Below are positions 1 through 64,000 of a stretch of DNA of 64,000 nt, one piece after another. Below the pieces are notes generated by a model. It saw only the letters and a list, made by a program, of their open reading frames with translations. It was not told the origin of the DNA and made no database searches. Every line of letters begins with the position of its first letter. Within the stretch, counting starts at the first letter, position 1. The DNA comes from Candidatus Harrisonbacteria bacterium CG10_big_fil_rev_8_21_14_0_10_40_38 (GTDB taxonomy: Bacteria > Patescibacteriota > Minisyncoccia > UBA6257 > 1-14-0-10-40-38): the NCBI GenBank assembly GCA_002773535.1, contig PFAZ01000001.1, positions 19,226-83,225 on the forward strand. The letters are read 5' to 3'. The position numbers and the translations under genes were made by a program.

Positions 1-491
1 CAATCCAACCAGTAATCCCAAATGATGGCGATAACGGAGGAGGAGATAATGGCGGCGGAGGATCCGGCGGATCCGGCGGAGGCGGCGGAGGCGGCTGGTG
101 GGGCCCATCTCCATCACCGACTCCATCTCTATCACCTTCACCTTCTCCAGAAGGAGAAGTCTTGGGCGCAGAAACCATCTGTGAGCCATATCTCACAACT
201 TATATCAAACTCGGTAATAAGAATGACGTGGGTGAGGTTAAGAAGCTTCAGGAATTCCTGAATACTTATGAAGGTGAAAAACTTCCGGTAACAGGGTTCT
301 ACGGCAATATGACATTTGCAGCTATAAATAGATTTCAGCTCAAATATTCAAACGACATCCTTTTGCCATGGGTCGCTTACGGGCTTCCAAATAGTAAATC
401 AGCTACTGGTTATGTTTACAAAACAACCCGGTATAAGATAAACGCAATTGTTTGTCCTGAAAATCAGTCCCCAAAGCCAATGCTCCCATAA
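1..491 (+). CDS. 3' end of a larger ORF entering from upstream; Gly/Ser-rich and Pro/Ser/Thr-rich linkers then a peptidoglycan-binding (PG_binding_1-like) C-terminal domain
   Basis: Frame 3 is open from position 3 to the stop at 489-491. The C-terminus (LQEFLN...LPVTGFYGNMTFAAINRFQ) matches the PG-binding domain pattern also seen at the C-termini of 2911..8373 and 13824..14528. Confidence 0.55.
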   Translation, partial: IQPVIPNDGDNGGGDNGGGGSGGSGGGGGGGWWGPSPSPTPSLSPSPSPEGEVLGAETICEPYLTTYIKLGNKNDVGEVKKLQEFLNTYEGEKLPVTGFYGNMTFAAINRFQLKYSNDILLPWVAYGLPNSKSATGYVYKTTRYKINAIVCPENQSPKPMLP

Positions 492-504
492 AGTTAAAAA
501 AGTA

Positions 505-537
505 CCCCCCGTATAGAGCGGGGGGTGTATTTTTTTA
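505..537 (+). terminator. Rho-independent terminator (bidirectional)
   Basis: The ccccccg / cgggggg 7-bp GC stem with loop tatagag is followed by tgtattttttt and preceded by an A-run. Confidence 0.7.
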
Positions 538-564
538 ATACAAATATAAAAGTATAATAGTTAT

Positions 565-1509
565 ATGAAGAGGCTTAAAAAATATTTTATACCTCACAAA
601 GGAAATAACTATAAACCGCATGTTTTTCACATCCGGTCGGTTATTTTTATTATTTTAGGCATTCTATTAATAGAAGCGCTTTTTCTTTTAAATACATTTA
701 TTATAAACCCAAGAACAGGCTTTTTTTCGGAAATCATCAAAAACGTACTGGTTGATGAAACAAATAAAGTTAGAACAGAAGCTGCAGAAAACACTCTTAA
801 AATAAACCCAATACTTGAAAAAGCCGCCCAAAGCAAAGCCGAAGACATGGCGCAAAAAGGTTATTTCAGTCACGAAAGTCCGGATGGAAAATCACCTTGG
901 GAGTGGATATCTGAAGCCGGTTACAAGTACGCAAGCGCAGGAGAAAACTTGGCGGTAAATTTTGTAGATTCAAAAGATGTTATAAACGCATGGCTCGCCT
1001 CCGAAGGTCATAAAAAAAATATTCTAAACAAATATTTTACTGAAATCGGCATCGGAACCGCAAAAGGTACATACAAAGGAAGAGATACAATATTTGTTGT
1101 ACAATATTTCGCCCGACCTGATTTACTTGCAATAGCACCAGAAAACATAGAATCTTTACCAAAATCAGAACCGGAAATCATTAGAAATTCACTTGAAGAG
1201 GAAATGGCCATCATAAATAAGCAAAGCGATATAAAAGTAGCCGGAGCCGAAAGGACAATAGATCCATTTGAAGAGATTCGCGAGGCAAATATCGGCGAAA
1301 CTATTATCTCAAACCCCAAAACAATCACTAGATATGTATATGAAGGTATTATTGCTATAATAGCCCTCTCACTGATAATTCTTTTAGGTTTCAGCTTTAA
1401 AAATAAAAATTTCAGGCTATTTACTCATGGAATGCTCATAATACTTATTATATCCGCATTTATTGCGGCAAATAGCTATATAATTTCAGCAAGTATAGAG
1501 ATAAAATAA
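565..1509 (+). CDS. CAP/SCP/PR-1 (YkwD-like) domain protein with N- and C-terminal TM segments
   Basis: Contains GENLAVNF...AWLASEGHKKNIL...EIGIG CAP-domain motifs, with hydrophobic stretches at both ends. Confidence 0.6.
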   Translation: MKRLKKYFIPHKGNNYKPHVFHIRSVIFIILGILLIEALFLLNTFIINPRTGFFSEIIKNVLVDETNKVRTEAAENTLKINPILEKAAQSKAEDMAQKGYFSHESPDGKSPWEWISEAGYKYASAGENLAVNFVDSKDVINAWLASEGHKKNILNKYFTEIGIGTAKGTYKGRDTIFVVQYFARPDLLAIAPENIESLPKSEPEIIRNSLEEEMAIINKQSDIKVAGAERTIDPFEEIREANIGETIISNPKTITRYVYEGIIAIIALSLIILLGFSFKNKNFRLFTHGMLIILIISAFIAANSYIISASIEIK

Positions 1510-1793
1510 TGTTTAAACACTTAAATATCACAATATATGGGAAAGTTCAGGGTATTTTTTTCCGTCGCACTGTAAAACACGAAGCAGATAAAATTGGCAT
1601 TTTCGGGTTTATCAGAAACGAGCCTGATACAACTGTTTATATTGAAGTAGAGGGCAAGGAAGATGAATTAAATCAGTTTACTGCTTGGCTAAAATCCGGA
1701 GCGGGGGAAGGTGAACACGAAATTTCTCTTGTAGATGTGGAAACCGGACCGTATAAAGCTTTCAATACTTTCGAGATTAAAGACGATAAATAA
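1509..1793 (+). CDS. acyP: Acylphosphatase
   Basis: The 94-aa protein starts ITIYGKVQGIFFRRTVKHEADKIGIFGFIRNEPDTTVYIEVEG, the acylphosphatase signature. Confidence 0.8.
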   Translation: MFKHLNITIYGKVQGIFFRRTVKHEADKIGIFGFIRNEPDTTVYIEVEGKEDELNQFTAWLKSGAGEGEHEISLVDVETGPYKAFNTFEIKDDK

Positions 1794-1799
1794 AAAAGT

Positions 1800-2882
1800 A
1801 TGCAAAGAATAGTTCTGCATCTCGATATGGATGCATTTTTTGCGTCCATAGAGGAACGCGACAAACCCAGATTAAAAGGCTTACCTATCGTCGTTGGCTC
1901 CGACCCAAAAGACGGAAACGGCAGAGGCGTTGTTTCGACTGCAAATTATGCGGCAAGAAAATACGGCATACATTCAGCCCAACCAATAGGAATTGCATGG
2001 AGTTTATCGGAAAAAGCGGCAAAAAACGGAAATCCAAAAGCAATTTTTATAGAACCGGACATAAAAAAATACAGCAAAGAATCAAAGAATATAATCAGTT
2101 ACATAAAAACAAAAGCGAAAAAAGTTGAGCAGGCAAGCATAGACGAAGCCTATATTGAGTGCGAAAAAGAAAATCAGTCTTGGGAAAAAGCCGAGAATTT
2201 TGCAAAAGAAATAAAAAAATATATAAAAGAAAAAAATAAACTTACCTGTTCAATCGGCATCGGTCCAAATAAACTCATAGCTAAAATGGCATCGAGTTTT
2301 AAAAAACCCGACGGCCTCACGATTATCACAGACGAAGATGTGAAAAACTTTCTCGATCCAAAGTCAGTTGGGGATATTCCCGGTATCGGCCCAAAAACAG
2401 AAAGCGTACTTAAAAGAATGAAAATAGAAACCATTCGCGATTTAAAAAATATAAGTCGCGAAAAGCTTATTGAAAAATTTGGCAAATGGGGAGCGGGAAT
2501 GTTTGAAAGATCACGAGGCATAGACACGCGAGAAGTTGAGGAAGACCGAGAAATCAAATCAATCGGAGAACAGGAAACATTTGAAAAGGATACCCTAGAT
2601 AGCGTTATTTTGATAGAAAAACTCAAGGAAATATGCTCAAGAGTTCAAAAACGAGTAGAAAAAAACGGATTATTATTTAAAACAGTAACAATCATCGTAA
2701 GATTTGAAAATTTTGAGACAAAAACAAGATCACATACGGTAAAAACAAAAACAAACAGTCTAAGAGACTTAGAGGGGGAGTCTCTTCAAATGTTTCTTCC
2801 GTTTTTAGATAGTAGGGAAAACCCAAATCGAAAAAAGATCCGTCTTTTAGGTGTGAGAGTGGAAAAATTAATTCACAGATAG
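1800..2882 (+). CDS. dinB: DNA polymerase IV (Y-family)
   Basis: The N-terminus has HLDMDAFFASIEER... and GIGPNKLIAKMAS..KPDG motifs. Confidence 0.88.
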   Translation: MQRIVLHLDMDAFFASIEERDKPRLKGLPIVVGSDPKDGNGRGVVSTANYAARKYGIHSAQPIGIAWSLSEKAAKNGNPKAIFIEPDIKKYSKESKNIISYIKTKAKKVEQASIDEAYIECEKENQSWEKAENFAKEIKKYIKEKNKLTCSIGIGPNKLIAKMASSFKKPDGLTIITDEDVKNFLDPKSVGDIPGIGPKTESVLKRMKIETIRDLKNISREKLIEKFGKWGAGMFERSRGIDTREVEEDREIKSIGEQETFEKDTLDSVILIEKLKEICSRVQKRVEKNGLLFKTVTIIVRFENFETKTRSHTVKTKTNSLRDLEGESLQMFLPFLDSRENPNRKKIRLLGVRVEKLIHR

Positions 2883-2910
2883 TGTTTGTGGAAAACTTTT
2901 TTTAAATCTT

Positions 2911-5900
2911 GTGGTAAACTACAAGCACATGAGCAGAAAAAATATTCTGTTAGCTTCGTTTCTGACAGCCCTCGTCACGATATTAGGAGCGACAGCTTAT
3001 GTAATCCTAAATTTCAACGAGAATAATAGTGAGACAGCCAGCGCAGCGGGTGTTTTGGGTTTAAATCAGGTTTACGTAAAGAACAATAATTCATTTCCTC
3101 TACAAAATGATCTAGTGACCATCCCGCTCTCATTCAGAGAAAGCGAGTATTTTCCAAATGGACTTTCAAATATCAAAATCGGCTCGCTTGATACACAAGT
3201 CACGCCAACCTCTTTTTATAAGAACAATTCCGTAAAAACAGCCGTTGCTCGCGTCATCATATCAATGCCCGCTAATACCGAGCTTATTTTTGATATTACA
3301 TCAGGCTCAAACCCTGGTTCATTCACACCACTTCCAGAAGTTTCAGCATTCTTAAATGGGGGGTTAAAAGCATTTTCAAAAGACCTTGGCGGCGGAACAT
3401 ATCAGACGATTTTTACACCCGGCGACGGACGACTTGTTGAAGACGGACCTGTTGTCAAAACATACGAATTTATCAAAAAGCACAGACCAATTCCCGGTTG
3501 TTCAACCACACTAAACCAGACATGCCTTCCTTATCTATTCACCTCCCATTTTTGGGTTACTGTAGTAAAAGGAAAACCATACGTTCAGATCAAGCATTTT
3601 ATTGTTAACTTCGGAAATCTTGCCGAGGACACATGGACAAATGGAAATCCATACAACTACACAGAAGGACAAAACGGCTTCGTCTTCTTTGATCAGGTCT
3701 ATTTTGATACAAATACGAGCGGCACACCGTCATATCTCCATATCTTAGACCAAAGCTACCTAAATCCTTCAGTAAAACAGGTAGTCAGCAGTAGCTTAAA
3801 CCGCTACTTTGTAATGCCAACGGACGCCCAGACCATATTATCTCAAGCCCCTTATTACGACGGACCTCCTCCAAGTGTTGTCACTAACCCAAGTAACTAT
3901 GTGTCAGCGGGCCAGGGATTTTTGACATATAGCGTTCTTCATATAAACAGCTCTAATCCACCGGCCTTTATCGATCCATTTGATGAATCAAATGTTGAAA
4001 CAGGCCAGTCCCTTGCCAGATTTAATCAGGTAAACGGGCATCTTTTTGATGAAATTGTGAGACCGGACGCCATTGACCCTGGCTTTAATTTTGCAAATAA
4101 CGCCCAAGTTGAATACGACAGAGTTGTAAACACTATCAGCGATCCCATAAACGGGCACAGGTTTGGGCAATATGATTACGGCATAAAAGATATGGGAGCC
4201 GGTAGTGTATTCAATCACTACATAGAAGATCCATTTAATATTGTGAGGTACCTCATGTCATGCGATACACGATGTGCCAAAAGATACATAGACATGACAC
4301 GGTTTCACATGTATGGCTCTGCTCATGTTGTAGCTCATCCCGTGGGAGTTGATTTGGCCGCTCACCCCCAAACCAATTTTTCAAACTATAGGAACACTTC
4401 ATTTGAAAAAGAACTTGATGGATCTGATACAAGCTGTGATATTCAGACAACAATAAACACCGAAGATAAATTAGGTTTCGGAAATAGTGATTTAAATACA
4501 AATATCAATTTCAGGCGAGATGCAAATGGAAGATACTGCAATGTTTATTCAAACTGGGCATGGCTGGCGCTGTCTCACAAATGGACAACCAGAGACGCAG
4601 CTCACGCATCACTCGCTCTTGAGCTTTACAGATGGATGTTTACCGGAGACTTTGCCGCAAGAACTCTCGGTGAAGACCAAATAAAAACATTCGGAAGCGC
4701 ATTTCAATACACCTATCTTTACAGGTGCGACTTCACGCGCCCAGGTTCCTGTTACCCCGATCAGACCCGCGCGATGGGCCGCGCGCTCACAAATTTTGCA
4801 AAAGCATTCAGCTCAACTGGCAATTCATACTACGCAACGCTTGCCGGTTATATGTTTAAGATCATAGACAACGTAAAAGACCACTCCCAACCGGGCGCAT
4901 ATGGCGTCGATGCTTCAGGAGATCAAAGACCAGTTCAATTCTTTAGCTACTACCGACCACCGGCATGCCACTTGTTTACACGCGAAGAGTCTTTGGTGCT
5001 GGATGGCATTGAGACTAGTTATAAAGACGCTATAACAGACACGACAATATTAAACAGAATGAGAACCGTTTTGGACGAAGGGTTGTTCTCGGTTCTTACT
5101 TACATGGTTAAAAGTCCATCTGAGGTGAAAAACAACATGCCAAACCCCGAAAACCCAAATGCCCCAATTATGCAGGGAACGGGTGGATGGACGAGAGATA
5201 ACTACATCTGCAACAACGGCGATGGAACAGATTTCACTCAATATTTCTATTCAAGTGAAGGAGGTTATAGCCCTGATAGATCACAGGTTATACCGGGCAT
5301 CTGTCACGCTGTAAAACTCTCCAAACAACTAGGACTTAATCCATGGTATGACACAAGATTTAGGGACGCATTTGAGCGCGGATTTGTATATCCTTCAGCA
5401 GTTACTAGAGATGATTTCGGAATCCGTATACAAAATCTAAACATCGAAGAATTGTGCGGCCTTCGCGTTGCCTTAAATCTTCCAACAGCTCTTGAAAACA
5501 ATAACTGCGTAGACAACGATGGCGACGGATATTCAACGTGCACAGGTGATTGCAACGATAACAATGCAAATATAAATCCTGGCAAAAACGAATTATGCAG
5601 CGACGGTATAGACAACAACTGCAACCAGCTCTTTGATTGCAACGAAAGATCATGTTCCGGAAGCTGCTCCGGGCAAAGAACTTATTGCGGCGACTTGTTT
5701 GTCAGTAACCCAAATAGCTACGGATTAAACGAGCAATGTGATGTAAAAGGATTTGGCACAGGTGGAACAAATTCATGTACTGGGTACACTTGTGTTCCGG
5801 CTGGAGTTTCGCTAACGCAAGGTTGTCTCTGTTCAAACGGTCAGGAGTCACCCCGTCCAACCCCAACACCATCACGAACTCCTACGCCAACACCTACGCC

Positions 5901-8373
5901 AACGCCATCAAGAACCCCAACTCCCACCCCAACGCCGTCATCATCACCGAATCCAACCCCAACCCCAACACCATCCGAGAGCCCACCTCCTCCAAGTAAT
6001 GGATATTTACCACCTTGGTCTACGGTTCCTGCAACAAGAACAATTACGCTCAATTACAACACCGGCATAAGCGATGACGAAAACGGTGTTGCGCTCATGA
6101 ACGCAGTTGCCTCGCTTAGAGCTGGCGATAGATTGATTGTCGGTGGAGCCACGGGAAGAACTTATAGACTACCAACAGGAATTCCATTTACAATTACGCT
6201 TTCGGGAACCGCAAACCAACCTATATGGATTGATGGAAGTTTAACGCCGAAACCTGTAATAACAAGACCAAATGCATCTTTCGAAGTTATCGATTTTGGA
6301 CTTGTTCAATCTGGATCTCCAACAGCTTCATATATAGCGCTCAGAAACTTTGAAATAACAGGTGGGCGAAATGGAATAAGAGTTCACAACACTACGAATA
6401 TCTGGCTCGACAGTCTTGATATTCATAATATCGGCGAAGGTGGCGTAAAATCAGACACATCAAACACGAGTTATCTCTATGTCACAAGAAACCTTATTCA
6501 TGACACAGCAGGCCAGTTCGGAGACGGCATTCGTATCGGAAAAGACACCACGGGAATAACAAGAAACTCCACATATGCTCTAAACCAGATCTATAACACC
6601 AGAAGTTCACAACAGGGAGACGGCATCGAAGTGCGCGGCGGCTCACACTCGAATCTTATTGCTGCAAATGTTATCCATGACACGATCTATCCTTGTATTA
6701 GAACCAATGACGCCGCTCCGGGCATGATGAACGTCATATCAAAGAACATAGTCTATAGTTGTGATGACAACGGAATTCAGGTTGAGGGTTATGGAGTTAG
6801 AGTTGAGGGAAATCTTCTTCTGGGTCCATTCGGTAACAAAGCTTTTGACAATACGCATGGCAACAACCTTCGCGACGTCGTAGTTGTCCACAACACCATG
6901 TTTTCTGTGAATGGATATGGAGCAGGTCTTTGGGGATGGAATGGTCAACCAAACATGGTCTTTGCAAATAACGCTGTATATGTAAGAAATTGCAGGACAC
7001 TTGGGTACTCAATCGCACAATTCGGAGACAAAATACCGGGAGTTTACAAAGGAAACGTCGCCTACTCGGAAGATTGCAATGGCATAGGCTCGGACGGAAC
7101 AAAAGGAATTCCTTCGGCTGGGTATAAAGAGGGAAGTGGCTTAACCGACTTCGGTAATGTAACTCATTGGTCAGGTTTTTATCCCCCAATTCCAAATTAT
7201 CGTCCTTCAGACAGAGGAGCCATTATCGGAAGCGCTGATCCTTCGTGGTTAATTGAAAAAGATTTACTTGGTGACACTCTTCAAGCGCCATATGAAGCCG
7301 GAGCGATTGACAATCACAGCGGCGCGCCAACTCCAACTCCAACATCTTCGCCAAATATAACCCCAACGCCATCTCGAATCCCAACCCCAACACCATCCCC
7401 AACAACCTCGCCAACCCCAACACCGTCAATCTATCCCCCAAAGGGGCCAAGCGGACTTTATTTGGGCAATGTTCAGAGCGATAGAATATCTCTATTCTGG
7501 ACCGATAATTCAGACAATGAAGCCGGGTTCTTAATCCAAAGAAAAGTTGGCGATGGAGAATTTGTAAATCTTGCCGCAGTGGAAAAAGATTCTATCGCGT
7601 ATAACGACTTTTCAGTTGGTCCAAATAAAAAATACACATATAGAGTTCAGGCATACAACTCTGCTGGCGTATCTAATTATTCCAATGAAGCGTCTGTAAC
7701 AACACCTCCGCTTGATGACGGAACTCCGCCACCATCTCCACCACCAACTCCATCTCCACCACCGGGAGCTACACAAACCCCTAACCCAACTCCTACAAAA
7801 TCCCCAGACTCATCAAGAAGCCCAACGCTCAAAGGACCGGTAAACCTAAGAGGGGAAATAACAGGCGATACTTCTGTATATCTTACGTGGACAACCAATT
7901 TCACCGGACTTGGTATAAAGCTTGAAGTCAGCGATGACGGAACAAGCTTTAGAGAAGCAAATACTCTTCCTTACTACTACTTCTATTGGAATGTTGTGAA
8001 TGCAACACCGGGCAAGACTTATTACTTCAGAATGAGATCTTATGACAATAGTGGTTTCTCTGACTATTCAAACACTATAGAAATAACAATGCCGGGCAAA
8101 ATTGTTGGCGGAATAATATTTACCGAAACTCTCTACAAAGGTGTCAGGAGCCCTCAAGTAACTCTTCTTCAAGAGCTACTAAGAAAAAATCCTAAAATAT
8201 ATCCCGAGGGGTTAGTAACTGGTTATTACGGCCCACTAAGCGAAAAAGCAGTTAAAATTTTCCAAGAAAAATACGGCATCGTAAACTATGGTTCACCAGC
8301 ATCCACCGGCTACGGCCTAGTAGGTCCACAGACAAGAGAAAAACTCAACGAGGTTTTCGGAAGTATTCCATAG
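2911..8373 (+). CDS. Giant (1820 aa) secreted or cell-surface protein: signal/TM, MopE-like Cys-rich metal-binding motifs, Pro-Thr linkers, parallel beta-helix (pectate-lyase-like) repeats, two FN3 domains, C-terminal PG-binding domain
   Basis: Features: an N-terminal hydrophobic segment; NNCVDNDGDGYSTCTGDCNDNNANINPG...CSDGIDNNC; PTPTPSRTPTPTPTP runs; repeated NIxxDSLDIHN / NLIHDT / NVIHDT beta-helix units; FN3-like blocks ending YRVQAYNSAG and YYFRMRSYDNSG; and a C-terminus LLQELL..GLVTGYYGPLSEKAVKIFQ. Confidence 0.7.
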   Translation: MVNYKHMSRKNILLASFLTALVTILGATAYVILNFNENNSETASAAGVLGLNQVYVKNNNSFPLQNDLVTIPLSFRESEYFPNGLSNIKIGSLDTQVTPTSFYKNNSVKTAVARVIISMPANTELIFDITSGSNPGSFTPLPEVSAFLNGGLKAFSKDLGGGTYQTIFTPGDGRLVEDGPVVKTYEFIKKHRPIPGCSTTLNQTCLPYLFTSHFWVTVVKGKPYVQIKHFIVNFGNLAEDTWTNGNPYNYTEGQNGFVFFDQVYFDTNTSGTPSYLHILDQSYLNPSVKQVVSSSLNRYFVMPTDAQTILSQAPYYDGPPPSVVTNPSNYVSAGQGFLTYSVLHINSSNPPAFIDPFDESNVETGQSLARFNQVNGHLFDEIVRPDAIDPGFNFANNAQVEYDRVVNTISDPINGHRFGQYDYGIKDMGAGSVFNHYIEDPFNIVRYLMSCDTRCAKRYIDMTRFHMYGSAHVVAHPVGVDLAAHPQTNFSNYRNTSFEKELDGSDTSCDIQTTINTEDKLGFGNSDLNTNINFRRDANGRYCNVYSNWAWLALSHKWTTRDAAHASLALELYRWMFTGDFAARTLGEDQIKTFGSAFQYTYLYRCDFTRPGSCYPDQTRAMGRALTNFAKAFSSTGNSYYATLAGYMFKIIDNVKDHSQPGAYGVDASGDQRPVQFFSYYRPPACHLFTREESLVLDGIETSYKDAITDTTILNRMRTVLDEGLFSVLTYMVKSPSEVKNNMPNPENPNAPIMQGTGGWTRDNYICNNGDGTDFTQYFYSSEGGYSPDRSQVIPGICHAVKLSKQLGLNPWYDTRFRDAFERGFVYPSAVTRDDFGIRIQNLNIEELCGLRVALNLPTALENNNCVDNDGDGYSTCTGDCNDNNANINPGKNELCSDGIDNNCNQLFDCNERSCSGSCSGQRTYCGDLFVSNPNSYGLNEQCDVKGFGTGGTNSCTGYTCVPAGVSLTQGCLCSNGQESPRPTPTPSRTPTPTPTPTPSRTPTPTPTPSSSPNPTPTPTPSESPPPPSNGYLPPWSTVPATRTITLNYNTGISDDENGVALMNAVASLRAGDRLIVGGATGRTYRLPTGIPFTITLSGTANQPIWIDGSLTPKPVITRPNASFEVIDFGLVQSGSPTASYIALRNFEITGGRNGIRVHNTTNIWLDSLDIHNIGEGGVKSDTSNTSYLYVTRNLIHDTAGQFGDGIRIGKDTTGITRNSTYALNQIYNTRSSQQGDGIEVRGGSHSNLIAANVIHDTIYPCIRTNDAAPGMMNVISKNIVYSCDDNGIQVEGYGVRVEGNLLLGPFGNKAFDNTHGNNLRDVVVVHNTMFSVNGYGAGLWGWNGQPNMVFANNAVYVRNCRTLGYSIAQFGDKIPGVYKGNVAYSEDCNGIGSDGTKGIPSAGYKEGSGLTDFGNVTHWSGFYPPIPNYRPSDRGAIIGSADPSWLIEKDLLGDTLQAPYEAGAIDNHSGAPTPTPTSSPNITPTPSRIPTPTPSPTTSPTPTPSIYPPKGPSGLYLGNVQSDRISLFWTDNSDNEAGFLIQRKVGDGEFVNLAAVEKDSIAYNDFSVGPNKKYTYRVQAYNSAGVSNYSNEASVTTPPLDDGTPPPSPPPTPSPPPGATQTPNPTPTKSPDSSRSPTLKGPVNLRGEITGDTSVYLTWTTNFTGLGIKLEVSDDGTSFREANTLPYYYFYWNVVNATPGKTYYFRMRSYDNSGFSDYSNTIEITMPGKIVGGIIFTETLYKGVRSPQVTLLQELLRKNPKIYPEGLVTGYYGPLSEKAVKIFQEKYGIVNYGSPASTGYGLVGPQTREKLNEVFGSIP
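5849..5995 (+). repeat. Pro-Thr linker coding repeat (ccaac(c/a)cc(a/t)ac units); related copies at 7321..7440 and 7726..7800
   Basis: Visible CCAACNCCAAC periodicity that encodes the PTPTP linker. Confidence 0.6.
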
Positions 8374-8418
8374 GCAAATTAACCGGAGTAACACTCCGGT
8401 CAATTTTTATCTACAAAA

Positions 8419-8444
8419 TAGCACTCTTGACTTGAGAGTGCTAA
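8419..8444 (+). promoter_or_regulatory. CIRCE operator (HrcA binding site) upstream of hrcA
   Basis: TAGCACTC-ttgacttga-GAGTGCTAA is a near-perfect match to the CIRCE consensus TTAGCACTC-N9-GAGTGCTAA, about 40 nt upstream of the hrcA start. Confidence 0.88.
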
Positions 8445-8483
8445 AATACTAAACTGACAAAAAGAGTTAATAATTTTATTTAT

Positions 8484-9209
8484 ATGCATCCGAGAACAGC
8501 ACATATCTTGGAAACAGTGATACGTGAATTTATCGCCACAGGCGAACCCGTAAGCTCAAAGCAGATATACGATAGATATAATTTTGACGTAAAATCAGCA
8601 ACTATCAGAAACGAGTTAAATGCGCTCACAAGCGATGGATATCTCGAGCAAATTCACATATCAAGCGGACGCGTTCCAACAGACAAGGGGTATAAATTTC
8701 TTGTAGATAAGCTTATAAAGGAAAAAGATTTTAAGGATTTAAAAAACAAAACCACTCCCGGTATAAATCAAATAAAGAAAGAAATTACAGCCGGAGATTT
8801 AAGCGAAACTATAGAATATTTCGCCTCAAGACTTCAAGCGCTCTCGCTTGGTATAAATATGCTCGAGAGGTCAATTTACAAAAGTAGCCTCGCCGCGCTT
8901 TTAAATAGTTTAAATACTAGCGCCCATGAAACCAGTTTTGAGGATTTATGCGAAATAGTTGAAGACTTTGAAACACTCGAAGACAAGATAAGTTCCCTTA
9001 CAAATGTAGTTGAGAGCACCGCGCCGACAGTCTTCATCGGAAAAAGTCCGATCATGAGAAGTAGACACCTTTCCGTAATAGCCGAAAAATTTGATCTAGG
9101 AGATAAGCAATATATCGTCGTAGTAATCGGGCCAAAGCGAATGGATTATGAGAAAAATATTCAAATGTTTTCAAAATTTAAAAGAGATTTAGAATCACTG
9201 AATGAATAA
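8484..9209 (+). CDS. hrcA: Heat-inducible transcription repressor HrcA
   Basis: The N-terminus (ILETVIREFIATGEPVSSKQI...SATIRNELNALTSDGYLEQIHISSGRVPTDKGYKF) is typical of HrcA, and the gene sits at the head of the grpE-dnaK-dnaJ operon. Confidence 0.85.
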   Translation: MHPRTAHILETVIREFIATGEPVSSKQIYDRYNFDVKSATIRNELNALTSDGYLEQIHISSGRVPTDKGYKFLVDKLIKEKDFKDLKNKTTPGINQIKKEITAGDLSETIEYFASRLQALSLGINMLERSIYKSSLAALLNSLNTSAHETSFEDLCEIVEDFETLEDKISSLTNVVESTAPTVFIGKSPIMRSRHLSVIAEKFDLGDKQYIVVVIGPKRMDYEKNIQMFSKFKRDLESLNE

Positions 9210-9237
9210 TATGTCGCAAAAAAAATCATAAAAAAAT

Positions 9238-9714
9238 ATGAATGAAAAAGATGAAGTAAAAAATCAAAATGAAATTTCCGATCATTCAAAATGCGAATCA
9301 GAAAAAAACGAATATCTTGAAGGTTGGAAAAGAGCAAAAGCAGATTTAATAAATTACAAACGTGACGAAGAAAAAAGGTTTGAGGAGGTAGCAAAGTTTT
9401 CCGTAAGCAGTCTTCTAAAAGAAATTATTCCTGTTTTAGATAGTTTCGACCTTGCTATTACAGCTCTAGAGAAAAACGGAATGGCAGAAAAAGGGATTTT
9501 GATGATAAGAGCTCAACTCGAGGACGCATTAAGAAAAGGAGGCTTGGAAAAAATCGCAGCCAAAGAAGGAGATGAGTTTGATCCACAGATCCACGAAAGT
9601 ATAGGGGAAGAAGAATCGGAATTTGAAGAAGGAAAAATATCAAACATTATCGAAAAAGGTTACTCGCTTCACGGTCGCGTTGTGCGTCCAGCGAGAGTAA
9701 AAGTGTCAAAATAA
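9238..9714 (+). CDS. grpE: Nucleotide exchange factor GrpE
   Basis: The GrpE C-terminus GYSLHGRVVRPARVKVSK and its position between hrcA and dnaK. Confidence 0.85.
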   Translation: MNEKDEVKNQNEISDHSKCESEKNEYLEGWKRAKADLINYKRDEEKRFEEVAKFSVSSLLKEIIPVLDSFDLAITALEKNGMAEKGILMIRAQLEDALRKGGLEKIAAKEGDEFDPQIHESIGEEESEFEEGKISNIIEKGYSLHGRVVRPARVKVSK

Positions 9715-9737
9715 ATTAAAAAATTATTTAAAAAATT

Positions 9738-11591
9738 ATGTCAAAAATAATTGGAATCGATTTAGGAACTACATATTCAGCAGTCGCCGTAATGGAAGGC
9801 GATCAGCCAAGAATTTTAGAAAACAGCGAAGGCAATAGAACAATGCCTTCTATAGTCGCTCTGTCAAAATCAGGAGAACGCCTAGTAGGTCTTCTTGCAA
9901 AGCGACAGTCAGTAACAAATCCAAAAAACACTGTTTTCTCGGTAAAAAGATTTATCGGACGAAAGTGGACAGATGAAGAAGTCCAGCACGATAAAGCATG
10001 GTTATCTTATGATATTCAAGAAAGCTCATCCGGAGGTGTCGAGGTAAAAATGGGTGACAAGCTCTACAAACCGGAAGAAATCTCAGCAATGGTTCTCGCA
10101 AAAATAAAATCCGATGCTGAAATGCGTCTCGGTGAACCGGTTGAAGAAGCAGTCATTACAGTCCCTGCATACTTTGACGATGCCCAGAGGCAAGCGACAA
10201 AAAACGCGGGGGAGATCGCAGGCTTTAAGGTCAGGCGTATTTTACCAGAGCCTACAGCAGCCGCTCTCGCTTACGGGTTCAATAAAAAGAAAGATGAGCG
10301 AATCGTTGTATACGATTTTGGTGGTGGAACGTTTGACGTATCAGTGCTCGAAGTTGCAGAAGACACGATTGAGGTAAAAGCTATCGGTGGAGACACTCAT
10401 CTTGGCGGTGACGACTTTGACAAGCGTATTATCGAATATCTTGTAAAAGAATATAAACAAAGAGAAGGCGTAGATCTATCAGTTGATTCTCTTGCTATCC
10501 AGCGTCTAAAAGAAGCCGCAGAAAGATCAAAACACGAACTCTCAACCGCTCTTGAAGCAGAGATAAACATCCCATACATCACAGCCGATGCATCAGGCCC
10601 GAAACATTTCCTCATCAAGCTCACTAGGGCAAAGCTCGAGGAACTCGTCCACGACCTTATTGAAAAATCAATCACTCACTTAGATAAGACCATCAAAGAC
10701 GCTGGCTTCACCGTAAAAGAAATAAACGAGATCATCCTCGTAGGCGGACAAACCAGAATGCCTGCCATGCAGGAAGCTGTCGAAAAATATTTTGGCAAAA
10801 AACCCCACAGAGATATCAATCCTGATGAAGTAGTTGCCCTCGGCGCCGCCGTTCAGGGAGGTATTCTTCAGGGAGATGTAAAAGATATTCTTCTTTTAGA
10901 CGTCACACCTCTTTCACTCGGTATAGAAACGTTAGGTGGAATCTTCACAAAACTTATCGAAAAAAATACAACTATCCCGACATCAAAGTCTCAAGTATTT
11001 TCAACTGCAGCAGACAACCAGACATCAGTAGAAATTCACGTCCTGCAAGGAGAGCGTGAAATCGCATCAGGTAACAAAACTCTAGCGAGATTTATCCTCG
11101 ATGGAATTCCTCCAGCTCCACGCGGCATGCCTCAAGTAGAAGTAACATTCGACATTGATGCAAACGGTATTCTTTCCGTATCTGCAAAAGAGAAAAAAAC
11201 AGACAAAGTTCAATCAGTCAGGATCGAGGCAACAACTAGTCTTTCAAAAGAAGAAGTTGAGCGTCTCAAAAAAGAAGCTGCCGAAAAGGCAACCGAAGAC
11301 CATAAAAAGAGAGATCTTGTTGAAAGTAAAAACAATGCGGAACAGCTCATATACGTAACCGAAAAATCTCTCAAAGATGCGGGCGAAAAAGTCCCTGCAG
11401 ACGTCAAAGAATCAATCACAAAAAAAATCGAAAATCTAAAAACAGTGAAAGATTCTGAAGATGTGGAAAAAATAAAGTCAGCCGCGGGAGAGCTTTCAAC
11501 TGAAATACAAAAAATTGGCTCCTCAATGTATAACGAAAACAATGAAAACAAGGAAAATAAGCCAAACGATAATCAGGGAGCCGCAGAGTAA
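9738..11591 (+). CDS. dnaK: Chaperone DnaK (Hsp70)
   Basis: [18 protein letters not shown]..., [13 protein letters not shown], and full-length Hsp70 architecture. Confidence 0.96.
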
Positions 11592-11661
11592 AAACTGAAG
11601 AAAACTTGACTAAGTGTATGTTCTCGAGCGACCATAGAATAAGTAGTTTTCGAAAAAATCA

Positions 11662-12594
11662 ATGAGTCTTTCAATTGCGAATAAAGCATTCCTAAAAGTA
11701 TCCGTATTTATAGAGGTATCTATAGTACTGGCAGCATTCTTTGGGTATGAAATAAGCCAGATCTTACAAACGCCATCCGTCAGCCATCTTATACTCCTCG
11801 CGGTTTCAACCCTGCTTTGGATATCATTTCTCTGTCTTCACGTTTATTTTGTCGACGAGTATCAAGCGGTGGCATTATCAGTCGGGTTTCAGGTTTTTGT
11901 AATATGGCTGTTTCTTGGAAACAAATTTTCCTTACTTACCTTTGTGAGTGTTCTCGTAATAGCGGGGTTTATGGCAAGTGCCATATTTCGCGGAAAGCTC
12001 GTTAGGGAAAACAGCCTAAGGATAAAGTTTATTAAAGTAGCCAGCCCGGTTGCGGCTACTATAATGACCGGGTTCGCGTTTTTCATCGCAATATACTTTG
12101 TAGGTACGCTAAATGTTCGTGATCTCATAATTCCAAAAAATGTATTCGAGTACACAGTAAAAAGCGTTGAAAAAATAGCATCAGCTCAGATCCCTGGTTT
12201 TGATATACAGGCGCCCTTTATCGACGCAGTCCGCTCTTATGTAAGAGTTCAAGCCCCGGAAGGTGTTCCAGAGAGCGCGATAGAAAAAGCCTCACAGGAA
12301 CTAATCCACAACCTTGAGCTAAAGACCGGCGCAAAGATAAATCCATCAGATAGGTTTGTAGACGCGCTCTATGGCATTACACTGGCAAAGATTGTCCAGC
12401 TGCCTGACAACTACAGAGTGCTAGGTCTTGCCATCATCGGTCTTTTGCTCTTTCTCACAATCAAAAGCGTTGCGTTTCTCATCACTTGGCTAGCAGTATT
12501 GACTGGGTTTGGTATTTATAAATTCTTAATAGCCCTAAATGTAATCAGCGTTAAAGTAGAAGCAACAAATCGCGAAATAGTAATCATAAACTAA
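11662..12594 (+). CDS. Polytopic membrane protein of unknown function inserted between dnaK and dnaJ
   Basis: A 310-aa ORF with multiple hydrophobic helices; no recognisable motif. Confidence 0.5.
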
Positions 12595-12599
12595 AAATC

Positions 12600-13700
12600 A
12601 TGTCAGACGATTATTACAAAATCCTCGGCGTCGAAAAAAGCGCTACCGAAGAGGAAATAAAAAAAGCATACAGGCGTCTCGCCCACAAATATCACCCCGA
12701 CAAAAAAGACGGGGATGAAGCAATGTTTAAAAAAATAAACGAAGCCTATCAGGTGCTCTCAAATAAAGAAAAGAGAAGTCAGTATGATAGATTCGGCAGA
12801 GTCTTTCAGGGTCAAAACGGAGCCGGAGGTTTTGATTGGAGAAATTTTAACGATGGTGGTTTTGAGTTCGGCTTTGACCCAAGCACATTTGAAGATCTCG
12901 GAAACATGGGCGATATCTTCGACGCGTTCTTCGAGGGTTTTGGCATGAAGCGAAAACGAAAAACCTACGAACGCGGTTCAGATCTTGAGCTTGTGCAAGA
13001 AATCACGCTTGAAGAAAGCTACAACGGAGCAACAAAGTCCGTCCGTTTTAATACACAAAAATCATGCGAAACCTGTTCAGGCGTAGGCCATGACCCCAAA
13101 GAAGGTTTCACTCCGTGCTCTGCCTGCGACAGCAGGGGAGAGATCCACGAAATGAGGAAGACTTTCTTTGGAAATTTTAGTCAGGTAAAAACATGCACCA
13201 AGTGCGCAGGCGCAGGAAAAATCCCAAATTCAATTTGTAAAAAATGTTCCGGCACCGGCCGCATAACCGGCGAGCAGTCAGTTGACCTAAAAATCGCTCC
13301 CGGTGTTGATGATGGCCAGCTTATTAAAGTTACAAAAGCCGGAGAAGCCGGCGTACACGGTTCTGAACCGGGTGACCTCTACGTAAGAATAAAAATAAAA
13401 CCCCATAAAAAATTCAAAAGAAGCGGGGAAGACTTAGTCATTACCGAGTCGGTAAATCTCGTGGATTTTCTTATCAATAGAAGTGTCGAAGTTGAAACAA
13501 TCTCCGGAAAAAATATAAAAGTTGAAATTCCTTCAGATTTTAATTTAGGCGATCAGCTAAGCGCATCAGGCGAGGGCATGCCCCGTCTCGGCGGTTTCGG
13601 CAAAGGACGCCTTCTCATAAACCTCGATATCAAAGTTCCTAAAAAACTTTCCGGAAAAGCAAAATCCCTCCTCGAAGACTTGAGAAGGGAATTGGAATAG
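12600..13700 (+). CDS. dnaJ: Chaperone DnaJ (J domain, G/F region, four CxxCxGxG zinc fingers)
   Basis: [64 protein letters not shown]. Confidence 0.95.
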
Positions 13701-13823
13701 ACTAAGTAAAAAATATTTTGCAAATAAAAAACCCCAAAGCGAAATAAAAATTTCACAAGGGGTTTTTTAGAAATCTTTCAGATTTGATCTAGGCAGTTCT
13801 ATTTGCTCAATTTCTTCAATCAT

Positions 13824-14528
13824 TTATTGATTAGTTCTAAAGCTACTTGGCCAAATCATGCTCATGTTCCCAACATTATCAACTCCTCGTACGAGGTAAT
13901 AATATGTGGTATTTGCTTGAAGGTTTGAAACTGTAACCGTGTGGCTAGTTTGCAAACCGCCTGCATCAAGAGCCAAGTTTCCGCTTACATACGGCTGTTG
14001 GCGAGGTCCAGTAGCTTCGTTAAATTGAAGCGGGACGTTACTCAAATATACTTGCCCTTGAGTAGGCTCATTACTGGTCCACACGAAAGTCGCATTTGTG
14101 TCTGTTTTCTGAACCGTAGGAGTACTCAAGATGGGTGAAGTATCCCACGCTGTCTGGTCTCCGCCTGAACCTAATAGGATATTAATTCTCGCCATTGTTT
14201 GTGGTCCAACACGACCGTAACCAGTTGTCGCCGGTGTTCCTTCAGAAATAATTCCCTGTGCTGTTTGAAATCTTTCGACAGCAGCTTTAGTAAGCTGGCC
14301 AAAATATCCGGTAACCAGTCCTTCAGGGTAGATATTTGCATTTGTCGCAAGATATGTCTGAAGTTCGGTAACTTCAGAATCACGATCGCCAAGATCTAAT
14401 TGAGTGGTGATAGCGGCATATGCATTTTGAATTCCCAAGAGGGATAAGACAAGTACCGCAACCATCGTTCCTCTAAATAGAAGACTCGAACGTGATGTAG
14501 TCTTTTTTAGATGTATTGTTTTTTTCAT
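13824..14528 (-). CDS. Secreted protein: signal peptide, PG-binding domain, C-terminal FN3/purple-acid-phosphatase-N-like beta domain
   Basis: N-terminal signal peptide MKKTIHLKK...VAVLVLSLLGIQNAYA; VTELQTYLATN..GLVTGYFGQLTKAAVERFQ matches the PG-binding domain; C-terminal TNATFVWTSNEPTQGQV...TTYYYLVRGVDN. Confidence 0.6.
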   Translation of the reverse strand: MKKTIHLKKTTSRSSLLFRGTMVAVLVLSLLGIQNAYAAITTQLDLGDRDSEVTELQTYLATNANIYPEGLVTGYFGQLTKAAVERFQTAQGIISEGTPATTGYGRVGPQTMARINILLGSGGDQTAWDTSPILSTPTVQKTDTNATFVWTSNEPTQGQVYLSNVPLQFNEATGPRQQPYVSGNLALDAGGLQTSHTVTVSNLQANTTYYYLVRGVDNVGNMSMIWPSSFRTNQ

Positions 14529-14650
14529 TTTATTTTTGATGAATTTTAGAGATTATCTAGATATTAACACAACCGACCTTTATTTTATGCAGATGAACTT
14601 TGTGCTTAATCCCTATACACGATGCCGACTGAAGCACTCTTCCATTACAA

Positions 14651-15295
14651 TCATTCACTTTTATTAGTTTTTGGTTGTGTTTTAATTTCATCAATCTCTT
14701 TCTCCAGTTTTTTAATATAGCTTTCAAGTTTCTCGATGCGATCTCCCGTTTTCGCCTCAAATTGTTTTGTATGATGACTAAGCATTTCGGCTACACTCAT
14801 CATTTCTGTAACATCTTCCATTGCCAGTAGTATGATTGGTGGAAAATCAGCATCCTCTTTAACATAAATTTGACGAGCGTTTAAAATCATAACCTTGTAG
14901 CCGATTGACGGAAATTCATGAGCAACCTCAAATCCTTTAAAGAAAATATTATTCGGCAAAATATCCTCAAGTAGTTTTCTGAGATCGGGAATATTCCACT
15001 GACCATTTCCTAATTCATATACAATTTTTCCTTCGGTATCTTCAGGATTAACCTGAAACACTTTATAAAAAGACTCATTAGCCGCCATTATGCAAAAATT
15101 CTTATCAAGTATTAAAACCGGTTCATGCACAACATCAACTACAGTTTCTATATATGTCCAGCTTTTTTCCCAAAAATTATCTACAAAACTAGCCCCAATC
15201 TTAACAGGTGCTGTTTTTATGATATTTTTATTTTTTCCATAATTTTTAGTACAGTTTTTATTATTGATTTTTTTCAATAGAGAATCAGGAATCAC
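14651..15295 (-). CDS. Stand-alone PAS-domain protein with C-terminal coiled coil
   Basis: PAS-like core PVLILDKNFCIMAANESFYKVF...GKIVYEL...GFEVAHEF...YKVMILNARQIY. Confidence 0.5.
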   Translation of the reverse strand: MIPDSLLKKINNKNCTKNYGKNKNIIKTAPVKIGASFVDNFWEKSWTYIETVVDVVHEPVLILDKNFCIMAANESFYKVFQVNPEDTEGKIVYELGNGQWNIPDLRKLLEDILPNNIFFKGFEVAHEFPSIGYKVMILNARQIYVKEDADFPPIILLAMEDVTEMMSVAEMLSHHTKQFEAKTGDRIEKLESYIKKLEKEIDEIKTQPKTNKSE

Positions 15296-15329
15296 ATAAG
15301 TGAAAAACTGGGATGATTAAATTTCAGTA

Positions 15330-15695
15330 TTACTCGCTATGTCTATCCTGTTCATCCAGTTTTGCTGCAGCTTCCGGAGTTGATACCGTTTTACTTATCA
15401 AAAGTAATTTAACAATCGCGAAAGCAATCATCCAATACACCAACATCGCCAAAAGAGTCGCCCATTCAAAGACGCTGTCATGTAAAGCAGTCTTTGGGAA
15501 GACCGCAATAAAAGGAGCGGTAAATGGCCACGTGGAAATATAAATGAAATTTGTAAATCCCGCTTCAGGATTTGCTCCCATTAGCTTGAATATGAAACGG
15601 AATGCGAGCAATGCCTCGAGAAGCGAAAAAAAATACCAGACAATTTGTGTGCCTCTAAATAACGGTTTTGTGGTTGGAGAGTTATATGAGTCCAT
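15330..15695 (-). CDS. YggT-like small membrane protein
   Basis: Two TM helices with NP..GFTNFIYISTWPFTAPF..., resembling the YggT family. Confidence 0.45.
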   Translation of the reverse strand: MDSYNSPTTKPLFRGTQIVWYFFSLLEALLAFRFIFKLMGANPEAGFTNFIYISTWPFTAPFIAVFPKTALHDSVFEWATLLAMLVYWMIAFAIVKLLLISKTVSTPEAAAKLDEQDRHSE

Positions 15696-15718
15696 GATTT
15701 AAATTTTTAAAAAATATT

Positions 15719-15967
15719 TTAGCGCCGCACCACTTTTACTATTGCAATAAATAAACACGCTCCAAGTAATGCAACTAGAAAACTATAAATATTAAATCCA
15801 CCAATACCACTTTTTCCAAAAAAACTCATCAACCATCCGCCAATAACTGCTCCCACTATACCAACTATGATATTGAAGATCGCCCCTTGTTCGGCATCGG
15901 TGTTCATAATCAAAGAGGCGATCCAACCGACTAATGCTCCGAATATAATCCATAAAATAATTCCCAT
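15719..15967 (-). CDS. GlsB/YeaQ/YmgE family stress-response membrane protein
   Basis: MGIILWIIFGALVGWIASLIM...GIVGAVIGGWL is the characteristic transglycosylase-associated-protein motif. Confidence 0.7.
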   Translation of the reverse strand: MGIILWIIFGALVGWIASLIMNTDAEQGAIFNIIVGIVGAVIGGWLMSFFGKSGIGGFNIYSFLVALLGACLFIAIVKVVRR

Positions 15968-16335
15968 GAGTTTGTGTTTGTGTATTAGTACTTTAGTATA
16001 AGTATAGATTTATTTTTATTGATCAATATGGGATTTGTATGGACGATATTGATGCCGTTTTGATCGAATGAATATTACACGCTTTTAAAATTTACTTATT
16101 TTACCTACATAAACATTAAATGTATCCGTTGCCAAAACTCGCTCTAAAAAGTATAAAATGCTACAGTTGAAACTCGAGTACATCCTCATTGATTTAGGTG
16201 TTGTTGTAATCTTTCCGTAATAAAACTGGTTTTAGTTAAATGCGTATTGGTATTTAAACTATGACTATCTCTAAACATCACAAAATTTCTGTAATAATCA
16301 TGTAATTAAAAGACCTCTTACTCGGCTACATATAT

Positions 16336-16851
16336 ATGACAACCCCAACACAGAAAACTGAGCAAGAAGAATTATTGACTTCAGCTCACCAAGACTATGA
16401 AAAAGGCATGAATTCATATGCTAATTTCAAAGTACACAACAACGCAACCGGCAAAGATTTGGTTCAGGATACTTTTATAAAAGCTTGGGCATATCTTGTA
16501 AAATGGGGAAAAGTCGATTTGATGAAATCATTTTTATACCACATTTTAAATCAGCTGATTATTGATGAGTATCGTAGACGTAAAACATCTTCGCTCGATG
16601 TTCTTCGCGAAAAAGGTTTTGAACCGAGTTTTGATCATACAAAAAGCATGGTAAACACTTTTGATGGCAAAAAAGCCATACTCCTGATTCAGCACCTCCC
16701 GGAAAAATACAATAAAATTATGCACATGAGATACACACAAGATCTCTCCATTAAAGAAATAGCGCTTATCACGGGACAGTCTAGAAACGCCGTCGCCGTG
16801 CAAGCATATCGAGGCCTAAAAAAACTTAGAGAATTATATAATCATATATAA
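16336..16851 (+). CDS. ECF-type RNA polymerase sigma factor (sigma-70 regions 2 and 4)
   Basis: DLVQDTFIKAWAYL (region 2) and LSIKEIALITGQSRNAVAVQAYRGLKKLR (region 4 helix-turn-helix). Confidence 0.8.
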   Translation: MTTPTQKTEQEELLTSAHQDYEKGMNSYANFKVHNNATGKDLVQDTFIKAWAYLVKWGKVDLMKSFLYHILNQLIIDEYRRRKTSSLDVLREKGFEPSFDHTKSMVNTFDGKKAILLIQHLPEKYNKIMHMRYTQDLSIKEIALITGQSRNAVAVQAYRGLKKLRELYNHI

Positions 16852-17043
16852 ACATGTTTTGGACAATCATTATCATTTTATCATTCTCTGGATTCTCGGA
16901 TTTAGTTTCAAAATTGGAGGAAATTTAATCCACGCATTACTTGTTATTGCGCTCATTATATTTATCATCCAACTCGTAACTTGAACAAACCCAATTAGTT
17001 CCCCCATTACTCGGTTCCAAAAAGGAAAACGTAAACAATAAAA

Positions 17044-17072
17044 ATACCCGCCATATAGCGGGTATTTTTATT
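17044..17072. terminator. Bidirectional intrinsic terminator (terminates tRNA-Lys on the - strand)
   Basis: atacccgc-catata-gcgggtat stem-loop flanked by an A-run and a T-run. Confidence 0.65.
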
Positions 17073-17077
17073 GTTTG

Positions 17078-17148
17078 TGCCCCCACATGGAATCGAACCA
17101 TGATCAACTGCTTAAAAGGCAGCTGCTTTGCCACTAAGCTATGGGGGC
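17078..17148 (-). tRNA. tRNA-Lys (anticodon UUU), 71 nt, no encoded CCA
   Basis: The reverse complement folds as GCCCCCA-TA-GCTT-AGTGGCA-AAGC-A-GCTGC-CTTTTAA-GCAGT-TGAT-CATGG-TTCGATT-CCATG-TGGGGGC-A, a canonical cloverleaf with a TTCGA T-loop. Confidence 0.85.
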
Positions 17149-17397
17149 ATTAAAATCCTCGATAAGCTTCCTTACTGTAATGCCTCCTTTCTGTTTTTTC
17201 AACCATTTTTCATATCTTAAGTCAGATTGCCCATCTCTAAATTCTTTTTGAAAAATAAGAATTAATGGAATTCGATATCTTGTAGAAATATTTTTACCGG
17301 AATTATGCTCCTCAATTCTTTTTTTAACGTTTGAAGTCGAGCCAACATATCTCCTTCCATCCTTGCTACTTTTTAATATGTAAACAAAGTGCGGCAT
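17134..17397 (-). CDS. Small GIY-YIG nuclease-domain protein (87 aa)
   Basis: FVYILKSSKDGRRYVGSTSNVKKRIEEHNSG is the GIY-YIG motif; the last four codons overlap the 5' end of tRNA-Lys. Confidence 0.8.
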   Translation of the reverse strand: MPHFVYILKSSKDGRRYVGSTSNVKKRIEEHNSGKNISTRYRIPLILIFQKEFRDGQSDLRYEKWLKKQKGGITVRKLIEDFNAPIA

Positions 17398-17426
17398 ATC
17401 AACTACCTATTTTCTATCTCAAGGAA

Positions 17427-17480
17427 TTTGCCACTAAGTCCCGCGAAGCGGGATCCCGCCCTGCGGCGATTATGGGGGCA
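17427..17480. repeat. Duplicated 5' fragment of the tRNA-Lys gene (12 + 10 nt) interrupted by a 32-nt hairpin-forming insert
   Basis: tttgccactaag + [tcccgcgaagcgggatcccgccctgcggcgat] + tatgggggca matches 17127..17138 and 17140..17149 of the intact tRNA. Confidence 0.65.
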
Positions 17481-17573
17481 AAGGTATAAAAACTTTAACC
17501 TGTTCTTAAAATTTTTTCAAATTTCTCGTTACATTCTCCTTGTCGCTTTTGGCATCAAACATCAAAAAGAATC

Positions 17574-17608
17574 CTTAATTCATAATTCATAATTCTTAAT
17601 TCTCTTAA
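17574..17608 (+). repeat. CATAATT-family heptamer tandem array (5 units), upstream of secD
   Basis: The units are cttaatt cataatt cataatt cttaatt ctcttaa. Confidence 0.7.
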
Positions 17609-17660
17609 AAACAATTGCTTTTTTATCAATTTTTGTATAAGCTATTCCCATTCTTAGTAT

Positions 17661-18911
17661 ATGGAAAAACACACGGGTATCCTTCTACTGATTTTAGCTA
17701 TTTCCGTTTTTGGGGCAGTGTTCATCGTCCCGAAACAGTTTGGCGCAGATGTCCTTCCATGGCGTTTGGGGCTCGATCTTGTTGGCGGAGTACATCTTGT
17801 ATACGAAGTTGATATGACTTCAGTCTCGGAGGCTGACAGAGATTCAGTTCATGAAGGCTTAAGAGATGTTATAGCCAAACGCGTTGAAAGAGGAGACAGT
17901 CTTTTGGGTGTAACAGAAGCGCAAGTAGTAACCGCAAAGAGCGGAGACGCATATCGCCTCATCGTTGATCTTCCGGGTGAAAAAGATATAGACGCCGCAG
18001 TAAAAAAGATCGGCGAAACTCCATTTTTATATTTTGCTGAAGTTTCTACCGAAGAAACCGGCACAAGTACTCCAGTAGATATTTTATATACACCCACAGA
18101 ATTAACCGGAAGATACATATCGAGGGCAGAGTTGGTATTAGACCAGTTTTCTGGCAAACCGGTTATCAGTTTGGTCTTCAACGACGAGGGCGCCACAATT
18201 TTTGAAAATTTAACCGAACGCAATGTCGGCAGACAACTCGCAGTATTCGTCGATGACAATGTTATAACAGCGCCGGTTGTACAGGAAAAGATTACCGGAG
18301 GCAGGGCCCAGATTACAGGCGACTTTACCAGAGAAGAGGCGAGTCTCCTCGTCTCCCGTTTTGATGCAGGTGCGCTTTCTGCGCCAATCAGTCGTGTCAG
18401 TCAACAAACAATCGGCGCCACACTAGGCACAGACTCTTTAAAAAGAGTTGTTAAAGCCGGAGCGATCGGCACGGGGTTGGTCATGCTCTTCATGCTTGTC
18501 TATTACAGAAAGTTCGGCATCTTTTCAGCCTGCGCCCTTATCGTATATACAATAATCACTCTTACGATCTTCAAACTTTTCGGCATCACAATGACACTCG
18601 CTGGCGTCGCAGGTTTCATACTCTCGATAGGTATGGCGGTGGACGCAAACATTCTTATATTCGAGCGAAGCAAGGAAGAAATGAAGCGAGGCCTCTCTGC
18701 TATGTCTGCAGTCGAAGAAGGTTTTAAGCGCGCATGGCTCTCAATAAGAGACTCAAACATTTCAACTATCATAACTTCGGTTATTCTCTATTACGCAACA
18801 ACGGGTTTTATAAAAGGTTTTGCTCTCGCCCTCCTTATCGGTGTTTTGGTTTCAATGTTTAGCGCCATAACAGTCACAAGAACATTTCTGCGTGTTTTTA
18901 TAAAAAAATGA
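17661..18911 (+). CDS. secD: Protein translocase subunit SecD
   Basis: N-terminal TM, LDLVGGVHLVYEVD, and a C-terminal 6-TM SecD/F domain. Confidence 0.9.
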   Translation: MEKHTGILLLILAISVFGAVFIVPKQFGADVLPWRLGLDLVGGVHLVYEVDMTSVSEADRDSVHEGLRDVIAKRVERGDSLLGVTEAQVVTAKSGDAYRLIVDLPGEKDIDAAVKKIGETPFLYFAEVSTEETGTSTPVDILYTPTELTGRYISRAELVLDQFSGKPVISLVFNDEGATIFENLTERNVGRQLAVFVDDNVITAPVVQEKITGGRAQITGDFTREEASLLVSRFDAGALSAPISRVSQQTIGATLGTDSLKRVVKAGAIGTGLVMLFMLVYYRKFGIFSACALIVYTIITLTIFKLFGITMTLAGVAGFILSIGMAVDANILIFERSKEEMKRGLSAMSAVEEGFKRAWLSIRDSNISTIITSVILYYATTGFIKGFALALLIGVLVSMFSAITVTRTFLRVFIKK

Positions 18912-18959
18912 ATACCAAAATTTTTATTTTTGATTTTTTAATTTTAAATTAATTTCATT

Positions 18960-19847
18960 ATGAACATCATAGGAAACAAATGGATATTTTTAGGAATCTC
19001 ATCCGCACTCGTTCTTGCGAGTATCGGCTCTATTATGCTCTACGGATTTAAACCGGGAATAGATTTTTCCGGAGGAACCTTGTGGCAGATAAAATTTGAA
19101 ACAGAACCGACAGTAGGCGATCTGGCAACATTCTTTACTGAAAAAACAGATGTTGAAAATCCGATCATAACAACCGAAAAAGAAACCGAGAGTTATCTCA
19201 TTCGCATAAAGGAAATAGATGAAACAGATCACTCAAGTATACTGTCAGGGCTAAAAGAATCATTTGGTAATCTCGAAGAACTTCGATTTGATTCAATCGG
19301 AGCCTCGATCGGCAATGAGCTTAAAAACAAAGCCATTACCGCCTTTATCGCAGTACTCGTCGGTATATCGCTCTATATCGCTTTTGCATTTAGAAAAGTC
19401 TCAAGGCCGGTAAGCTCATGGAAATACGGCACTATCACACTGATCACCCTTTTTCACGATGCGCTCATTCCAGCGGGTATCATGGCCCTTTTAGGTCACT
19501 TCAAAGGAATCGAGGTTGATACAAACTTTATTGTCGCCCTTCTCGTAGTCATGGGTTTTTCGGTTCATGACACAATTGTTGTATTCGACAGGATCAGAGA
19601 GCACCTAAGAGGGGACAGTGGCAGAACAAATTTTGACACTCTCGTAAACGAAAGTGTAAATGAGACAATCGCAAGATCAATAAATACATCTTTCACACTT
19701 ATCCTTGTGCTCATTGCCCTATATTTCTTCGGAGCCCCAACTCTCAAATATTTCATATTGACCATGTTAGTTGGAACCGCAGTAGGTACATATTCTTCAA
19801 TTTTTGTTGCCAGCCCGATCCTCACATTATGGAGGAAAAAGGCCTAA
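18960..19847 (+). CDS. secF: Protein translocase subunit SecF
   Basis: IDFSGGTLWQIKF..., HDALIPAGIMALLG..., SVHDTIVVFDRIRE. Confidence 0.9.
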   Translation: MNIIGNKWIFLGISSALVLASIGSIMLYGFKPGIDFSGGTLWQIKFETEPTVGDLATFFTEKTDVENPIITTEKETESYLIRIKEIDETDHSSILSGLKESFGNLEELRFDSIGASIGNELKNKAITAFIAVLVGISLYIAFAFRKVSRPVSSWKYGTITLITLFHDALIPAGIMALLGHFKGIEVDTNFIVALLVVMGFSVHDTIVVFDRIREHLRGDSGRTNFDTLVNESVNETIARSINTSFTLILVLIALYFFGAPTLKYFILTMLVGTAVGTYSSIFVASPILTLWRKKA

Positions 19848-19996
19848 GGCTATTGCCAAATACACCTGAATAGTTTTATTATAATCTTATAAAAAATACA
19901 GGAAAATCAGTCAATACCCGGCAACCTATTGACATAAAAATATATAAATTGTACACTTATTACAAATATAAATTACCGCAAAAAACGGCAAAATAT

Positions 19997-21055
19997 ATGG
20001 CAACATCAAAACAAAATTCAAATATAGCTTCATTTGTAAACAGCTTTATTGCCGACCTCGACGAAAGACAGCGCGAGGTTATTAAACTTAGATACGGTCT
20101 TGGCGGAAAAGAAGCCCAGACTCTTCAGGCGATAGGAAATAAATACAGCATCACAAGAGAAAGAGTTCGTCAGATCGAATCAATGGCTCTCGGAGCTCTC
20201 CGAAAAAAACTCGATGATGCATATGCAAAAAATTTCATCCAGACAGCCGTTAATCGCCTCAAGCTCGCAGGCAACGTTGAAAAAGAAAATCTCTTTTTTG
20301 CAGAACTAAAGAAAGAACTCGGCGACACAAGCGCAGATGAACCTTTCACAAATTCAGCAAGATTTATTCTTGAACTCTCAGGAAAACTCGGAACGCACAG
20401 ATACAACCACGATCTCGACTGGCACCCACATTGGCACATCACAACCGATGACAAAAAGCGTGCTCACGGGTTTATTTCCAAACTCATTTCAGCTCTAGAT
20501 TCAGAAAAAGAAGAAGTTCTCTCAAAAGACAAGTTTGACGAAGTTTTCAAAGCAGTTGCCAAAGCTTCAAACATTTCCGAGTCAGTTGCTAGAAACTTCA
20601 TCTCAATTTCAAAAAATTTCGGCACCAACGCTTTTGATAAATTCGGTCTCATGAAGTGGCCCGAAATAAATCCAAAGACAGCTCGCGATTGGGCATATCT
20701 CATATTAAAGAGAGAAAATAAACCCCTTCACTTTACTGATCTTGCAAAGACAATCGCAAAATTCAGAAAAGAAAAAAGAGTAAACGTCCAAACAGTTCAC
20801 AACGAGCTTATTAAGGACAATCGCTTTGTCCTCGTAGGACGCGGTCTATATGGCCTTCGCGAACAAGGTCTTATCCCTGGTACAGCGCTTGAGATTATTA
20901 AACACACTCTTACCGAAAATGGCCCGATGCACACCCATGAGGTTGTAGCGACTGTAAAGAAACAGCGCCTCATCAAAGAAGGCACAATCCTTATAAACCT
21001 ACAAAACAAAAAGCATTTCAAATCTCTTCCCGATGGAAGATTCACCCTCTGCTAA
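19997..21055 (+). CDS. Sigma-70 region-4-like HTH domain protein with long C-terminal winged-helix-like region (CPR-typical); the ORF track gives an alternative start at 19949
   Basis: LDERQREVIKLRYGLGGKEAQTLQAIGNKYSITRERVRQIESMALGALRKKL resembles sigma factor region 4. Confidence 0.5.
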   Translation: MATSKQNSNIASFVNSFIADLDERQREVIKLRYGLGGKEAQTLQAIGNKYSITRERVRQIESMALGALRKKLDDAYAKNFIQTAVNRLKLAGNVEKENLFFAELKKELGDTSADEPFTNSARFILELSGKLGTHRYNHDLDWHPHWHITTDDKKRAHGFISKLISALDSEKEEVLSKDKFDEVFKAVAKASNISESVARNFISISKNFGTNAFDKFGLMKWPEINPKTARDWAYLILKRENKPLHFTDLAKTIAKFRKEKRVNVQTVHNELIKDNRFVLVGRGLYGLREQGLIPGTALEIIKHTLTENGPMHTHEVVATVKKQRLIKEGTILINLQNKKHFKSLPDGRFTLC

Positions 21056-21138
21056 ACAAAAAAAGTTCAGCATGTGATAAAATAAAGCCGTGGTTTCAAA
21101 ATTTATGAAAGCACGGCTTTATTCTAAATAAGAAAAAT

Positions 21139-22380
21139 ATGCAACCAGGAGTTTGGGAATCTATTAAAGAAGTTTTTTCAGCAATTTGGTGGCTGATAGT
21201 ACCTCTAGCCCTCGGTTTTTTTCTTTGGGAACAGTGGCTTAGTTACATAAAAAGAAAATTTGTTATTGAGACAAAGCAGGTTCTTTTGGAAATAAAAATT
21301 CCCCGCGAAGTTCAAAAAACCCCAAAAGCCATGGAGCAGGTTTTTTCTGCTTTCAGAGCAATGTACTCATTCGGATTTAACTGGAAGCAAAAATACATAA
21401 AAGGCGAAGTTGAGCTTTGGCTCTCGCTTGAAATGGTTGGTACCGCGCAGGGCATATTTTTCTATATCCGCACACCAGAGAGTCATAGAAATCTGATCGA
21501 GTCTGCCATCTTTGCTCAATATCCGGAAGTAGAAATCCAAAAAGTTGATGACTACGTAGAAGAGATAGGTATGACGCTCCCAAATGAAGCTTTTGACTTA
21601 TGGGGTGCAGAGTTTACTCTTGCGAGAGACAATCCATACCCGATAAAAACCTATCCGATGTTCGAGGAAAAAATCGAAGAAGCTCAACTTGACCCGCTGT
21701 CGCAGATTATGGAAGTTATGTCCCGTCTTCAGGGAGGTGAAAGGATTATGATCCAAATTCTCGTAAAGCCTATTGGTGATGAACTCGCCAAAGAAGGCGA
21801 AAAACTCCGCGACAAGATTGCAGATAGAAAAAAACCCATTCCCGATCCATCAACAGCCCCTATCGGAAATTTTTTCAAAGATTTAGCCACAGCTCCATTT
21901 AAACAGCCGGAAGTACAGGAAAAAAAGAAAGAAGAAAGAGGCAATCTTCTTATGCTAACCCCGGGCGAGAGGTCAACCTTGGAAGCGATAGAAAAAAAAT
22001 CAGGAAAACTCGCTTTCGAAACTTTAGTCAGATTTGTCTTTGTAGACGACAGAAAGAGCTTCACCCGCTCGCATATTTCAGCTGTTATGGGCGCCATGCA
22101 TCAGTTCAACACAAACGACCTAAATTCATTCAAGCCAAATAAAGATACGCTAACAGCTATTCGCAAAGGTTTTTTCAAAGACCAGCGAACTTATTTAAGA
22201 AAAAGAAAACTTTGGGACAAATTTAAATTTAGAAGATTTTCTCCAAAAGGTTCGTATTTAAACACCGAAGAACTTGCCACTATATTTCACATACCATCAT
22301 TTGCAGTCAAAGCTCCGCTTCTTAGACATGTTCCATCCAAAAAGGGCGAACCACCAGCAGGCCTCCCAATAGAGGAGTAG
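21139..22380 (+). CDS. Membrane-anchored hypothetical protein (413 aa), partner of the downstream VirD4/TraD-like ATPase
   Basis: One N-terminal TM helix (WWLIVPLALGFFLW) followed by a large soluble domain with no recognised motif. Confidence 0.5.
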   Translation: MQPGVWESIKEVFSAIWWLIVPLALGFFLWEQWLSYIKRKFVIETKQVLLEIKIPREVQKTPKAMEQVFSAFRAMYSFGFNWKQKYIKGEVELWLSLEMVGTAQGIFFYIRTPESHRNLIESAIFAQYPEVEIQKVDDYVEEIGMTLPNEAFDLWGAEFTLARDNPYPIKTYPMFEEKIEEAQLDPLSQIMEVMSRLQGGERIMIQILVKPIGDELAKEGEKLRDKIADRKKPIPDPSTAPIGNFFKDLATAPFKQPEVQEKKKEERGNLLMLTPGERSTLEAIEKKSGKLAFETLVRFVFVDDRKSFTRSHISAVMGAMHQFNTNDLNSFKPNKDTLTAIRKGFFKDQRTYLRKRKLWDKFKFRRFSPKGSYLNTEELATIFHIPSFAVKAPLLRHVPSKKGEPPAGLPIEE

Positions 22381-22402
22381 CGTTAAGCGCAAGAACCATG
22401 TC

Positions 22403-22437
22403 CATAATTCATAATTCATACTTCATAATTCATATAT
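22403..22437 (+). repeat. CATAATT-family heptamer tandem array abutting the start codon of 22436..23986
   Basis: The units are cataatt cataatt catactt cataatt catat(ATG). Confidence 0.7.
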
Positions 22438-23986
22438 GAGCGACATCAACTTTTTCGGAAGCACAACTTTCCGAAACCAACAGAAAAAATTTGGCATAAA
22501 AAAAGACGATCGCCGTCGTCACATGTATGTGATAGGAAAAACCGGTGTTGGTAAAACAACGCTTCTCGAAAACATGGCTATTTCAGATATTGTGAACGGA
22601 AACGGGTTGGGCATTATAGATCCTCACGGTGAGTTTGCTGAAAAACTTTTAGAATACATTCCCGAAGAACGCATAGACGATGTCGTTTATTTTGATCCGT
22701 CAGATATAAACTTCCCAATAGCATTCAACCCGTTAGAACAGGTTGATCCTGAGTTTCGCCACCTCGTCGCCTCATCAATCATGGGCGTATTCCAAAAAAT
22801 CTGGATAGACGCATGGTCTGCGAGGATGCAATATATTTTAAATAACACACTCCTAGCCCTTCTCGAAAACCCTGGCACAACACTCCTCTCAATCATGAGG
22901 ATGCTAAATGACAAAAACTATAGAAAGGGTATTGTCGAAAATCTCACCGATCCGGTAGTAAAAAGTTTCTGGGCAAACGAATTTGCAAGATATTCAGAAA
23001 AATTTGAAACCGAAGCCACAGCCGCTATCCAAAACAAAGTCGGTCAGTTCGTCACAAACCCCCTCATCAGAAACATCTTAGGCCAAAAAGTCTCGTCAAT
23101 AGACATGAGAAAGATCATGGATGAAAAAAAGATTTTTATCGTAAACCTCTCAAAGGGAAAGATAGGGGAGGATAACTCGGCCCTTATAGGTTCGATGATT
23201 ATCACAAAGCTCCAACTCGCCGCCATGTCTCGTGTAGATATTCCAGAGAAAGACAGAAACGACTTTTATCTCTACGTAGATGAGTTTCAAAACTTTGCCA
23301 CAGACTCATTTGCAAACATTCTCTCCGAGGCGAGAAAATACCGCCTTTGTCTTGTGCTCGCGCACCAGTACATTCGCCAGCTAACTCACAACGAAAACAC
23401 AAAAGTCAGAGACGCTGTTTTTGGTAACGTGGGAACCATGGTCAGTTTCAGAGTTGGAGCCGATGATGCAGAGTTTTTAGAGCGTGAGTTTCAACCAGAC
23501 TTTCTCGCCACCGATCTTGTAAATCTTGCCAAATATAATGCTTATATAAAACTTATGATAGACGGCATAGCCGCGCGACCATTTTCTGCCGAGTCGCTTC
23601 CGCCAACACCCCTCCCTCCAAAATCATACAAAGAAGACATTATCGAAAATACGAGGCAAAAATACGGCATGGCACGAGAACGTGTAGAAGAAAAAATTAG
23701 AAACGAATGGATGCCATCAGGTGAAAAAGCAGCCGAAGAACTCGTTCAAAGAAGGGGAGAGCAATCCTTAGATAGAGTTTTGAGAAATGCCAAACCTCCG
23801 AAAAAAAATAAACCCGAAAACCAAAACGGATCAAACAGTGAAAACGAAAAACCAAAAGAAAACGAACAAAAGCAAAAAGAAAAAAAAGAAATCAATCTCG
23901 CAGAGTTAAGACAAGCGCTCTCACAGGCCCTAAACGAAAAAAACGTCTCAAAAGAACAAGAACCCGAAGAACCACCGAGTCCATAA
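22436..23986 (+). CDS. P-loop ATPase of the TraD/VirD4 (type IV coupling protein) / FtsK-HerA superfamily
   Basis: Walker A VIGKTGVGKTTLL, Walker B YLYVDEFQNFA, and a LVLAHQYIRQL...FGNVGTMVSFRVG block typical of coupling-protein ATPases; the C-terminus is a Lys/Glu-rich low-complexity tail. Confidence 0.55.
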   Translation: MSDINFFGSTTFRNQQKKFGIKKDDRRRHMYVIGKTGVGKTTLLENMAISDIVNGNGLGIIDPHGEFAEKLLEYIPEERIDDVVYFDPSDINFPIAFNPLEQVDPEFRHLVASSIMGVFQKIWIDAWSARMQYILNNTLLALLENPGTTLLSIMRMLNDKNYRKGIVENLTDPVVKSFWANEFARYSEKFETEATAAIQNKVGQFVTNPLIRNILGQKVSSIDMRKIMDEKKIFIVNLSKGKIGEDNSALIGSMIITKLQLAAMSRVDIPEKDRNDFYLYVDEFQNFATDSFANILSEARKYRLCLVLAHQYIRQLTHNENTKVRDAVFGNVGTMVSFRVGADDAEFLEREFQPDFLATDLVNLAKYNAYIKLMIDGIAARPFSAESLPPTPLPPKSYKEDIIENTRQKYGMARERVEEKIRNEWMPSGEKAAEELVQRRGEQSLDRVLRNAKPPKKNKPENQNGSNSENEKPKENEQKQKEKKEINLAELRQALSQALNEKNVSKEQEPEEPPSP

Positions 23987-24016
23987 TTCATACTCCATAC
24001 TCCATACTTCTATTTT
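23982..24016 (+). repeat. CATAATT-family heptamer array overlapping the stop codon of 22436..23986
   Basis: The units are cataatt catactc catactc catactt ctatttt. Confidence 0.65.
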
Positions 24017-24017
24017 A

Positions 24018-24057
24018 TAAAAAAACCCCCACCCGTGCCTTGCGGCTCGGGTGGGGG
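24018..24057 (-). terminator. Intrinsic terminator for the - strand ORF 24089..24358
   Basis: cccccacccg / cgggtggggg 10-bp GC stem; on the - strand it is followed by a T7 run. Confidence 0.7.
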
Positions 24058-24088
24058 ATTGCGTTGTTAGCAAAAAACTCAATTCATT

Positions 24089-24358
24089 CTATTGCGATTC
24101 TTGCCTCTGTCTTCTCTCGTCACCTATCCTTTTCAAGATCTCGTCAACATCCCTATCTAAATATTTCATGATCGGCTTTAGTAGCCATCTCTCAAATATA
24201 TTTAGTCTCAATTTTTTCATAATAGAAGTCTCGCATTTTTCTATTTCATCATTTTTCTTTTTGATTAGCTCAAGAATCGCTCGCACAACAAGATGATTCA
24301 ATCTATGAGTAGCTTTCAAATACCGAAAAATCGGATATCTAACAATATTTCCCAGCAT
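24089..24358 (-). CDS. Hypothetical small protein (89 aa)
   Basis: An ORF with a strong terminator immediately downstream; no recognisable motif. Confidence 0.4.
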   Translation of the reverse strand: MLGNIVRYPIFRYLKATHRLNHLVVRAILELIKKKNDEIEKCETSIMKKLRLNIFERWLLKPIMKYLDRDVDEILKRIGDERRQRQESQ

Positions 24359-24563
24359 CCTTCCCTCCGTATTTTTTCACTGGTTTGAAATGTGCGAGAA
24401 AGATTAAACCTGTAAAATCAGGCTCAATCACTAAAAATAAAATACATCAAAAACCCCAAAAAAGTCAAATAACAACCTCACAAATTGACAAAAAAAGAAA
24501 AGAATGCAAACTAGCCAATAGTTCCAAAACAACCAAAAACCCAAGAACGAGGAGGATAGACAA

Positions 24564-24653
24564 ATGGCAACAAAGAACCTCAAGAAACTCTCGAAGAGGA
24601 TGGATATTCCTGTAAACGCATTTCAAGAATGCGCTCGGTCTCAAAATTACTGA
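24564..24653 (+). CDS. Small ORF (28 aa, MATKNLKKLSKRMDIPVNAFQECARSQNY) with strong SD; a possibly frameshifted longer gene continues in the +1 frame to 24774
   Basis: aggagg lies 7 nt upstream of the ATG. The protein-like +1 frame (..TVPEAKEAYYNAPEDSEAERAALRKIYDLFKDEE*) has no start codon. Confidence 0.25.
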   Translation: MATKNLKKLSKRMDIPVNAFQECARSQNY

Positions 24654-24788
24654 AACATGTGATGCCACCACAGTCCCCGAAGCGAAAGAAGCATACTATA
24701 ATGCTCCCGAGGACAGCGAAGCAGAACGTGCTGCCCTCCGCAAAATCTACGACCTCTTCAAAGACGAAGAGTAACCCCCTCGACCCAA

Positions 24789-24822
24789 GCCTCCGGCAAC
24801 CCCCGGAGGCTCTAACTTTTTA
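24789..24822 (+). terminator. Intrinsic terminator
   Basis: gcctccgg-caaccc-ccggaggc followed by tctaactttttaat. Confidence 0.65.
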
Positions 24823-24849
24823 ATAATATTTAAAACTTTTTTTATGCCG

Positions 24850-25112
24850 CCATGCGGTATAAAAAAATACCGTAAGTCCATTCCCACTCCCCAAATACAG
24901 AGAAAGCAACACAACCAAGTTCCCAATCTCCCCGCTCTACGGGGAGAGCAGGGAACTACCTTAAGTCCAACTTTCTTTGAAGGCGTCTTCTTAAGTCCTT
25001 GAACGGATTACGGAGGCTGTTTTGGCATGGTCCCCCGCAAACGCGGGGGCAAAACAGCCGGAGTCCTCGGAGTCCAGCGCTGGCTGGACGAGAATGAGCG
25101 AAAGGACTTAAG
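24850..25112. ncRNA. Highly structured intergenic element (candidate ncRNA or efp 3'-UTR structure); strand undetermined
   Basis: Perfect helices: tcttcttaagtcctt(24999-25013)/aaggacttaagaaga(25097-25111); ggctgttttg/caaaacagcc; cccccgc-aaac-gcggggg; gtccagc-gctg-gctggac; tctccccg-ctcta-cggggaga nested in agttccc/gggaact. Confidence 0.35.
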
Positions 25113-25683
25113 AAGATGCCTTTTCCACTCTCTCTACATAGCTTCCTGTCTCTGTATTTACCCTCACAACATCTCCAACATTCACAAAAAACGGAACATT
25201 AACGATAGCCCCAGTCTCAAGTGTCGCCGGCTTCGATCCGCCAGAAGCGGTATCACCCCTGATCCCTGGAGGAGTTTCTTTTACTTCGAGGTCTAGTTTT
25301 ACCGGAACTTCGATGTTTATTATTTTCTCGTCAAAGTAATCCGCGGTTACTTCGGTATTTTGTTTCAAAAATTTTGCAGGCGTCCCGATAATGTCTTCTC
25401 CTAAAGAAAACCTTGCTGAAGGGTTGTCGATTTCACAAAACCAAAACTCTCCTTTATTGCTGTACAAAAACTTTACCGATCGCTTTTCTATATCCGCTTC
25501 GTCAAATGACTCGTTCATATGAAAGCTCCTCTCGGCAATTTTCCCCGTGATAAGGTTTCTGATTTTTGTCTTTGCGACAGGCTTCCTCTGTTGCATACGA
25601 AGAAACTCATACTCAAGCACTTGGTACGGTTGTCCCTCCATAACAAAAAGTACGCCTTTCTTTAAATCTGTATAACTAAGCAT
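25108..25683 (-). CDS. efp: Elongation factor P
   Basis: MLSYTDLKKGVLFVMEGQPYQVLEYEF... with full three-domain EF-P length; the ORF track extends further upstream to 25746. Confidence 0.9.
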   Translation of the reverse strand: MLSYTDLKKGVLFVMEGQPYQVLEYEFLRMQQRKPVAKTKIRNLITGKIAERSFHMNESFDEADIEKRSVKFLYSNKGEFWFCEIDNPSARFSLGEDIIGTPAKFLKQNTEVTADYFDEKIINIEVPVKLDLEVKETPPGIRGDTASGGSKPATLETGAIVNVPFFVNVGDVVRVNTETGSYVERVEKASS

Positions 25684-25766
25684 GTGAGAAATTTTACCCG
25701 ATTCTACAAAAAAATCAAACCTCGCTAAAACTAGCTTTTCCCGCAAAAAGTTGATTAAATAATATT

Positions 25767-26546
25767 ATGAAAAAATACATATTAATATTCGTTGCAATTG
25801 TAGCCGTAATTGGAATTTTTGCTTATTCAAATTCTTCCAAGTCAGATCAATCAGCTTTTTTTAAAGATGAGCTTATCAAATCCGGTCTTGAGCGTTTTGG
25901 TCAACCGATAGAAGGTTTTAACGCATTCATATATCTCGAAGCATTCCCAGGTTTTGAAGAGGTAGATTTTGACGGCGTCGAGACACTCGAAGGCAAAATG
26001 ACTTTTAAAGATGGAACGCTGACATTTGAGCGCACCGCTGACAACCCAATAACATCAGCCGAAAGCATGATTTCAGACGAGGGCTACACAACGCTCATGA
26101 AAAACTTTTCAGAACGCATTGGTGTAAATGTAGAAACAGAAGCCGATGTCGCCACGCTACTTGAAAAACTCCACGAAAGCAACGGAGAACCCAACGCAAA
26201 CGGAGACGACAATACCGGAATTTTGCCATTCAAATCTGGCGCGATGGGAAAGGTATTACTCGGCCCAACTTGTCCGGTCGAAAAAGATCCACCTGACCCA
26301 AACTGTGCCGACAAAGGATACGCGACCACCATACAGGTTATAGAAAAGAACAGTCCTAAAAGTTCACTTTTCTCTAGCGTAGAAACAGATAAAGAAGGGA
26401 ACTATAAAGTTTTTCTCCCTCCGGGTGAATATGAGCTCCAAGCATTAGGAGGCAAGACCTTTCCGAGATGCGAGTGGGAGGATATCACCATAGAGCCAGA
26501 CACTATGATAAAAATAGACCTCACTTGCGACACTGGCATTAGATAA
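25767..26546 (+). CDS. Secreted or lipoprotein-like hypothetical protein
   Basis: N-terminal signal peptide MKKYILIFVAIVAVIGIFAYS; C-terminal beta-sandwich-like GNYKVFLPPGEYEL. Confidence 0.5.
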   Translation: MKKYILIFVAIVAVIGIFAYSNSSKSDQSAFFKDELIKSGLERFGQPIEGFNAFIYLEAFPGFEEVDFDGVETLEGKMTFKDGTLTFERTADNPITSAESMISDEGYTTLMKNFSERIGVNVETEADVATLLEKLHESNGEPNANGDDNTGILPFKSGAMGKVLLGPTCPVEKDPPDPNCADKGYATTIQVIEKNSPKSSLFSSVETDKEGNYKVFLPPGEYELQALGGKTFPRCEWEDITIEPDTMIKIDLTCDTGIR

Positions 26547-26580
26547 TCAAATACTTAAATACCCCAAAAAACACGGCAAC

Positions 26581-28728
26581 ATGAAAGTTGCCGTGCTTCC
26601 TTCTAAACTCCAAAAAAACTGGATTTTCCAGCAAAAAGAGGGGATAATAGCAATAAATAAAACTCTTCAAGTTCTCAAATATAGAAATATGAAAAAAATA
26701 CTAGACATCATAAAAGATTCAAATTACAGTTTTTCACTTTTTGATCAAAAACTTATTGATGAGTTGGAGCAGAAAATCACTATTAAAGACGGCAAACCAT
26801 ATGTTGTTTGCGCTATTCGCGACAAAGAAATTGTATTGAAGCCAGAGGAAATAGTGCGCCAGCTATACGCAATGAAATTACTTGGGGAATATGGTTACCC
26901 GAAAACCAGAATTAAATTTGAACACGCAATTCATTTTGGTCGTGAAATAAAATCCGCCGACATTGTTATTTTCGACAAAGACCGCCCGACCGTTGAATAC
27001 ATTATTGTAGAAATAAAAAAGCCAAAACTTCAAGACGGAAAAAATCAACTTCGCTCATATACCAACGCCACCGGCGCGCCGATTGCTGTTTGGACCAATG
27101 GTGGTCAAATTTCTCACTACAACCGCAAAGATCCGAACTATTTTGAAGACATTACCGATATTCCAAAAGCCGACCAAACGCTTGAAGATATTTTGAAAGA
27201 AAGGTTTACTCTCAAAGACTTAATCATCAAAGACAAAATCCCAAATGAGGGGAAATCACTCAAAACCATTATTCAGGATATGGAAGACGAGGTTTTGGCC
27301 GCCGCCGGTGTGGACGTCTTTGAAGAAGTATTTAAACTTATTTTTACCAAACTTTACGATGAATTACAGAGCAAGAAAGATAAAATGCGTCTGGAAATTT
27401 ATCTTGAAGATAAGTTAAGCAAAGAAGATCGCGGAGATTATGACAAGGTAAAAGAAATTTTGGCAAAAATTGATGACAGCAGTTTCAGGGTTCTGGAATT
27501 TAGAAACACCGGACAATCAGAGGGCGAACTTAAAAAGAAAATCCAAAAACTTTTTGACGAAGCCAAAGCCAAATGGCCGGGCGTTTTTGACGAAGCTAGC
27601 CAGATTCTACTTTCTCCATCACATCTTTCTGTTGTAGTTTCCGGTTTTCAAGATATAAAACTTTTTAACTCAAACCTGCAAATTATTGATGAAGCTTTTG
27701 AATATTTAGTTAGTAAGTCAGCTAAAGGTGAAAAAGGCCAATACTTCACCCCTCGCCATGTGATTGATATGTGCGTCAAAATGCTCAATCCAAAAGCTGG
27801 CGAATATATGGTAGATACCGCCGCCGGTTCTTGCGGATTTACCGTTCACACTATTTTTCAAATTACAGGACACCTATTTCAAAACACGGATATTTCCGAA
27901 AAAGAAAAAGAAAATGTGCTAAAAGTTTTTGGCATTGATTTTGACGAAAAAGTCGTGCGCGTGGCTCGCACCTTAAACCTGATTGCCGGAGACGGAAACA
28001 CTAATGTTTTGCACCTCAACAATCTTGATTATGAACGCTGGAATGAATCAATTCAAAATCGCGATTGGCTGGAAGTGTACGGAGCGGGATTAAAACGGCT
28101 TGAAGTTCTGCAAAAAGATAAAAGTTCATACAAAGAATTTAATTTTGATATTCTCATGGCAAACCCGCCATTTGCCGGAGACATCAAGGAATCCCGTATA
28201 ATCCACAAATACGATCTTGGCTACAATGACAAAAACAAGCCAAAATCAAAAGTTGGGCGCGATATTTTGTTTATTGAGAGAAACTTAAATTTTTTGAAGC
28301 CGGGCGGAAGAATGGCAATTGTTTTACCTCAAGGACGTTTTAACAATACATCAGACAAAGCAATTCGCGAGTATATCGCCGAAAAAGGCAGAATTTTGGC
28401 TGTTGTCGGACTCCACGTAAACACTTTCAAACCACACACGGGAACAAAAACCAGCGTACTTTTTGTGCAGAAATGGGACAATAAACTATGCCCGAAAGTG
28501 GAAGACTACCCGATTTTCTTTGCTGTTTCCGAGAAATCCGGCAAAGATAATTCCGGCGAGTATGTGTTTTTGAAAAACGGAGGTGGTCAGTCGAAATTGG
28601 ATAAAAACGGCCATTTAATAATCGAGCACGATCTGCACAACCACGACGGAGAATTGCCCGACGGCGTGGCGGAAAAATTTATTGAATGGGCAAAGTCGGA
28701 AAAATTAAGTTTTTGGAAGCAGTTATGA
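26581..28728 (+). CDS. Fused restriction-modification subunit: N-terminal HsdR_N-type PD-(D/E)xK nuclease domain + gamma-class N6-adenine DNA methyltransferase (BcgI-A / Type IIB-IIG-like); the start may instead be 26689
   Basis: Nuclease motif ...SADIVIFDKDRPTVEYIIVEIKKPK (D...ExK). MTase motifs QYFTPRHVIDMCVKML (X), VDTAAGSCGF (I), MANPPF (IV). Confidence 0.75.
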   Translation: MKVAVLPSKLQKNWIFQQKEGIIAINKTLQVLKYRNMKKILDIIKDSNYSFSLFDQKLIDELEQKITIKDGKPYVVCAIRDKEIVLKPEEIVRQLYAMKLLGEYGYPKTRIKFEHAIHFGREIKSADIVIFDKDRPTVEYIIVEIKKPKLQDGKNQLRSYTNATGAPIAVWTNGGQISHYNRKDPNYFEDITDIPKADQTLEDILKERFTLKDLIIKDKIPNEGKSLKTIIQDMEDEVLAAAGVDVFEEVFKLIFTKLYDELQSKKDKMRLEIYLEDKLSKEDRGDYDKVKEILAKIDDSSFRVLEFRNTGQSEGELKKKIQKLFDEAKAKWPGVFDEASQILLSPSHLSVVVSGFQDIKLFNSNLQIIDEAFEYLVSKSAKGEKGQYFTPRHVIDMCVKMLNPKAGEYMVDTAAGSCGFTVHTIFQITGHLFQNTDISEKEKENVLKVFGIDFDEKVVRVARTLNLIAGDGNTNVLHLNNLDYERWNESIQNRDWLEVYGAGLKRLEVLQKDKSSYKEFNFDILMANPPFAGDIKESRIIHKYDLGYNDKNKPKSKVGRDILFIERNLNFLKPGGRMAIVLPQGRFNNTSDKAIREYIAEKGRILAVVGLHVNTFKPHTGTKTSVLFVQKWDNKLCPKVEDYPIFFAVSEKSGKDNSGEYVFLKNGGGQSKLDKNGHLIIEHDLHNHDGELPDGVAEKFIEWAKSEKLSFWKQL

Positions 28729-28762
28729 AGCACTAAACTATATTAAATACTTTGGATCAAAT

Positions 28763-30649
28763 ATGCTTATTCTACGAAAAATGAAAATCAAAAACTTCCG
28801 CTCGTTCGTTGATGACGAGATTGTTTTTGATGATATTACGGCAATCGTTGGCGCAAACGAAGGAGGTAAAACAAATATTTTAGATGCTATTGAACATATT
28901 ACAAGCGAAAGCCCTTTCAAACACGATGACTTGAGAAAGGGGTCAAAGAATTATCCATACGGAGAAATTGAAATTAACTATACGGTTACTTTAACCGACA
29001 AGGTGATTCCTGAACTCATTGAAGAAGTGCCTCAACTTAATGAAAGAGATTTTCTGATTACCAAGAAAGGAAAATTAGATCATGCGCCCGATTTTTGTTT
29101 CCAACTTATAGATGCTAAAGATTTAGAAAAGATTATTACAATAAAAAAAGTTTCTCAATTCAAGAAAAAGTTTGACGCAGAACAGATTAAAGCATTCGAT
29201 GAAGCGTTGAAAAGAAAATGGTTTGTTAAAAAACCAGTACTCAATCTAACACACTCCCCATTCCCACAGTTGAGGAAAGAAGGTGTGATTGAGGTTATTG
29301 ATAGCGAGCAGAAAATAAACAGCTTCCTTTCTAGTAAGATTATAGAAGAATTAAGGAGTAACACAAACATTTATTTTTGGAAGTATAACAAGGGGGAGTT
29401 TCTAAAAAATATAACACCCATTAATGAGTTTGTTGCAAATCCTAATAACTTTCCTGCTATGAAAAATCTTTTTACCGTTGCGGGCTGGAAGAAAAATGAT
29501 TTTCAGCGATATCTCGTCGATACTAAAATAAATGATGCAGTTGTTGTGATGCGGGAAGTTGAAAATAAAATAAATAAGCTCATTAAAAAAACCTGGAGGC
29601 AGCATCGAGACTTGACAATCTCCATCCAACGCACAGAAAATGATTTGCTTTTGAATCTGCAAGAACTCAATGCCCCCACCCCACCAGAGATTAGGAGCGA
29701 TGGGTTGAAATGGTTTTTGGGTTTCCTAATCAACTTTCGAGCAAGGGCAAAAAATTTGAGCGACTTTACCATTCTTATAGACGAACCAGCTCTACATTTG
29801 CATCCTCGTGGACAAAAGGATGTGTTATCAGAAATTAAGGGTTTAGGAAAGGATAATCAGATTATTTACACTACCCATCAAACTTTTATGTTAGATAGGA
29901 ATCATCCTGAAAGAGTGAGAATCTTAACAAGAGAATCTATAAAAAGCGGCGGGCATGATTATTACTTCGCATCAAGAATAATAGGAGAACCTGAAACCAA
30001 AGATATTATTTCAGACCCGTTATTGAGAGAAGCGTTAGGATTTAACGTTTCCGACATATCGCCGATTAGTGCAAAAAATATTTTAGTCGAGGGAACTTTT
30101 GATAGGGGGTTATTACTTTTGCTCAATAAATATTTTCCTAGTATTGATTTAGAGCAATTTTCCATTATTGCTTGCGATGGAGCATCAGACATAAAAAGAT
30201 TTGCAAACTTCTGCTTGGCAAACGAGTTAAAAATTTTTTGTCTTTATGATAGTGATGAGAGTGGTAAGATATGCCACGACAATACTTCCGAAAATGCAGT
30301 GCCGACAAACCTAAAAACTCATTTTAAACTACTGCATAATGATTTTTTGGCTTTAGAAACACCAGAGGATTTATTCTCGCTGGAGCTTTTCAGAAATGCA
30401 ACGAGGGATGTTACTGAATTAAAGGATTTTGCGCCAACGAGTTCCTCTCCCAAGATGCAACAACTAAAGACATTTCTTGATTCAAAAAAAATCAGTAGGG
30501 ACGAAAAAAACGAGATAAAGCATAAACTTGAAGATGCTCTTTTGAAAAAGTTAGGAGAAGAATTAAATAATCAAAAAATATCTACTGGCGATAGTTTAGT
30601 AAAACTCCTAGTTTCTTTAGCAGAGGAATTAAAGAAGAGAAAGATTTAG
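28763..30649 (+). CDS. OLD-family ATP-dependent nuclease (ABC-type ATPase + C-terminal TOPRIM), Gabija-GajA / PARIS-like
   Basis: IKNFRSF...ITAIVGANEGGKTNILDAI (Walker A), ILIDEPALHLHP (Walker B/D-loop), IIYTTHQ (H-loop); TOPRIM NILVEGTFDRGLL and LYDSDESG (DxD). Confidence 0.75.
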   Translation: MLILRKMKIKNFRSFVDDEIVFDDITAIVGANEGGKTNILDAIEHITSESPFKHDDLRKGSKNYPYGEIEINYTVTLTDKVIPELIEEVPQLNERDFLITKKGKLDHAPDFCFQLIDAKDLEKIITIKKVSQFKKKFDAEQIKAFDEALKRKWFVKKPVLNLTHSPFPQLRKEGVIEVIDSEQKINSFLSSKIIEELRSNTNIYFWKYNKGEFLKNITPINEFVANPNNFPAMKNLFTVAGWKKNDFQRYLVDTKINDAVVVMREVENKINKLIKKTWRQHRDLTISIQRTENDLLLNLQELNAPTPPEIRSDGLKWFLGFLINFRARAKNLSDFTILIDEPALHLHPRGQKDVLSEIKGLGKDNQIIYTTHQTFMLDRNHPERVRILTRESIKSGGHDYYFASRIIGEPETKDIISDPLLREALGFNVSDISPISAKNILVEGTFDRGLLLLLNKYFPSIDLEQFSIIACDGASDIKRFANFCLANELKIFCLYDSDESGKICHDNTSENAVPTNLKTHFKLLHNDFLALETPEDLFSLELFRNATRDVTELKDFAPTSSSPKMQQLKTFLDSKKISRDEKNEIKHKLEDALLKKLGEELNNQKISTGDSLVKLLVSLAEELKKRKI

Positions 30650-30679
30650 AATAAATCAAGAGGAAAAATAAAAATAACT

Positions 30680-32098
30680 ATGCAATATTCAGTTGTAAAT
30701 CACAAAATGGTAAAAGAAAATTCTGATTTTAGGATTGATGGCGAATTTTACCATCCCGTAATTTTAAATCGGCTAGATTTACTCAATCACAAAAGAAATG
30801 GGCAATTGAAGAACTTGGTAAAATTTGTAGTTGGCCCTTTTGGTTCAACAGTTACAGTTGATAAATATGTTGAAGAGTCAAATTTTAGGTACATCAGAAA
30901 CAAAGATATAAATGATTTTGTGATTGGAGAAACTGATCCAGCTTTAATCCCTGAAGAAGTGTACCATTCGCTAAAACAATTTCACATTCAACAAGACGAC
31001 CTCTTACTAACAGTAGTTGGTACACTTGGAAAAGTCGCGATAGCACAGGAAAAAGACATACACTCTATTTTCAGTTGCAAAAGTACGCTTTTGCGGTCAC
31101 AGGGATTAAATCCTTACTATTTACTAACATACTTAAATTCTGCAACAGGACGACTTTTTTCATTACGAGGGAAACGAGGCGCAATTCAAGAGGGACTCAA
31201 TTTATCAGATCTAAAAGATATTAAGGTTTTCATTCCATCAGAGGATTTTCAAAATAAAATAGCAGAACTAGTGCAAAAATCTTTTTCAATAATTAATAAT
31301 TCAAAATCCCTCTACTCTCAAGCCGAGCAATTACTCCTTTCCGAACTCGGACTTTTAGACTGGAAGCCAAAACATGCACTTTCTTTTGTAAAAAACTTTT
31401 CCGCAACGCTTGAAGCCAATCGTTTTGACGCAGAGTATTTTCAGCCGAAATACGAGGAAATTGTTGAAGCGGTAAGAAAATACAAAGGCGGATTTGATGA
31501 ACTGAGTAATTTGGTGAAAATTAAAAAAAGCGTTGAGCCGGGAAGTGAAGCATACCAAGAAAACGGAATCCCTTTTGTCCGTGTGAGTAATCTTTCAAAA
31601 TTTGAGCTTTCCGACAACAACCAGCAATTTATATCCGAGGAATTATACAACGAACTAAAAACACATCAGCCAAAGAAAGGTGAAATTTTGCTTTCAAAGG
31701 ACGCAACGCCCGGCAGGGCATATTATTTGAACGAAGAATCACAAAAAATGATAGTTTCCGGCGGAATTTTGAGGTTAAAAATGGATAACAAACAGATATT
31801 GCCGGAGTATTTGACGCTTGTTTTAAATTCCGTAATTGTGCAAAGGCAAATTGAGCGCGACGCTGGCGGATCAATCATTAACCATTGGAGACCTGACCAA
31901 GTAAAAACAACGCTCATTCCAATTTTGAAAGAAAATAAACAAAAAGAAATCAAAGAATTAATTGAAAAATCATTTAACGACAGGAAGTTATCCAAATCTC
32001 TGCTTGACATCGCCAAGCGAGGCGTGGAAATGGCAATAGAAAAAGACGAACAGGAAGCGGAACGGTGGATTAATAGCGAAACCAAAACACTAAACTAA
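30680..32098 (+). CDS. hsdS: Restriction-modification specificity subunit (HsdS-like, two TRDs)
   Basis: Two repeated halves with conserved blocks DLLLTVVGTLGKVAI / GEILLSKDATPGRAY and GAIQEGLNLSDLKDIKVFIPS / GGSIINHWRPDQVKTTLIPIL, plus central and C-terminal coiled coils. Confidence 0.8.
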   Translation: MQYSVVNHKMVKENSDFRIDGEFYHPVILNRLDLLNHKRNGQLKNLVKFVVGPFGSTVTVDKYVEESNFRYIRNKDINDFVIGETDPALIPEEVYHSLKQFHIQQDDLLLTVVGTLGKVAIAQEKDIHSIFSCKSTLLRSQGLNPYYLLTYLNSATGRLFSLRGKRGAIQEGLNLSDLKDIKVFIPSEDFQNKIAELVQKSFSIINNSKSLYSQAEQLLLSELGLLDWKPKHALSFVKNFSATLEANRFDAEYFQPKYEEIVEAVRKYKGGFDELSNLVKIKKSVEPGSEAYQENGIPFVRVSNLSKFELSDNNQQFISEELYNELKTHQPKKGEILLSKDATPGRAYYLNEESQKMIVSGGILRLKMDNKQILPEYLTLVLNSVIVQRQIERDAGGSIINHWRPDQVKTTLIPILKENKQKEIKELIEKSFNDRKLSKSLLDIAKRGVEMAIEKDEQEAERWINSETKTLN

Positions 32099-32112
32099 AC
32101 CACAAAAAACTC

Positions 32113-32862
32113 ATGTCCGAATACTATAACCCAAACAGAGACTCCTCATGGAATTACGGAGGAAAAAATTGGAAACTAAGTCGCTCTAAGATCGACCTGT
32201 TTTTAGAGTGTCCGCGATGTTTCTATATAGACAATAAGCTCGGCGTAAAGCGAGTACCCGGATTTCCTTTTTCTATCAACAGCGCAGTGGACTACCTCCT
32301 TAAACAAGAGTTTGATGCGTATCGAGTAAAAAATGAGCAACACCCGCTTCAAAAAGAGTACGGTATAGATGCCAGACCAATGTCTCACGATGAGCTTGAT
32401 GAATGGAGGAGAAATTTCGGTGGTATTAGGTATCTACATGAACCGACTGGGCTTTTAGTAACCGGAGCGATTGATGACTTGTGGATCAATAAAAAAGACG
32501 AACATATTGTCGTTGACTACAAAGCAACAGCAAAAGACGAAGCAGTAAAAGCGCTAGATAAAGAATGGCAAGATGGCTACAAACGACAAATGGAAGTCTA
32601 TCAGTGGCTCTTGCGACAAAATGGACTCAAAGTTTCTGATATTGGATATTTTGTTTACTGCACCGGAAAAATGGATCGCCAAGCTTTTGATAAAAAAATC
32701 GAGTTCGACGTGAATCTGATCGAATACAAAGGAAATGACTCATGGGTAGAAAAAACATTATTTGAAATAAAGAAATGTTTAGATGGTAGCGAAATACCGC
32801 AATCAGAAAAATCTTGCGATCATTGCGCGTATTGGAACTCCCGAAAAAAATTTGAGAAATAA
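32113..32862 (+). CDS. Cas4/RecB-like PD-(D/E)xK nuclease with N- and C-terminal CxxC pairs (putative Fe-S)
   Basis: Motifs GAIDDLW, HIVVDYKATAK, RQMEVYQWL (QxxxY); Cys residues at CPRC and CDHC. Confidence 0.6.
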   Translation: MSEYYNPNRDSSWNYGGKNWKLSRSKIDLFLECPRCFYIDNKLGVKRVPGFPFSINSAVDYLLKQEFDAYRVKNEQHPLQKEYGIDARPMSHDELDEWRRNFGGIRYLHEPTGLLVTGAIDDLWINKKDEHIVVDYKATAKDEAVKALDKEWQDGYKRQMEVYQWLLRQNGLKVSDIGYFVYCTGKMDRQAFDKKIEFDVNLIEYKGNDSWVEKTLFEIKKCLDGSEIPQSEKSCDHCAYWNSRKKFEK

Positions 32863-32864
32863 AC

Positions 32865-33362
32865 ATGCCAATCTTTTATATCATTAGTATTACTATAATC
32901 ATCGTGATAGCAATCTCAGTTGTTCGTAGAGGTTTTACCAGCGTTGAAGAAAAAGCCAAATATCATTATAACCACAAAAATTTCTTTCTTACGCGATCAG
33001 AGCATGAATGTTACGACGCCCTTGTTGAGGCAGTTGGTATGGAGTACCGCATTTTCGCGCAAGTGCATTTACCTACCATAGTTGACCACGCGGTTCGAGG
33101 GCAGAATTGGCGTGCTGCTCTTGCTCATATAAATCGAAAGTCGGTTGATTTTGTACTCTGCGACAAAGCATATCTCTCACCAAAACTCGCTATCGAGTTA
33201 GACGATAAATCACATGAACGACCAGATCGGCAAGAACGAGACCGCGAAGTGGAGCGTATTCTGCGTGAAGCAGGCGTACCACTCTTGAGACTGAAAAATT
33301 ATGAAAGCTCTAATTCAATCGAATTAGCTCAAAAAATCAAAAAAATATTAAACACAAAATAA
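32865..33362 (+). CDS. DUF2726-like (NERD/PD-(D/E)xK-like) domain protein with N-terminal TM anchor
   Basis: TM helix IISITIIIVIAISVV; SEHECYDALVEAVG...RIFAQVHL...SVDFVLCDKAYLSPKLAIELDDKSH pattern. Confidence 0.5.
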   Translation: MPIFYIISITIIIVIAISVVRRGFTSVEEKAKYHYNHKNFFLTRSEHECYDALVEAVGMEYRIFAQVHLPTIVDHAVRGQNWRAALAHINRKSVDFVLCDKAYLSPKLAIELDDKSHERPDRQERDREVERILREAGVPLLRLKNYESSNSIELAQKIKKILNTK

Positions 33363-33392
33363 TTTTTTACAAAAACACGCTATAATGCAACT

Positions 33393-34067
33393 ATGACCGA
33401 AACAATTTTTATTATTTCACTAGTCATTATATCGGCATTAGCCGTAGCGACGTTTGTGATAACTCTCCGAACTAGAAAAGAGACAGAAAAAATTAAATTT
33501 CATAACAGCGAAACAAACGATGCGCTTGCAAAGCTTAGCCATCAACATAAACAGCTATATACAGAAATCCTAACCGAAGTAAAAAAATACAAAGAGGACA
33601 ACAATGACATTTGGGATCGTGAAATCGATGACAGATACGAAGAAGCAAAAAAATTGATTTATGAAGCAAACAGAGTGTCAGCATCTTTCCTTCAGCGAAA
33701 ACTTAAAATCGGTTATGCACACGCTGCAAAATTATTAGATAAATTAGAAGAAGATAATCTGATAGGCCCAGGTGACGGAGCAAAGCCAAGAGAAGTTTTT
33801 ATTTCTGAAGATGATTTAGAAGAAAAACCACCAAAGGAAAGCCCATACGCTGAAGACGACGACCTATATCTACAAGTCAGAAAATTTGCAATCGAAACCG
33901 GAAAAATAAGCGCACCAAAACTGCAACGCCAATTTAAAATCGGCTACGCACGAGCCGCGTGCCTATTGGATCTACTAGAAGAGAGGGGAATTATCGAATC
34001 AACAAACAAAAAAGGGATGAAAAAAGTCCTAGTAACAGAAGACGGAATAAGAGAAACTGAAGAATAA
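33393..34067 (+). CDS. Membrane-anchored protein with two tandem FtsK-gamma (KOPS-binding winged-helix) domains and no translocase motor
   Basis: N-terminal TM helix, a coiled coil, then RVSASFLQRKLKIGYAHAAKLLDKLEEDNLIGPGDGAKPREV and KISAPKLQRQFKIGYARAACLLDLLEERGIIES, each matching the FtsK gamma consensus (LQRxLRIGYNRAARLIDxLEExGIV...KPREV). Confidence 0.65.
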   Translation: MTETIFIISLVIISALAVATFVITLRTRKETEKIKFHNSETNDALAKLSHQHKQLYTEILTEVKKYKEDNNDIWDREIDDRYEEAKKLIYEANRVSASFLQRKLKIGYAHAAKLLDKLEEDNLIGPGDGAKPREVFISEDDLEEKPPKESPYAEDDDLYLQVRKFAIETGKISAPKLQRQFKIGYARAACLLDLLEERGIIESTNKKGMKKVLVTEDGIRETEE

Positions 34068-34466
34068 ATGCCCAAAACAAAAAACATCCTCATACTCGAA
34101 GACGATATTGAAACACTAAGCAAGCTTCTTGAGGAAATCTCAAAACTCGAAGAAGAGATATATCCAGACGATATAGATGTAACTGTGCTTTCAAATTATA
34201 AATCGGTAGAGAAATGGATAAACAAAGAGGAGTCAGAAAAATACGACATAATTCTTTTAGATCGCGATTGTAAAATGGGTGGGTCATTTCATATTCTAGA
34301 TATAGAAAAATTTGGTCCAGATAAAATCATTTCTATTTCCTCAACCCCGCAATGGAACGAAGAAGCAAAAAAGAGAGGCATAAAAACAATCGTTTGGAAA
34401 AATTATGAAAATCTCGACGCATTCGCAAAGGATGTTGGGATAACAATCCGAGAAAATTTTCTATAA
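34068..34466 (+). CDS. Stand-alone receiver (REC/CheY-like) domain protein (divergent)
   Basis: ILILEDDIETL..., a phospho-acceptor-like DIILLDRDCKMGG, and a KTIVWKN end; its start overlaps the stop of the upstream gene. Confidence 0.4.
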   Translation: MPKTKNILILEDDIETLSKLLEEISKLEEEIYPDDIDVTVLSNYKSVEKWINKEESEKYDIILLDRDCKMGGSFHILDIEKFGPDKIISISSTPQWNEEAKKRGIKTIVWKNYENLDAFAKDVGITIRENFL

Positions 34467-34473
34467 AACCAAC

Positions 34474-34499
34474 CACTTCCCAAACTCCTAAAAAACCAG
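34474..34499 (+). repeat. 26-bp perfect direct repeat (second copy at 35568..35593) flanking the zeta-toxin cassette
   Basis: cacttcccaaactcctaaaaaaccag is identical at both sites. Adjacent roughly 30-bp blocks (34502..34530 and 35470..35500) are about 70% similar. Confidence 0.8.
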
Positions 34500-34563
34500 C
34501 CGTCGACTTCAGAGCTCTTGAGTAATCGGTATTACTCCAATCGTTTTTTGCTAAAATAGGATT

Positions 34564-35277
34564 ATGACCGATGAAGAAATTCGCGTTCAAGCAATTGAAT
34601 ATGCTAAACGAAATAAGGTTTCCATAGCCAAAAAGCTAACTGATCGCACAAAGTATATGCCGGATATTGTTCCTATTTCAGTTTTTATGGCCGGCTCGCC
34701 GGGTGCAGGCAAAACAGAGTTTTCAAAAAGTTTGATCAGTATTTTAGAAGCAGGCGAAGAGCGTCGCGTAGTACGCATTGACGGGGACGAAGTGCGACTA
34801 CTTATTCCCGACTACACCGGCAATAATTCATATCTTTTTCAGGGAGCAATTTCGCTTGTGGTAGAAAAAATGCATGATTTAGTTTTGCACAACAAACAAA
34901 GTTTTGTACTAGATAGTACGTTCTCAAACTACACTAAAGCCACGGATAATATTCGGCGTTCTTTGGGGAAAAGCAGACCAGTTTTTATTTTTTATATCTA
35001 TCAAAAACCAGAGGTCGCTTGGAACTTCACTCAAGCGAGAGAGAAAGTAGAGGGTAGAAATATTCCGAAATCAGCATTTCTTGATCAGTTTTTTGGCGCT
35101 AGAGAAACAGTGGATAAAATTTCCAGCGAGTTTAGTGATAAAGTAGTAATATTTTTAGTTAAAAAAGATTTTGAGAAAAATTCTGTTGAAAATATAGTTA
35201 AAATCGGACCAGAAAGTAATATTGACGAACATATAACAGAACTCTATACTAAAGATGAACTAGAAAAACGTTTATGA
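34564..35277 (+). CDS. Zeta-toxin / AAA_33 family P-loop kinase
   Basis: Walker A VFMAGSPGAGKTEFSK, an RIDGDEVR segment, and zeta-toxin-like length (237 aa). Confidence 0.6.
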   Translation: MTDEEIRVQAIEYAKRNKVSIAKKLTDRTKYMPDIVPISVFMAGSPGAGKTEFSKSLISILEAGEERRVVRIDGDEVRLLIPDYTGNNSYLFQGAISLVVEKMHDLVLHNKQSFVLDSTFSNYTKATDNIRRSLGKSRPVFIFYIYQKPEVAWNFTQAREKVEGRNIPKSAFLDQFFGARETVDKISSEFSDKVVIFLVKKDFEKNSVENIVKIGPESNIDEHITELYTKDELEKRL

Positions 35278-35456
35278 AACTCTTCAACTTATTTAGAAAA
35301 ACCGAGCAAAAGGAAAAGTCCGGAAAGTTTTCCGACTTCTTTTTGCATGCCTCGGAAAGAAGAAAAGAAGAGATTTTGAAGGAAGCAGCACACAAGGCAA
35401 ATGAAGAACAACGAAAAGTATTTCCGAAATCTCATCTAAAGACAAGGGCCAGATAA
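35274..35456 (+). CDS. Small basic hypothetical protein (60 aa) overlapping the zeta-toxin stop
   Basis: ATGA-type 4-nt overlap with the upstream gene; Lys/Glu-rich. Confidence 0.3.
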   Translation: MKLFNLFRKTEQKEKSGKFSDFFLHASERRKEEILKEAAHKANEEQRKVFPKSHLKTRAR

Positions 35457-35571
35457 CCAAAAAAGCGCCACCGACTTCACCACCCTCGAATAATCGATTT
35501 TATATCAAGTACTTAATTAAAAATTTAATAAAACCGAAAACTCAAAATAAATCTTCCCAACAGACCTCACT

Positions 35572-35599
35572 TCCCAAACTCCTAAAAAACCAGTATAAT
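35572..35599 (+). promoter_or_regulatory. Candidate sigma-70 promoter for mnmA (TTCCCA-17-TATAAT) giving a near-leaderless transcript
   Basis: The TATAAT at 35594..35599 ends 7 nt before the mnmA ATG; the -35 region lies inside repeat copy X'. Confidence 0.35.
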
Positions 35600-35606
35600 T
35601 ACGCGC

Positions 35607-36791
35607 ATGAATAAAGGCCGTAAAAACAAAACAGTTTTTGTGGGCATGTCGGGTGGCGTAGACTCATCAGTCGCCGCCGCGCTTCTCTCAGCCGAAGGTT
35701 ACGATGTCGTAGGCATTCACCTTCGCTGTTTTAATGTGGATGGATGCGCCGCTCGCGACGCAGAAGACGCTCGCAGAGCCGCCGAGACACTAGGCATTCC
35801 TTTTTATACTCTCGACTTCGAAGAAGAGTACAAAACCAAAGTCGTAAGCTATATGGTCGACGGCTACAGGCAGGGCATCACTCCAAACCCAGATGTCATG
35901 TGCAACCGCGAAATCAAATTCGGCCTCTTTCTAAAAAAAGCACTCGAAATGGGCGCGGACTTTGTCGCAACAGGACATTACGTGAAGAAAGAAGAAAGAA
36001 GAAAGAAGAAAGAACTAAAAACACATTCCTCGTTCATCATTCCTCATTTATCTCTATCTATCGCCAAAGACGGCAACAAGGATCAAAGCTACTTCCTCTG
36101 GACCTTAACGCAAGACGACCTCAAGCATTGTCTCTTTCCGATAGGGGAATATAAAAAACCCGAAGTAAGAAAACTTGCAAAAAAATACAATCTCCCAAAC
36201 GCAGAGAAAAAAGATTCGCAAGGTATTTGTTTTTTAGGGCAAGTAACATTAAGTGATTTTCTAAAAGACTACATTCCCGAAAAGAAAGGCGCAGTGGTAA
36301 CAGAGTCAGGCGAAAAGATAGGCGAGCACATTGGCGCGCACTTCTATACCATCGGCCAGAGACATATTGGAGTAACAAATACGAGAGGAAAGAGGAAAGA
36401 GGAAAGAGGAAAGAACACCGAGCCGTTTTATGTTTCAGGAAAAAATATAAAAACAAATGAAGTAATCGTTGCCGAAGGTTCAGAAAACCCAAACCTCTAC
36501 AGAAAAGAAATAAATCTCGCAAACGTAAACTTCATAAACCAAAATTTGGAATTTGGTGCTTGTGATTTGGAATTTCCCGTTCTGGCACGGGTCCGCTACC
36601 GTCAACCGCTCGTGAAGGCGATGCTTAAAGTAAAATGTGACACGCAAAATGGAAAAACAAAAACCAGTTCACATTCCGCTTGTCACTTTTCCCTCAAATT
36701 TGACCAGCCGGTCAAATTTGTAGCCGAAGGCCAATCGGCCGTTTTCTATTCAAAGTCTGGCGAAATGCTCGGCGGCGGAGTTATTGTTTAA
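35607..36791 (+). CDS. mnmA: tRNA-specific 2-thiouridylase MnmA, carrying two low-complexity insertions
   Basis: VFVGMSGGVDSSVAA, NPDVMCNREIKF, DSQGICFLG; inserts KKEERRKKKE and RGKRKEERGK encoded by the (gaaagaa)n and (agaggaa)n tandem repeats. Confidence 0.9.
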   Translation: MNKGRKNKTVFVGMSGGVDSSVAAALLSAEGYDVVGIHLRCFNVDGCAARDAEDARRAAETLGIPFYTLDFEEEYKTKVVSYMVDGYRQGITPNPDVMCNREIKFGLFLKKALEMGADFVATGHYVKKEERRKKKELKTHSSFIIPHLSLSIAKDGNKDQSYFLWTLTQDDLKHCLFPIGEYKKPEVRKLAKKYNLPNAEKKDSQGICFLGQVTLSDFLKDYIPEKKGAVVTESGEKIGEHIGAHFYTIGQRHIGVTNTRGKRKEERGKNTEPFYVSGKNIKTNEVIVAEGSENPNLYRKEINLANVNFINQNLEFGACDLEFPVLARVRYRQPLVKAMLKVKCDTQNGKTKTSSHSACHFSLKFDQPVKFVAEGQSAVFYSKSGEMLGGGVIV

Positions 36792-36879
36792 TACTCCGCA
36801 ACTTGCGTATATCTAAAAACCATGGCACAATATACAAATCGTTTTTAGAAGAAAAACCGCAACTTGAAAGGAGAATAGA

Positions 36880-37110
36880 TTGAAGGCAAGCGCAGTTATG
36901 GGATGTGTATTCACTGCGTTCAGGGCACTCTTTCCCGAGCTTTCGGGAGGGGGAGAAGGGAACCCACTCGACCTACTTCGTACAAGAATCGCGTACGAAG
37001 CCTTCGGTATGAAAAACTTGTGCAAAGGTCGAAACAGAAGAAACAGAATCCCCGTTCCCGTGAAAATCGAAGGACGCCGCTTTCATCAATTTTGCAGACG
37101 AAGCGAATAG
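36880..37110 (+). CDS. Possible small ORF (76 aa, TTG start with aaggag SD) inside a structured, terminator-capped element; alternatively a noncoding RNA or leader
   Basis: The SD aaggag lies 6 nt before the TTG. The product MKASAVMGCVFTAFRALFPELSGGGEG...RRSE has no known motif, and the same region carries several perfect hairpins. Confidence 0.25.
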   Translation: MKASAVMGCVFTAFRALFPELSGGGEGNPLDLLRTRIAYEAFGMKNLCKGRNRRNRIPVPVKIEGRRFHQFCRRSE

Positions 37111-37137
37111 CCTTGTCTTGCAAAGAACGTATACCCC

Positions 37138-37170
37138 CCTCCGGCACCAAAGCCGGAGGTTTTCTTTTTT
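37138..37170 (+). terminator. Intrinsic terminator
   Basis: cctccggc-accaaa-gccggagg followed by ttttctttttt. Confidence 0.8.
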
Positions 37171-37296
37171 AAAATTTCATTTCCCACCCCATCCACGTAT
37201 AATAAAAATACGTAAGTCGTAAGTTTTTAGTTGTCAGTTGATTACTGTCATTCCGAGCGAAGCGAGATCCTGAGTCGCACCGAAGGCTTCCAAGTC

Positions 37297-37331
37297 CATA
37301 ATTTATAATTCCAACTTCATAATTCTAAAAA
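37297..37331 (+). repeat. CATAATT-family heptamer array ending 2 nt before the start of 37334
   Basis: The units are cataatt tataatt ccaactt cataatt ctaaaaa. Confidence 0.7.
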
Positions 37332-37333
37332 TT

Positions 37334-37861
37334 ATGTTAATAATTTTTACCGGCAACGGAAAAGGAAAAACAACAGCGGCCCTAGGACAAGCAGTTCGCA
37401 TAATGGGACGCGGCAAAAAAGCCCTCATAGTTCAGTGCATCAAAGGCCCATGGAAATCTGGTGAAGATTTTTTTAGAGAAACTTTCGATATTCCAAAAGA
37501 AACATTTAACATACGCAAAATGGGTCTCGGTTTCGTCGGCATCTTGGGCGACACCCTTCCAAAAGAAAAACACATAGAAGCCGCCAAATCCGCACTAGCT
37601 ACATTTAAAGAAGCGCTCGAATCAAACAAATGGGATCTCATCGTTTTAGACGAAGTGAATGTAGCGGTTTCACTCGGGCTCTTAACTGTAGACGAAGTGT
37701 TAAAAGTTGCAGAAAATATCCCCGAAGAAAAACTGGTAGTCTTCACAGGTAGGGGAGCTCCACAAGAATTTATAGACAAAGCCGATCTCGCAACAGAAAT
37801 GAGAGAAATAAAACACCCATTCGCTGACGGCAAAAAAGCTAAAATCTCAATCGAGTTTTAA
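37334..37861 (+). CDS. ATP:cob(I)alamin adenosyltransferase (CobO/BtuR family)
   Basis: The P-loop IIFTGNGKGKTTAALG and DLIVLDE are typical of CobA/CobO/BtuR. Confidence 0.75.
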   Translation: MLIIFTGNGKGKTTAALGQAVRIMGRGKKALIVQCIKGPWKSGEDFFRETFDIPKETFNIRKMGLGFVGILGDTLPKEKHIEAAKSALATFKEALESNKWDLIVLDEVNVAVSLGLLTVDEVLKVAENIPEEKLVVFTGRGAPQEFIDKADLATEMREIKHPFADGKKAKISIEF

Positions 37862-37872
37862 ATCACCTTTCC

Positions 37873-37907
37873 CATAATTCATTATTCATAATTCTTAATT
37901 CATTTTC
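37873..37907 (+). repeat. CATAATT-family heptamer array ending 2 nt before the start of comEC
   Basis: The units are cataatt cattatt cataatt cttaatt cattttc. Confidence 0.7.
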
Positions 37908-37909
37908 TT

Positions 37910-39334
37910 ATGCCCCTCCACGACAAGGCATTCTGGCTCCTCGCGTGGTATCTCATAGGCGTTGCGATAGCAAGCGCAACAATCAACTTTTCGCACTCGC
38001 TTTTAGTTTCCGCAATTCTGTCTGTTTTTCCCGCTTTGGCTCTTATAAGTTCAAAAAAAGAATTAGCCGTCCTTTCACTAGCAGCCATAGTTGGTGTCGG
38101 TCATTTTGAACTAAGTGATGCTCTAAGAGAAACCGTTTTGCTTCCCGAAAATCAAATTCCATTCACAGCAATTATCAAAAAATCAGAAGAAAGAGGGGAG
38201 AGCCAGCGCCTCACGGTAGCATTAAATAAACCTTTCAGTGGGAAAATCAGAATAACTGCAGAAAGGTTTCCCAAATTCAGCTATGGCGACATTATAGAAA
38301 TTTCAGGAAACATTGAAACCCCAACAGAAGAAAATCAAAACTATTTAAGAAAAGACAATCTGTCAGCGACAGCTTTATTCCCCGAAATAAGCCTCATCAA
38401 AAATGCAGAAGGGTTTTCCATCCGCCGTACTCTATACAACATCAAAGATTGGTCAGATAAAATAATCAAAAAAACTCTACCACAGGAAGAAGCGGTTTTT
38501 ATGTCGGGCATCCTCCTCGGAGAAACGGGTTCTTTTAAACCTGAGCTTCGCGATGCGCTGTCTAGTACAGGAACCAGTCACCTCGTTGCGCTTTCTGGCT
38601 ACAACATCACTATTGTCGCCGAAAGCGTGATGATAGCTTTGGGCTGGTTTTTAAAAAGAAAAAAAGCTTTCGCAGGTGGCGCGATAGCGATAACTCTCTT
38701 TGTCATAATGACAGGCGCAGAAGCCGCCACAGTCCGCGCCGGCATCATGGGCCTGATCCTGCTTCTCGCAAATCAGTCAGAGAGAATTTACAGTTTCAGA
38801 AACGCCATAACTATATCTGCCGCAGTGATGGTCATAATCAATCCAAATATTCTGTTTTGGGATATCGGCTTTCAACTTTCGTTCGTCGCCGTCTTGGGGC
38901 TCATCTATCTCCGCCCTGTAATTTCAAAATTTTTAAAATTTGAATCCGACAAAGGTTTTCTAAACTGGAAAGAAAACATAGCCACAACGCTCGCTGCTCA
39001 AATCGCCGTCCTGCCAATTCTTCTAAATGCATTCGGTTCTTTTTCTCCGGTATCAATTCTCGCAAACATGCTTGTACTCTCCGCCATCCCGCTCACTATG
39101 CTTTTTGGTGTTTTTGTTATTTTCTTCGGATCAATACTTTCATTTCTAGGGTTTTTGTTTGGCTTTGTTGCTCATTTCCTACTTTTATATGAACTCACAG
39201 TTATAAAAACTCTAAGCAGGTTCAGTATAGGAATCCACATAGAGCACATAAACATAATCGCAGTAATTTTTTATTATGTAATTGTGCTCTACGCAATCCG
39301 CCGATCCAAAATAAAAAGCTTTCGCCATATATGA
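37910..39334 (+). CDS. comEC: ComEC/Rec2 DNA internalisation channel (DUF4131 + competence domain), membrane part
   Basis: Polytopic; SSTGTSHLVALSGYNITIV is the competence-domain signature. Confidence 0.8.
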   Translation: MPLHDKAFWLLAWYLIGVAIASATINFSHSLLVSAILSVFPALALISSKKELAVLSLAAIVGVGHFELSDALRETVLLPENQIPFTAIIKKSEERGESQRLTVALNKPFSGKIRITAERFPKFSYGDIIEISGNIETPTEENQNYLRKDNLSATALFPEISLIKNAEGFSIRRTLYNIKDWSDKIIKKTLPQEEAVFMSGILLGETGSFKPELRDALSSTGTSHLVALSGYNITIVAESVMIALGWFLKRKKAFAGGAIAITLFVIMTGAEAATVRAGIMGLILLLANQSERIYSFRNAITISAAVMVIINPNILFWDIGFQLSFVAVLGLIYLRPVISKFLKFESDKGFLNWKENIATTLAAQIAVLPILLNAFGSFSPVSILANMLVLSAIPLTMLFGVFVIFFGSILSFLGFLFGFVAHFLLLYELTVIKTLSRFSIGIHIEHINIIAVIFYYVIVLYAIRRSKIKSFRHI

Positions 39335-40179
39335 GCAAAAACCCTGCCTACGTTATTATCATTCTTCTTTTTCTCGCAGATATTTTTGTCTTCAAAAGCG
39401 TCTTAAGCTCACATGACGCTCTAGAAGTTCATTTTCTAAACATTGGTCAGGGCGATTCTGCGCTTATCAGATTTCCAAGCGGTGAAGATGTTCTTGTCGA
39501 TGGCGGCCCACCAAACGGAAAGATTTTAACCGAACTTGGCAAAATCCTGCCCCTCGAAGACAGATACATAGATCTTGTTATCTCAACCCACCCCGACCTC
39601 GATCACTTCGGCGGGTTTATAGACGTATTAGATAACTATGACATCGGCGCCATCATCGGCAATGGCAGATATGGTTCCGCCACGAGCTTTGAAACATTTT
39701 TAGAAAAAATAAATAAAAACGGGAAAAAGTATATAACTCTCAAAGAAGGGGACACGATAACCTTAAAAAATTCCAAACTCGATATAATTTCGCCAAATGA
39801 GGAGGAATTTATGGGAACCGCCACAAACGATGCCTCAATAGTTTTTGAACTCGAAAGTTACGGCGCAAAATTCCTTTTTACCGGCGACATTAGCTCCGAA
39901 GTCGAAAATAGACTTGTAGACGAAAATAAGGTTCCAGACATAGATATATTAAAAGTAGCCCATCATGGCTCAAGGTTCTCATCAACAGCTTCGTTTTTAG
40001 ATAAAATAAAGCCTGAAATAGCTGTGATAAGTGTCGGCAAAAACAGCTACGGACACCCCACAGAAGAGGCGATAAATAGACTAAGCGAAGAAGGGTCAAA
40101 AATCCTAAGAACCGACTATTACGGAACTATCAGGACAGAGGTCAAAAACGGCCATATTTTCACCTTTACAGAAAGGTAG
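39331..40179 (+). CDS. Metallo-beta-lactamase domain protein (the ComEC C-terminal domain encoded separately)
   Basis: VHFLNIGQGDSALIRFPSGEDVLVDGG and STHPDLDHFGG (HxHxDH-like) motifs; ATGA overlap with comEC. Confidence 0.75.
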   Translation: MSKNPAYVIIILLFLADIFVFKSVLSSHDALEVHFLNIGQGDSALIRFPSGEDVLVDGGPPNGKILTELGKILPLEDRYIDLVISTHPDLDHFGGFIDVLDNYDIGAIIGNGRYGSATSFETFLEKINKNGKKYITLKEGDTITLKNSKLDIISPNEEEFMGTATNDASIVFELESYGAKFLFTGDISSEVENRLVDENKVPDIDILKVAHHGSRFSSTASFLDKIKPEIAVISVGKNSYGHPTEEAINRLSEEGSKILRTDYYGTIRTEVKNGHIFTFTER

Positions 40180-40200
40180 GTGACACAATAAACCCAATGC

Positions 40201-40230
40201 TTGACATCATTTTTGTTCGTTTGCTAACAT
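40201..40230 (+). promoter_or_regulatory. Candidate sigma-70 promoter for the tuf / S10 operon
   Basis: TTGACA-18 nt-TAACAT, about 100 nt upstream of tuf. Confidence 0.35.
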
Positions 40231-40334
40231 GGGTAATGCTCACACGCGACTCATAAACCAAGTTTTGCGGGGCAGCAAGTAATACATATATATAAATAAG
40301 TCGAAATTAATAAAATTAACATTCCATCGCCCGT

Positions 40335-41534
40335 ATGGCAGAAAAGGAAAAATTTCAAAGAAATAAACCGCACGTAAATGTTGGAACTATCGGTCACGTT
40401 GACCACGGTAAGACCACATTAACAGCGGCTATTACGCACGTCCTTCACATGAAGGGTCTTGCGAAAAAAGAAGAAAACGTAGATCAGATCGACAGCGCTC
40501 CAGAGGAAAAGGCACGTGGTATTACCATTGCTCTCCACCACTCGGAGTACGAGTCAGAAAAACGTCACTATGCGCACATCGACGCGCCAGGTCACGCTGA
40601 CTACATTAAAAACATGATCACGGGAGCCGCCCAAATGGACGGTGCTATCCTCGTGGTTTCAGCAGCTGACGGCCCAATGCCTCAGACGCGAGAACACATT
40701 CTTCTCGCACGTCAGGTAGGTGTACCGGCTGTAGTCGTATTCTTAAACAAGGTTGATCAGGCTGACGATCCGTCACTTGTTGACCTCGTTGAGTCAGAAG
40801 TAAGGGAACTTCTTAATAAATATCAATTCCCAGGTGACGAAACACCAATCATTCGCGGATCAGCTCTAAAAGCTCTCCAGGCTCCTTCTCTCGATGACGA
40901 AGCAGTAAAGCCAATTCTTGAGCTCGTTAAAGCCCTCGATGAATTCGTCCCAGAACCGGTCCGAGACGTATCAAAACCATTTTTGATGCCAGTCGAAGAC
41001 GTCTTCTCAATCAAAGGTCTTGGCACAGTTGCCACAGGACGTATTGAAAGAGGAATCATTAAGTCAGGTGAGGAAGTCGAACTAGTTGGTATCAGGCCAA
41101 CCCAGAAGTCGGTTGTCACTGGAGTAGAAATGTTCCAGAAGACCCTCGACGAAGGTCAAGCTGGTGACAACGTCGGTTTGCTTCTCCGCGGTCTTAAAAA
41201 AGAAGATATCGAACGCGGTCAGGTTATCGCAAAACCAGACAGCGTAAAGCCTCACACAGAATTTGACGCAGAGGTATATGTCTTAACAAAAGAAGAAGGT
41301 GGTCGTCACACCCCATTCTTCAAAGGGTATAAACCACAGTTCTATATGAAGACCACAGACATCACTGGTGAAGTGTATCTTCCAGAAGGAACAGAAATGG
41401 TTATGCCTGGCGACACCGTCTCAATCAAAGTTAAGCTTTTGGTGCCAGTAGCACTCGAAGAAAAACAGAGATTTGCTATCCGTGAAGGCGGAAAGACGGT
41501 AGGTGCAGGAGTTGTAACAAAGATTTCAGCTTAA
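40335..41534 (+). CDS. tuf: Elongation factor Tu
   Basis: [36 protein letters not shown]. Confidence 0.97.
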
Positions 41535-41540
41535 ACCTTT

Positions 41541-41861
41541 ATGACTAAAAAGGACGTTGAAAAACTTAGGCTCCGAATCAAGGCATACGACCATAAGCTC
41601 ATAGACAGTTCATGCCGTCAGATTATTGATAGCGCAAAGCGTCATGACGCTGAAATTATCGGTCCTATACCTCTCCCAACAGAGATCAAAAAGTATACGG
41701 TAAACCGATCAACGTTCGTTCATAAGGATTCACGGGAGCAGTTTGAACTCCGAATCCACAAGCGACTCATCGACATAATTAACCCAAATCAATCAATTAT
41801 CGAATCCTTTTCACAGCTTAATTTGCCTGCGGGCGTCGATATTGAGGTAAAACGCGTGTAA
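41541..41861 (+). CDS. rpsJ: 30S ribosomal protein S10
   Basis: IKAYDHKLIDSSCRQIIDSAKRHDAEIIGPIPLPT..., 106 aa. Confidence 0.95.
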   Translation: MTKKDVEKLRLRIKAYDHKLIDSSCRQIIDSAKRHDAEIIGPIPLPTEIKKYTVNRSTFVHKDSREQFELRIHKRLIDIINPNQSIIESFSQLNLPAGVDIEVKRV

Positions 41862-41865
41862 TAAA

Positions 41866-41975
41866 CTGCCGGAGTATGGACAAGAGAATGGATATTAGTG
41901 TAAAATACGCTCCGGCAGGTAATTAAACGAGGGAATGTGGCGAAAACTGCTAGAGCTGCCCCCTAGCAGTTTTTG
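41866..41975 (+). promoter_or_regulatory. Two stem-loops between rpsJ and rplC; the second is terminator-like (possible attenuator)
   Basis: ctgccggag(41866-74)/ctccggcag(41910-18) with a 35-nt loop; aaactgctag-agctgcccc-ctagcagttt followed by ttgc, 25 nt before the rplC start. Confidence 0.4.
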
Positions 41976-41999
41976 CTATCAAAAGATACCTAAAAAGTT

Positions 42000-42437
42000 A
42001 TGAAAATACCCGGTAAAAAAATAAGAATGACTCAAGTATTTCGCTCTGACAGCACTCTTGCAGTGACTCTTGTTAAGGTTGCAAACGAAGAGCTTGCAAA
42101 AAGCCTTACGCCGGGTATCGAAGTAACTGTAGTGGGGAAGACCAAAGGAAAAGGATTTCAAGGTGTCGTAAAACGACACGGATTTGGAGGCGGACCAAAA
42201 ACCCACGGTCAAAAGAACCGCTATCGCGCTCCTGGATCTATAGGCAGCACTGCGCCACAAAGAGTTGTGCCGGGAAGAAAAATGGCCGGCCGCATGGGCG
42301 GTGACAGAAAAACCCTCAAAGGCATTGAGGTTGTCGAAGTTAATCCGGAAGAAATGATGATTACCTTAAAAGGCCCGATCCCGGGCAATAACGGTGATGC
42401 CATTGAGATGATAAACGTACCCGAAGCGGAAAAATAA
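42000..42437 (+). CDS. rplC: 50S ribosomal protein L3 (short form)
   Basis: MKIPGKKIRMTQVF...GKTKGKGFQGVVKRHGFGGGPKTHGQ. Confidence 0.9.
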   Translation: MKIPGKKIRMTQVFRSDSTLAVTLVKVANEELAKSLTPGIEVTVVGKTKGKGFQGVVKRHGFGGGPKTHGQKNRYRAPGSIGSTAPQRVVPGRKMAGRMGGDRKTLKGIEVVEVNPEEMMITLKGPIPGNNGDAIEMINVPEAEK

Positions 42438-42453
42438 ATTTATTAATTAGAAT

Positions 42454-43200
42454 ATGAAAACTTCAGTCTACAATTGGAAAGGAGAACAAGTTTCCGAAAC
42501 AAATATTCCGGAAGCAATTTTCATGCGCCCATGGAATCCTGACCTTGTTCACGAAGTTATCTTGGCACAGGCCGCAAACCGCAGAAAACCAGTTGCTCAC
42601 GCAAAAGGACGCGGCGAAGTAAGTGGTGGAGGTAAAAAACCTTGGCGCCAGAAAGGAACCGGACGCGCTCGTCACGGATCAATCAGATCTCCAATATGGA
42701 AAGGAGGAGGTGTCACTCACGGCCCTATAAGTGAGAAAAATTTTTCAAAAAAAGTTAACAAAAAAGCCAAATCAGCGGCAATCTATTCTGCGCTTTCAAA
42801 AAAACTTGCTGTAGGCGAACTCAAAGTTTTAAATACACTCAAAATAGAAGAAGAAAAAACCAAAGCCTTGAATTCAGCGCTTCATGGATTTTTTAATATC
42901 GCAAAATCAACAAAAAAGCTCTCCGTACTCTTAATCCCTCAAAAAGGGGAAAGGGCAATCTTTAAAACAGCTTCAAACATCCCAACAGTAAAAGCATCAG
43001 CGGTAAACAGCATAAACATCGAAGATGTGCTCCGATACAAAAATGTTCTTATCGATGAAGCCGCTATTTCCGAATTTACAAAAAAAGGTGAGCGCGCCCC
43101 AGTTAAAGCGGAAACCGTCGAAGAAAAGCCAAAGGCAGAAGCGAAAAAAACTTCCGTAAAGAAAGCTCCGGCAAAGAAATCCGTAAAGAAAGAAAAATAA
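42454..43200 (+). CDS. rplD: 50S ribosomal protein L4 with Lys/Ala-rich C-terminal extension
   Basis: GRGEVSGGGKKPWRQKGTGRARHGSIRSPIWKGGG. Confidence 0.92.
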   Translation: MKTSVYNWKGEQVSETNIPEAIFMRPWNPDLVHEVILAQAANRRKPVAHAKGRGEVSGGGKKPWRQKGTGRARHGSIRSPIWKGGGVTHGPISEKNFSKKVNKKAKSAAIYSALSKKLAVGELKVLNTLKIEEEKTKALNSALHGFFNIAKSTKKLSVLLIPQKGERAIFKTASNIPTVKASAVNSINIEDVLRYKNVLIDEAAISEFTKKGERAPVKAETVEEKPKAEAKKTSVKKAPAKKSVKKEK

Positions 43201-43204
43201 AAAT

Positions 43205-43537
43205 ATGGCTACAAAGAAAACCGCTACAAAAGAAAAGAAAGTTGAAAATCGAACGGTGGTAAACCGAGCGGTTATTACCCATCCAATAATCACAGAAAAA
43301 GCGGTGACGATGAGTGGTCAAGACAAGTATGTTTTCCTTGTAAAAAAAGAATCAACAAAACCCGAAGTCAAAAAAACCGTTGAAGGTGTATATAAAGTTG
43401 AGGTCGATCAGGTTCATGTAATAAATACAAAACCAAAGACACGACGTCTTGGCAGAACAATCGGCGTAAAGTCGGGTTATAAAAAAGCCATTGTTACGTT
43501 GAAAAAAGGCCACAAATTAGATATACTACCCCACTAA
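43205..43537 (+). CDS. rplW: 50S ribosomal protein L23
   Basis: ITHPIITEKAV...KYVFLVKKESTKPEVKKTVEGVYKVEV. Confidence 0.9.
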   Translation: MATKKTATKEKKVENRTVVNRAVITHPIITEKAVTMSGQDKYVFLVKKESTKPEVKKTVEGVYKVEVDQVHVINTKPKTRRLGRTIGVKSGYKKAIVTLKKGHKLDILPH

Positions 43538-43556
43538 CCTTTGAAGTAAGGCAAAT

Positions 43557-44393
43557 ATGAAGAATTATAAAGCAACAACTCCATCAAGGCGCGGAATGAA
43601 AACGATTAACTATCGTGAAGTTTTGACTACTTCAGAGCCATGGAAGCCTCTCACAAAGCGCATCAAAAGCCACGCTGGCCGCAACAACAGGGGTGTAATT
43701 ACAATGCGTCATCAGGGAGGAGGTAATAAAAAACTCTACAGAATTATTGATTTTAAACAGAATAAAGTGGGCGTTCCTGCACGTATCGAAACTATTGAGT
43801 ACGATCCGTACAGAAGCGCCTTCATTTCCAGAGTTATATATAAGGATGGCGAAAGAAGATATGTTCTCGCCGCAAAAGACATAAAAGTAGGTCAGGAAAT
43901 TGTTACAGGAGAATCTGCGCCTCTTAAACCGGGCAATCGTCTTCCCCTTGGCAAAATCCCAGTAGGTTATCAGGTTCATAATGTTGAAATGAAACCAGGT
44001 AGCGGTGGCAAACTCGCAAGATCAGCCGGCTCATACGCCGAAGTCTTGGGACACGAAGGTAAGCACTCTATCATCAAGCTTTCTTCAAAAGAAGTTAGAA
44101 AAGTTTCGATAAATAGCCTTGCTACACTAGGTCAGGTTTCAAACTCGGATTACAATCTGGTAAATTACGGAAAGGCAGGCCGATCTCGCTGGATGGGCAT
44201 AAGGCCAACAGTTCGCGCAAGCGCCATGAATCCAGTTGACCACAAGTACGGTGGTGGTGAGGGAGCACAGCCTCGTGGAACCAGAAGACCAAAAGATATC
44301 TGGGGTAATATTACCGGTGGTCGAAAGACCAGAGACAAGAAGAAATATTCTGGTAAATTTATCATGCAGAGACGCGCTAAAAAGCGTAAATAA
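43557..44393 (+). CDS. rplB: 50S ribosomal protein L2
   Basis: [16 protein letters not shown]...[11 protein letters not shown]. Confidence 0.95.
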
Positions 44394-44398
44394 AAAAT

Positions 44399-44722
44399 AT
44401 GACAAGATCACTACGAAAAGGACCATACGTTGATGAAAAGCTTTTGAAAAAAATTTCAAAGCTTGCTCCGGGTGATAAATCAGTAATAAACACCTGGTCA
44501 CGTTCATCTGAAATTTCTCCCGAAATGGTAGGGCTCACTTTTGGTGTTCATAACGGAAAAAAGTTTATCCCCGTAACCATAAGAGAAGAAATGATTGGTC
44601 ACAGGCTTGGCGAGTTTTCGCCAACGAAAACTTTCGTTAAACACGGTGGTAAAATGCAACGCGACCTCGAAGCCGCAAAGAAAGTAAGTGAACAGCAGGC
44701 AAAAGCCGCAGCAAAGAAATAA
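44399..44722 (+). CDS. rpsS: 30S ribosomal protein S19 with C-terminal extension
   Basis: [16 protein letters not shown]...[15 protein letters not shown]. Confidence 0.92.
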
Positions 44723-44734
44723 AAGCCCAAAGGT

Positions 44735-45250
44735 ATGAAACAGCAAATAGCAAAAGCAAAATACGTACACATTGCTCCACGAAAAGTGAGGCTGATTGCT
44801 AATACCTTAAAAGGCCTAAACGTAAACGAAGCAGAAGCTCAACTCATGCTTCGTCCTCAACGATCATCCGATCCGCTTCTTAAACTCGTAAGGTCAGCTG
44901 TTGCAAATGCAAAAAATAATCAAAAAATGGGTGCAGAAGGACTCATTATTTCAAAAATTACAGTAGACGAAGGCCCGATCATGAAACGCATGTTGCCAAG
45001 AGCTCAAGGAAGAGCCACTCCTATTCATAAGAAAATGAGCCACATCACTTTGGTTCTTGAAGAAAAGTCAGGATCAGAGCCAAGATTCAACATCATCCCA
45101 CCTCAAAAGAAAGGCAAAAAAGACGCTCCAAAAGCAAAGAAGCCAAAGGCCGTAAAAACACACGAAGAAGCAGTGCAGGATTCAAAACCAAAAGCGCAAA
45201 AAACTGACAAAGGTTTGCTGAAGAAAATTTTCCGAAGAAAATCTGTATAA
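44735..45250 (+). CDS. rplV: 50S ribosomal protein L22 with Lys-rich C-terminal extension
   Basis: AKAKYVHIAPRKVRLIANTLKGLNVNEAEAQL. Confidence 0.9.
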   Translation: MKQQIAKAKYVHIAPRKVRLIANTLKGLNVNEAEAQLMLRPQRSSDPLLKLVRSAVANAKNNQKMGAEGLIISKITVDEGPIMKRMLPRAQGRATPIHKKMSHITLVLEEKSGSEPRFNIIPPQKKGKKDAPKAKKPKAVKTHEEAVQDSKPKAQKTDKGLLKKIFRRKSV

Positions 45251-45255
45251 AAATT

Positions 45256-45936
45256 ATGGGACAAAAAATTAATCCAATTTCATTACGTCTCGGTATCATC
45301 GGCTCATGGAGAAGCAGGTGGTGGCCAAAGACCAGCTACAAAAACCAGCTTGAAGAAGACATGTTTATTCGGGATATTATCAAAATAAAAGCAAAACAGG
45401 CTGGAATCATCAAAATCGATATCGAAAGAACAGCAGACAACGCTTACAAGATTTTCCTTAAAGTTGCGAGGCCGGGTATCGTAATCGGTCGCGGCGGACA
45501 AGGCGTAGCAGATCTCACAAAAGCAGTTGAGAAAAAACTTAGCGGCCTTTTCACGCAAAGAAAAGACAGAAAACAAAGCTTTTCTGTAAACATCACTGTT
45601 GAAGAAATGAAACGTTCAGAAATTTCTTCCGCGTATGTCGCTCAATCAATCGCGTGGGATATCGAAAAGCGTATGCCTGCAAGAAGGGTATTAAAGAGAT
45701 ACATCGGTCTTGTTATGCAGAACCGCGAAGCGCAAGGTGTAAAGATAAAACTTTCCGGACGTATCAACGGCGCCGAAATCGCAAGACAAGAATCATTGTC
45801 AGCGGGTAAACTCCCACTACAGACACTCCGCGCAAACATTGATTACAGTGAAGCCACATCATTCAATACATATGGAACGATCGGCATAAAGGTCTGGATC
45901 TATAAAGGCGAAGTTTTCGGCGACGATAAAATTTAA
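45256..45936 (+). CDS. rpsC: 30S ribosomal protein S3
   Basis: [15 protein letters not shown].. and a KH domain. Confidence 0.95.
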
Positions 45937-45944
45937 ATAAAACC

Positions 45945-46358
45945 ATGTTGCTTCCAAAGAAAGTAAAACATCGAAAATGGCAGAAAGGACGTTCGAAAAA
46001 ACGAACGGTTGAGACTCGTGGAACAACTTTGTCATTTGGTACATTTGGGCTCAAAGCCGAAAGCGCTGCTTGGGTCAACTCAAGACAGATCGAATCCGCT
46101 CGCCGAACCATCACAAACTTTGTAAAGCGTGAAGGGAAGCTCTGGATCAGAATTTTTCCAGACAAACCAATCACAATGCGTCCGCCTGAAGTAACCATGG
46201 GCGGAGGAAAAGGCGCAGTAGATCACTACGTCTTTCCGGTAAAACCGGGAAGAGTACTATTCGAGGTCGACGGACTGAAGCCAAAAATTGCAAGAGAGGC
46301 GCTTCGTTTGGCTGGATACAAACTTCCGGTAAAGACAAGAATTATCGGTAAAGAATAA
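45945..46358 (+). CDS. rplP: 50S ribosomal protein L16
   Basis: [16 protein letters not shown]... Confidence 0.95.
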
Positions 46359-46366
46359 GCAAAAAT

Positions 46367-46579
46367 ATGAAACGCAAGGATTTTTTGAACAAATTAAAAG
46401 AAAAGAACTCTGTAGATATCAAAAAGGATATTTCGGAGAGCCGCGACAAGCTTTGGAGCCTAAGGGTTGACCTGGCGGCCGGAAAAGTTAAGAATGTTGC
46501 AGAGATAAGGGCTATTAAAAGATCCATAGCTCGTATGCTTACGCGCTTGAGTTCAGAAAAAACCGATACTTCAAGTTAA
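46367..46579 (+). CDS. rpmC: 50S ribosomal protein L29
   Basis: A 70-aa helical protein at the conserved position between L16 and S17. Confidence 0.85.
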
Positions 46580-46584
46580 ATAAT

Positions 46585-46878
46585 ATGAGGAAATTAGAAG
46601 GAAAAATTGTATCAGATAAAATGACCAAAACTGTTGTAGTGGCGGTCGAGCATTCGCGAAAACACCCGCGCTACTTGAAGTATGTAAAAATCACCAAACG
46701 CCTCAAAGCCCACGATGAAAAAGGCGAGTATCATACCGGTGATCAGGTTGTCATTCAGGAAACTAGACCAATAAGCAAAGATAAGAGATGGATAGTGATT
46801 GGCAGAATTTCCGGTGAAAACAAAAAAGCCGAAATCGTCGAAAAGCCAGAAGCCGAAAGTGAAGCACCAGACGCATAA
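46585..46878 (+). CDS. rpsQ: 30S ribosomal protein S17
   Basis: [19 protein letters not shown]...[27 protein letters not shown]. Confidence 0.92.
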
Positions 46879-46908
46879 TTTTTACTTCTCAATTCATATT
46901 TCAAAAAC

Positions 46909-47277
46909 ATGTTACAGGAAAGATCAATCATAAAAGTTGCAGATAACAGCGGGGCAAAAATTGTCTCTTGTTTCCGCATCTTAGGTGGAAGCCGAAAACG
47001 CTATGCGAAAGTAGGTGATATTTTGATCGCTTCCGTAAAAGTCGCAGAACCGAGAAAGCCGATAAAGAAAAAAGATATTATTAAAGCTCTCGTTGTAAGA
47101 ACAAGTCACCCCATAAGACGCAAGGATGGGGGAGTTGTCAGGTTTGACGAAAACGCAGTCGTTGTCATCGACGAAAAGGGTGAGCCAAAATCAACCCGTG
47201 TCTTCGGCCCTATCCCAAGAGAGATAAAAGAAAAGGGTTATACGTCGGTGTTCTCAATGGCAGAAGAAATTGTATAA
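46909..47277 (+). CDS. rplN: 50S ribosomal protein L14
   Basis: MLQERSIIKVADNSGAK... Confidence 0.95.
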   Translation: MLQERSIIKVADNSGAKIVSCFRILGGSRKRYAKVGDILIASVKVAEPRKPIKKKDIIKALVVRTSHPIRRKDGGVVRFDENAVVVIDEKGEPKSTRVFGPIPREIKEKGYTSVFSMAEEIV

Positions 47278-47281
47278 AGAT

Positions 47282-47590
47282 ATGTTTAGAATTCACAAAG
47301 GAGACACAGTTTATATTCGCTCAGGCAAAGACCGCGGAAAGACCGGCAAAGTTTTGCATATCTATACAAAAACCGACCGCATTCAAGTTGAAGGCATAAA
47401 CGCCTACAAGAAAAATGCCCGACCAAAAAGAGAAGGTGAAAAAGGCGAGATAGTTACTCTCTTTAGATCCCTGCCAAGTTCTAAAGTTATGCCTTACTGT
47501 TCAAAATGTGGCAAAGGTGCAAGGATCAGCACAAGAGTTGACAAGAATAAAAAAGAAAAGTATTGCAGTAAGTGTGGTGTAACAATATAA
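47282..47590 (+). CDS. rplX: 50S ribosomal protein L24 (KOW) fused to a C-terminal C4 zinc ribbon
   Basis: IHKGDTVYIRSGKDRGKTGKV (KOW), then CSKCGK...CSKCG. The ORF track start at 47270 adds four residues. Confidence 0.85.
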   Translation: MFRIHKGDTVYIRSGKDRGKTGKVLHIYTKTDRIQVEGINAYKKNARPKREGEKGEIVTLFRSLPSSKVMPYCSKCGKGARISTRVDKNKKEKYCSKCGVTI

Positions 47591-47594
47591 AAAT

Positions 47595-48122
47595 ATGACA
47601 GCCGAAAAAATACAATTTGCAGACGACGCAAAGTCATTAACAAACGAGATTGAAAAAATCGTCGTTAATATCGGTGTCGGTAAAATTTCCGGCGAAGTCA
47701 ATTTCGAAGACAAAACACTTCCGAGTATCATCGAAGACGTAAGTCTTATAACGGGACAAAAACCATCAGTAAGATCTGCAAAGAAATCTATCGCAGGGTT
47801 TAAACTGCGTGAAGGCACTCCGGTTGGTGTCGTCGCAACACTTCGCGGACAGAGAATGGTTTTATTTTTAGAAAAACTTATTAAAGTAGTTATTCCTCGT
47901 ATCAGAGACTTTCGTGGTATAAAAACCGAAAGCGTTGACGAGGGCGGCAATCTTTCAATCGGAGTTCGAGAAAATATAGTTTTCCCGGAAATTAATCCGG
48001 AAGTTACAAAAGCTTCATTTGGTGTTCAAATAACAATTGTTCCCAAATGGAAAAAGAACAAAGAAGAAGCGTCGGAATATTTCAAAAAAATCGGAATCCC
48101 ATTTAAGAAAAAAGAATCATAA
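47595..48122 (+). CDS. rplE: 50S ribosomal protein L5
   Basis: [34 protein letters not shown]. Confidence 0.93.
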
Positions 48123-48124
48123 AT

Positions 48125-48310
48125 ATGGCAAAATCATCGATCATAGCGCGTGCGCGAAAAAAACCTAAGTTTTCTACGAGAATAGTCCGTAGATGTTTTA
48201 AGTGCGGCAGAAAACGCGGATATATCCGAGATTTTGGCCTTTGTCGAATTTGTTTCCGTGAACTTGCTTCTAAAGGCGAAATTCCGGGAATCAAGAAATC
48301 CTCTTGGTAA
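48125..48310 (+). CDS. rpsZ: 30S ribosomal protein S14 type Z (zinc-binding)
   Basis: 61 aa with [20 protein letters not shown]. Confidence 0.93.
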
Positions 48311-48320
48311 ATATAAAAAT

Positions 48321-48704
48321 ATGTATACAGATTTGCTTACAAAAATTAAAAACGCCCAAGGTGCAAGAAAAGAGACCATGAAAGTCCCTTATTCAAACAT
48401 GGATCTAAAAATTGCCGAGCTTCTTCAGAAGTACGGTTATATCGAAAGTGTTGCTAAAAAAGGCAGGCTCCCAAAACGTGTACTTGAAATAAAACTTAAG
48501 TATGAAGGAAAAAAAGGAGTTATTACTGGTATAAAGTTTTTAAGCAAACCATCACGAAGGATATATTCCGGTTATGAAGATTTAAGACCAACAAAGCTTG
48601 GAGGGCACTCAACATCTGTTATTTCAACACCAAAAGGAATAATGAGTTTCAGACAAGCAAGGCGCGAAAAAGTCGGAGGCGAGCTGTTGTTTGAGATTTG
48701 GTAA
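48321..48704 (+). CDS. rpsH: 30S ribosomal protein S8
   Basis: MYTDLLTKIKNAQ.. at the conserved position. The ORF track start at 48234 is an upstream in-frame extension overlapping rpsZ. Confidence 0.9.
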   Translation: MYTDLLTKIKNAQGARKETMKVPYSNMDLKIAELLQKYGYIESVAKKGRLPKRVLEIKLKYEGKKGVITGIKFLSKPSRRIYSGYEDLRPTKLGGHSTSVISTPKGIMSFRQARREKVGGELLFEIW

Positions 48705-48710
48705 AAAAAT

Positions 48711-49262
48711 ATGTCAAAGATTGCAAAAAAGCCAATTGAAGTGCCTTCGGGAGTAAACGTGTCTATCAAAGAACACGAGATTGAAGTTACCGGAAAAGGC
48801 GGAACACTCATAGTTCCTCTTCTTTCAAACATCAATGCAGTTGCCGGAGAAGAAGGCATTACTCTCACTCCAAAAAATAAAATTGCCGAAACAAGGGCAA
48901 ATTGGGGAACTGTTGCATCACTTTTAAAAAATGCCACTCAGGGAGTTTCAGAAGGATTTACCAAAAGCCTAGAAATAGAAGGCATTGGTTTTAAGGCTGT
49001 TATGGAAGGAAAAACACTAGTCTTGAATGTCGGTTTTTCTCATCAGGTAAAATTTCCAACTCCTTCTGATGTCACTATTACAGTTGAAAAAAATATCATA
49101 AAAGTTTCTGGAATAGACAAAGAAAGAGTCGGGCAGACTGCGGCAGAGATAAGAAAGATTAAAAAACCGGAACCATACAAAGGAAAGGGTATTCACTACG
49201 TCGGAGAAGTCGTAAGAAGGAAAGCCGGTAAAAAGGTTGCAGGCTCGGGCGGAGGAAGCTAG
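48711..49262 (+). CDS. rplF: 50S ribosomal protein L6
   Basis: Two-domain L6 with KPIEVPSGVNVSIK... Confidence 0.92.
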   Translation: MSKIAKKPIEVPSGVNVSIKEHEIEVTGKGGTLIVPLLSNINAVAGEEGITLTPKNKIAETRANWGTVASLLKNATQGVSEGFTKSLEIEGIGFKAVMEGKTLVLNVGFSHQVKFPTPSDVTITVEKNIIKVSGIDKERVGQTAAEIRKIKKPEPYKGKGIHYVGEVVRRKAGKKVAGSGGGS

Positions 49263-49285
49263 AATAAGAACTCGCAAATAAATCT

Positions 49286-49642
49286 ATGAATCAGGCAAAA
49301 AAGCTAAACGAAAGACGAAAAAGAAGAGCTTCACGCACGCGAAGCGTTATTAAAGGCACACCGCAAATGCCTCGTCTTTCTGTATTTCGAAGCAGTCACT
49401 ACACATACGCCCAACTCATAGATGATGAAGCCAGAAAAACACTTGTGAGCGTTTCAACAAAAGCAACCGAAAAAGATAAGGCTACTAAAATTGAAAAAGC
49501 AAAAAAAGCCGGTGAATCTATTGCTGAAAAAGCAAAGAAGATTGGTATTGAAAAAGTCGTATTCGACAGAGGTTCATATAAATATCACGGTCGTGTTAAA
49601 GCGTTAGCCGAAGGAGCTAGAAGCGGAGGTTTAGTTTTCTAA
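49286..49642 (+). CDS. rplR: 50S ribosomal protein L18
   Basis: [18 protein letters not shown]...[20 protein letters not shown]. Confidence 0.92.
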
Positions 49643-49646
49643 AATT

Positions 49647-50204
49647 ATGGCATTTGAAAGAAATCAAAGGAATCAAAGGAATATGCGCGGAGGCGTGAAA
49701 AAGGATGAATTTAATGAAAAGATCCTCGATCTTCGTCGTGTTACCCGTGTTACAAAAGGAGGCAAAAGATTTCGCTTTAGAGCGACCGTTATTATCGGTG
49801 ACGAGAAAGGAAGAGTTGGCGCAGGTATCGCCAAAGGTCTTGATGTCGCTCAAGCCGTAGACAAGGCAAAAACAGACGCAAAGAAAAAATTAATCCGCGT
49901 CCCGCTTAACGGAAGAACAATCACTCATGAGGTAGAAGCAAAATTTTCTGCTGCTAAAGTCAGATTAAAACCTGCTCGCGAAGGTCATGGTCTTATCGCC
50001 GGTGGCGCAGCAAGAACAGTTTTGTCTCTTGCGGGCATTAAAGACATCACAGCAAAATGCATCGGCCGCACACCAAACAAACTCACAAACGCTCTCGCTA
50101 CCATCGAAGCGCTAAAAATGCTCAAGCCAAAGCCGAAAAAAGTTAAAACCGAAAAGCCAAAAACCGAAGAAGGTGTAAAAGAAGAAACGCCGATCAATGC
50201 TTAA
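49647..50204 (+). CDS. rpsE: 30S ribosomal protein S5 (followed directly by L15; no L30 gene)
   Basis: RVTRVTKGGKRFRFRATVIIGD..GRVGAG. Confidence 0.95.
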   Translation: MAFERNQRNQRNMRGGVKKDEFNEKILDLRRVTRVTKGGKRFRFRATVIIGDEKGRVGAGIAKGLDVAQAVDKAKTDAKKKLIRVPLNGRTITHEVEAKFSAAKVRLKPAREGHGLIAGGAARTVLSLAGIKDITAKCIGRTPNKLTNALATIEALKMLKPKPKKVKTEKPKTEEGVKEETPINA

Positions 50205-50218
50205 ATTTACATAAAACT

Positions 50219-50653
50219 ATGCAGCTTCATGAATTAAAATTAAATAAACCTCTAAAGAAAACGAAACCAAGAGTTGGACGTGGTGGAAAGCGTGGAACAA
50301 CAGCCGGCCGCGGAACCAAAGGTCAGAAATCTCGCGCAGGTCACAGAATGCGACCAATGTATCGTGATCTTATTCAGAGACTTCCAAAGCTTCGCGGTGT
50401 AAAAAACCCTTCCGTAAAAGCAAAAAGAGGATTGAAACCGACTGAAATTAATGTGGATAAACTTTCAAAAGTTATTAAAGGAAACGAAGTTAATCCAAAA
50501 ACTCTTGTCGAGGCACGTGTTATAAAGAAAACATCACAACCGGTAAAAATTCTTGGAACCGGAGAAGTATCACGCGCTTTTGAGGTAGAGGGAGTTAGCG
50601 TTTCGAAAACCGCTAGAGAAAAGATTGAGGCTAAAGGAGGAAAAATAAAGTAA
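50219..50653 (+). CDS. rplO: 50S ribosomal protein L15
   Basis: LKKTKPRVGRGGKRGTTAGRGTKGQKSRAG. Confidence 0.93.
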   Translation: MQLHELKLNKPLKKTKPRVGRGGKRGTTAGRGTKGQKSRAGHRMRPMYRDLIQRLPKLRGVKNPSVKAKRGLKPTEINVDKLSKVIKGNEVNPKTLVEARVIKKTSQPVKILGTGEVSRAFEVEGVSVSKTAREKIEAKGGKIK

Positions 50654-50658
50654 ATTTC

Positions 50659-51930
50659 ATGGGAAAATTTCTTCAGATTTTTACAGTACCAGATCTTAGA
50701 AAAAAAGTTTTTATGGTCCTTATATGGCTCGTTCTTTTTCGCGCGCTCGCAGCCATACCAATCCCAGGTGTAAATCCTGAACAGGTTAGAAATTTCTTTG
50801 CTGGTAACGAAATATTCGGACTCTTTAATCTTTTCTCTGGAGGCGCCTTATCAAACCTTTCTGTAATCATGTTAGGTGTTGGTCCTTATATTACTGCAAC
50901 CATCATCATGCAGCTCTTAACCATGATCTTTCCTAGGCTTAAGGAAATTTATTATGAAGAAGGAGCGGCGGGAAGAGCCAAGTTTAATAGGTACTCAAGG
51001 TGGCTCACTATCCCTCTTGCATTCTTCCAGTCATATGCATTTTTGAGGATTTTGGCATCACAAAATGTTGTAGGTTCGCTTTCAAAAGGGGAGCTCGTAA
51101 TAAACGTTCTTGCTATCACAGCCGGCTCGGCGATCCTTATGTGGATTGGTGAGCTTATCAGTGAATACAAGATAGGAAACGGAATCTCGCTCCTCATTTT
51201 TGCAGGTATTGTAAGCTCTTTACCGTCATTTATCAGTCAGATTGTTACAAATCCAGGGCAGATTGATTTTGCGACATATATAGCATTCGGACTTCTTTCA
51301 TTATTGATTATCGCCGGCGTTGTTTTTGTAAGTCAGGGCGAACGCAAAATCCCAATCTCATACTCCAAGAGAATCAGAGGCAACAGAATGTACGGCGGCT
51401 CTGTAAGCTATCTTCCTCTTAAAGTAAATCAGGCAGGAGTTATCCCAATTATCTTCGCTATCTCCATTCTTATCTTTCCGCAATTTATAGCCCAACTTGT
51501 AGCCATCTTTTCGGTGAGCGCCTCAAACAAAGTCGCAGGCATCATGGGAGTATTTTATAACAATCAGATTCTCTACAGCATCGCTTACTTCCTATTAGTT
51601 GTCGTCTTTACATACTTCTATACGGCAATCACTTTTGATCCAAAAGAAATTTCAAAAAATCTTCAAAGAAGCGGAGGCTTCATACCGGGCATCAGACCGG
51701 GAGATCCGTCAGGAGAATTTCTCTCAAAGCTTACAAAAAGGATTACTCTTTTCGGCGCAATCTTTTTGGGACTTATCGCAGTTTTGCCTAATATCACACA
51801 AATTGTTACCGGAACACAACTTCTTACTCTAGGAGGAACATCGCTCCTTATTGTTGTGGCGGTAGCATTGGAAACAATGAAACAAATAGACTCACAGCTT
51901 GTACTTCGTGAGTACGAAGGGCTTGAGTAA
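50659..51930 (+). CDS. secY: Protein translocase subunit SecY
   Basis: 10-TM protein with ...GVNP...GIxPYITAxIIMQLL motifs. Confidence 0.95.
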   Translation: MGKFLQIFTVPDLRKKVFMVLIWLVLFRALAAIPIPGVNPEQVRNFFAGNEIFGLFNLFSGGALSNLSVIMLGVGPYITATIIMQLLTMIFPRLKEIYYEEGAAGRAKFNRYSRWLTIPLAFFQSYAFLRILASQNVVGSLSKGELVINVLAITAGSAILMWIGELISEYKIGNGISLLIFAGIVSSLPSFISQIVTNPGQIDFATYIAFGLLSLLIIAGVVFVSQGERKIPISYSKRIRGNRMYGGSVSYLPLKVNQAGVIPIIFAISILIFPQFIAQLVAIFSVSASNKVAGIMGVFYNNQILYSIAYFLLVVVFTYFYTAITFDPKEISKNLQRSGGFIPGIRPGDPSGEFLSKLTKRITLFGAIFLGLIAVLPNITQIVTGTQLLTLGGTSLLIVVAVALETMKQIDSQLVLREYEGLE

Positions 51931-51956
51931 ACGCACCTTTAAAAAAGGAGGATATT

Positions 51957-52328
51957 TTGGGCGTCATAGAGAACATCATTGAGAGTTTGAAGAACGATCA
52001 ATACATCGAGGAGCTTTCAAAAAATCGCGGAGGAATTTATCACAAAGAAGACGATCTCTTGTTCGTTTTTGTTGATGAAGTCGACAGCTGTGATATAGAA
52101 TTTGTCGACAGACATCTCGACATATTGGTGAAAAACGGAAATGGGAGAACCGTCGTAGGTTTGAGAATTCACAGCATCCAAAAATCGCTCGATGCCTTAG
52201 GGGAATCTCTGTATAAAATTCTGGATGTTGCAGAGGAAAAGAATTTGATCCAAAACCCTGCCGAAAAACTCGGCTATGAAAAAGCCAGGCTCATTGCCAA
52301 AGAAATCCCACTTATAAAGTGGAACTAA
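51957..52328 (+). CDS. Hypothetical protein (123 aa, TTG start with aaggagg SD) inserted between secY and adk
   Basis: A strong SD lies 7 nt upstream of the TTG; no recognisable motif; a hairpin lies downstream. Confidence 0.45.
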   Translation: MGVIENIIESLKNDQYIEELSKNRGGIYHKEDDLLFVFVDEVDSCDIEFVDRHLDILVKNGNGRTVVGLRIHSIQKSLDALGESLYKILDVAEEKNLIQNPAEKLGYEKARLIAKEIPLIKWN

Positions 52329-52329
52329 A

Positions 52330-52354
52330 CAGGGCGAACTACTAGTTCGCCCTG
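52330..52354 (+). terminator. Stem-loop (weak terminator) after the secY-proximal hypothetical gene
   Basis: cagggcgaact-acta-gttcgccctg 11-bp stem; the T-run lies about 18 nt downstream. Confidence 0.4.
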
Positions 52355-52412
52355 AACTCATAATTAAGCAATTTTTTAATTGTAGAATTTCTGCTAAAGT
52401 AGTGTAAAAGCA

Positions 52413-53099
52413 ATGTCAAAAGCAATAATCCTCTACGGACCCCCCGGATCAGGTAAAGGCACTCAAGCATCAATACTGGCCAAAGAAATGGGCCTTATTC
52501 AGTTTGATATAGGATCACTCCTCGAAAAAATCGTCCACGACAAAGTAAACAGCAAAAACAAAAAAATCGCCGAACAGAGAGAAATTTTCGACAAAGGCGG
52601 TTTAAATGACTCAGAGTGGGTAAAGGAAATTGTGACTCCATACATCGAAGCAATAGGTAAATCCGGTTTTGGTATTGTGCTAAGCGGATCACTAAGAACA
52701 ACAGACGAAACTTTTGGTAAACAAAACAAGGAAGGCCTCTTAGATATTCTAGAAAAATCATTTGGCAAGAAAAATATTTTCTTCGGATTCCTTGAGGTGT
52801 CTCCCGAAACATCCATTAAAAGAAACAGTCATCGGCTGATATGCACCGTATGTGGCACGCCGATGCAGGCAAGAGCAAATCTTAAAAAATGTCTTTTCTG
52901 CGGAGGAAAATTAAGAAAGAGGAGTTTAGACAAACCGGAGATTATCAAAGTGCGTCTCAAAACATTTAAAGATCAAACAGAGCCGGTCATCCACGGCCTC
53001 AAAAAACGTGGATATGCAATTTACAAAATAAACGGAGAAGGAGAGCCTCACGAAGTATATGAAAGATTGATTAAAAAAATTGACTCATGGCAGAAATAA
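52413..53099 (+). CDS. adk: Adenylate kinase (with Zn-lid CxxC...CxxC)
   Basis: ILYGPPGSGKGTQA; CTVCG...CLFCGG. Confidence 0.93.
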   Translation: MSKAIILYGPPGSGKGTQASILAKEMGLIQFDIGSLLEKIVHDKVNSKNKKIAEQREIFDKGGLNDSEWVKEIVTPYIEAIGKSGFGIVLSGSLRTTDETFGKQNKEGLLDILEKSFGKKNIFFGFLEVSPETSIKRNSHRLICTVCGTPMQARANLKKCLFCGGKLRKRSLDKPEIIKVRLKTFKDQTEPVIHGLKKRGYAIYKINGEGEPHEVYERLIKKIDSWQK

Positions 53100-53845
53100 A
53101 AACAAAAGAAGAAGTAGAAAAAATTCGCGCAGCGGGGAAGATTCTTGCAAAAGTTTTAAAAGAAGTGAGTATTGCGGCAGAAGAGGGGGTATCGGGCAAA
53201 GATCTTGATAAACTTGCGCACGATCTCATTATAAAAGCTGGTGCAGAGCCCGCTTTTTTAGGCTACCAACCGGGAGGAGCTGCACGACCCTTTCCTGCAA
53301 CACTTTGCCTTTCGATAAATGATTGCATCGTCCACGGCGTCCCTGGGAGTAGACGCTTAAAACAAGGCGACGTCGTAAAGTTAGATCTCGGAGTAAGATA
53401 TAAAGGGTATTGTGCTGATGCTGCAGTAACTGTCGTCATAGATCCGGGCTCAGATGAAGCGAGAAAATTAATCAAAGCCACAGAAGATGCGCTTGAAGAA
53501 GCAATAAAAGTTGCGCGACCGGGAAATACTTTTGGTGATATAGGTTACGCAATCAGTAAAACAGCTTCAAAAAGGGGTTTCAAAGTGTTAAAAGAACTCA
53601 CAGGCCATGGAATAGGAAAAAACGTCCACGAAGAGCCAACTGTATTTAATGAAGGCGAACCGGGTAGGGGACGCATGATAAAAGCCGGAATGGTTCTTGC
53701 GATCGAGCCAATGTTTGCAATAGGTACACGCGAAATAAAACAGCTTCACGACGATGGCTACGCAACCGTAGATGGGTCACTCTCAGCGCATTCCGAGCAC
53801 ACAATTTTTGTCGGCGAAGATGAGACAGAAATCCTTACTCTATGA
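53087..53845 (+). CDS. map: Methionine aminopeptidase type I
   Basis: Pita-bread fold motifs: IVHGVPG, DVVKLDLGVRYKGYCAD, HGIGKNVHEEP. Confidence 0.93.
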   Translation: MAEIKTKEEVEKIRAAGKILAKVLKEVSIAAEEGVSGKDLDKLAHDLIIKAGAEPAFLGYQPGGAARPFPATLCLSINDCIVHGVPGSRRLKQGDVVKLDLGVRYKGYCADAAVTVVIDPGSDEARKLIKATEDALEEAIKVARPGNTFGDIGYAISKTASKRGFKVLKELTGHGIGKNVHEEPTVFNEGEPGRGRMIKAGMVLAIEPMFAIGTREIKQLHDDGYATVDGSLSAHSEHTIFVGEDETEILTL

Positions 53846-54579
53846 GCAAACCGTTTATTTCAGTCATTATTCCGGCTAAAGGTGATTTCGAAAATTTACC
53901 GCTTTCACTTTTGGACATAAATTACTTTCTCGAAAAAAAATTTGAAGAGCCACACGAAATAATGGTGATAGATTCGGGACTCGAAGACGAGTGTAGAACA
54001 ACGATGTCTAAATTTGAGGAGAAAATGAAAAATTTTAAACTCCTCACAAACTCTGTAAACGAAGGAACGGGAAGATCAATCAAGATGGGCATGCTCACAT
54101 CAAGCGGCTCATGGAAAGCGATTCTTGGCGGCGATGAAGGTGAAAAAATCAATTCGCTCTCATACATGATTCCCTTTATGAAACCATCGCCCAGAGCAGA
54201 TATTTTAATAGGCACCACTCCATTAAAAAATGTTGTTAAAGAAGCACCGCATTACTTGCCTATAAAATTTCTCCAGATCGCTTACAATTTTTTTATCAAA
54301 ATTCTATTTCGAGCGAGGATTGAAGACTCGTGGTCAGATGTAAGATGTTTCTCAGAAAACTCAGCTGAAAAAATTTTTTCTATGCTAAAATTTGATTCAA
54401 ATATTTACGGACTTGAATCTCTCGTTCTAGCCGACAGAATGGGTTTAAGAATCCGTTATGTAGATATTCCCCTTGATAAAGAAAGCGCTATGTTTTCCCT
54501 AAAAAATTACTTGCAAATGATAACCGGAGCCATTAGAATGCGTTGGTGGCTTTTTAGAAAAAAATACGCCCTTAACTAA
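53842..54579 (+). CDS. Family 2 glycosyltransferase
   Basis: ISVIIPAKGDFENL and the DSGLEDE pattern of GT2. Confidence 0.6.
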   Translation: MSKPFISVIIPAKGDFENLPLSLLDINYFLEKKFEEPHEIMVIDSGLEDECRTTMSKFEEKMKNFKLLTNSVNEGTGRSIKMGMLTSSGSWKAILGGDEGEKINSLSYMIPFMKPSPRADILIGTTPLKNVVKEAPHYLPIKFLQIAYNFFIKILFRARIEDSWSDVRCFSENSAEKIFSMLKFDSNIYGLESLVLADRMGLRIRYVDIPLDKESAMFSLKNYLQMITGAIRMRWWLFRKKYALN

Positions 54580-54590
54580 CAATTAAATTC

Positions 54591-55049
54591 ATGGAATATT
54601 ACCTCACCGCAGAACGTCTCGAAGAGATAAAAAAGGAATTGGAAATATTAAAAACAGAAAGGCGACTTGAGGTCGCTAAAAGATTAAAAAGAGCAAAAGA
54701 ACTTGGAGACCTTTCCGAAAATTCCGAATATATTGAAGCTCGCGAAGAACAGAGTAGAGTTGAGCGTCAGATTTTTGAATACGAACAAATGGTAAAAAAT
54801 ACCATCCTTATCACAAAACCGGTTGAGAATGTAGACACTATCCAAATCGGTTCTACATTTGAAGTTGAAAAAGAAGGCACTAAAACAAAATTCACAATTG
54901 TTGGATCAAATGAAGCAAAGCCTGAAGCCGGTCTTATTTCAAACGAATCTCCATTAGGAAAATCTTTCCTCGGTAAACGCGTTGGCGATAAAGTTTCAGT
55001 CAAAGTTCCAAAAGGGGAAGTAACTTACAAAATAACAAACATAGAGTAA
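54591..55049 (+). CDS. greA: Transcription elongation factor GreA
   Basis: LTAERLEEIKKELEILK...LGDLSENSEYIEAREEQ and a C-terminal FKBP-like domain. Confidence 0.9.
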   Translation: MEYYLTAERLEEIKKELEILKTERRLEVAKRLKRAKELGDLSENSEYIEAREEQSRVERQIFEYEQMVKNTILITKPVENVDTIQIGSTFEVEKEGTKTKFTIVGSNEAKPEAGLISNESPLGKSFLGKRVGDKVSVKVPKGEVTYKITNIE

Positions 55050-55055
55050 TTTTTC

Positions 55056-56510
55056 ATGTTAGAAGATCTCATTGCTGAAAGGCGCAAAAAGCTTGAGAGA
55101 CTAAAAGAAGAAGGTCGGGACGCATACCCCGCCAAGATTAAACGCACCCACGAAATCAAAAGTGTTCGGGAATCATTTTCGACATTCGAAAAAAACAGCG
55201 CAAAAATAACCGTTGTGGGCAGAGCGCGTGGTCTGCGCGTACAAGGCGCGCTCATGTTTGTTGATCTGGAAGATGGAAGCGGAAAGATTCAGCTCGTAGT
55301 AAAAAAAGAAAATGTAAAAGGTTTTGAGCTACTCCAAAGCACCATAGACATTGGTGATTTTTTGGAATGTACCGGAACTGCCTATAAAACAAAAAGAGGA
55401 GAGGAGAGTATAGAAGCAAAAGATTTAAAAATCATTTCCAAAAGTCTCCGTCCACTTCCGTCCAGTTGGCACGGACTTGAAGACCCCGAAACAAGACTAA
55501 GAAAAAGATACCTCGACCTTATAATGGATCCGGAGCAAAGAACGCTTTTTACAAAAAAAGCGCAGTTTTGGAATACCATGAGAACCTATCTTATCGAAAA
55601 CGGATTTCTGGAAGTTGAAACACCGGTTTTAGAATCAGTTCCGGGTGGCGCTGAAGCAGAACCGTTCACTACTCATCACAACGCGCTTGATACAGATTTT
55701 TATCTTCGCATCTCTCTCGAGATCGCTTTAAAAAAACTTGTCGTCGCTGGCTTTGAAAAAGTTTTCGAAATCGGACGCATTTTCAGAAACGAGGGGATAG
55801 ACGCCGAACATCTGCAGGACTACACCCAAATGGAATTTTACTGGAGTTATGAAGACTACAACGGTCTCATGAAGTTTGTCGAAGACATGTACAAAAAAAC
55901 CATCAAAGCAGTTACAGGATCGCTTACTACAGAATGGGATGGCAAAAAAATAAATTGGGGCAAAAAATGGAAAAAAATAGAATACTACGAAATTTTTAAA
56001 GAAAAAGTTGGGCTTGATCTCGAATCAGCAACCGAAAGCAAACTAAAAGAAAAAGCAAGATCATCAGGCATAAAAATTGAAAAAGGCATGGGCCGCGGCA
56101 GACTCATAGATGTTTTGTTTAAAAAATTTGTAAGACCTCACCTTGTTGAACCAGCGTTTCTTATAAATCCTCCGGTAGATATTGAACCGCTTGCAAAACG
56201 ACTTGAATCCCACAAAGACAGAGTAGAGAGATTTCAGGTTGTTGCTTGCCGAACAGAGTTAGGTAAAGGATTTTCGGAATTAAACGATCCCATAGATCAG
56301 CGCGAGAGATTTGAGGAGCAAATGCGTCTCCGTGATGCAGGGGACAGCGAAGCGCAGAGACTCGATGAAGACTTTCTCGAAGCTATGGAATACGGCATGC
56401 CCCCAACCGCCGGCTTTGGTGTGTCTGAAAGACTTTTCGCTATTCTTATGAATAAACCCATTCGTGAAACAGTCTTCTTTCCTCCAATGCGCCCAAAGAA
56501 AAGTGAATAA
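55056..56510 (+). CDS. lysS: Lysyl-tRNA synthetase (class II)
   Basis: OB-fold N-domain; class II motifs FRNEG and GMPPTAGFGVSERL. Confidence 0.93.
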   Translation: MLEDLIAERRKKLERLKEEGRDAYPAKIKRTHEIKSVRESFSTFEKNSAKITVVGRARGLRVQGALMFVDLEDGSGKIQLVVKKENVKGFELLQSTIDIGDFLECTGTAYKTKRGEESIEAKDLKIISKSLRPLPSSWHGLEDPETRLRKRYLDLIMDPEQRTLFTKKAQFWNTMRTYLIENGFLEVETPVLESVPGGAEAEPFTTHHNALDTDFYLRISLEIALKKLVVAGFEKVFEIGRIFRNEGIDAEHLQDYTQMEFYWSYEDYNGLMKFVEDMYKKTIKAVTGSLTTEWDGKKINWGKKWKKIEYYEIFKEKVGLDLESATESKLKEKARSSGIKIEKGMGRGRLIDVLFKKFVRPHLVEPAFLINPPVDIEPLAKRLESHKDRVERFQVVACRTELGKGFSELNDPIDQRERFEEQMRLRDAGDSEAQRLDEDFLEAMEYGMPPTAGFGVSERLFAILMNKPIRETVFFPPMRPKKSE

Positions 56511-56555
56511 AGTTCTTTGTGCTAAATCAGTGATAGGTGTAAACTAAAAATAGTT

Positions 56556-56804
56556 TTGGCGTTACCCTTCTTACGAAAGGAGCGTGCATTGATAAACAAA
56601 TTAACCCCGGGACAAGACAGGAGAGAAACAAGCAGAATCATCAATATGCTCAAAGGGCGTGGCATTAAGGTGAAAGTGTTGAAGAGAAAAAAAACCGACA
56701 CTCACCGACGCGCCCAGTTTGAAACACAGAACGGAGACATACTCTGCAAAGGAGAAGAAGGAATCATAAGATACCTCTCAGGAAGTCCAAAAGAAAGCGC
56801 CTGA
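56556..56804 (+). CDS. Small basic hypothetical protein (82 aa, TTG start) followed by a strong terminator
   Basis: An ORF with a terminator at 56831..56866; no motif. Confidence 0.3.
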   Translation: MALPFLRKERALINKLTPGQDRRETSRIINMLKGRGIKVKVLKRKKTDTHRRAQFETQNGDILCKGEEGIIRYLSGSPKESA

Positions 56805-56830
56805 AATGCCCCACAGTTCGCGACCAGATA

Positions 56831-56866
56831 GCCGTGCTCATCTAAAATGAGCACGGCCTTTTCATT
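56831..56866 (+). terminator. Intrinsic terminator
   Basis: gccgtgctcat-ctaaa-atgagcacggc 11-bp stem followed by cttttcatt. Confidence 0.75.
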
Positions 56867-56899
56867 GCTAAAAAATCCAGATTTTTATACAATTAGCTC

Positions 56900-57283
56900 A
56901 TGAAAAAAGTAATGATATTTGGTATCTTTGACGGCACACACGAAACACACAGCGAACTCTTTGCCGAGGCAAAAGAGCGTGGAGATCACCTTATTGCAGT
57001 TGTCGCGCAGGATCACATTGTTCACATGTTAAAGGGTCACGAACCGACAAAAAACCTTGCCGAGAGATTCGATCACCTTGCGAAACAAGATGGGGTAGAC
57101 GAGGTTCTGATAGGAGACGCAGAGCTCGAAACTTGGAATATAGTAAAACGCCACCAGCCCGAAGTCGTAGCTTTCTCTCGTGATCAAGAAGCTCTAATGA
57201 ATGACTTCAAATCAAATATGGAAAAACTTAGCTACACTCCAACGATTGTTATGCTCAAAAACAGCGAATCCAATAAAAAATAA
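56900..57283 (+). CDS. Cytidylyl/adenylyl-transferase-like nucleotidyltransferase (HxGH motif)
   Basis: IFGIFDGTHETH matches the (T/H)xGH nucleotidyltransferase motif. Confidence 0.5.
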   Translation: MKKVMIFGIFDGTHETHSELFAEAKERGDHLIAVVAQDHIVHMLKGHEPTKNLAERFDHLAKQDGVDEVLIGDAELETWNIVKRHQPEVVAFSRDQEALMNDFKSNMEKLSYTPTIVMLKNSESNKK

Positions 57284-57329
57284 AATTCCTAAATTTTCCA
57301 TTTTGATTTTTGATTTATAATTTATAAAC

Positions 57330-58622
57330 ATGCTCGACATAAATCTCATTCGGGAAAATCCCGAAATCGTTCGCAAATCACTTCGCGACAGAAACATGAA
57401 CGAAAGTTCCGTTGATGATTTTTTAGCCATAGACAGTGAATGGCGTGGAGTAGAAGGGGAGATCGGTCAAATCAGAGCAAAGCTTAACGAACTTAGTCGT
57501 GAGAGAAAAATAGAAGAAGCAAAAGTAGTAAAAGAAAAAATCAAACAACTTGAAGAAGATATAAAAACGCTCGAAAAAAAAAGAGACACGCTTCTTTATA
57601 GTTTTCCAAACATTCCAAAAGAAGACGTTCCGGTAGGCAGAGATGAATCTCACAACAAAGTTCTCCGCACATGGGGAACACCTCCTAAGTTTGACTTCGA
57701 ACCAAAAGACCACATAGCCCTCGGAGAATCGCTTGGAATTTTAGACATGACAAAAGCGAGTGAAGTTTCAGGCGCCAGGTTTGCATATCTCAAAGGCGAA
57801 TTAGCGCTCCTCGAAATTGCGCTTGTGTCATATGCATTCAATATATTAACTTCAAAAAAAGAACTTCAAAAAATCGCAAAAAAATTTGGAAAAAATTTTA
57901 GCGGCGAACCATTCACACCGATTATCCCACCCGCCATGATCCGTCCGGAAGTTTTTACAAAAATGGCGCGCCTTAGCGAGGAGGATAAAGACGAAAGATA
58001 TTATCTTCCATCTGACGACCTTTATCTTATCGGAAGCGCCGAACATACATTAGGCCCTCTTCACATGAACGAATCTATTAATGAGAAAGATGCGCCAGTC
58101 CGCTACGTCGGTTTTTCCCCAAGTTTCCGCCGCGAAGCCGGTTCATACGGAAAAGACACAAGAGGAATCCTTCGTGTTCATCAATTCGACAAAGTAGAAA
58201 TCGAAACATTCACAACTATCGAAAAACAGGACGAAGAACACGAGTTCGTAGTCGCCATACAGGAATACCTTATGCAGTCACTCAAAATTCCATACAGGGT
58301 GATGCTCCTCTCAACGGGAGATATGGGCAAACCCGATGCGAGGCAAATTGATATAGAAAGCTGGATGCCAGGTCAAGACAAGTACAGAGAAACTCATAGC
58401 GCAGATATGATGGGCGACTATCAATCAAGAAGACTCAAGACAAAGATAAAAAACAAAGACGGCGGAAATGAATATGCCGCCATGATTGACGCCACGGTTT
58501 TTGCAATCGGAAGAACCTTAATAGCGATCATGGAAAACTACCAAACCGAAAAGGGAACAATCAAAATCCCCAAAGTTCTTCAAAAACACGTTGGAGTAAA
58601 GGAGGTAAAACCAAAGAACTGA
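57330..58622 (+). CDS. serS: Seryl-tRNA synthetase
   Basis: N-terminal coiled-coil arm; class II core with FRRE and GSA motifs. Confidence 0.95.
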   Translation: MLDINLIRENPEIVRKSLRDRNMNESSVDDFLAIDSEWRGVEGEIGQIRAKLNELSRERKIEEAKVVKEKIKQLEEDIKTLEKKRDTLLYSFPNIPKEDVPVGRDESHNKVLRTWGTPPKFDFEPKDHIALGESLGILDMTKASEVSGARFAYLKGELALLEIALVSYAFNILTSKKELQKIAKKFGKNFSGEPFTPIIPPAMIRPEVFTKMARLSEEDKDERYYLPSDDLYLIGSAEHTLGPLHMNESINEKDAPVRYVGFSPSFRREAGSYGKDTRGILRVHQFDKVEIETFTTIEKQDEEHEFVVAIQEYLMQSLKIPYRVMLLSTGDMGKPDARQIDIESWMPGQDKYRETHSADMMGDYQSRRLKTKIKNKDGGNEYAAMIDATVFAIGRTLIAIMENYQTEKGTIKIPKVLQKHVGVKEVKPKN

Positions 58623-58672
58623 TTTTTGATCCACCTAAAACAAAGGTTAGTTAGAAAGTGTTATAACTTCTA

Positions 58673-59632
58673 ATGAAAAGAAAAATTGGGGTTATTTTTG
58701 GCGGGACATCACGCGAACACAAAGTCTCGCTAAGTTCCGGCAAAACAGTTCTAAATTCATTAGACACAAAAAAATACGAAATCATACCGGTTAAAATCGA
58801 AAAAAACGGAAAGTGGACAATCGGAAAAAATAAACCAAAAGAAGAACTCGAAGCTCTTAAAATTCTAAAGAAAAAAATAGACGTCGCGTTTATTGTCCTT
58901 CACGGCACAAAAGGGGAAGACGGTACGATTCAAGGTCTTCTAGAATTTTTAGATATCCCATATACAGGTTCAAATGTCGAAGCGAGCGCTCTCGCCATGG
59001 ATAAAGAAAGATCCGCAGAAATTTTTAAAGCAAACGGTCTCACTGTTCCAAAATCTATCTGCATCACAAGAAAAAATCGTAAAACATCGTCAAACATTAA
59101 AATTCCCTGCATTGTAAAACCAGCCGACAACGGATCAAGTGTAGGCATCGCGCTTGTAAGAAAAAAAGAAGATTTGAATAACGCTATAGATAAGGCGCTA
59201 AAAATCAGCGAGCGTGTTTTGGTTCAGGAATATATAAAAGGCGACGAAGTTACCTGCGCTGTGCTGGATGATGGCAAAAAAATCAAACCACTCACGCCAA
59301 CTCATATTATCCCAAAATCGTCAGATTTTTTTGATTACCACGCAAAATATACACATGGCGCCACAGAAGAGGTAACTCCTCCAAGACTACCGGCAAACAC
59401 CGTCAAACAAATACAAAAAATTGCGGTAAAAGCACATAGCATCTTAGGTTGCTCCGGCGTCTCACGTACGGATATGATAATTAAAGGAAAGAAGATATTT
59501 ATTCTTGAAACAAATACAATCCCTGGCATGACAAAAACAAGTCTCCTGCCTCAAGCCTCGGCCCATGCAGGTATACCATTTTCCAAACTCCTCAATATAC
59601 TCATTGAGTCCGCCACCAAAAACCATAATTAG
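58673..59632 (+). CDS. ddl: D-alanine--D-alanine ligase
   Basis: IGVIFGGTSREHKVSLSSG; ATP-grasp. Confidence 0.9.
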   Translation: MKRKIGVIFGGTSREHKVSLSSGKTVLNSLDTKKYEIIPVKIEKNGKWTIGKNKPKEELEALKILKKKIDVAFIVLHGTKGEDGTIQGLLEFLDIPYTGSNVEASALAMDKERSAEIFKANGLTVPKSICITRKNRKTSSNIKIPCIVKPADNGSSVGIALVRKKEDLNNAIDKALKISERVLVQEYIKGDEVTCAVLDDGKKIKPLTPTHIIPKSSDFFDYHAKYTHGATEEVTPPRLPANTVKQIQKIAVKAHSILGCSGVSRTDMIIKGKKIFILETNTIPGMTKTSLLPQASAHAGIPFSKLLNILIESATKNHN

Positions 59633-59652
59633 CAATTTATACTTCCTGATTC

Positions 59653-60774
59653 ATGAAAAAAAACAAAACCTGGATAGAGATTAAAAAATCAGCTCTCGAA
59701 AACAACATAAAACAATTTCGAAAACTGATTCCAAATAAAACACAGCTCTGGTCTGTGGTTAAATCAAATGCCTACGGGCATGGACTTACAACTTTTGCAA
59801 AACTTGCCGAAGATGCGGGTGTTGATGGTTTTTGCGTCGACTCTGTGGTGGAGGGTGCGAAACTCCGTGAAACAGGCATTAAAAAACCAATTCTCGTTTT
59901 AGGCCCAACGGTTGCACCCAACGGATTTCTCATCGAAGCCGCCGCAAACGATATAACTGTCACAGTTTCGACAGAAGAGGGTCTTGTTCAAATTGAGCAG
60001 GCAAAAGCAAAACCAAAATTTCATATAAAAGTAGACACAGGCATGCATCGTCAGGGTTTTTATCCAAACGACCTCCTAAAAATTTTAAAAAAAATAAAAT
60101 CACCAATTCGTGATTCTTTTACCGGTCTCTATACCCACTTCGCATCTGCAAAAGACATAAGCTACCCGACTTACACAGACGGACAATTTAAAAAATTTAA
60201 AGAAGCAATCAAACACTGTGAGTCAGCCGGTTTTAAAAATCTCACATACCACTCGGCGGCAACAGGCGGAACTTTGGTAAATACAAAATATACCGAAGAC
60301 GTGGTACGCATAGGAATCGGTCTATATGGTCTCTGGCCATCAGGAGAACTTGAAACACAGCTAAGTGATAAAATATCGCTAAAACCCGTACTCTCATGGC
60401 GCGCAATAATAAGCGAGATAAAAGAAGTGGAAAAAGGGCACTATATTGGATATGACCTCACAGAGCGCGCCACAAAAAAAACCAAACTTGCAGTCATCCC
60501 TATTGGATACTGGCATGGATTTGATAGATCACTATCAGGCATCGGAAATGTTCTCATAGCCGGCAAGCGCGCAAAAGTTATGGGCCGCGTTTCTATGGAT
60601 CTTATAGTAGTAGATGTAAGCGGTATTACTTGCAAAGTAGGCGACACAGCAACCCTTATCGGAAGCAGTGGTAGCGATGAGATCCCAGCCGGAGAAATGG
60701 CAAGGTTTGCAAACACAACCCACTACGAAACAATAACTCGCATAAACCCTCTAATTGAGCGAATAGTAGTGTAA
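59653..60774 (+). CDS. alr: Alanine racemase
   Basis: VVKSNAYGHG PLP-binding motif. Confidence 0.9.
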   Translation: MKKNKTWIEIKKSALENNIKQFRKLIPNKTQLWSVVKSNAYGHGLTTFAKLAEDAGVDGFCVDSVVEGAKLRETGIKKPILVLGPTVAPNGFLIEAAANDITVTVSTEEGLVQIEQAKAKPKFHIKVDTGMHRQGFYPNDLLKILKKIKSPIRDSFTGLYTHFASAKDISYPTYTDGQFKKFKEAIKHCESAGFKNLTYHSAATGGTLVNTKYTEDVVRIGIGLYGLWPSGELETQLSDKISLKPVLSWRAIISEIKEVEKGHYIGYDLTERATKKTKLAVIPIGYWHGFDRSLSGIGNVLIAGKRAKVMGRVSMDLIVVDVSGITCKVGDTATLIGSSGSDEIPAGEMARFANTTHYETITRINPLIERIVV

Positions 60775-60790
60775 AATAAATGGGATAATC

Positions 60791-61591
60791 ATGTCCCAGC
60801 CACAACGCCCAATAGCAAAAAAAAGGAAGGATCTTCGTTGGTTTAAATTTCGACTCAAGTTTTATGCGCTTTCAGGCGTATTTGGGCTTATTTTAATTGG
60901 TGTTTTTTATCTATTTCGTTACACTCCAATGTTCCAGATAAAATCCATTGGAATAAATGGCGCAGACAAGGAAGAGTCAAAAGCACTCCTCGCAGATTTT
61001 AAACAGTCAGTCTTTAAAACAACTTCTGCAAAACTATTTGGCACAGATAGTTATTTTGCCGTATCAGAAGAAGAAATTAGTACAGAAAAATACGAATCAA
61101 TCAAAATCGATAAAAAACTTTTTAAACACGAAGCTTCAATCACGGTAGTACCACGAAACCGCCTCGGCATCTGGTGCAGAGAGGGAGACGCAGGAACCTC
61201 TTGTTGGTTTTTTGATGACAAGGAGGGGATAGCTATAGAAGAAACTCTTGAAGGTGAAGGACACCTCATCATAAAAATTGTAGAAAAAAATAATGAAAAA
61301 GTTGTTGCAGGCGAAACTCTTATAAACAAAAAATTTTTTGAAAGAATAAAAAAAATTATAGACGGAACATCTAAAATAGACTTAGACGTAAAACGATTTG
61401 AAATCAATACCGGATATCAGGAATTTTCTGCGATTATAACAGGAGGCGCAAAAATCATTTTTTCACTTCGCTTCGATCCAGAAAAAGAAAGCCTCTCCGC
61501 GCTAAGTAAAATACTCAATGAAAATTCATTGTCATCTATTTCTTATATTGATCTTTCAGTAGAAAATAAACTCTACATCAAAAGAAAATAA
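60791..61591 (+). CDS. FtsQ/DivIB-like cell-division protein (putative)
   Basis: A single N-terminal TM after a basic stretch, then a POTRA-like beta domain; the position downstream of ddl matches the usual dcw-cluster order. Confidence 0.45.
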   Translation: MSQPQRPIAKKRKDLRWFKFRLKFYALSGVFGLILIGVFYLFRYTPMFQIKSIGINGADKEESKALLADFKQSVFKTTSAKLFGTDSYFAVSEEEISTEKYESIKIDKKLFKHEASITVVPRNRLGIWCREGDAGTSCWFFDDKEGIAIEETLEGEGHLIIKIVEKNNEKVVAGETLINKKFFERIKKIIDGTSKIDLDVKRFEINTGYQEFSAIITGGAKIIFSLRFDPEKESLSALSKILNENSLSSISYIDLSVENKLYIKRK

Positions 61592-61599
61592 TTAGGTAT

Positions 61600-61977
61600 A
61601 TGTTTGCAAAATTTCCCGAAGACGATAGATATTTCTCTTGGACTCGTCACATAAAAAACAAAATGATGTTTTATGGCATCTCCACCCAAAAAATAAAAAC
61701 CATTTTAAAGTCTCCCACAAGGCGCGAAGAGGGAATAGCTCCAAACACAATCGCAGTCATGAAAAGAAATGATACAAAAAAACGCAAAGAAGAAATTTGG
61801 GTTATGTATCAGACAAAAGAAAAAAGAAAGAAAGAGCCAAGTGTTTATACTCTCGTTGCAAGGCAGTCACAAAAAATAATGATAAGCGCATGGCGCTACC
61901 CCGGCCACACAAAAGCCGGCGCAGAGATCCCAATCCCCGAAGATATCCTCGAAGAACTAAACAAGCTTGTAAATTAA
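61600..61977 (+). CDS. Hypothetical protein (125 aa)
   Basis: An ORF with Lys-rich central region; no motif. Confidence 0.4.
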   Translation: MFAKFPEDDRYFSWTRHIKNKMMFYGISTQKIKTILKSPTRREEGIAPNTIAVMKRNDTKKRKEEIWVMYQTKEKRKKEPSVYTLVARQSQKIMISAWRYPGHTKAGAEIPIPEDILEELNKLVN

Positions 61978-62029
61978 TTTCAAAATATTAAAATAAAAAA
62001 ACAAAGTAAACGTTCGTTGAGAGTCTAAA

Positions 62030-62254
62030 AATGAACAGCTGACTGAAACAGACTCACCGGTGTCACGATATCTATGCAAATAGTAAATCAATGACACCAT
62101 ATCCACTGTGGTTGGCGGAAATAGGTTGTTCATTACCTAAGCGGTCCGTCACTCGTCCAAATCAATCGAAAAGAGGCGCTTTTCGAGCAGTGGAGGCCCA
62201 ACGAGCATTGCCCGTATCGTAATTCTAGGTGTTTTGCGGTACGGGCTCTTTTTA
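62030..62254 (+). ncRNA. Candidate small RNA ending in an intrinsic terminator (unclassified)
   Basis: Stems: ggtgtca...tgacacc enclosing ctat-gcaa-atag (GNRA loop); cgaaaag-aggcg-cttttcg; terminator gcccgta...tacgggc + tcttttta (62210..62254). Confidence 0.3.
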
Positions 62255-62379
62255 TACAAAAATACATAATCGAAAAAAATAAACTCAACTGTCAATCAAA
62301 CTTGACACAACAGTAAAATTCAGTAAACTAAAAAAAGTTAGAACCATCTGCTTCCTTTGGGTGGTTCCGACTCTGTGAG

Positions 62380-62421
62380 CCTCATAAGAGCCCTAAAAAG
62401 CTCTTATGAGGATTTTTCTTG
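62380..62421 (+). terminator. Intrinsic terminator (second in the same intergenic region)
   Basis: cctcataagagc-cctaaaaa-gctcttatgagg 12-bp stem followed by atttttctt. Confidence 0.8.
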
Positions 62422-62461
62422 TATCAATAACCAATCCCTGTTAACATTTCCACAATAAATT

Positions 62462-62503
62462 CGTAATTCATAATTCATACTTCACAACTCATAATTCACG
62501 TTT
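62462..62503 (+). repeat. CATAATT-family heptamer array abutting the ychF start codon
   Basis: The units are cgtaatt cataatt catactt cacaact cataatt cacgttt(ATG). Confidence 0.7.
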
Positions 62504-63499
62504 ATGAAACTCTCTCTCGGTATCGTCGGCCTCCCAAACGTAGGCAAGTCAACACTTTTCAAGACGATTACAAAAAAAGAAATAAATATTGCCAACTATC
62601 CTTTCTGCACAATCGACCCAAACGTCGGTATAGTGACTGTTCCTGATGAACGGATAGACAAACTCGCAGAGCTCTCCGCCTCAAAGAAAAAAATCCCCGC
62701 AGTAGTGGAGTTTTATGATATTGCAGGATTAGTTCGTGGCGCTCACAAAGGAGAAGGCCTTGGCAACGAATTTCTCTCACACATACGAGAGGTAAACGCC
62801 ATAGTGCAAGTACTCCGCTGCTTTAAAAGTTCCGAGATTATTCACGTAGATGAATCAGTAGATCCTCTTCGCGACCTTGAAACAATTAACATGGAACTTA
62901 TCCTAAAAGACATGGTTACGATTGAAAAACGTCTCGACAAAGCAAGAACCGAAAGTCGAAGCGGTGACAAAGAGGCGAAAAAAAACGTCGAGGTTTTGGA
63001 AAAAGTAAAAGCAACTCTCGAAAGAGGGGAGCTCATAGGTGAATTCCGCGATGAAAAAATTATTCAGGAACTTCAACTTTTAAGCGCAAAAAGACAGCTC
63101 ATGCTCTTAAATGGAAAAAAAGAAGACGTGCCCGAGGAGCTTATAAAAAGAATTGAAGATCTCGGCGCCGAATACATTATCACTGATCTAAGCGAAACAG
63201 AGGCAATCCCAGACCTCATTAAATCCGCTTACAAGATTTTAGGGCTCATAAGTTTTTTCACCACAGGTGAAGAAGAAACAAGGGCTTGGACAATAAAAAA
63301 AGGAGCAAAGGCTCCCGAGGCAGCAGGTGCAATTCACACAGATTTTGAAAAAAAATTCATCCGCGCTGAAACCATTGGCACGGGAAAGCTTATCGAAGCA
63401 GGAGGGTGGTCACAGGCAAAAGCAAAAGGCTGGCTTCGCGTCGAAGGCAAGGATTACATCGTTGAAGACGGTGACGTCTTAGTCATCCGCCACGGCTAA
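62504..63499 (+). CDS. ychF: Ribosome-binding ATPase YchF (Obg-family GTPase fold)
   Basis: [26 protein letters not shown], and a C-terminal TGS domain. Confidence 0.9.
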
Positions 63500-63526
63500 A
63501 GAACAAAAATTTTCCAAAAAAACATA

Positions 63527-63973
63527 ATGCCTCGCTCACTGCGGGGCTTAATGCTACCCAAATACCAATCTGCTATAATAAATTTTATGGAACAAATCCC
63601 AATGCACGAATCACTTGAACATGACATAAAAGAACTCTCGCAAAAACTCGAAGGCGCCTCGCCGGAAACTCAGCGGGAAGTTTTAAAAAATGCGATAGGT
63701 AAAAAAATTCAACAAACTCCAAACGCATCACCAGTTCCACAAAACACGATCCCGCAAACAAATAAAACAAGTCTCCTTCCTGATTACTCTGTAAACGTTC
63801 CGGAAGAAGCAAAACTTCGCGCAGAAAAACTTGTAGACTTGGCATGGCACAAAGGCCTCTCTGCAGGCATAAGTGAAGCCAAAAAAAGCGATCCATTAAC
63901 CATGGACATGTTTCACGATGCCATAACCGGCAAGTTGTACGAAGAATTTAAAAAACAGGGAATGATACAATAA
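63527..63973 (+). CDS. Hypothetical protein (start possibly at the internal Met at 63587)
   Basis: ORF only; Gln/Pro-rich middle region. Confidence 0.35.
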   Translation: MPRSLRGLMLPKYQSAIINFMEQIPMHESLEHDIKELSQKLEGASPETQREVLKNAIGKKIQQTPNASPVPQNTIPQTNKTSLLPDYSVNVPEEAKLRAEKLVDLAWHKGLSAGISEAKKSDPLTMDMFHDAITGKLYEEFKKQGMIQ

Positions 63974-64000
63974 ATTACATGTTGGGTTGGATAATTCCAA

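What the first reader, a model, noticed from the sequence alone, without database searches (positions are those of the whole stretch)
26581..32098. BcgI-like R-M system (nuclease-MTase fusion + HsdS) split by an OLD-family nuclease, with no HsdR helicase
The 715-aa protein fuses an HsdR_N-type PD-(D/E)xK nuclease domain (D...ExK: ADIVIF...VEIKK) to a gamma-class N6A methyltransferase with motifs X, I and NPPF. A two-TRD HsdS lies 2 kb downstream. Nowhere in the window is there a helicase/translocase HsdR. That is the Type IIB (BcgI A/B) logic rather than Type I. Between the RM and S genes sits a complete OLD-family ATPase-TOPRIM gene (Walker A/B, H-loop, TOPRIM E and DxD), a Gabija-GajA/PARIS-like effector, with no UvrD-like partner. 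An R-M system carrying a nested OLD nuclease as a single + strand operon (gaps 14-34 nt) is an unusual composite defense locus.
Basis: partly seen in the sequence, partly recalled or inferred. Interest (0 to 1): 0.8.

Follow-up and report, generated by a model that had tools for sequence, protein, structure and literature searches.

The report
Restriction system with embedded OLD nuclease
A small-genome (CPR) bacterium carries a helicase-free, BsaXI/BcgI-like restriction-modification pair with a complete OLD-family ATPase-nuclease gene inserted between its two genes, which is a real example of the already described habit of defence genes nesting inside restriction operons.

Summary
Three intact + strand genes encode a nuclease-methyltransferase fusion (likely start 26689, not 26581), an OLD-family ABC-ATPase/TOPRIM protein and a two-TRD specificity subunit. 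No helicase or translocase gene lies anywhere in the 64 kb.

The Type IIB reading is supported. The closest solved structure by far is the RM subunit of BsaXI, across both the nuclease and methyltransferase parts. All four BsaXI catalytic nuclease residues are conserved. Close relatives are RM+S pairs 3 nt apart, or single-chain R-M-S fusions, never with HsdR.

OLD is a secondary insertion. It has lower GC, is absent from 93%-identical RM-S cassettes, and other relatives carry RhuM-Fic or an unknown gene at the same junction.

The same OLD clade sits beside or inside at least six other kinds of R-M system, including Type III Mod-OLD-Res with overlapping codons.

Nesting of ABC-ATPase/TOPRIM modules in modification-based defence loci is already published (Payne 2024; BREX survey 2026; PrrC and PARIS as "guardians"). 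This is therefore a new member of a known kind.

Most likely the locus gives two layers of defence: ATP-independent restriction, plus a co-expressed OLD backup. Whether OLD is functionally coupled to restriction is not shown.

The parts
26572..26595 (+). Terminator-like hairpin (9-bp stem, 6 G-C pairs) after the upstream 259-aa gene. It marks the upstream boundary of the unit.
26689..28728 (+). RM gene, 679 aa from M37 (the longest ORF starts at 26581). It fuses an N-terminal PD-(D/E)xK endonuclease to a gamma-class N6-adenine methyltransferase, like the BsaXI/BcgI RM subunit.
26842..27165 (+). HSDR_N_2 nuclease domain. Its E78, D91, E108 and K110 (679-aa numbering) align to BsaXI catalytic residues E73, D90, E105 and K107.
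27682..28503 (+). N6_Mtase/Eco57I-type methyltransferase domain, with motif I (DTAAGSCGF) upstream of motif IV (NPPF).
28725..28740 (+). Junction scar. An ATG overlaps the RM stop (TTATGA) at the position where S starts in relatives. It is followed by CACTAAACTA, which is identical to the 3' end of the S gene.
28763..30649 (+). Embedded OLD-family gene (628 aa). The N-terminal ABC ATPase with inserted helical domain covers about aa 1-400. The C-terminal TOPRIM nuclease runs from about aa 435 to the end. GC is 0.352, against 0.390 for RM.
30680..32098 (+). Specificity (S) subunit, 472 aa, with two TRDs. Its C-terminal half is more than 90% identical to the S of 93%-identical RM cassettes. TRD1 is divergent and has low GC (0.338).
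32088..32097 (+). Second and only other copy in the window of the 10-mer CACTAAACTA, at the last codons and stop of S.

Best explanation
The locus is a two-gene, translocase-free restriction-modification system of the Type IIB kind. An RM fusion protein and an S subunit most likely assemble as (RM)2S, as in BsaXI. The complex would recognise a bipartite site, methylate adenine with SAM, and cut unmethylated DNA with its N-terminal PD-(D/E)xK domain without using ATP.

A complete Class-1-like OLD gene (ABC-ATPase sensor plus TOPRIM nuclease) has been inserted at the RM|S junction. It is probably co-transcribed with the R-M genes. I take it to be a self-contained second-line, probably abortive, defence. 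It shares expression and mobility with the R-M cassette rather than being a subunit of it.

Shown: the domain content, conserved catalytic residues, absence of a helicase, the secondary nature of the insertion, and the recurrent adjacency of this OLD clade to R-M genes.

Inferred: the stoichiometry, cleavage on both sides of the site, co-transcription, the OLD trigger, and the OLD substrate (DNA or tRNA).
For: RM module:
- Pfam, PADLOC and NCBIfam give HSDR_N_2 + N6_Mtase. The nearest named families are MAD2 and MAD5, both below cut-off.
- A family profile against the PDB gives RM.BsaXI at E 7e-61 across the nuclease and MTase parts, against HsdM at 1e-26 or weaker.
- Even a poor AF2 model puts the three BsaXI entries first, aligned over about 720 columns.
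- BsaXI catalytic residues E73/D90/E105/K107 (PMC11997821) correspond to E78/D91/E108/K110. D91 is invariant and the other three are at least 90% conserved across 31-70% identical homologues.
- Relatives are RM+S 3 nt apart with no HsdR within 10 kb, or single-chain R-M-S fusions of 1100-1200 aa.
- The window holds no helicase.

OLD:
- The best PDB sequence and fold match is Class 1 Ts OLD, 6P74.
- The AF2 model is confident (pLDDT 86.7).
- All ATPase and TOPRIM motifs are invariant in 33 homologues.

Insertion:
- OLD is absent from 93%-identical cassettes.
- GC is 0.352 against 0.390 for RM.
- Relatives carry RhuM-Fic or a 233-aa gene at the same junction.
- The junction holds a remnant-like ATG plus the 10-mer.

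OLD with R-M elsewhere:
- After an HsdR-like gene plus an M-S fusion (70% identity).
- After Type III Mod-Res (69%).
- Between Type III Mod and Res, with overlaps of 4 and 14 nt.
- After RM-S (L027).
- After Dam MTase plus a 390-aa gene, after an Eco57I-type MTase, and after a Sau3AI/MutH-like gene.
- R-M reference hits occupy 11 of 63 adjacent gene positions, 3 of 54 at distance 2, and 0 of 334 further away.
Against: - No biochemical or methylome data exist. Cleavage on both sides of the site is assumed from homology.
- The RM structural model is of low confidence in the MTase part.
- A trans-acting HsdR elsewhere in the genome cannot be excluded.
- The closest named sequence families are MAD2 and MAD5 of the eight-gene MADS system, so the RM+S module can work inside larger systems.
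- About two thirds of OLD-clade members are not next to R-M genes. The junction also hosts unrelated genes. This argues that OLD is autonomous, but autonomy is not proven.
- The tight recurrent embedding, such as Mod-OLD-Res with overlapping codons, could instead reflect functional coupling.
Confidence: 0.65

Rival explanations
1. OLD is a dedicated 'guardian' of the R-M system, in the manner of PrrC or PARIS. It would be held inactive, and fire its TOPRIM nuclease when restriction is inhibited by a phage anti-restriction protein, or when restriction produces DNA ends. On this reading the nesting reflects functional coupling.
For: - The same OLD clade is found directly adjacent to or inside R-M operons of at least six kinds, on the same strand, with gaps from -14 to +11 nt.
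- It is strongly enriched at the adjacent position.
- A 98%-identical OLD sits next to two unrelated MTase modules.
- There are precedents. PrrC is embedded in EcoprrI, PARIS senses Ocr, and OLD-ABC/TOPRIM modules are proposed as backup effectors in BREX.
- P2 Old responds to aberrant DNA structures.
Against: - Roughly two thirds of clade members have no R-M neighbour.
- Partner R-M types differ so much (IIB, I-like, III, II, IIG) that a specific protein-protein contact is unlikely.
- The RM|S junction also accepts unrelated cargo, namely RhuM-Fic and a 233-aa gene.
- Known Class 1 OLDs (P2 Old, Vc OLD, YbjD) act alone.
Confidence: 0.22
2. The locus is a Type I system whose HsdR is encoded elsewhere. 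The N-terminal domain of the fusion would be an HsdR-derived relic, and the cassette would mainly methylate.
For: Sources and PADLOC label the family 'Type I M protein / MTase_I'. The S subunit is of the Type I kind. The rest of the genome was not available.
Against: - No HsdR lies within 26 kb upstream or 32 kb downstream, nor within 8-10 kb in relatives from other phyla.
- The nuclease catalytic tetrad is conserved across the family.
- Single-chain R-M-S sister proteins exist.
- BsaXI is a much closer match than any HsdM.
Confidence: 0.05
3. The locus is a reduced MADS-like system. MAD2-like MTase, an ATPase(-nuclease) and MAD5-like S would act together, with OLD standing in for MAD3/MAD4 as the effector directed by methylation status.
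For: - NCBIfam gives MADS2 at 292 bits and MADS5 at 167 bits over their full lengths.
- PADLOC gives mad2, mad3, mad5 and mad8 hits.
- In MADS, an ATPase gene (mad3) and mad4 also lie between the MTase and S genes. mad5 cannot be deleted unless mad2 or mad3 is also deleted.
Against: - All scores are far below the NCBIfam cut-offs (720, 400, 420).
- The OLD match to MADS3 is only the P-loop (24 bits), and no MADS4 hit was found.
- The mandatory MAD6-8 are absent. The 'mad8' hit is a VirD4/HerA-like ATPase 2.6 kb upstream, beyond efp on the other strand.
- RM+S relatives occur without any ATPase.
Confidence: 0.05

Closest known systems
BsaXI / BcgI (Type IIB R-M, RM + S subunits)
   Same: - N-terminal PD-(D/E)xK endonuclease fused to a gamma-class N6A MTase.
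- A separate Type I-like S subunit with two TRDs.
- No translocase.
- The catalytic E...D...ExK residues align.
- BsaXI is the best PDB match by sequence profile and by fold.
   Different: - Only about 17% identity to BsaXI RM.
- The protein is 679 aa against 916 aa, so there is no room for BsaXI's extra 'paddle' elaboration.
- The recognition site and cleavage pattern are unknown.
- An OLD gene separates RM from S.
MADS MAD2/MAD5 (methylation-associated defence system, P. aeruginosa)
   Same: These are the closest named sequence families for RM and S, aligned over their full lengths. In MADS, an ATPase gene also lies between the MTase and S genes.
   Different: - Scores are well below the equivalog cut-offs.
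- MAD6-8 are absent.
- OLD is not MAD3 or MAD4.
Class 1 OLD nucleases (Thermus scotoductus OLD 6P74, P2 Old, Vibrio cholerae OLD)
   Same: - Single polypeptide with an ABC ATPase carrying an inserted dimerisation region, followed by a TOPRIM domain.
- All catalytic motifs are present.
- No UvrD-like, RT or split partner.
- Ts OLD is the top sequence and fold match.
   Different: - About 15% identity, and roughly 100 aa longer than Ts OLD.
- Reviews describe Class 1 as solitary genes away from other defence genes. This clade is often nested in R-M operons.
Embedded defence genes: PrrC in EcoprrI, TgvAB in the VPI-2 Type I R-M, HEC-04 (ABC ATPase-TOPRIM) in Hma, OLD-ABC/TOPRIM modules in BREX
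   Same: A self-contained defence gene sits between the core genes of a modification-based system, on the same strand. The ABC-ATPase plus TOPRIM chemistry matches HEC-04 and the BREX backup modules.
   Different: - The host system here is a Type IIB-like RM+S pair in a CPR bacterium, which is not among the host types surveyed (Hma, BREX, DISARM, Type I).
- By PADLOC the protein is closer to P2-type Old than to the HEC models that scored (HEC-01A).
- No activity has been tested.

Membership tests
Type IIB R-M (BcgI/BsaXI-like, RM + S) | RM subunit with an N-terminal PD-(D/E)xK endonuclease carrying the conserved E...D...ExK catalytic residues | tested here: met
   HSDR_N_2 at E 5.6e-26. E78/D91/E108/K110 align to BsaXI E73/D90/E105/K107 and are invariant or at least 90% conserved.
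Type IIB R-M (BcgI/BsaXI-like, RM + S) | Gamma-class N6-adenine MTase fused in the same chain | tested here: met
   N6_Mtase at E 7e-34 and Eco57I at 3e-11. Motif I lies before NPPF.
Type IIB R-M (BcgI/BsaXI-like, RM + S) | Separate S subunit with the TRD1-CR1-TRD2-CR2 layout | tested here: met
   Methylase_S in two stretches. Specificity_I matches over its full length at 1e-42, and MADS5 over 1-461/461.
Type IIB R-M (BcgI/BsaXI-like, RM + S) | No ATP-dependent translocase (HsdR/Res) | tested here: met
   None in the 64-kb window, and none next to relatives. The rest of the genome was not searched.
Type IIB R-M (BcgI/BsaXI-like, RM + S) | Cuts both strands on both sides of a bipartite site at fixed distances, needing only Mg2+ and SAM | not testable with these tools
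   Needs enzyme assays.
Type I R-M | HsdR subunit with an SF2 helicase motor | tested here: not met
   No such gene in the window or near relatives.
MADS | MAD6, MAD7 and MAD8 present (mandatory in the authors' model), and MAD2/MAD5 above the family cut-offs | tested here: not met
   MADS2 scores 292 against 720, and MADS5 scores 167 against 400. No MADS4, 6, 7 or 8 hits were found. There is only a generic PADLOC mad8 hit to a VirD4-like ATPase upstream.
OLD family nucleases | N-terminal ABC ATPase with Walker A, Walker B and H-loop | tested here: met
   G30-x4-G35-K36, D340-E341 and H372 are invariant in 33 homologues. AAA_15 scores 8e-21.
OLD family nucleases | C-terminal TOPRIM with a catalytic Glu, DxD and a second acidic pair | tested here: met
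   E443-G444, D496-S-D498, E535-D536 and K586. OLD-like_TOPRIM scores 2.4e-8. The fold matches Ts OLD, GajA and Eco8.
Class 1 OLD | No UvrD/GajB partner, no RT/ncRNA and not split, i.e. a single gene | tested here: met
   The neighbours are RM and S only. Ts OLD is the top match.
Class 1 OLD | Solitary, not proximal to other defence genes (as described in reviews) | tested here: not met
   It is nested in an R-M operon here, and in about a third of clade members.
Gabija (Class 2 OLD) | Adjacent GajB UvrD-like helicase | tested here: not met
   No helicase in the window.
PARIS (AriA/AriB) | Separate ABC ATPase and TOPRIM (DUF4435) proteins | tested here: not met
   The window protein is a single fused 628-aa polypeptide. 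The AriA hit covers the ATPase part only.
Genetically embedded defence genes (Payne et al. 2024) | Located between core genes of a host defence system, on the same strand, and not a mobility or housekeeping gene | tested here: met
   OLD lies between RM and S with gaps of 34 and 30 nt. RM and S are 3 nt apart in relatives.

The most novel reading that the evidence does not exclude
This OLD clade may be a distinct, R-M-associated class of OLD nuclease. It would be functionally tied to restriction whatever the R-M type. It could sense or process the DNA ends that restriction creates, which would be useful in CPR genomes that may lack RecBCD-type degradation. Alternatively it could fire when restriction is blocked. 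Nesting between Mod and Res, or between RM and S, would then be selected for co-regulation rather than being hitch-hiking.
Probability: 0.2. Interest if true: 0.65.

Novelty: new member of a known kind. Interest (0 to 1): 0.4.

Why it matters
The locus adds a clean, intact example from Candidate Phyla Radiation bacteria of layered immunity packed into one operon. The first layer is a translocase-free Type IIB-like R-M. The second is a Class-1-like OLD.

The survey also shows that one OLD clade repeatedly lands inside R-M operons of very different types. This runs against the textbook description of Class 1 OLDs as solitary genes. It also offers natural paired constructs (RM-S with and without OLD, Mod-OLD-Res) for testing whether OLD nucleases cooperate with restriction.

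The RM family is 85-95% identical across several CPR phyla. It has many single-chain R-M-S sisters, so it is also a source of candidate Type IIB enzymes with swappable TRDs.

Tried and rejected
- MADS membership was tested with NCBIfam on the whole proteins, the split halves of OLD, and the upstream genes. It was rejected: scores are below cut-off and there is no MAD4 or MAD6-8.
- HsdR in the window: every ORF of 120 aa or more was listed and the large ones were scanned. None was found.
- Assembly chimera: rejected, because four independent assemblies share the gene order.
- Phage origin of OLD: a scan of viral contigs found no relatives.
- Downstream Cas4-like and DUF2726 genes as part of the system: they are absent from all related RM or OLD loci, so they were treated as separate.
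- Structure of RM: the AF2 model was poor outside the nuclease domain (pLDDT 63.7). I used it only as weak support.
- Promoter and terminator scans gave counts no higher than shuffled sequence, apart from the hairpin at 26572. Co-transcription therefore remains an inference.
About ten architectures were only checked with phmmer against six R-M references, so the R-M-adjacent fraction is a lower bound.


Full report
**1. What is there**

The window comes from a Candidatus Harrisonbacteria (CPR/Patescibacteria) MAG. The RM and OLD proteins are 100% identical to NCBI entries from that organism.

- RM protein: Pfam gives HSDR_N_2 + N6_Mtase + Eco57I.
- Middle protein: AAA_15/AAA_21 + OLD-like_TOPRIM.
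- Third protein: two Methylase_S stretches.
- PADLOC gives MTase_I (944 bits), Old (9e-29) and Specificity_I (1e-42).

The same gene order occurs in four independent assemblies, so it is not a chimera.

One correction concerns the RM start. All relatives are 677-690 aa and the NCBI model is 679 aa. The ATG at 26581 lies in the loop of a 9-bp terminator-like hairpin that follows the upstream gene. The real start is therefore M37 at 26689.

**2. No translocase**

All ORFs of 120 aa or more were listed. Those outside the locus are housekeeping genes: the hrcA-grpE-dnaK-dnaJ operon, secDF, efp, mnmA, comEC, tuf, the ribosomal protein operon, aaRS genes and ddl/alr. There is also one 1820-aa surface protein. 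No SF2 helicase gene exists within 26 kb upstream or 32 kb downstream.

**3. The R-M module is Type IIB-like**

- By single-sequence search, the best solved relative is RM.BsaXI.
- With a profile of 31 diverse family members, BsaXI scores E 7e-61. Two aligned stretches cover the N-terminal nuclease domain and the methyltransferase. Type I HsdM proteins score only 1e-26 to 1e-30, and only on the MTase part.
- The BsaXI paper identifies E73, D90, E105 and K107 as the catalytic residues conserved in all Type IIB enzymes (PMC11997821). In the alignment these correspond to E78, D91, E108 and K110 of the window protein. D91 is invariant and the other three are at least 90% conserved across homologues of 31-70% identity.
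- The AF2 model of RM was poor outside the nuclease domain (pLDDT 63.7). Even so, the three BsaXI entries rank first, aligned over about 720 columns. I treat that only as weak support.
- Close relatives (93% identity) form compact HTH-RM-S cassettes. RM and S are 3 nt apart, there is no HsdR within 10 kb, and some lie next to a serine recombinase.
- A very large sister group consists of single-chain R-M-S fusions of 1100-1200 aa at 56-69% identity. That is the other classical Type IIB architecture.
- NCBIfam's nearest named families are MAD2 and MAD5 of MADS. Scores are far below cut-off, and the mandatory MAD6-8 are missing.

**4. The middle gene is a complete OLD-family protein**

- Its best PDB match by sequence (E 3e-14) and by fold (E 2.7e-16, using a model with pLDDT 86.7) is the Class 1 OLD of Thermus scotoductus. 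GajA and retron Eco8 effectors follow.
- Walker A, Walker B, the H-loop, the TOPRIM Glu, DxD, a second acidic pair and a conserved Lys are invariant in 33 homologues.
- There is no GajB, RT or split partner.

**5. OLD is a secondary insertion at a variable junction**

- It is absent from the 93%-identical cassettes. The S subunit of those cassettes is more than 90% identical to the window's S in its C-terminal half and differs in TRD1.
- OLD (GC 0.352) and TRD1 (0.338) are AT-richer than RM (0.390) and the rest of S (0.386).
- In Peregrinibacteria the same junction holds a RhuM-Fic gene. In another relative it holds a 233-aa unknown gene.
- At the RM stop, the ancestral S start codon seems to persist (TTATGA). 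It is followed by a 10-mer that occurs only once more in the 64 kb, at the very end of S (expected 0.08 copies). This may be the remnant of a deleted S gene, which would imply an earlier RM-S-OLD order such as the one seen in L027. That reading is speculative.

**6. The OLD clade and R-M systems**

Loci from the genome and metagenome scans and from exact-protein look-ups fall into 37 OLD clusters at 90% identity. About a third are directly adjacent to R-M genes, and the R-M systems are of many kinds:
- HsdR-like gene + M-S fusion, then OLD (70% identity).
- Type III Mod-Res-OLD (69%).
- Type III Mod-OLD-Res, with overlaps of 4 and 14 nt, in five divergent clusters.
- RM-S-OLD (L027).
- Dam MTase + 390-aa gene, then OLD.
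- Eco57I-type MTase, then OLD.
- Sau3AI/MutH-like gene, then OLD.

A 98%-identical OLD follows two unrelated MTase modules.

With one fixed detection method, R-M hits fill 11 of 63 adjacent gene positions, 3 of 54 at distance 2, and 0 of 334 further away. The references came from three of these loci, but seven of the adjacent hits are independent of them. Other clade members sit among housekeeping genes, a toxin-antitoxin pair or a recombinase.

**7. Comparison with the literature**

- Reviews describe Class 1 OLDs as solitary genes that are not near other defence genes (PMC10568477). This clade departs from that description.
- Nesting of defence genes inside modification-based systems is nevertheless established. 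Examples are PrrC in EcoprrI and PARIS as 'RM guardians' (PMC12707154), TgvAB inside a Type I R-M (PMC11411939), 'guilt-by-embedding' including the validated ABC-ATPase/TOPRIM fusion HEC-04 (bioRxiv 10.1101/2024.01.29.577857), and OLD-ABC/TOPRIM 'backup effectors' in BREX and R-M-like systems (PMC12839542).
- The effector chemistry of Class 1 OLDs is unsettled. Reported activities are DNA nicking (Vc OLD), exo/endonuclease activity in vitro (Ts OLD) and tRNA cleavage triggered by aberrant DNA (P2 Old preprint).

**8. Verdict**

The 'unusual composite' claim is overstated, because this is a new member of a known kind of arrangement.

The most likely mechanism has two layers: ATP-independent restriction by (RM)2S, plus an autonomous, co-expressed OLD backup (confidence about 0.65). 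A guardian-type functional coupling remains a live alternative (about 0.2), and it is the more interesting possibility.

Noticed in passing
window 28731-28740 and 32088-32097: The exact 10-mer CACTAAACTA occurs only twice in 64 kb (expected 0.08 copies). One copy starts 3 nt after the RM stop. The other covers the last codons of S. Together with an ATG overlapping the RM stop, at the place where S starts in relatives, it looks like the remnant of a deleted S gene or a recombination scar bracketing the OLD-S block.
   Followed up: partly
window 26572-26595: A strong terminator-like hairpin (9 bp, 6 G-C pairs) lies after the 259-aa gene. The longest-ORF start of the RM gene (ATG 26581) is in its loop, so the real start is 26689. 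Unlike relatives, the window has no small HTH (C-protein-like) gene upstream of RM.
   Followed up: yes
window 32113-33362: Directly downstream of S, with gaps of 14 and 2 nt, lie a Cas4-like PD-(D/E)XK nuclease (249 aa) and a DUF2726/DUF559-type nuclease-like protein (165 aa). No related RM or OLD locus carries them. They may be a separate two-gene defence candidate.
   Followed up: partly
window 33393-35277: A protein with two FtsK_gamma winged-helix domains (224 aa), an unknown 132-aa protein and a zeta toxin (237 aa) continue the same-strand array. The 132-aa gene may be the antitoxin. GC3 is low (0.29-0.32), so the whole 26.7-35.3 kb stretch looks like a small defence/TA island between efp and mnmA.
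   Followed up: no
window 19949-23986: This stretch holds a sigma70 region 4 + HARE-HTH protein (368 aa, with a partial match to the MzaA sigma factor of the MZA anti-phage system), a 413-aa protein with no family, and a VirD4/HerA-like ATPase (516 aa, with a generic PADLOC mad8 hit). They lie between secF and efp. Their function is unclear.
   Followed up: partly
L157-L159 10046-11044; L160 2248-2949: In RM-S cassettes 87-93% identical to the window's, the RM|S junction carries a RhuM+Fic gene (Peregrinibacteria) or a 233-aa unknown gene instead of OLD. The junction is a hotspot for embedded cargo.
   Followed up: yes
L023/L120 3267-10061; also L112, L113, L124, L129, L132: These are Type III R-M operons with an OLD gene between Mod and Res. 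The start and stop codons overlap by 4 and 14 nt, and the arrangement recurs in several divergent OLD lineages.
   Followed up: partly
L104 590-4627 versus L119 521-3260: OLD genes that are 98% identical are preceded by unrelated modules. In L104 the module is a Dam-type MTase plus a 390-aa gene. In L119 it is an Eco57I/N6_Mtase-type 506-aa gene. In L029 and L121-L123 the same OLD is split into 362-aa and 243-aa ORFs, which suggests a probable pseudogene.
   Followed up: yes
P0001-P0120; L001-L003: The RM protein is 85-95% identical across several CPR phyla (Harrison-, Uhr-, Falkow-, Magasanik- and Peregrinibacteria). It also occurs next to a serine recombinase, and inside a prophage-like region (portal and major capsid genes) of a 3.3-Mb genome. 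This points to recent horizontal spread.
   Followed up: partly
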